Positions 1 to 64,000 of a stretch of DNA of 64,000 nt are shown here, piece by piece. Numbering within the stretch: position 1 is the first letter of the stretch; each line of letters opens with the position of its first letter. Location of the stretch: assembly GCA_013239625.1 (NCBI GenBank), contig MU053352.1, positions 815,079 to 879,078 on the forward strand, written 5' to 3'. A program made the position numbers and the translations under genes. The notes under the pieces are model-generated. The model was not told the DNA's origin and ran no database searches. It was given only the letters and a program-made list of their open reading frames with translations. This DNA comes from Lama guanicoe. Lineage: Eukaryota.

Positions 1-600
1 AGGAGGCGTCACATCAGGGCGGGGGCGGGAGGAGTTGTGGCTCTGTGATTGGCCGAAAGCGCCGCGGAGGCCTCGGGGGCTTGGGGCGTCGGGGAGTGCG
101 CGAGGCGGCCTGGGTTGTGTGCGCTAGCGGAGACAAAGCGGTGGCTGAGGTGGCAGTGGCGGCAGCGGCAGCGGCGACGGAGCAAGCCCTAAACGCCTAA
201 TTTCGTGGTGCTAAGTCCCGTCACCATCTCATCCAGGCGGCGCGTGGGCGGCTGGTCTCGCGGCGGCGGCAGCGGCAGCAGCGGCGGCGGCGGAGGCGGC
301 GGCAGCAGCACATGGTTCCAAGAGCGCGCTGCGGTTGTTGGGTTCCAATTCCGTGGGGAGGGACAAAGGCAGCTGTGAGCGCCGGGAAACGCCCAGTCGG
401 TTGGTGTGCTCGCCACTGCCCTCGATCCGGGCTTTGAAAGCTGGGACTAACTCTTCTCCGTGAGGTGGAGACCACGGGACCGAGGCCAGGAAAGGGCCTC
501 AGAGGCTGAGGCCGCTGTCTGAAGGAAGTGGGGGAGGGGCGCGGCCCGCCTGAGATGATTTGGGTGGGTCAGTTCTGAGGCGACGTAGTGGGTCACTGTG
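1..600. promoter_or_regulatory. MORC2 CpG-island promoter / 5' leader; in human this promoter is shared head-to-head with the TUG1 lncRNA, which would lie left of this window
   Basis: CpG-dense and GC-rich; CRE half-site CGTCA 7-11, GC boxes GGGCGG at 17-29, inverted CCAAT (ATTGG) 48-52; upstream of the MORC2 ATG at 1264. The TUG1 relationship is recalled synteny, not visible here. Confidence 0.85.
260..310 (+). repeat. Interrupted (GGC/AGC)n trinucleotide repeat in the MORC2 5' region
   Basis: gcggcggcggcagcggcagcagcggcggcggcggaggcggcggcagcagca read directly. Confidence 0.9.
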
Positions 601-1239
601 AGGTAATCTGACCCAAATTGGGGCCGACAGCAAGCTAGGTTTGGTCCAGGCTTTGAAAACGAAAGTCGGTCTTCAGCGCTTAGGAAATCTTTAAGTCAGT
701 GTGGTGGTGAAACCGGAACCAACGCCATATGCACTCCATCAACATCGTGGTCACCAGTCTGGGGCTTATTGAAGGATCCTGGGATCTTTGATGGCGAAGA
801 CATGGGTGGTTATCCACTTATATGACAGAAGTTGCTAGATTTCCGGATTGGTAAATTTCCTCAAGAAATTTAGAGGAACAAAGAAAGGCTCTAAGAACAT
901 GAAGATGGAGCAGTAATAAAATCGCCATCTCCAGTATCTTCTACTCCAGCACTAACCACATTCGACTTGCGAACTATCGCAAATTAACGCTAAAGATCCT
1001 GAAGAGTACAGATTTATGACGTAGTTCTTCCCAAGATACTATACCATAGTTGTTGAGAAGATTAAACAAAAATTAAAGGAGAAATCAATTATTGTTTTAG
1101 ACAACCCTTTGAATATATTTTGGATAGATACTAGGTAATCTTGCTTGATTATAGGGAGCACAGATTTACCAAATCTTACAAGAAGGAATCCTGAAAAATT
1201 TATTCCATTGTAAGCTTATATTTCCCAGTTAGTAGGTAA

Positions 1240-36133
<34,894 letters not shown>

Positions 36134-37880
36134 GGGGCCCAGAGCCAGAGATCAGCTTCCCTACCCCTAAAGGCAGAGCTCCTGGGGGTGGCGCTTCATT
36201 CACGGGTTGGTGGACTTACCTTGGTTTGACTCACGTGGGACATTTGTGCTTTTGGAGGGAAAGAGACTCTGATTCTTTGAATCTTCCTCCCTAAGTTTAT
36301 AAATATTTATTTTTTAAAAGAAACAAGATGCTGTGCCTGCTGTGAGACCATACCTTTTTTGGTGACTCTTGGGCAAAGGACAGAGAGAACCAGGACACCA
36401 AGTCCGAGCCACATCTGTTGGTTCCTGGCTCCTCAAGATGTGGCAAATCCAGCGCCTCTTGGAAGTTGGAGAGGCTCCAGGGGCAGGGCTGGGGGAGGGA
36501 CAGGGCCCCCCAGAGTGGTGCTTCCCCAGGAACTCCAATCCAGGGGACTCCAAGGGGGCCACGGGTCAGGAGGAGGCTAAGCACTGAGCAGCTCTCCCAC
36601 TCATGGCTCCTGCCCCAGGCAGGGATGTGAGTGGTGGCCTGCGCTGTCGGGCACCTTGGCTGTGGCACAGTCCAAACAGCTTGGGGAAGAAAGATCCTCC
36701 TGTTCAGCTTCCCCATCCACCGCCCAAGTGCTCCCTGCTGGAGATTTCCACAGCTAACTGTGGACACTGAGGTTTCCTGCCTCAAAAACTTGAGTCTGGG
36801 TTGAGGAGTGGACTGATCCAACTCTGGTCCGACTGCTGACCTGGGTAGCACGCTGAATGTTTGAAGTCCAAAGGATTTCCTTTAGGAAAGGACCTTGTGT
36901 GTGAAGGATCCCCTGTGCTGACCTGGTGGAGCTCTGTCAGTGGGTGTGGCAGGGTCCTGAAGGAGCACGCCTGCCTCCATGCTGTGGGCCATCTGGAGGG
37001 CCTGCTGCTGCTTTTTCTTCCCTTGCTCCCTCTCTGCCCCACCATGCCTGGTCAGGGTCCCTGCTTTGGGCCAGAAAGGAGGAGGGGCCCACAGGTGTGG
37101 GAAGTGGGTCGCAGGGACTCCAGAGGCTGCTCTGTAGGAAGCACACCATGCCTTTCCTGCCGCCTGGTCACAGCCTCATACAGCTGTGGCCCTCAAACAA
37201 CTTCTCAGGGTCAAAGACAAAGGCAGGAGTCACTGAGTTTTCTCTTTAATGGCCATTGGAAAAATTCTGGTTTGCTTTCCTCCAACTCTCTTCTTCCCCC
37301 TCTTTATTTGGGGACTTAGGGTTTTCAAGAGCTATGGCCTTCGACCACTGGTCTGCGAGTCAGACCTCTCAGTGTTTCCGGCAGCTTCCCACATCTGGCC
37401 AGCAGTGGCCCTGTGAAGTCTGCAGAAGACTGGGAGCACTGCGAGGCCCCTAGATTAGATAGGCCACACTGGATTAGAAGTCTTCACCCACTTGTGCACG
37501 TAGCCAGAGCGCCTGTGACTTGTGGGTTTGGGGCTTCCCCAAACACATTCCTGGTAGAGGGCTGTTTGGGGGAAATACCATTCAGAGAGACCCTGCCCTC
37601 TTCCTCTGGAAGATTCTCTGAGTCTTGGGGTTTCTTGAACTGGTGGTTCCTCTCCTGTCCAGCTCGCCTTCTCCATCACAGGCAGCATATGGTCCATTTT
37701 TGTCCCCAAACATACTGTTTTAATCTAAATGGAAGTTGGTTCTGCATTTTTACCAGAGGGTAAACTCAAGTTTTTTATTTACACACCTGTAATCAAAATG
37801 CAATACTATAAACTTTCACTGGTGAGACTCCTGAACTCAGTCTGTTTTCTTCTTAGTAAAATCCAGCATCTTCCTCCTCT
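36134..37880 (+). other. MORC2: MORC2 3' UTR (3' end uncertain)
   Basis: Follows the stop codon. I saw no plus-strand AATAAA; variant signals are TATAAA 36298-36303, TATAAA 37807-37812 and AGTAAA 37855-37860. Confidence 0.55.
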
Positions 37881-40800
37881 TCATCCTTTCCTCCACTGTG
37901 GCTTTAAATTGTCTTCAAATTCTTCCTCATCTCCACCATCTTCAGTGTCTTGTATCTTCAGCCTCCTTACACCCACAGGAACTGAAATACTGCATTTCTT
38001 AAATGTTTTAGCTTCAACTTCTGGGTGTGCTACCTTGCTGTTTAAATCCAACCACAGCTGCGCTGAGTGCAGCCTGCTTCCCACGCGGAGCTCCTGCCAT
38101 TCTGGGTAGGAAGATGCCATGCAGGGGTCTCTTCCATTCCCCTGTCACAGATAACTGATCTCCTTGGAACTGTGGGAGGAAGGAGATGGTCTGGTTGGTC
38201 TGTGGCAAGAAGGTCCTGGGTTCAAGGCTGCGAGGTGGTGAATGAGTGCAGTGACCCTTGTTTTTAAGGATAAGAGGGATGAGGAATTTCTTTTGTGTTT
38301 TTTGTTTTGTTTTTTTAAGTGACACATGCACATGGTAAAAATTCAAACAGTACAAAAGGCTGGACCATGAAAAACAAGGCTCCCTCCCCCCCACCCCCTC
38401 CCGGGAGAGAGTATCCACCCTTAGCACACAAGTACACATCCACACAATTTCTGCCTGTTTCCCACTTAGTGTATCTTGGAACCTGTTTCAGAAGAGCTCA
38501 TATGGATCTACTTTATTCTTCTGAACAACCATATAGCCTTTCATTGTCTTGAATGTACTGTCATTTAACAGTCCCCTATTTATGAATATTTGGATTTTTA
38601 GTGTTTATGAAAAATGATGTGATGACTATCTGTGTGTGTGTGTACTTAATCATTAACTCAGATCCCTATGTATATAGGATAAATTCCAAAGAGAGAAATA
38701 GCTGTGTCAGACGGATGTATTAAAAATTCGAAGATACATTCCAGAAAAGACTTCCAATTTCAACTCCTATCAGTAGTGTGTTATTTCCCCCACACACTTG
38801 CCTGTATGCAGGCTCTTCCATCTTAACTGTTTACTAATCTGAAAGGTGAAAAGTGGACTTTTGAATTGGTTTGAACTACCCTGACATTGAGCATCTTCAT
38901 TGGCCAGCTGTGTTTGAGACAGGGCTGTACTTCTGAAACTTCGGTTAGGAACTTTTCTGTAAATCATGAAAAATAAGGGGCAAAATCCTCAAAAAAGTTC
39001 ACCTTATACCACTGCCTCAGCTCCCAAGTGTCCCATGGATTTAGCATTAAAAACCCCACTTTAGCATCAATACTGTCCTCATTACTAGGTCAGGACAAGG
39101 GTTTGATATTTTGGTTTACCAAAGGAAGGCATCGGTTAATAGCAGGCTGAGAGAAACGCCTCTGATTCCTCCTCTACATCTGTCTGGGTGGCATTGCTTT
39201 TTGGTTCCCCTTGTTGGGTCCAGTTCCCCTTGAAAGACATGAGTGTCTTTTAGACCCGTGGTTCCAGCAGCATTAGCGAAGAGTTCACAGCTCTAAAGAC
39301 CAGTAAGTGTTAAGACTGGTAAGTTCAGACTTCTTTACCTGCGCGTGCAGTGCCTCCACTGGCTACTTGTCTCCAGTGTAAGGCTGTTGTGCAGCTGGGC
39401 CAGGCTATTGGGGACCTGTTGACGGTTGCCAAGATGCCGAAAACATCCTCAGAATTCCACTGGAGGGTTCTGCCCTTTTGTTGAAGCCTCTGAGGCTTCC
39501 TTTGGAATAGCCATATTGCTCTTGGTTCCCTGAGCAGGTGGACAGCCAGTTTGGCCACAGGACACAGAGCTCTAAAGGAACATGCTTCCTCCAGTGCAAC
39601 ATTTGAGGCCTCAGACTGTCCTCAGCACTATTGGGGGCACCCTCTTGATAGTGCGCAAGACACAGACTGGACAGAGGAAGGACCTGGCAAGGCACATCCC
39701 ACTCAGCAGTGAGCCAAAATGTTGCCAAGCCTGTTTCTCAGTCTGGCGATTTACACCTCCTAACTAGGAACATGCCAGGCCCAACTAGGGCTCCTGGTGG
39801 ATCCTGCAGAAATTTCCCTCCTTCTTCCAGCTCACAAAGCCTCAGACAAATCACTGCCCATCCTGGGTCCCCTCTTTAAAATAAAGGAGCTGGATGACAG
39901 TAGAGATTTTATGGCCTACTAAGGCACAGGGCCAATTCTCCACCAGAACCTATAAGGACAGCCAGTAATTGAGCTGGTCTCAAGTTGCAATGAGGGCCCA
40001 AAGCCCTTGTTGCCCTGACCTGTTATTTTTGCTTCTAAGAGTCACTGGTCCCCACGGGCTACCAGTAGGCCTTCCACGGCTTACTCAGTGGCCTTCCTCG
40101 GAGCCGCCTAACCATCAGCCCATTCAGTATGCCCTGAGGCAAGCAGGGCAGGGCTTCCATCCAGCCTCCTTCGGGCTGCAGGAAGGTTGCCTGTGCTACT
40201 TCCTGAGGCACGGGCTTTCTCAGCAGCTTCCAGCCAAGGCTCGGAGGGTAGGGATCCCACGGCACAGAGGCAAACCTGGGCTAGTGAGACTAGAAGGCTC
40301 TGGCGGACACATCCCTCCTCCTTTCTTGTCCCTTCCTGACGCTGCTATGATGTTTCCATGGGATCCTCCAGGGCCACTCCTGCCAGAGCACCTGCAGGTT
40401 TTTGGGGAAGTGGTGGGCGCTCTAATCCAGCACTTTGAATTTACGTTCCTTCCTTCCCCGCTTTTCCTCTATTGAAGCTCTGGGCTCTCACTCCCCGCAC
40501 CACTTCCCCATCATTTAAGCCAGTCTGTTCCTAGTCAGGTCTGGAGCACTGCGATGCGAGAACCCCTGAGTGTCAGAAGGGAGAATTTTGACTTCCTCAC
40601 GCTAAATCATCAGCTACCATAATACAGCAGGAGCTCGAGGGCTGGCTGCAGATTCTCACCTGGCCTAAAGGACGCGGCCCGCAGCACTGGGTCATCTCTC
40701 AAAACGGGCTTTGCGGGTATCGGTGGGCCGGCGTCCTCCCAGACCGCCAACGGTTGCATGACGCGGAGAACGCCCGTCTCGCCCGCCCGCATCTTGAGCC

Positions 40801-40900
40801 TCGAGACAGGCGCGCAACGGCGCCTGCGCGGTGCAGTTGCTGCACGTGCTCCGCGCCCTGCGCATGCGCCTTGGGAGGCTCGCGAGCCTGCCAAGGGGCC
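37755..40900 (-). ncRNA. Putative spliced antisense transcript at the position of human MORC2-AS1 (predicted exons ~40900-40660, 40391-40020, 39571-39339, 38169-~37755)
   Basis: CpG-island promoter, ordered minus-strand donors and acceptors, minus-strand AATAAA 37774-37779; identity inferred from synteny only. Confidence 0.5.
37774..37779 (-). terminator. AATAAA polyadenylation signal on the - strand (antisense unit)
   Basis: Plus strand reads tttatt at 37774-37779. Confidence 0.5.
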
Positions 40901-41350
40901 CGAAGCGCGAGTGCCAGCGTCTGCGCCTCAGCGCGGGTGAGGAGAAGGGGAGGTGAGCGAGCCCGGGTGTGCGAGGCCCGCCCCGGGGTCCGACGTCGGG
41001 TCCCTGCGGCCCCACCGCGCGCGGCCAGGCTGGGGCCGGCGGCCGCGGGGTCTCACGTCCCGGGTCAGCGGGAGGCTTTGGGACAGGGCAGTGGGGAGGT
41101 TGGATTTTGCCCCTGTAGTCTGCGTGTCAAGCCCTGGCTCGGAGGAAACCTTTCACCGCGGCTGTTTTCCAACTTTCTTGGGTCACTACAGGAAAATTTC
41201 TTGTAGAGATGCCCCTTATTGGTGTGGTGCTTTTACATCTGCAAGACAGAGGACCTGGAGAGGAAGCCGCGGGTTTTACATTTTAAAATAGCCTCTCCAG
41301 GTACCTTCCCCTGACTGACCCGCCCGCTCGCCCTGACGGCTCGGGTTTAA
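40600..41350. promoter_or_regulatory. Intergenic CpG island / probable promoter
   Basis: Dense CpG; NRF1-type TGCGCATGCGC 40859-40869 and GCGCCTGCGC 40820-40829; E-box CACGTG 40843-40848. Confidence 0.85.
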
Positions 41351-42511
41351 CAGCTGCGCCTCGTTTTCCGCTGGTTTGTCTGTCCGTGGCTTGGTTTATG
41401 GTGTTGTTTGAAAGGTTTTGGGGTTTCCTATCGTGCTTGAGAAAATCCTTCCCCCTCTATCCAACCCCTGAGTATTCTCTTAAATTTTGTTGCACTGTTT
41501 TAAAGTTTTTTTTGTGTATCAATCTCCATTTCCTATGGAAATTATTTTAGTAGAAGTGGTAGGGCAGGAGTCAAACTTTGGTTTTGGTTTTTCCAGGTGG
41601 AACTTCACTTCTGCCAGCGCCATTTATTAAGTGACCCGCCTTGGTTATTACTTATATTACACTGTATGTGGTTTTGGATCTGTTGAGTTTGAGATGACCC
41701 TTAAATACAACAATGGAGACATACTGTTACCAGCTAGACGGACAGGTGATTCCGACGTGAGGGTTGAGCTCCTAGAATCTGGGGGCGTCATCAGCAGATA
41801 GATCAGTTTCCCTCACAGTTTTACTTTTTAGAATGTTTTTCCAGGCGACTGTTAGAATTTCTTCTTTCACATGAGATTTAAAATCACGTTATCCAATTCT
41901 CTCCTCTCCCTGCCTCCCCCCGCCAATTCCATTGGGGTTTAAATTTTAATTGCATTAAATGTAGATGTAAGTTGTGGGAGGGTTGACATTTTTATGATTT
42001 TAAATCTCCCTAGATGCTATGGTTTTTCCATTTGTTTGACTCCTTTTAGATCTTCCAATAAGATTTTATTATTTCTTCATACGGGTTCTAAAACTTTCTC
42101 ATTTTATTCCTAAATGTCTTGTATTTTTTGTCACTACTGTGGATGAGGGGTTTTTTTTTTTGTCTCTATTCCTGATAGTTAATATAGAGAAAAGCAAATT
42201 ATTTAATATTGCTTATTTTCTATCATACGAACTCCGGTAGTTTTTAAAAGAAACTTGTATTTTATAGATGAAATGTGAAAATTTGCCAGTTTGCCAGTTT
42301 AACTGCAGAACCTCTGAAACAGTGTTGAATAATTATCGAGGTCTTTCTGATGCGCATGGAAATTCATATGTTAGGGCTGAGCAGGATATTGGCTGTTGGT
42401 TTTGGTGAACGGCCTTTAAAGTGTGGAAAGACCTTCCTTCTGTTTTTGTTGTCTCTTTTTTTAAACTTGGGGCTTTTGGGATGGAGCTGTGGCTGACGAT
42501 CTTGTCTGAGT

Positions 42512-42530
42512 TGAGCGCCAGGGGGCACTA
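42512..42530 (+). promoter_or_regulatory. CTCF-like motif
   Basis: TGAGCGCCAGGGGGCACTA versus consensus TGGCCACCAGGGGGCGCTA. Confidence 0.55.
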
Positions 42531-45500
42531 GTTACACAGAATGAAACGTGGGTTGTGAGCCCCCTAACCCTGTCCCCCAACCCTGTCCCCCATTGTCAAA
42601 GGCCATTTCAGCATCTATTGCTAAAACCATATGGGTTTTTTCTCCTTTAAGCTGTTTTAATGATTACTTTTATTAGACACTGAGTAACTATGAAATACTG
42701 TATCAAATATTTATAGGACTATGCAGTGTACATCTTTCATTTGGTTTAAGAAAATGCATTATTATTAGTTTATAATCCATGTGTGCCCCTCCTGAGCCCT
42801 CTCCCCTCTCCTCCTTGCTCAGTGGTAACCACCATTCTGAATTTTGTGTTTATGATGTTTTCTTTGCTCTTTTTATACTTTAACCATCTTGGTTTATATT
42901 TCTAAATAATTGCTTGGCCTATTTTTGAACTTAAATGGACATGACATTTTATTTACTGTTCTGCAGTTTGCCTGTTAATATTATGTTCCAGAAATTCATC
43001 CATGTTGTTGGGTGTAGCTGTAATTTGTTCACCTTCCCTACTGTATAGTAGTGCTGCATACTCGAGAGTAATGGAAATGAATTGCACCTACAGTGGAACA
43101 TACCACAATTTTGAAAATCCATGTCGCTCTGATTGGCATTTGGGTTGTTTGAAAGCTTTTTGTTAATGCAGTACATCTGTGGACATTTGTGTTTATGTCT
43201 CTGGTTGCTTGCATAGTACTTGGAGTAGACTGAGTAGACTTGCTGTGTCATAGGTCATGCCCTCTTCAACTTTCCTAAGTAATACCAGATTGTTTTCAGA
43301 AGCAGTTGTATCAATTTACATGCTCATTGGCACTAAGCGCTTCATTTCTCTACTTCCTCACCCACACTTGATACTGCTAGACTTGATTTGTTTTTTGCCA
43401 GTCTGATGGGTGTGTAGTGTTAACTCATTGTGGTTTAATCTGCATTTCTCTGATTTCTGATGGGGTTAAGCATCTTTCAATAAAGTGTTTGCTCAAGCCT
43501 TTTGCCGATTTTCCTTCTTGTAACTTGTTTAAGAAGTCCTTCCCTATCCTGAGGTCATAAAGATACTTTTTATATTGTCTTCTAAAGTGTGTATAGTTTT
43601 GTCTTTCACATATAGATCTTTAATCCATCTGGAACTGACCTTTGCGTACGGTGTGAAGTAGAGCTCCAGTTCCTTCCTTCCTCCTTCCCTTCTTCCTGAT
43701 TGTCCTTACACCTCTTATTGAAAAGTCTTACCTTTCTCCATTAATCTACAATGTTACCCCTCTTGTATATGAAATGTTCATATATGTATGAATCTGTTTC
43801 TGGATTTTTATTCAGTTACATTTGTCTGTTGTCTCTCTACACACTAACTTTATTATAGTTTTATAGTAAGTTTTGCTACCTAGTAGAGCTGATCCTACCA
43901 CTTTTTCTGCTTCAAGAGCATCTTGAATATTTTTGGTCCTTTGCATTTCATATGAATTTTAGAATCATTTTATCAAGTTCCATGGGAAAACCTATATGGG
44001 GTTTCATTCGAATTGATTGTATGTTATCAGTTTGAGAAAAATTGGTATCTTTTTAAGTCTTCCAAATCATGAAAATGGTATAACTCTCCATTAATTTAGA
44101 TCTTTCTTTAGTGTCTTTCATGGCAATTTTATCTTTAGAGGTCTTGTGTGTCCTTTGTTACATGTATCCTAGGTATCTTATGATATTTGATGCTATCATA
44201 AATGGTATTTTTTAGAAGTTAATTTTCTGACATTTTGTTGCTAGTTTGTAAAAATGTAATTGATTTTTATATATTGACTATTCTAATTTATATCCCGATT
44301 CTTTTGGATTTTCTTTGATATATTGTTTGTGAGCAGTGATAATTTTGTCAGTTCTCATACCTCATGTATTTTTCTTGCCTTATTGCATTGGCTAGGATTG
44401 CCAATACAGTGTTGAAAGTAGAGTGTGAAAGTGGGTATCCTTTTTTGTTCCCTGTCTCACAGAGAAAGCTTTTTTCTGTAGGTATCATTCATCAGATTAA
44501 ATTTCTTTCTATTCCTATATTTAAGCATTTTTTTCTTGTAAATATCACAGATGCATGTTGAATTTCATCTCAAGTATTTTCTGCATCCATTGAGATGACC
44601 ATTCAGTGTTCTCCTTTAATTTGTTACTGTGGTGAATTGCATTGGTTAGTTTTTCTTAGGGTAAACCAACCGTGCACTTCTGGAATGATTTTTTTGTATT
44701 GCTAGATTTGTTAATGTTTTGTTTTGAATTGTACCAGCATGTGAGTGACACTAGTTTGTGATTTTCCTCTCTTACACTGTCCTTGTTAGGTTTTCTTAAC
44801 TAGATTATACTAGCCTCAAAAAACAAGGACAGTTTCTGTAAGATTGGTTATTCCTTGGTCAGCTGTATCTGGAGTTTGGTGTATATATGTGAGGGGAGGT
44901 TTTTTAACTGAATTTTTTTAAAAAAATGGTTATACTATTATTCAGGCTCTTCTAATTTTTGAGTCAGTTTTAAGTCATATTTTTCTAGAGTTTGTCTCAG
45001 TTTTTCAAAGGTATTGTCACACAGTTGTTATAATATCCCTAAAATACCTTTAGCATCTGTATCTATGTCCTCTTTTCATTGCAAGTATTGTTTTTTGGGT
45101 TCATCCATTTTCTCCTTCCTTCTGTTTTCCTTATCAGTAAAGTTTGTCAGTTTTATTTTTTCTAAGAATCAACCTCAACTACCTTGGTCCTTTCTATTAT
45201 GTTTGTTTTCTCATTCACTAATTTCTAATCATTATTTCCTTACTTTCCTTTCTTTGAGTTTATCCTAACATTCATTTCCCTACTCAAATTGGATGTTTAG
45301 CTCATTATTTTTTGGCCTTTTACTTTTAGAACATGAGCTTTCAAGGCTATAAATTTCCCTCTAAGTACAGCTTTATTTGTATCCTGTAAGTTTAGATATA
45401 TAATATTTTAAGTTTTAATTGTATTTTCTGGTTTTTGTTTTCTTTTTTGATCCATAAGTTTTTTTAAAAGTGTATTTCTTAATGTTCAAACATGGTTATT

Positions 45501-45708
45501 TTTTCTAATTTTCTTTTTGTTACTGATTTTTAACTATCTTTGTTGTCATCTGAGAACGTGGCCTATATATACCAGTCCTTTGAAATTTGCTGAGGCTTTA
45601 CGACTGGCCTAAGTGTGTGGCTAATATTCATAAATTTTCTGTGCATTTCAAAAATATGTATTTTGCTGTTATGTATAATTCCCTGTATGTGCCTATTACA
45701 ACAAGTTT

Positions 45709-45836
45709 ACTTTTGATTCTTTTTTTGGGGGGGTAGGTAATTAGGTTTATTTATCTTAAATGGAGGTACTGGGGGTTGAACCCAGGACCTCATGCATGGT
45801 AAGTGTGCACTCTACCACTAAGCTATACCCTCTCCT
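45709..45836 (-). mobile_element. tRNA-derived SINE, camelid vic-1-like, long form
   Basis: Reverse A/B boxes; 17-bp target-site duplication cctattacaacaagttt (45692-45708) / cctattacaccaagttt (45837-45853). Confidence 0.9.
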
Positions 45837-48765
45837 CCTATTACACCAAGTTTGTGTTGTTTGAACCCTTGCTGATAGTGTTTGAGCTCTCATTACTGGG
45901 AGAGATATGTTAAAATCTTCCATTACGATTGTGTATTTATCTATTTCTCCTTGTGGTTGTGTCCATTTTACTTTATTTTCAGATGTTATTAGATGCATAT
46001 GAGTTTTAGAACTTCATGAATTTTACTTTTCATCATTATAAAGTGTTTTTTTAAATCTCTTGAAGTTGACATTAGTAATATTTTTTGCCTCATAATCTGT
46101 CTTGTCTGTATAGTTATGTTTTAGGTGTTTTCTTATAAATAGCATATAACTGGATTTTTAAAAAAATATTTTTCATTCTTACTCAAAGCATTTAACTTAA
46201 ACTTTGTGTAATTATTGATGCATTGGTTATTGACTTATTTCCATCTTCCTACTTTGTAATTTTTATTCCACCTTATCTGCATTCCTTTTTCCTTTCCTGC
46301 TTTCTTTTAGATTGACTGAAAATTTCTCCCCGCATACAGTGTTTTTCCTCTGTTCTGGAAGTTTAGTATTCTCATTCCTCCATATATTTTACATAATCCT
46401 TAACTCATCAAAGTCTAACTCCACAAACCACTTAGTATTGTTTCAATAAATTTTTGTTAGTCTTCATTTTCCTTTCATTCCTGAACGATATTTTCATTGG
46501 GAATACTAACAGTTTCTCCTCTACTTTGGAGATATTTTATTGTCTTCTAACTTTCTCTGGAGGTCAGAAGACAGTGAATTCCCAGTCTAATCAATGCTCT
46601 CTCAAGGTACCCCTCTGCAAATTTGGTTCCTTGTAAGATTTTGTGGTTTTTAAAGGTCTTGCATTTTCACTATATTGTATTTAGCTGTAGATATCTTTTT
46701 ATTTACCTTTACTAGGATTTGTTGCGATTGAGTCTGTATACTGGTATTTCTTGTCAAAAAGCTAATTTTTTAGTCATTAACTCTTCAAAGATTGCTTGTG
46801 CTCCATTTTCACTAGATACACTTGGCATCTTCTTACTTCATCCTCATCTCTTCTCTTTTATATTTTTCACCTCTGTGTGTCTGTGTTGCTTTCTGGATAC
46901 TTAACACAGATCTCACTTCCATGCCTCTAATACTCTCCTCGTTGTATAATCTGATATTCATTATTTTTAGTGATTTTTTTTCAATTTCTGCAAGTTCTTT
47001 AGTATTTTTTTAATGCTTTTTACTCATTTGCAAGCCACTCTTCTGTTTCTAGATATATATTAAATGTACTTATTTTACACTGTGTCTGCCAATTTCTCTG
47101 TATCAAGGGGTTTTATGTTATGCATGATTCTGATGTAATTTCTGTTGGCCATTGTTTATGGGCCAATTTGTTGTGTTTCCTTGTATCTCTGGAGATACTA
47201 TACTGTGAGCTGCTGGTTTTCCTGGCAGCTTCACATCTGAGGTTCTGTAAGGCCTGGAGTGAAGGGGAGAGCCTCCAGAGAGGATCTGTTTGTTTCTCTC
47301 ATGTGACTGGGGACAGACGTTGCCAATTTGGGACCAAGCTATATTCTCTACTAGAGCTTTTATTGGACCACCCTGATAATATGTATTTGGGCTGTGAAAT
47401 CAAATGAGGGTCTGCTTCTGATTACAAATTCTTAGTTTTCTTTTTTTCTGCTCTGCTTAGGACTAACCTTTAAGACAAGCAATTTTCCTTGTATTCGATT
47501 ATTGATTCACCATTGTATTGAAGGTATAGCCCTTGGGGGCCCAGCTTTAGGGAGGACATGTACTGATGCCCTACATCAGGCAGGCCATTTGAGGCTATGA
47601 AAACTTAGTTAGGCTCAGTGGGCTCAGTAAATGGCTATGAGAAGCAGACTTCGGGACTTGTATCTCCCCTGGTTTCCACATCCACTTAATTTTTGGCCTA
47701 AGTATTCCTTATATTCATTCCAGCTCATGGATGCATTTAAAGTATTTTAAAATTTTTATCCAGCATGTCTAGTTTTCCACAAAGGATGATAATCCAGGCA
47801 CCTAGTCTACCATTGCCAGAAAAAGAAACCCCTCTTGAACTGGCTGGTAAAATGAATGATTTACAACTAAAAGCTTCCCAACTTTGACCCATTCTGGCAT
47901 TTCTCTGTAAACCGAACTTGGGCATGGGTTTACCAGTGTGAGGTATCAGCTTTTTGTATATGGCTGGATTCTATTTGCTGTTGTCATATTTGGATATATG
48001 GAAGTTCTGTTCTTATATTCCATTCCCTCCCTTGGCAGATCCCCTCTCCACTGCCTCATGGGTCAGGGCCATCCTGGGGGTGCCCCCCTGCCCTTCTCTC
48101 CAGTGAGAGCTGCCCCCCAGCACCTCTGCCAGGACTCACCGGTGTCTGCCTGCCTCCCCACAGATGGGAAAGCAAGCACCTGGAAAGGAAGGAGTTTTGC
48201 GGAGCCAACCTTGGATCCCACAGCACTGGGGTGTCAGGATCGATGGTTAGAGCCTGGCTCTGATGCCCCTATGGTGCCTGCCCCGCTTCATCCTGTCTCC
48301 TGGAAGTGCTGGCACTGGGAGGAGGACCTACTGGGCCAGACCAGCCACCCTTGGCTGGGTCCTAGGAGCTACTGACCCAAGTTGCTTGGCAACCTGGGGC
48401 AACAGAAGTGGCCCAGGTCACAGTTGTTGGGCAACCCTAGAACTCACCAGGGCCAGTGTTCCCTGTGGAGGGTGGTGAGGGCCTTGGCTTGGCCCCAGGC
48501 CAAACTGTGACCCTCTGCTAGGTCCTGACTCAGCCTTTGGCAGCCTTCCTGGCCCAGACCCTGTCCCACCATATCTTCCACCCCCACCCCTCCCCATCCA
48601 GACCAACCTCCCACTGCTGGCTTCTGGCACTGAGCAGAATAAAGCCCCACACTCCTCCCCCATGCCACCTGTGGGCTGTCATCTGCTCCCCTGTGTCAGC
48701 CCTGCTCCACCCAGTTACAGACAGGCTCAGGGACAGGGCCGTGGAAAACTCCAAATCCAAGGTTT

Positions 48766-48771
48766 TTTATT
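48766..48771 (-). terminator. OSBP2: OSBP2 polyadenylation signal AATAAA
   Basis: Plus strand tttatt; followed on - by U/G-rich ttggatttggagtttt; about 1.35 kb after the stop codon. Confidence 0.7.
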
Positions 48772-50124
48772 ACTGGTCAGAAGGTGCTCACTCACAAACA
48801 GTGCTGAGAAGAGGAACATTGAACAGCTCTGCCGCCCGCCCACCTGCCCTCTCTCCAGTGGGCACCCTAAGGCATTTCACACGTTGGTGTTTTCACTTTT
48901 GTTTTTTTATAAAAACAAAGCCAGTTCTGGAGTAGAAAGTAAAACCCTGTGATGGATTTTTCAGGACCAAACAAAAGTGGGAAAGGTTGGAGTGTGGGTC
49001 CTGAGGGGCTGGGACAGTGGCCCAGTCCCCCCCCCCACAGGTGGCAGAAGCCATTGGAAGGGGGTCCAAGGAGAGGGCAGGGCACAGCTGATGGGGCCAA
49101 ACTCAGACAGGAGTGCCCTGTCTTCATCATTTTTGCACTTCTATATACCATACAAATTTAAGCAAAATAGCTATTTTATATATATTTATATATCATAGAT
49201 ATAAATCAGGCAAATAAAGAGTTCAGGGGGTACTGAGATGGGGCACCCCAGAGGCGGGATGCTGAGTCTCTGGTGCCCAGGACACCAGCCCAGGCTGAGC
49301 TGAGGGTTGGTTCTTATTGCTGATTTGGGGCATGGTTCTGGGGCAGGAGCACCTGCAGGCTGGGCCCCTGGCCCTTCCTGGCCTTTTTGGGGCTGGGGAG
49401 CAGCCCCAGCACGGCCAAGGCTAGGCAGGGGCTGTTGCCCTCAAATCCACATGGCGGCTGGGGCTGTAGCTCCAGAGACAACTGACTTGTGCTCTCCTGG
49501 GCCAGGGCAGCCCCTTGGTTCCCTTTTCTGGGGGGTCCTGGGCTCCTGGAGGGTGGGCAGCTCAGATACAAAGGGCTTTGCTATTTGAGCTACAAAATGC
49601 TCCCAACTCAGAGGGGTCTGTCTGGCTTCCTGATGTCTTAAAAAGAAGGGGCTCTTGCCAGGACACTTTTGTGGCAAGAAAGCACACTTAGAAAGTTTTC
49701 CACTAAGTGCTGTACTAAAAATATTTACTAAACATCTTGGCTGGAAAGAAATGGAGATCATTTTTTCTAAAAAAGTCAAAAAGCAGCTCCATGGGAGGGA
49801 CCAGTTCCTCCCTGGGTGGGGCTGGTGACCAGGGCGGGGGCCAGCCTGCCTGAGTTGTGGAAACTGGAATTGTGGTAACTGGAGCAGCGGTTCGGATGGG
49901 GCCCGAGTCTATAGTGAAGGGGTGTGGGAGACCCGGGGCACCTGGGGGCTGGAGAGAACCCGGGTCAGCATTTCCTCCTTACAAGGCAGGAGCCCCAAAA
50001 ATGTGTTATTTAAAAAAAGGAGAAGAAAAAGGTGGAGTGGGAGGACGGGTGAGTACTAAATTGAGTGCATTAAATAAAAGGTGGACTAGGCTGTGCAGGC
50101 GCCTGTATTTGCAGGAGGGGGCGC

Positions 50125-50267
50125 TCAGAAGATGTTGGGGCACATGTGCCAGTCCTGCTTCTCCTTAGCCTCCCAGTAGCCGCCCTTGTACATGCAGGCC
50201 GTCTCCCCGGTCAGCGGGTCCAGCCTCTTCTCGAACCACAGCGGCATGTACACTTCGGCCTCCTTCT
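50125..50267 (-). CDS. OSBP2: OSBP2 last coding exon (EKEAEVY...WHMCPNIF*)
   Basis: Tandem acceptor ccag|cag|; TGA at 50127-50125. Confidence 0.93.
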
Positions 50268-53200
50268 CTGCTGGAGGAACGCGGGCTGGTGGGCGGAGGG
50301 CCTGCCTCCTCCCAGCGCCCCAGAAATCCACACCCTGTCCCCTCTCCCGCTGGCACGCCTCCCTGCCCCCAGGCAGGGCACCCCTTCCCAGTCCCTAGGA
50401 GACCCTTGTCCCCACTCTCACTGGCCCCACTCCTCGCTCCTGGGGTCCCCCCATCCCCGCCTCACCTTCCTCCGCGCCACAGCCCCGCGCGCAGGCCTCC
50501 AGCCGCCGGCGCCGGTTTAGGCGCTGCTTCTCCTCCAGCCGCTGCTTCTCCGTGTTGGCCTCGTCCCAGTGGCCCTTCTCCATCAGCCGCTGGTCCGGAC
50601 GCAGGCGGCTGTCAGTGGGCGCCACGCCCTCCTCGTGCTCGTTGAGGGTCAGGGCCAGCTCCGAGAAGTAGTACATGTTCTCTGCGTTCTCCCTGCGGTG
50701 GCCCCGCTGCGTGAGGTCCAGCCGCCCTCCGTCCCTCCCCATCCCGTGTGTCCCTCCACCCCTGCAGACCGGCTGGGGCGCCCACGTCGCCCCTTCCTCC
50801 CCGCGCCTAACAGTCTCGCTCCACCGACCTGCATCTGTTTTGTTACTCCTGTCTGTTTTGTCATACTCTTCTGGGAATTTGCCACTTTCGTCCAATTTTT
50901 CATATTTATCAGCCAGAAGTGTCTCATAATGTCATTATTGTTGCTTTAATGTGTGACAGCAGCGTCCTTTTCGCGTCTGTGATGTTGGTCTTAATGCGCC
51001 TTCTCTACTCACTCATAGCAGAGAAAGTTTGTCCGTTTCCTTCATTGGCTGAAGATGAAGCTTTGCTGATCCTATTTTAGATTTTTCTGCACTATTGATT
51101 TTGCTTGTATAGTCTTCCTTTTACTTTGTTGGACTTTCTTTTGCTGCTCCTTTTCTAACTTCTTGGGGTATATGCTTAGCTCCATATTTCTCTGTGTTTC
51201 TTTTCTAATACGTGCATTTCAAGGCTACAGATTTCACTCCAACTACTGGATCCCACTGTTTTTGATGTGTATTATTTTCATTATCATGCAGTTATATTTT
51301 CCAATTTTCATTATACCTTCTTTGTCCTATGGATTGGTTAGAGGTATATTTCTTAAGTTTAAAAATACATGAAGATTTTTCTCATCTTTATTTCCAGCAT
51401 AATTGCCTTGAAGGCACGGTATACTTGGTGTAATTTCAGTTCTTTGAAACTTGCTTTATGGCCCAGTACATGGTCAGTTTCTGAAAATGTTCCACATGTA
51501 ATCAAAGAGCCTGCGTATTCTACAGTTGTTGAGTGTCCTGAAGGTTCTATTGTTCAAACTTGTCCTTTTTTTTTTCTCTGTTCTCCATTAAAAGAAGTAT
51601 ATTAATGGGGAAGGTATATAGCTCAAGTGGTAGAGTGCATGCTCATCATGCATGAGGTCCTAGGTTCAATCCCCAGTACCTCCTCTAAAAAAATAAGTAA
51701 GTAAACCTAATTACTTCTCCCCCACAAAAAGAGGTATACTAAAATCTCCCACTTTGGTTGTAAACTAGTCCATTTTTCCTTATATTTCCATCAACTTTGC
51801 TGTATATATTTTGAGTAATTAGATACAGGGTATATTCAAACTGAAAACATCTTCCTGGTGAACTGAACCTTTATCATTGTGTCCCTCTTTGGTCTTTTTG
51901 TTTTAAAGTCTGTGTTGTGATATCACTACAGCTGCAGGCAGCTTTTGCTTGGTTAATTTTTCTATGTATACATTTCTTCTTCCATCCTTTTATTCCAATC
52001 TTTATTTCCTTATTTAGATGTGTTTCTTGTAAACCACATATAGTTGGATTTAAAAAACTTTGAAAGCTTATAATGGGAACACTTAATGTAATTCCTGATA
52101 TGTTGGATTTAAATCTACTAGCTTATTTTTTTTTCTTTTCATATTGTCGCTTTTTTGGACCTCAGGTGCACAGTTTTGGATTAGTCATACTACTTGGTAC
52201 ATTGGTCTTGGCATGGCCTGCTTATATTAATGCAACCTTGGCACCTGAACAAAAGATAGAATCCTGACAAAACCTACATCTAACCATATGGAAAACTCAT
52301 CATCCATCCCCTACTCAGGTTCATCAGTCCTTTGCTTTCTGTTTAATACAGTTTTGTCGCATCTTTAAGTAGTCTTAAGTGTGTGTGTATTAATATACAT
52401 ATATTTTATGTTTTTAACTGTATAAAAAGAAAATCATGATCTATGTAACTTTGTAGGAGTTGCTTTTTAAAACAATTTTATATTGCTAAAATTGACCTAT
52501 ATTTCATCTTGCTGTGGTTCATTTGTTTTCAACTACAGTAAATATTGTCTTGTGTGAATATATTGCAATTATTCATCCAATAAATTTGGGTTGTTTCCAA
52601 GTTTTTGCTTTGGGGCAATCTGACACATGTTTCCTGTTGTGCATTTTTAGGAACTTCTCATGAGCCCACACCTCGCCACAGAGTATGTGCTGTTCTTTAG
52701 GAGCAGAGGCCACACTGCTTTCCAGTGATGTATAAGAGATACTGTGGATCTACGTCTTCGTCAAACTTGACAGTACCAGACTTCATTTTTTCGAATCAAA
52801 TGAAGGTAAAACTGGATCTCATTGTGGTTTTGATTTGTATTTCCCCGAGTACTGATGATGCTGATCATTGCCATCTGATGACTGGCCATATGCGTTTCTT
52901 CTTCTGTGAAATTCTTGTTCATGACTCTTGCACATTTCCCACTGGATTGTTTTGCTTTATTCATTAGAAGTCTTTATTCTTTTTTACTTATTATTTTTAG
53001 TTGGGGTAGAATACTTCTTATGTATTTCTTAAGTATATTTTTATTGAAGTATAGTCAGTTTACAATGTTGTGTCAATTTCTGGTGTACAGCGTAATACTT
53101 CAGTCACATAGGAACATACATATATTCGTTTTCATATTCTTTTTCACCATAAGTTACTGCAAGATATTGAATATAGTTCCGTGTGCTATATAGTATAAAC

Positions 53201-56200
53201 TTGTTGTTTATCTGTTTTATATATATTAGTTAGTATCTGCAAATCTAAAACTCCCAGTTTATCCCTTCCCTCCCCTTTCCAACCTGGTAACCCTAAGTTT
53301 GTTTTCTATGTTTGTGAGTCTGTTTCTGTTTTGTAAATAAGTTCATTTCTTCCTTTCTTCCTTTCTTCCTTTCTAAATTCCACATACAAGTGATATCATA
53401 TTATATTTTTCTCTTTCTGGCTTACTTCACCTAGAATGACACTCTCCAGGTCCATCCATGTTGCTGCAAATGGCAGTATTTTATTATTTTTTATGGTTGA
53501 GTAGTATTCCATTGTATAAATATATCACAGCTTCTTTATCCAGTCATGTTGATGGATATGTAGGTTGTTTCTATGTCTTGGTTGTTGTAAATAGTGCTGC
53601 TATGAACAATGGGGTGCATGTGTCTTTTTGAATTAAGGTTCAAATTAAGGTCCTGGATATATGCCCAGGAGTAGGATTGCTGGATCATATGGTAAGTCTA
53701 TTTTTAGTTTTTTAAGGAATCTTCATACTGTTTTTCATATTGGCTGCATTAAACTACATTCCCACAGTGTAGGAGGGTTCCATTTTCTCCACACCCTCTC
53801 CAGCATTTATTGTTCGTGAACTTTTGAATGATGGCCATTCTGACTGGTGTGAGGTGATACCTCATACTTTTGATTTGCATTTCTCTGATAATTAGCAATA
53901 TTGAGCATTTTTTCATGTGCCTGTTGGCCATTTGTATGTCTTCACTGGAGAAATGCTTGTTTACTTCTGCCCATTTTTGGATTGGGTTGTTTGTTTTTTC
54001 TTATTAAGTTGTATAAGCTGTCTATATATTCTGGAGATTATGTCCTTGCCAGTCTCATCTTTTGCAAGTATTTTCTCCCATTCTGAAGGTTGTCTTTTTC
54101 TTTTGCTTATGGTTTCCTTTGCTGTGCAAAAGCTTATAAGCTTAATTAGGTCCCTTTTGTTTATTTTTGCTTTTATTTCTATTGCTTGGGTAGAGTGCCC
54201 TAGGAAAGCATTGCTGAGATTTATGTCAGATAATGTTTTTGCCTGTGTTTTCTTCTAAGAGGTTTATAGTGTCTTGTCTTATGTTTAAGTCTTTAAGCCA
54301 TTTTGAGTTTATTTTTGTGTATGGTGTAGGGAGTACATGATTTACATCTTTTTTTTTTGATTTACATCTTTTTATGTATTCTTAATATACTAATCCTTTG
54401 TCAGGTGTAAATATCATGATTACCCTCTCTAAATTTATATATTGTCTTTTTGCTTTCTCTAAATTGTCTTTTAATAAGCAAAATTTCTTTTAATGAACGA
54501 AAGTATTATAATTGAACTGCATCAGGTTTTTTTCCATTATTTAAGAGATACTTGCTTAAGTTCTAAAAGATACTGTGTTTTCTACTTAGAGTTTAACTCA
54601 CTGTCTAAGAGCTAGTCAAATATAGTACTTATTGTAAGACCTTTATTTGGAGTTGATTTTTGTAATAATGTAAGAGAGAGATTCACGAAGTCTTTTTCTG
54701 TGTGGATAACCATTTCCCCCAGATCCTTTTAGTGATGGTGCCATTTATCCATGTGATCTGATATGCTACCTTTGTTATATACCAAAGATACATGCATATC
54801 CAGGGGCTGTTTTTGGGCTCATTGTTCTGTTTCACTGTAGCTTCAAAGTAAGTCCTCTTTTTTTCTGTTCTTCTTTAGAAATATCCTGGCCCTTTATTCT
54901 TCAATATAAATGTAAAAAATCATAATATCAGGTTCCATGAAAATCACTATTGGGATTTTATTTGATTTACTGACTCTTTAGATCATGACATTTTTATAAT
55001 ACTCATTCTACCCATGAACATGGTATCTTTCTCCATTCATTTAGCTCTTCCTTGATATCTCAGCAAAGTGTTATATGCAAGACCTCTACAGAGAAAATTT
55101 ATTATAAGGTCCTTTATATTTGCTGATATGATAACTGGTGTCTTCTCTGAAACTGTGTTTTCTCATTGTTTTCTTTTAGTGTGTATAAACGCAACAGACT
55201 TTTACATATTAATCTTACGTTGAGGCACCCAAAATGCATTTTCTGAATCTGTTCAGATCTGTTAAAGTGATGAGTTAATTTATGAATTTTCTAGTATAAG
55301 ATCATCTTTATATACCCAGGATATACTCAACATGATTGAAGAACGTTGTTTTTCTTATACTGTTGGATTTTCTGATGTCTTGTTTTGGAATTTTGCTCAC
55401 ATATTCATGAGTGAAAGAGCGTATGTGGAACTTTTATTTTCCTACTACTCTGTTAGCCTGGTTTGGTGTCAGGTATCTTATACTGGTTTCACAGGATAAG
55501 AGAGGAAAGTATTTCTTCTTTTTCTGTGGTCTGAAAGATTTTATATAAAATTGGGATAATATATCTTAAAAATTTGGTAGAATTCACCTATAAAATTATC
55601 TGGGCTTTTGTTTTCCCTGTGGGAATTTTTAAACTAATGCTTCAGTTTCTTTATTATAGGACTATTCATGCTTTTTTTCCTTCAAGACTCATTTCTTTTA
55701 AGTTATAAAATTTGAATGATATCTTTATACTTTAAATGTCATATGAAACTTTTATTAATATTTATGTCTGTATTTTCTCTGGATCAGTCTTGCTAGTAGT
55801 TTTCTTTTTTTTTCCCCTCAAAGAATCAACTTCTGGCTTTTTTAACTTCTTACTTTACTTCTTTCTATTTTACTAATCCCTGCTTTTATTTTTAAGGTGT
55901 ATTTTCTTCATTCTTTCAGTTTCTGTGTTGAACTTTCTCTCATTTCTTAGCATGGAAACTCAAAAAAGAAAAAGCCTTGTAAGTTTTTATACCTATTTAA
56001 GGCAGTACATTTCCTTTGAAGCATTGCCTTTAGTACATCCAGCCAGTTTTGATATCTTTTTTTCTTCTCATTCAGTTCTAGGCATTTTAAAATTTCCATT
56101 CTAATTTATTATTTTACCCATGAGTTATTTAGCAAATGAAAAAAATTTCCAAATATGTAGGGACTTTTTGACATCTTGTTCATAACTTCTAACTTAATTA

Positions 56201-59200
56201 TCTTATAGATTTCACTTGTTGAGCCTTTCTTTAGAGTTTAGTACATAATTTTTGTGTAAATTCCATGTGTACTTGAGTAAAAAGCATGTTCTCTGATTGT
56301 TGCAACCATAAGTATATGTATATCCTGTGTTGTTTTTTTCCTGTTTGACTCAACAAGAGACGGGGTGAACTGAAATCTCTCAGTCTCCCACTGTGGTGAT
56401 AGATTTATCCATTTCTCCCTTTCCTATCAATACGTGCTGTGTATTTTTGAGGCTACCTGCATAATGTCTAACAACATTATGCCTTCTCAAAGAACTCAGC
56501 CTTTTATCACATAGCGTCTCTTTAACCCTTAATAATGCCTTTGTCTTAGTCTATTTTTACCTGATATTAATAGAGCCGTTGTAGCTTTTTGGGTTAGTAT
56601 TTCCACGATATGTCTGTCTTTTGCGTTCAGCCTCTGCCCATCTTTCTGTTTTGGATCTTTCTTAGAAGGTCCATGCATCTGGGTTTTTAAAAATCCATTC
56701 AGTATTTTGCTTTTTAACTACTGAGTTTCATCTATTTATATTTATTACGCTTAGACCTATTTCTACTGTGTTAATTTACTGTTTTTATTTGTCCTTTTTC
56801 TTTTTAATATTTTCTTACTAATTTAGAAATCTTCTGTCTCTTCCTTCACATCCCTGGTGCCTTCTCTGTCTCCCCAAACCCCATCATGTTAACATTACCT
56901 ACACTTCTAATTCTGGATTATTGTGGGAATATTTTCTCTTTTTCTTTGGTCTTATTAATTGTTTAAAAAAAACATACACCCAACTTTTCATTTTATGTAC
57001 CTACCACAGCACCTTCTGGATTTTTTCCCCCGTTTTAAAGTACTATGTCCAGTACCCTTTTCATTGTGGGTTTTTGTGTGGCAAACTTGAGGCTGTTTGC
57101 CTGAGAATTTTTTTTTTAAATCATGGCGTCATATTTGAATGACAGCTTGGCTGGACAGAAAATTTTACTCTGATTTCATTTTTTTCATTACTTTAAAAAT
57201 ATTACTCGTGTTGGCTGTTAAAAAATGTGACATCAACCTGATTCTTCATTCTCTACTGAAACCTTTTCTCTCTTAAGGCTATTTGAATTTTCTTCTTGGT
57301 ATCCTTCATTTTCACTGTAGTGTGGTCTGGGCAGAAGTTTTCTTTCTCTTTCGTCTCTGGAATATAACAGGCCTTTTCAACCCAAGGTCTTTCATCTCTT
57401 TATTCTGGGAAATTTATCTCCATCGTTTTTCTTTAACTACTTTTCTCTCTCCTTTCCATTTTTTTCTTTCCTTTAGTTCTGGGATTCCAACCAAACATAT
57501 TAATTTAGTGGTTGCTCTCAGAATTACAACTTGTGTACTTCAAAGAGTCAAAAATCAGTGCGCATCCTGACCCACCTCTCGGGTAACACAAGGGCCTTGG
57601 AAAAGTTTCCTTCCTGTTATCGCTCTTCTGACTTCCATGATTGTGCGGTTGTACTTAATGTTTAGATTTTAACCCTCACAAGACACTATTGCTCTTGTTA
57701 ATTCACTGTCCACGTGATTTTTGTTCTTCATTTATTCACACACCTTGGTTCTTCCATCTGGGAGCTGTATCCTTTAGTGCAGGTCTGCTGGGGGCAAAAT
57801 GAGGTTTTATTTGTCTGAAAACGTCTGTTTCAGCTTTGCTCTATAAGACTGTTCTTGCTGGGTGTATAATACCAGGCTGGCAAGTGAGTCTTTCTGTACC
57901 TGGAAGATTCCACTTGACTGTCTTCAGGCTCCCGTTACTGCTGTTCCTTGGAAAGTACAGTCTTTTTAAAATCTGACTGCTTAATATTTTATGATTTAGT
58001 TTCAACAGTTTCACTGTATAGATTTAGGTGTGGGAAATTCTCTAGTGTTTTCAGATATGCTCTTTCTTTTGGACTCTGACTGGAAGCAGGCTGGACCCTG
58101 CTCTCAAACTCGATGTGCACCCAACGTCCAGATGCTGCACCTCTCAGGCCCTGGGGCTGCCCCAGGACTCACTCAGGGTCACCAGGGAGCTAGCCTCTCA
58201 GTTTAGCTTCTTGTCTTTTCCATGTTTTGTCTCTTTATCTGAAGATTTTGATGATTTCTTCTGACCTATATTCAGTCGGTAGATTCTCTCTGTTAAACCT
58301 TCTCATGGAGTTCTCAACTTCAGTTCTTCTGTTTTCCCTTTGTAGAATTTTCATTCTCTTTGGAATCAGCTGTGTCACTTTTATAGTTTTGTGTTTCCTG
58401 CACTCTTGGACTATGGGGGCTTGTCCTATCAGCCTATCTTAAGTCTCTGTGTAGGACTTGTGTGTCACACTTATTTACAGTTGGCTGTCGCCCTCATGCT
58501 GGGATATCAGCACACAGTACTGTCCTCCCCTCCCATGTGGATCCCTGCCTGCTGCTCCCTCCCTGTCTGGCTGGATGAGGTTACCTGCCTGCCCTGTCCA
58601 CTGCCCTCGCCTCCTTGTCCCCCCTACCCCACAGTCCCACTCACGGCAGTGGGTACTTCTTCCACAGCAGCTTGGCTGGTAGTGTCTGGTACACCGTCTT
58701 CTGCTTCCCATCCGAGCTGGGGCTACTGGGGCTGCTTTGCACGATCTTGGCGCACTCCATCTGTTCATCCCACGAGCCTGACAGCACATAGTGGGCCTTG
58801 CCCTGGCTGTCACTCACGACTCCTGTCACCTGTGGACATTGGCAGGGCCAGCATAGGCACACGCCCCCTTCTGGGCTCCCTGACTGAGGCTCCAGGAGGT
58901 GGCCTTGCTTACCTTTCGGGCCACCTCTTTGGAGAAGTAGCTGTAGGGCAGGAACTTCAGCTGGCACCGGTCCTTGGTCTTGTGGTTCACAATCTCGATG
59001 TCCCCTGTCTGGTGAGTGAAGGGGTGGTCAGCGGCCGATCCCCAGGCCACATGCCCCTTCCCCAAGGGCACCCCCTGACCTGGTCGATCCAGAGCTTGCC
59101 CACGATGATGTTATGCACAGTCGAGGTGCTTTTCCTCCACACGTAGTGATTCCCACTGGCCTGGAATTCTAAGTGGATGGCACCTGTAGGCCAGATGTAG

Positions 59201-62200
59201 GGTCAGAGGCCATGGCCTACCACGCTGGGTCCCAGCCAGCCTGCCTGCCTGCCCGTAGTCCTAGTGTCCTGAGAACCAGCAGCAGTATTTGTGCAGACTG
59301 GGGACAGGGAACAGGCCAGGGGGCATCCAGGAGGCCTGCTGGGAGACTGTTGTCACCCCTGGAGGGCCCAAGCTGGCTTCTGGGTTGGCAGAACCCTCCT
59401 CCTCATCCAGAATGTCTTTCTGCCCCACTCACCTAGCGGCATGATGGAGAGGTATTTCCCCCGGAACTTGCTGGAGATGGTGATCTCCTGCCAGAGGCTC
59501 CAGCCATACTTGGAGAACACATAGTGGGCAGCAGAGGGCGGGTGGTGGCTCACCTGGGAACAGATCCACAGGATATGAGCATCTGCTGGACATGGCCCAG
59601 GCCTGCCCCCAGCCAGCTGGGGCCAGCCTGCCCTGTGCCCAGTGTGAATGGTCCTGTGGCCCTGGGAGCCATGGATCTACAGCAGGGGCCCTCACCCTCT
59701 GCCCTAGAAAGGACAGTGCAAGGCCATGGGAGCAGCCTGGGTGGCTGGTGGCGGGCACCGCAAGCACCGCAGGCCTGAGACCTGGGCTGGGGTGTCTGCA
59801 CACCTGACTCTTGGGCTGTGAAATGGAGGTGATGACTGAGCTGTGACAAGCTGTGCTGAGGGTGAATAAAGCGAGGGCAGTTGGCCCTGCCAGGGGCTTC
59901 ATGCCCACTTTCTGAAACGTTAACCTGCCCACTTCCCTGAGGAGGCCCAGACCAGGGAAGCCATTTCAACCGAGGGGCAGAGATGGACAGGTTGCAGAGC
60001 CAGTGTCCCACCTCAGCCCCAGTGGTGGTGAGGCCAGCTGTGCCTGCCCAGTGCCTCCAGCCCTTCCTTTCCAGCACTGGGTGCCCTGACCCTGATCTCG
60101 CCGGCCAGGTACTGCTGTCAACCTTCCCTTGTCTGCTCCTCCTCGTGTGGCTCCTTTGGTCACCGGGTTAGGGCTCAGCCTCTCCCAGCCCCCCCACTTC
60201 CTCAGGCAACTCCCGGACTCGCCCCGGAACTGCAGCTGTGGGCTCCAGCTTCACTGGACACCTCTGCTAGGCTCCTCAGATAGCCCGGGGCTCCTGACAT
60301 GCCCTGTAAGTGACACCCCCACTTCCTCCCTACGTCTCAGAAGCACAAGCCTGCCAGCAGCTCCTGTGTGATGAGTGAGCTATTCCTGCACCTGCCTGAT
60401 AACCTGTGGCCGGGGCCTCCCTAGAGCCCACCCAGCAGCCAACTCAGGACGTGACCCCAAAGACCTGGCCCTGGAGCTCTGCGTCATCACCTTCTCGGGC
60501 AGATGGTCTGGTGGGTCCAGCTGCTCACACCAAATGCTCCAGAGTCATCCCTGGCCTCTCTTTGTCATGCTCCTCACTTAATCTTTAGCAAATCCTAGCT
60601 GTTCTTCCTTCAAAACAGCATCCAGAATCCACCCACTCCCCCATCTTGACTCCAGGCCACTGTGGATGGTGCAAAAGCCTCACCAGCTTCCCTGCCCCAC
60701 CCTTAGGAGCCTCCTCTGCACTCTCCCTGTGTCAGCTGGGGGAGGTCCCCATAAAACAAGTCCCTGAAGTCCCCATAAAACTGCCTCCTCTTCCCTCTCG
60801 TGACCCCCATGCAGAGAAAAGCCAGAGGCCTCCTGACGCCGCCCCCTCCTCTCTGACCTCTTTTCTGCCTCACACTGCATCAGCCAAACCGCTCCCAGAC
60901 CACCCCCTTTCTAACAGCCAGAACCATCCACATACACAGTACCTGTTCCCCACCCCCCGCCCTGTGAGAAAAGCCACCCATCTGCACCCTCAACACCATC
61001 TGAAACACCGTGGATACTTGCTCAGCTCTGTTCGACGACGAAATGCACTTACTTCAGGCCAGGAACTCTAGGATCATCCTTGCCTTCCCCAGCCTCCCTC
61101 CCCACATCCAAATCATCAACGAATCCCTAGCTCTGCCTTACAAAGGTGCTGATCTCCCACCTTCCTGGTCGGACCTCCTTCAGGTACAAACAGCAGGCAG
61201 AGCATGCCTTTTAAACCAGATTTAGGAATGTCTCTGCCTTCTGAGCTCAACCCCCGGAATCAGAGCAGGGCCTGGGGCACAACAGACACTCAGCAGCAGC
61301 CGGACCCAGAATCTGTCCTGGGCGTCTTTCCACAGCACCCGCTTGGGGCCTCCCAGCACCCAGTGAAGCACCCACAGAATCCCCCGCTTCAGATAGAGAT
61401 GCCAGGGCTCAGGCTGAAATGCCACTGCTGAGGCTCCCAGCCTATGGAGCCTGGTGTTGGCTCTGCCTCATGGGGAGAACACATGTCCCTGTGGGGAAGG
61501 CCTGGAGGGAGGGATGGAGAGGATGGAGGCCCACTGACCCGTGGCCCAGGGCAGGACCCGGGGCTCCTCACACTCCCAGCCTCCACCGTCACTGTCCATG
61601 GCCTCACGGAGCACAGGCTGCTCCCTGCCTGCCACTTTTCAGCTCAGTGGTGACCCCGTGCTCTAGTCCACCTGACTCCCCAATGGTGCTCTGTAAATGC
61701 CCCTCCGCCACGGCCTGAGGAGTCCTCCCCTTCCCCCATGCCAGACCTGACTTTCCTTACCCAGCTCTCCTTCCACACAGCCCTCACTGTCCCCGGGAGA
61801 CCAGCTCCATGGTGCAGCCAGTACCTGCCCCCATCACAGGAGGCCCAGCTGCCAGATGGGACCTTGGCTTGATGGCCCCTTTCTGTGTCCCATTTGTCTG
61901 GCTCCGACCTCCAGGCCGGACTGTGTGTGGGCCTTACCTGCTCACACAGGGAGCGCAGGCCCATGTCATCCAGACGGTCCAGCTCAAAGGTCTCGCCCAG
62001 CATCGGGTTGAAGGGCTTGGCGATGCGGTGCACGGTGGTGGAGTAGGAGGACACGGAGAAGGCGGCCACCAGGCACATCTGCTCCACTGAGCTGGTGCAG
62101 TGCACCGCCTTGTCCAGCAGGTGGTGGTACTCCAGGTCCTCCGTCAGCCGCTGGAGCATGGACAGGGGCTCATTAAAGTTGACCTGTGGGCAGGCAGGAG

Positions 62201-63444
62201 AGAGTCAGGTCAGGGTGTCTGGGTTGGGCGTCCGCTGCTCCCAGCACAACAGACCTGGGGTCAGTCCGCACAGTGCCCTCAGAGATGTCACCGCTCAGAC
62301 CACCTTCACAGTGAGGCTCCTCTGGTGACCTCAAACCGCAGCCCCACTCCTCACCTGCCTCCGGGCCCTCACCACTGTCTGACCTGCTGGCGTCTTGCAG
62401 ACTTTTATTACATTTCCTGTCAGTCTCCCTTCCTGGGATGTGAATGCCAGGAAGGCCAGGGTTTCTGGCTTATTTTGGCAGTGCGTCATAGGAATCAGTG
62501 AACGAGTGAACAGATGAAGTGGGTCTTCCTCATATTGAGCTATTATGCAATTTTTCTATCCTGGTCACACAGTGAAACCAAGTCTGGCCTAGAACCCCCA
62601 GCTCCCTCTCCATGGAGATGCCACTGTGGTCCAGCACCACGAGGATGCCAGCCCTGCCCTCAGCCCGGTGGTGACCTCGCTGGGGTAGGCACTTGGGGCA
62701 GTGCCCAGCATGGAGGAGGGCCCACCTGGCCCCACACAGCCCAGTCCTGCTGCTCCCCCTCTGTGAGGCGGGAGGTGCTCTGCAGGTCCCTACGTCTGAT
62801 CAGCACAGAACCCCTCCTGGCTCCTTCCCTCTGAGCCTGAGCCCTCAGCTCCAGGGGGATTTCGGCAGTGCCAATGAACATGATTCTGTAATGCATTCCG
62901 TGCTCCTCAGGTGTCATTAAGAAGATGACACCCAGGGCTGCCTGTAATTCCCATGGGCCATTACTGCTGTCCACGCACAAGGAAAGCTCCACAGGACACC
63001 CACCCTGTCCCGGCACCCCGCTGCGCCCCCTACCGGCATGGGGATCTTAGAGAGCTCCCGGCCGATGCAGTTCTTCATGATGCTCCAGAGGTTAAGGCTG
63101 TAGTTGGGCTTGTCAGGGATGCGGACACGCCTCTTGACTTTGGAGGGGCCCTTGGGGACAAGCGAGGCGCCATCCAGCACCTGCCAGAGAAGCAGAGTGT
63201 GCCTGTCAGCAGAGGCCAGAGCATCTCCTCAGCCCCCTAGGCCTTGCCCTGGCTGTGACCTGGGTGCTGGCACGTGGCTGGGGGGAGAGGCAGACTCTTC
63301 CTGAGTTCAGATGAAGGCATCCAGGGTGAGGGGCCTGAACTCCCCAAGTGCCAACCTCCCCCTCGGCCCCTCTCAGGGTCCCCCCTCCTTACATTGTCTG
63401 ATGAGGTCCAGTCCACAGAGCCTGTGGTCCCACCCTCAGCTTTT
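50125..63444 (-). CDS. OSBP2: Oxysterol-binding protein 2 (ORP4), 3' part: last nine coding exons covering the OSBP-related domain; 5' exons lie beyond the window
   Basis: complement join(63444-63393,63180-63034,62183-61938,59553-59433,59183-59080,59008-58913,58829-58645,50692-50466,50267-50125). OSBP fingerprint EQVSHHPP spans a junction; [21 protein letters not shown] and C-terminus WHMCPNIF*. Confidence 0.97.
50466..50692 (-). CDS. OSBP2: OSBP2 penultimate exon (ENAENMYYF...[11 protein letters not shown]...CGAEE)
   Basis: ccgcag| ... g|gtgagg. Confidence 0.95.
51607..51726 (+). mobile_element. tRNA-derived SINE, camelid vic-1-like, long form
   Basis: tagctcaagtgg A box, ggttcaatccc B box, tail taaacctaattac; 16-bp TSD aaaagaagtatattaa (51590-51605) / aaaagaggtatactaa (51727-51742). 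Confidence 0.9.
53040..54335 (-). mobile_element. Younger 5'-truncated LINE-1 (ORF2 C-terminus plus 3' UTR)
   Basis: Minus translation [52 protein letters not shown] matches the L1 ORF2 cysteine-rich C-terminal region; AATAAA on - at 53040-53045. Confidence 0.9.
58645..58829 (-). CDS. OSBP2: OSBP2 exon ([10 protein letters not shown]...LLWKKYPLP)
   Basis: ccacag| ... cc|gtgagt. Confidence 0.95.
58913..59008 (-). CDS. OSBP2: OSBP2 exon ([10 protein letters not shown]...KEVARK)
   Basis: caccag| ... aag|gtaagc. Confidence 0.95.
59080..59183 (-). CDS. OSBP2: OSBP2 exon ([16 protein letters not shown]...GKLWIDQ)
   Basis: ctacag| ... cag|gtcagg. Confidence 0.95.
59433..59553 (-). CDS. OSBP2: OSBP2 exon ([10 protein letters not shown]...LSIMPL)
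   Basis: tcccag| ... g|gtgagt. Confidence 0.95.
61938..62183 (-). CDS. OSBP2: OSBP2 exon ([12 protein letters not shown]...RSLCEQ)
   Basis: ccacag| ... cag|gtaagg. Confidence 0.96.
62395..62515 (+). mobile_element. LINE-2 3' end fragment
   Basis: tgtcagtctcccttcctgggatgtgaatgccaggaaggccagg...gtgaacgagtgaacagatga L2-like tail. Confidence 0.5.
63034..63180 (-). CDS. OSBP2: OSBP2 exon (VLDGASLV...[19 protein letters not shown])
   Basis: tggcag| ... ccg|gtaggg. Confidence 0.96.
63393..63444 (-). CDS. OSBP2: OSBP2 52-nt exon ([17 protein letters not shown])
   Basis: ccacag| ... aat|gtaagg; phase fits the next exon. Confidence 0.88.
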
Positions 63445-63884
63445 CTGTGGCAAACACAAGAGGGAAGGCAAGTTATTTACAAATCCTGAGGCCTCCCAGG
63501 GACCTATCCAGCCCTTGGTGAGGTCCGAAGGGCAGCCCACATCTCCAACAGGGGCTTCTCCGGTTCAGGACTCAGGTGGGGCTGAGGGACTCGGGTCAGC
63601 GATTTGGAGGGGCTCCCACCCACTGACAACAGCTGCTGCTGCTGTCCAGCAAAGTCCTCACCAGGGGCCCCTGCTCTGGAATGCTGACCCTGGACGCAGA
63701 GGAGCCAAGGGGTGGGCATCTTGGAGAGAGCCCCATGGAGCTCCGCGGGCCCCCTCTGCCACAGACAGACCCCACTGTGTCCCCTGTGCTGGTTTGATTC
63801 CTGCACTGGACTGAGGTTGGGAAGGGAAGGAAGCGGGTCAGGTGCATCTCTGTTTCCAGGAACACCTGTGGCGAGATGGGGGCC

Positions 63885-63903
63885 AGAGCAGCAGGGGGCG
63901 CTA
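63885..63903 (+). promoter_or_regulatory. CTCF-like motif in an OSBP2 intron
   Basis: AGAGCAGCAGGGGGCGCTA versus consensus TGGCCACCAGGGGGCGCTA. Confidence 0.5.
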
Positions 63904-64000
63904 TGGCTGTGGGTCAGAAGCTTGAGGGCCCAGGCAGGGTGCTCTATTTGGGCATTTTTGATTTAAGTAAGAACAGAACCAATCTAAGCAAAAACACCAT

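Follow-up and report, generated by a model that had tools for sequence, protein, structure and literature searches.

In the 64,000-nucleotide stretch of Lama guanicoe DNA analysed here (the window), the interval between MORC2 and OSBP2 is probably this mammal's orthologue of MORC2-AS1, that is, a gene for a non-coding RNA that would start in a CpG island on the - strand and converge on MORC2. We regard the orthology as very probable because four human MORC2-AS1 primers map colinearly to the - strand and because the gene order and the island agree with it. A sequence-only reading of the same DNA had proposed a hidden, under-described antisense gene of four exons at this place. Its suggestion of a MORC2-AS1 counterpart convergent on MORC2 stands at the level of the gene, on the strength of gene order, island and primers; the exon structure that it drew is not supported. 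Nor is the gene hidden or of an under-described kind, since it is instead the counterpart of an annotated human lncRNA: MORC2-AS1 is already known in human, and it is a gene of an ordinary kind.

The order at this locus is TUG1, MORC2, the CpG island and OSBP2. In a domain search the MORC2 domains, Chromo_MORC2_6th (E 9e-24) among them, fell at 18.6-30.9 kb on the + strand, and the Oxysterol_BP exons of OSBP2 lie on the - strand from 63.2 down to 50.1 kb, the last Oxysterol_BP open reading frame occupying 50128-50394. TUG1 is divergent from MORC2 on its upstream side: Rfam located TUG1 conserved regions 1-4 (230, 179, 154 and 113 bits) on the - strand in the DNA 1.8-4.6 kb before the window begins, and a second CpG island at 1-750 marks the TUG1 start. 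The candidate gene is thus bounded by the 3' ends of the two coding genes and has the opposite strand to MORC2. Human MORC2-AS1 likewise lies between these two 3' ends and opposite MORC2, so that place and relative strand are alike in the two species. The predicted exons had been described as non-repetitive, and this held: a DNA search of the candidate against its own genome returned the self match and three short (~50 nt) low-complexity matches only, and BLAST of 37000-41600 gave no matches either to the rest of the window or to 200 kb sampled from the same genome, whereas control stretches of the window did match repeats. The assignment of the neighbouring 42-47.5 kb to LINE-1 was not supported, as just 2.2% of 41601-48000 matches the 200-kb genome sample.

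The island itself is real by GC content and CpG observed/expected ratio (o/e) and lies where it had been claimed. All 500-bp windows across 40501-41500 satisfy GC>0.55 and o/e>0.6, and the o/e of the core (Table 1) compares with 0.28 over the window as a whole and 0.21 over 37700-40599. By consensus sequence it carries an NRF1-type palindrome (GCGCATGCGC, 40860-40869), an E-box (40843-40848) and two - strand GGGCGG motifs (40788, 40983); the core has no TATA motif. The island is the presumed promoter and is probably bidirectional. Strong + strand donors at 40936 and 40952 accompany the - strand donor at 40660, so the direction of transcription is not fixed by sequence. The first poly(A) signal is met at 38517 on the - side and at 41954 on the + side, and this asymmetry of donors and poly(A) signals leans towards - strand transcription without being decisive. 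A CpG-dense promoter region is also what the human literature suggests: 12 array CpGs within a region of 784 bp are attributed to MORC2-AS1 (PMC6733812), one CpG is placed 'at promoter' and another in the gene body (bioRxiv 10.1101/440206), and a probe is annotated N_Shore, TSS1500 (PMC11989983).

Assignment of the candidate to the - strand follows from the orientation of the human primers, of which F1 and R1 are listed in the accessible part of PMC7791915 and F2 and R2 in that of PMC9906100. The human sequence compared amounts to these four 20-nt primers, ~80 nt in total. Their order, F1, F2, R2, R1, is colinear in the window, the forward primers matching the - strand and the reverse primers the + strand, as expected of a - strand transcript. 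R1 and F2 are individually significant and the other two match with small gaps. For R1 there is one match in the window against 0.01 expected, and none of 300 shuffles was as good. F2 matches 16/20 at 38209-38190 on the - strand, again with 0/300 shuffles as good; it has no match at <=3 mismatches, and in the gapped search this site is not the best of the window, 16/60 shuffles scoring as well. For R2, no gapped match anywhere in the window is better than that at 38119-38133 (+ strand; 2/60 shuffles as good). F1 found no match in mismatch-only searches; its best gapped match of the whole window falls within candidate exon 1 (40761-40743, - strand), 83-101 nt before the donor at 40660, and is not significant alone (5/60 shuffled primers score as high in the window). 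The three downstream sites may have been conserved as MORC2 3' UTR rather than through an antisense RNA. Among these human sequences there is no counterpart for the proposed exons 2 and 3.

Table 1. Features of the MORC2-OSBP2 interval (window coordinates)
Feature	Coordinates	Strand	Evidence and remarks
MORC2 last coding exon	36065..36133	+	Stop codon 36131-36133
Antisense poly(A) signals	37245..37308	-	AATAAA 37308, ATTAAA 37250; possible true antisense 3' end
R1 primer target	37690..37709	Site on -, primer matches +	18/20 identical, 2 mismatches
Proposed exon 4, candidate	37774..38169	-	Acceptor scores 5.53; human PMC9906100 primers in or near it
Candidate MORC2 3' ends	38719..39885	+	First signals past the MORC2 stop: ATTAAA 38719, ATTAAA 39046, AATAAA 39880
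Proposed exon 3, candidate	39339..39571	-	Acceptor weak; better acceptor at 39666
Proposed exon 2, candidate	40020..40391	-	Acceptor weak; better acceptor at 40133
Exon 1, candidate	40660..40900	-	Ends at D1; strength of D1, human F1 primer alignment
CpG-island core, presumed promoter	40700..41099		55 CpG in 400 bp, GC 0.745, o/e 1.0

The splice motifs on which the four-exon structure had been built are present exactly where they were claimed on the - strand: the donors CAG|GTGAGA (40660, D1), CAG|GTCAGG (40020, D2), TGA|GTAAGC (40085, an alternative to D2) and CAG|GTAAAG (39339, D3), the acceptors with first exon bases 40391 (A2), 39571 (A3) and 38169 (A4), and AATAAA at 37779-37774. Their strength is another matter. 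Sites were scored by a simple weight matrix, which serves for ranking alone. D1 scores 6.89, equalled about once per 11.8 kb of background, and is the strongest - strand donor within 41600-37700; A4 is equalled about once per ~1.1 kb. These two are the sole strong sites of the chain. D2 (3.47) and D3 (3.69) have equals once per 957 and 1120 nt, and a donor as good as that at 40085 occurs once per 155 nt. A2 (-2.09) and A3 (1.19) are weak, being equalled once per 53 and 147 nt, and stronger acceptors stand close by at 40133, 39666, 38838 and 38199; a further candidate acceptor is at 37786. Of 336 stretches of 3.2 kb drawn at random from the same genome, 248 contain a chain of three introns and a poly(A) signal whose score equals or exceeds that of the proposed one, so that the chain is no better than chance as evidence of gene structure. 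The best chain in the candidate stretch scores 30.6 against 18.7 for the proposed one, and 16% of random stretches attain 30.6. Mammalian contigs carrying the orthologous interval were sought in a metagenome collection, where neither a codon-degenerate pattern built on the MORC2 tail nor the final 34 nt of exon 1 found a match.

The last exon probably lacks the boundaries proposed for it. Its region is probably exonic, and both of its proposed ends are doubtful: human primer F2 runs across A4, and R1 lies 65-85 nt past the AATAAA at 37779, where the transcript had been made to end. Since F2 spans A4 and the 38199 acceptor, the human exon would begin further upstream. By homology to the human R1 site the antisense RNA would extend to at least 37690, and because this site lies downstream of both AATAAA 37779 and ATTAAA 37724 the 3' end is probably at 37308 or 37250.

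The exact model (junctions 40660>40391, 40020>39571 and 39339>38169, ending at AATAAA 37779) is one that we consider quite unlikely, its exons 2 and 3 being no more than possible. In its favour, no other - strand donor from the island down to 38169 is better than the three that it uses, and it predicts 756 of the 1771 31-mers of 39100-40900 (0.427) to be exonic, close to the top shares in RNA (0.44, 0.44 and 0.40). Against it, beyond the chance-level chain, the weak acceptors and the misplaced ends of the last exon, stands the amplicon of PMC7791915, which would be ~1.19 kb under this model although the extension step in that paper was 30 s. The RNA shares themselves come from eight RNA runs of three studies, which hold 0.21-0.44 of the 179 sampled words of 39100-40900 and none above; five runs of unrecorded kind hold 0.87-1.00 of the same words. 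Runs X9-X14 (0.10-0.19, the upper value equal to the exon 2 share, 342/1771) have small word shares and were left out of the evidence. The observed ceiling suits exons 1-3 (0.43) and a + strand transcript (0.44) equally. The latter would be a long MORC2 3' UTR or read-through to AATAAA 39880, with no stable spliced - strand RNA from the island and with exons 2 and 3 as chance motifs. In favour of this reading, the + strand has no AATAAA or ATTAAA within 34000-38718, after which such signals follow at the three positions of Table 1, and an RNA ending near 39900 would cover about the observed share of words. It would, however, give MORC2 a 3' UTR of ~3.8 kb, and silence is not to be expected of an island with o/e 1.0 that sits where human MORC2-AS1 has its promoter and that is followed by a strong donor for the first exon; the primer sites of PMC7791915 and PMC9906100 demonstrate antisense transcription of the homologous region in human. 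This reading appears unlikely to us, if somewhat less so than the exact model.

Two further explanations are less probable still. An orphan CpG island acting as enhancer or insulator, where no gene is defined and transcription in both directions yields only short, unstable RNAs, would fit the strong donors on both strands (40660 on -, 40936 and 40952 on +) and the absence of functional evidence for MORC2-AS1 from the accessible parts of the literature found. It is very improbable, as up to 44% of a 1.8-kb stretch starting inside the - side of the island is present in RNA-derived contigs of three studies, and as human MORC2-AS1 has been quantified by qPCR and RNA-seq in several papers (qPCR primers: PMC7791915, PMC9906100). 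An unannotated small protein-coding gene has next to no probability in our estimate. The spliced model of 1261 nt contains a 59-aa ATG open reading frame that begins in exon 1 and one of 79 aa, its longest, but sizes of this order are what chance gives in 1.26 kb. Pfam matched no family among 13 - strand stop-to-stop frames (55-157 aa) within 37881-41456, and an 87-aa frame in exon 4 suggested as a transposase tail found no support there; for the 168-aa open frame on the + strand (39969-40475), none of 149 candidate relatives reached E<=0.001. With no long frame, no Pfam family and no relatives, the candidate RNA is predicted to be non-coding.

We favour a MORC2-AS1 orthologue. The sequence shows the island, the strength of D1, the gene order and the colinear similarity to four human primer sites; that the locus is transcribed in this species, on which strand, whether D1 is used and where the RNA ends are inferred. 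RNA polymerase II would start the antisense RNA in the TATA-less island core (40700-41099), the first exon would end at D1, and the RNA would run on the - strand, convergent with MORC2, to at least 37690 and probably to the signal at 37308 or 37250. Because it would extend to 37690 or beyond, its 3' part would lie opposite the MORC2 3' UTR, and MORC2 3' ends at 38719, 39046 or 39880 are candidates for overlap with the antisense gene; variant signals at 37807 and 37855 are alternative candidates for the MORC2 end. In this it would resemble tail-to-tail natural antisense transcripts, converging on a protein-coding gene and probably overlapping the MORC2 3' UTR. It resembles TUG1 as a non-coding neighbour of MORC2 that would start at a CpG island; it differs in having no Rfam match (36000-42000, E<=1), whereas TUG1 has four Rfam conserved regions and runs divergently from the MORC2 promoter. 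Its function, if any, would most likely be a cis effect on the choice of MORC2 3' end or the level of MORC2 mRNA, brought about by convergent transcription or by overlap of the sense and antisense RNAs. We hold such an effect to be rather doubtful and rate it likelier that an active CpG island yields the RNA as a by-product of low abundance. Far less probable still is that MORC2-AS1, rather than being peculiar to primates, has been retained from an ancestor shared by human and this mammal, with island, D1 and 3' overlap preserved because convergent transcription tunes which MORC2 poly(A) site is used or how much of its mRNA is made.

In the accessible parts of the literature found, MORC2-AS1 is absent from titles and abstracts and occurs only in gene lists, methylation tables, expression signatures and primer tables. 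The outcome here is a corrected picture of the MORC2-OSBP2 locus, together with a caution that a chain of splice-like motifs 3' of a CpG island does not establish an exon structure. MORC2 is an effector of HUSH-mediated LINE-1 silencing and a neuropathy gene, and a conserved antisense regulator would be worth knowing for these reasons. If conserved regulation were true, this retroelement-silencing ATPase would have, in addition to TUG1 at its 5' end, a dedicated cis-acting RNA that regulates it from the 3' end.

The Pfam matches in the window place MORC2 on the + strand and OSBP2 on the − strand, the Oxysterol_BP pieces of the latter running from 63.2 kb to 50128–50394. An Rfam search of the 20 kb of the same contig upstream of the window located TUG1 conserved regions 1–4 on the − strand (113–230 bits), at 5400–8162 of the contig piece L026 and 1.8–4.6 kb before the window start. 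TUG1 is divergent from MORC2, at the CpG island 1–750, so the non-coding neighbour proposed for the 5′ end of MORC2 is indeed present. The gene order that follows from these placements is TUG1, MORC2, island, OSBP2, which is also the order at human 22q12.2. Rfam also returned tRNA-like matches at L026:6269–6340 (48.7 bits, within the TUG1 span) and, in a second sequence, at L025:525–596; either could be a genuine tRNA gene or a SINE of tRNA origin.

Coordinates of the features discussed, with how often an equally good splice site occurs in the genomic background
Feature	Position	Strand	Remark
HATPase_c_3 (MORC2)	near 18.6 kb	+	Pfam
Morc6_S5 (MORC2)	22.6–26.4 kb	+	Pfam
zf-CW (MORC2)	near 27 kb	+	Pfam
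Chromo_MORC2_6th (MORC2)	30.75–30.93 kb	+	Pfam, E 9e-24
MORC2 stop codon, end of last coding exon	36131–36133	+	
AATAAA, proposed end	37779–37774	−	
Acceptor A4, first exon base	38169	−	one per ~1.1 kb
Donor D3, exon end	39339	−	one per ~1 kb
Acceptor A3, first exon base	39571	−	one per 147 nt
Donor D2, exon end	40020	−	one per ~1 kb
Alternative donor, exon end	40085	−	one per 155 nt
Acceptor A2, first exon base	40391	−	one per 53 nt
Donor D1 (CAG/GTGAGA), exon end	40660	−	rare, one per ~11.8 kb
CACGTG	40843–40848		in island core
GCGCATGCGC palindrome	40860–40869		in island core
AATAAA, OSBP2 side	48771	−	

Three CpG islands were found in the window with 500-bp windows (1–750, 40501–41500 and 50251–51000). 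The second is the island claimed for the candidate: its 400-bp core (40700–41099) holds 55 CpG at a GC content of 0.745 and an observed/expected ratio of 1.0, compared with 0.28 for the whole window and 0.21 for the candidate body (37700–40599). The core contains no TATA, and its − strand carries GGGCGG boxes; the palindrome, CACGTG and GGGCGG correspond to NRF1, E-box and Sp1 consensus sites, respectively. Two strong + strand donors also lie in the core (40936 and 40952, scores 5.05 and 5.94), and the first + strand poly(A) signal past them is at 41954, which together suggest a short divergent transcript, predicted to head from the same island towards the 3′ end of OSBP2. The third island (GC 0.64, observed/expected 0.71) overlies a coding ORF of OSBP2, the large penultimate one with Oxysterol_BP (50398–50931, −).

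Human MORC2-AS1 is not named in the titles or abstracts of the surveyed papers that mention it. In the available text of these papers, it is assigned 12 CpGs that form a differentially methylated region of 784 bp (PMC6733812), one CpG is placed 'at promoter' and a second within the gene body (bioRxiv 10.1101/440206), a probe is annotated N_Shore, TSS1500 (PMC11989983), and it figures in expression signatures and in a ceRNA network built in silico (PMC9200351, PMC8777518); qPCR primers are given in PMC7791915 Table I (here F1/R1) and PMC9906100 Table 1 (F2/R2). These four 20-mers were the human MORC2-AS1 sequence compared. R1 has a single match in the window, at 37690–37709 (+) with two mismatches, where 0.01 matches are expected; within 41000–37500, 0/300 shuffles attain 18/20. 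F2 matches 16/20 at 38209–38190 (−), with none of 300 shuffles as good in that interval; it has no match at three or fewer mismatches, and in gapped alignment to the whole window this site is not the top one (16/60 shuffles as good). For R2 and F1, the best gapped alignments of the whole window fall at 38119–38133 (+; 15 matches, one gap; 2/60 shuffles as good) and at 40761–40743 (−; 17 matches, two small gaps), the latter inside predicted exon 1, 83–101 nt upstream of D1; F1 has no match without gaps and is weak taken alone (5/60). The two forward primers match the − strand and the two reverse primers the + strand, and the sites follow one another as F1, F2, R2, R1. Taken together, these placements are good evidence for homology between the interval and the part of the human genome transcribed as MORC2-AS1, with the − strand as the sense strand.

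The splice motifs and AATAAA of the sequence-only reading all stand exactly where it put them on the − strand. Their arrangement was judged by scoring all GT and AG sites with a simple weight matrix, whose frequencies serve for ranking only, against 400,000 strand-bases of genome sample. The three proposed donors are the best three on the − strand between the island and 38169, the expected number also being three, and acceptors better than A2 and A3 occur at 40133, 39666, 38838 and 38199. When chains of three introns and a poly(A) signal were built by dynamic programming in 336 random 3.2-kb stretches, 248 equalled or exceeded the proposed chain (18.68); the best chain in the candidate stretch scores 30.6, which 16% of random stretches also reach. 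The exon chain as such is thus no more than chance and does not serve as evidence for structure, the features worthy of note being the island, D1 and perhaps A4. It is unlikely that the exact four-exon structure is correct in all its parts. One CAG/GT at 37786/37787 (−), directly upstream of AATAAA 37779, reads either as an acceptor whose exon begins at 37786 (4.44) or as a donor whose exon ends at 37787 (5.59).

The claim that the exons are non-repetitive held. Searching the genome itself with 37755–40900 gave self and three ~50-nt low-complexity matches; because this search passes over very common words, BLAST was added with 37000–41600, which matched neither the rest of the window nor 200 kb from 20 other places in the same genome. 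Control stretches gave 20 (51577–51744), 19 (45702–45839) and 12 copies (53004–54359) in the same sample, and the candidate is single-copy DNA. Two neighbouring stretches, 41601–48000 and 51000–58000, are both AT-rich with an A-rich − strand; interspersed repeats of that sample cover just 2.2% of the former, by the SINE-like piece 45702–45839, and 23.7% of the latter, including 53004–54359. The proposed spliced model (1261 nt) has a longest ATG ORF of 79 aa. None of the 13 − strand ORFs scanned between 37881 and 41456 (55–157 aa) matched Pfam, none of 149 candidates in a large protein collection reached E ≤ 0.001 for a 168-aa open frame through 'exon 2', and Rfam returned nothing in 36000–42000 at E ≤ 1.

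The primer sites bear on the gene boundaries. F2 extends past the 38199 acceptor by ten bases on its upstream side, stops short of A4 altogether, and matches in both halves; in human this sequence is therefore exonic, and the exon begins further upstream than the 38169 proposed for the last exon. R1 lies 65–85 nt past AATAAA 37779, just beyond ATTAAA 37724, and the human RNA must therefore continue past these signals. The 3′ end probably lies several hundred bases beyond the one proposed, the next − strand signals being AATAAA 37308 and ATTAAA 37250. The PMC7791915 primer sites are 3072 nt apart in the L. guanicoe genome, and the human product must therefore be spliced. If the human structure were that of the window, the amplicon would measure ~199 nt with exon 1 joined from D1 to acceptor 37786, ~582 nt with exon 1 joined to A4 and ~1.19 kb with the four proposed exons; the available text of PMC7791915 describes a 30 s extension. 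The most likely extent of the gene is from about 40.9 kb down to 37.25 kb, which would overlap the MORC2 3′ UTR.

RNA runs were queried with 179 sampled words from 39100–40900, picked to stay clear of the likely MORC2 3′ UTR. Eight runs recorded as RNA (three studies) held 0.44, 0.44, 0.40, 0.35, 0.35, 0.34, 0.25 and 0.21 of the words, and a ninth 0.19. This ceiling of 0.44, against 0.87–1.00 in five runs of unrecorded kind, establishes that a bounded part of 39100–40900 occurs in RNA-derived contigs. Exons 1–3 of the proposed gene predict 756/1771 31-mers (0.427); a + strand MORC2 transcript that ended near 39900, as a long 3′ UTR or by read-through to the canonical AATAAA at 39880, would account for about 0.44 of these words, and the word share therefore cannot discriminate between them. 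Neither AATAAA nor ATTAAA occurs on the + strand in 34000–38718, which leaves the first 2.6 kb downstream of the MORC2 stop free of both; the MORC2 3′ UTR may be 2.6–3.8 kb long, or the variant signals TATAAA 37807 or AGTAAA 37855 may be used. After this gap, three + strand signals follow in 1.2 kb (38719, 39046 and 39880).

What the sequence-only reading observed stands in its motifs, island and single-copy status, but not in its chain; likewise, its interpretation as a MORC2-AS1 counterpart convergent on MORC2 is favoured by gene order and primer sites, but the exact four-exon structure is not. On balance, the candidate is quite probably the MORC2-AS1 orthologue, convergent on MORC2. No function of MORC2-AS1 is shown in this analysis or in the available text of the literature surveyed. 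In human the gene has been annotated before, and it is of an ordinary kind; if it has any function, cis effects through its 3′ overlap with MORC2 would be the most plausible.
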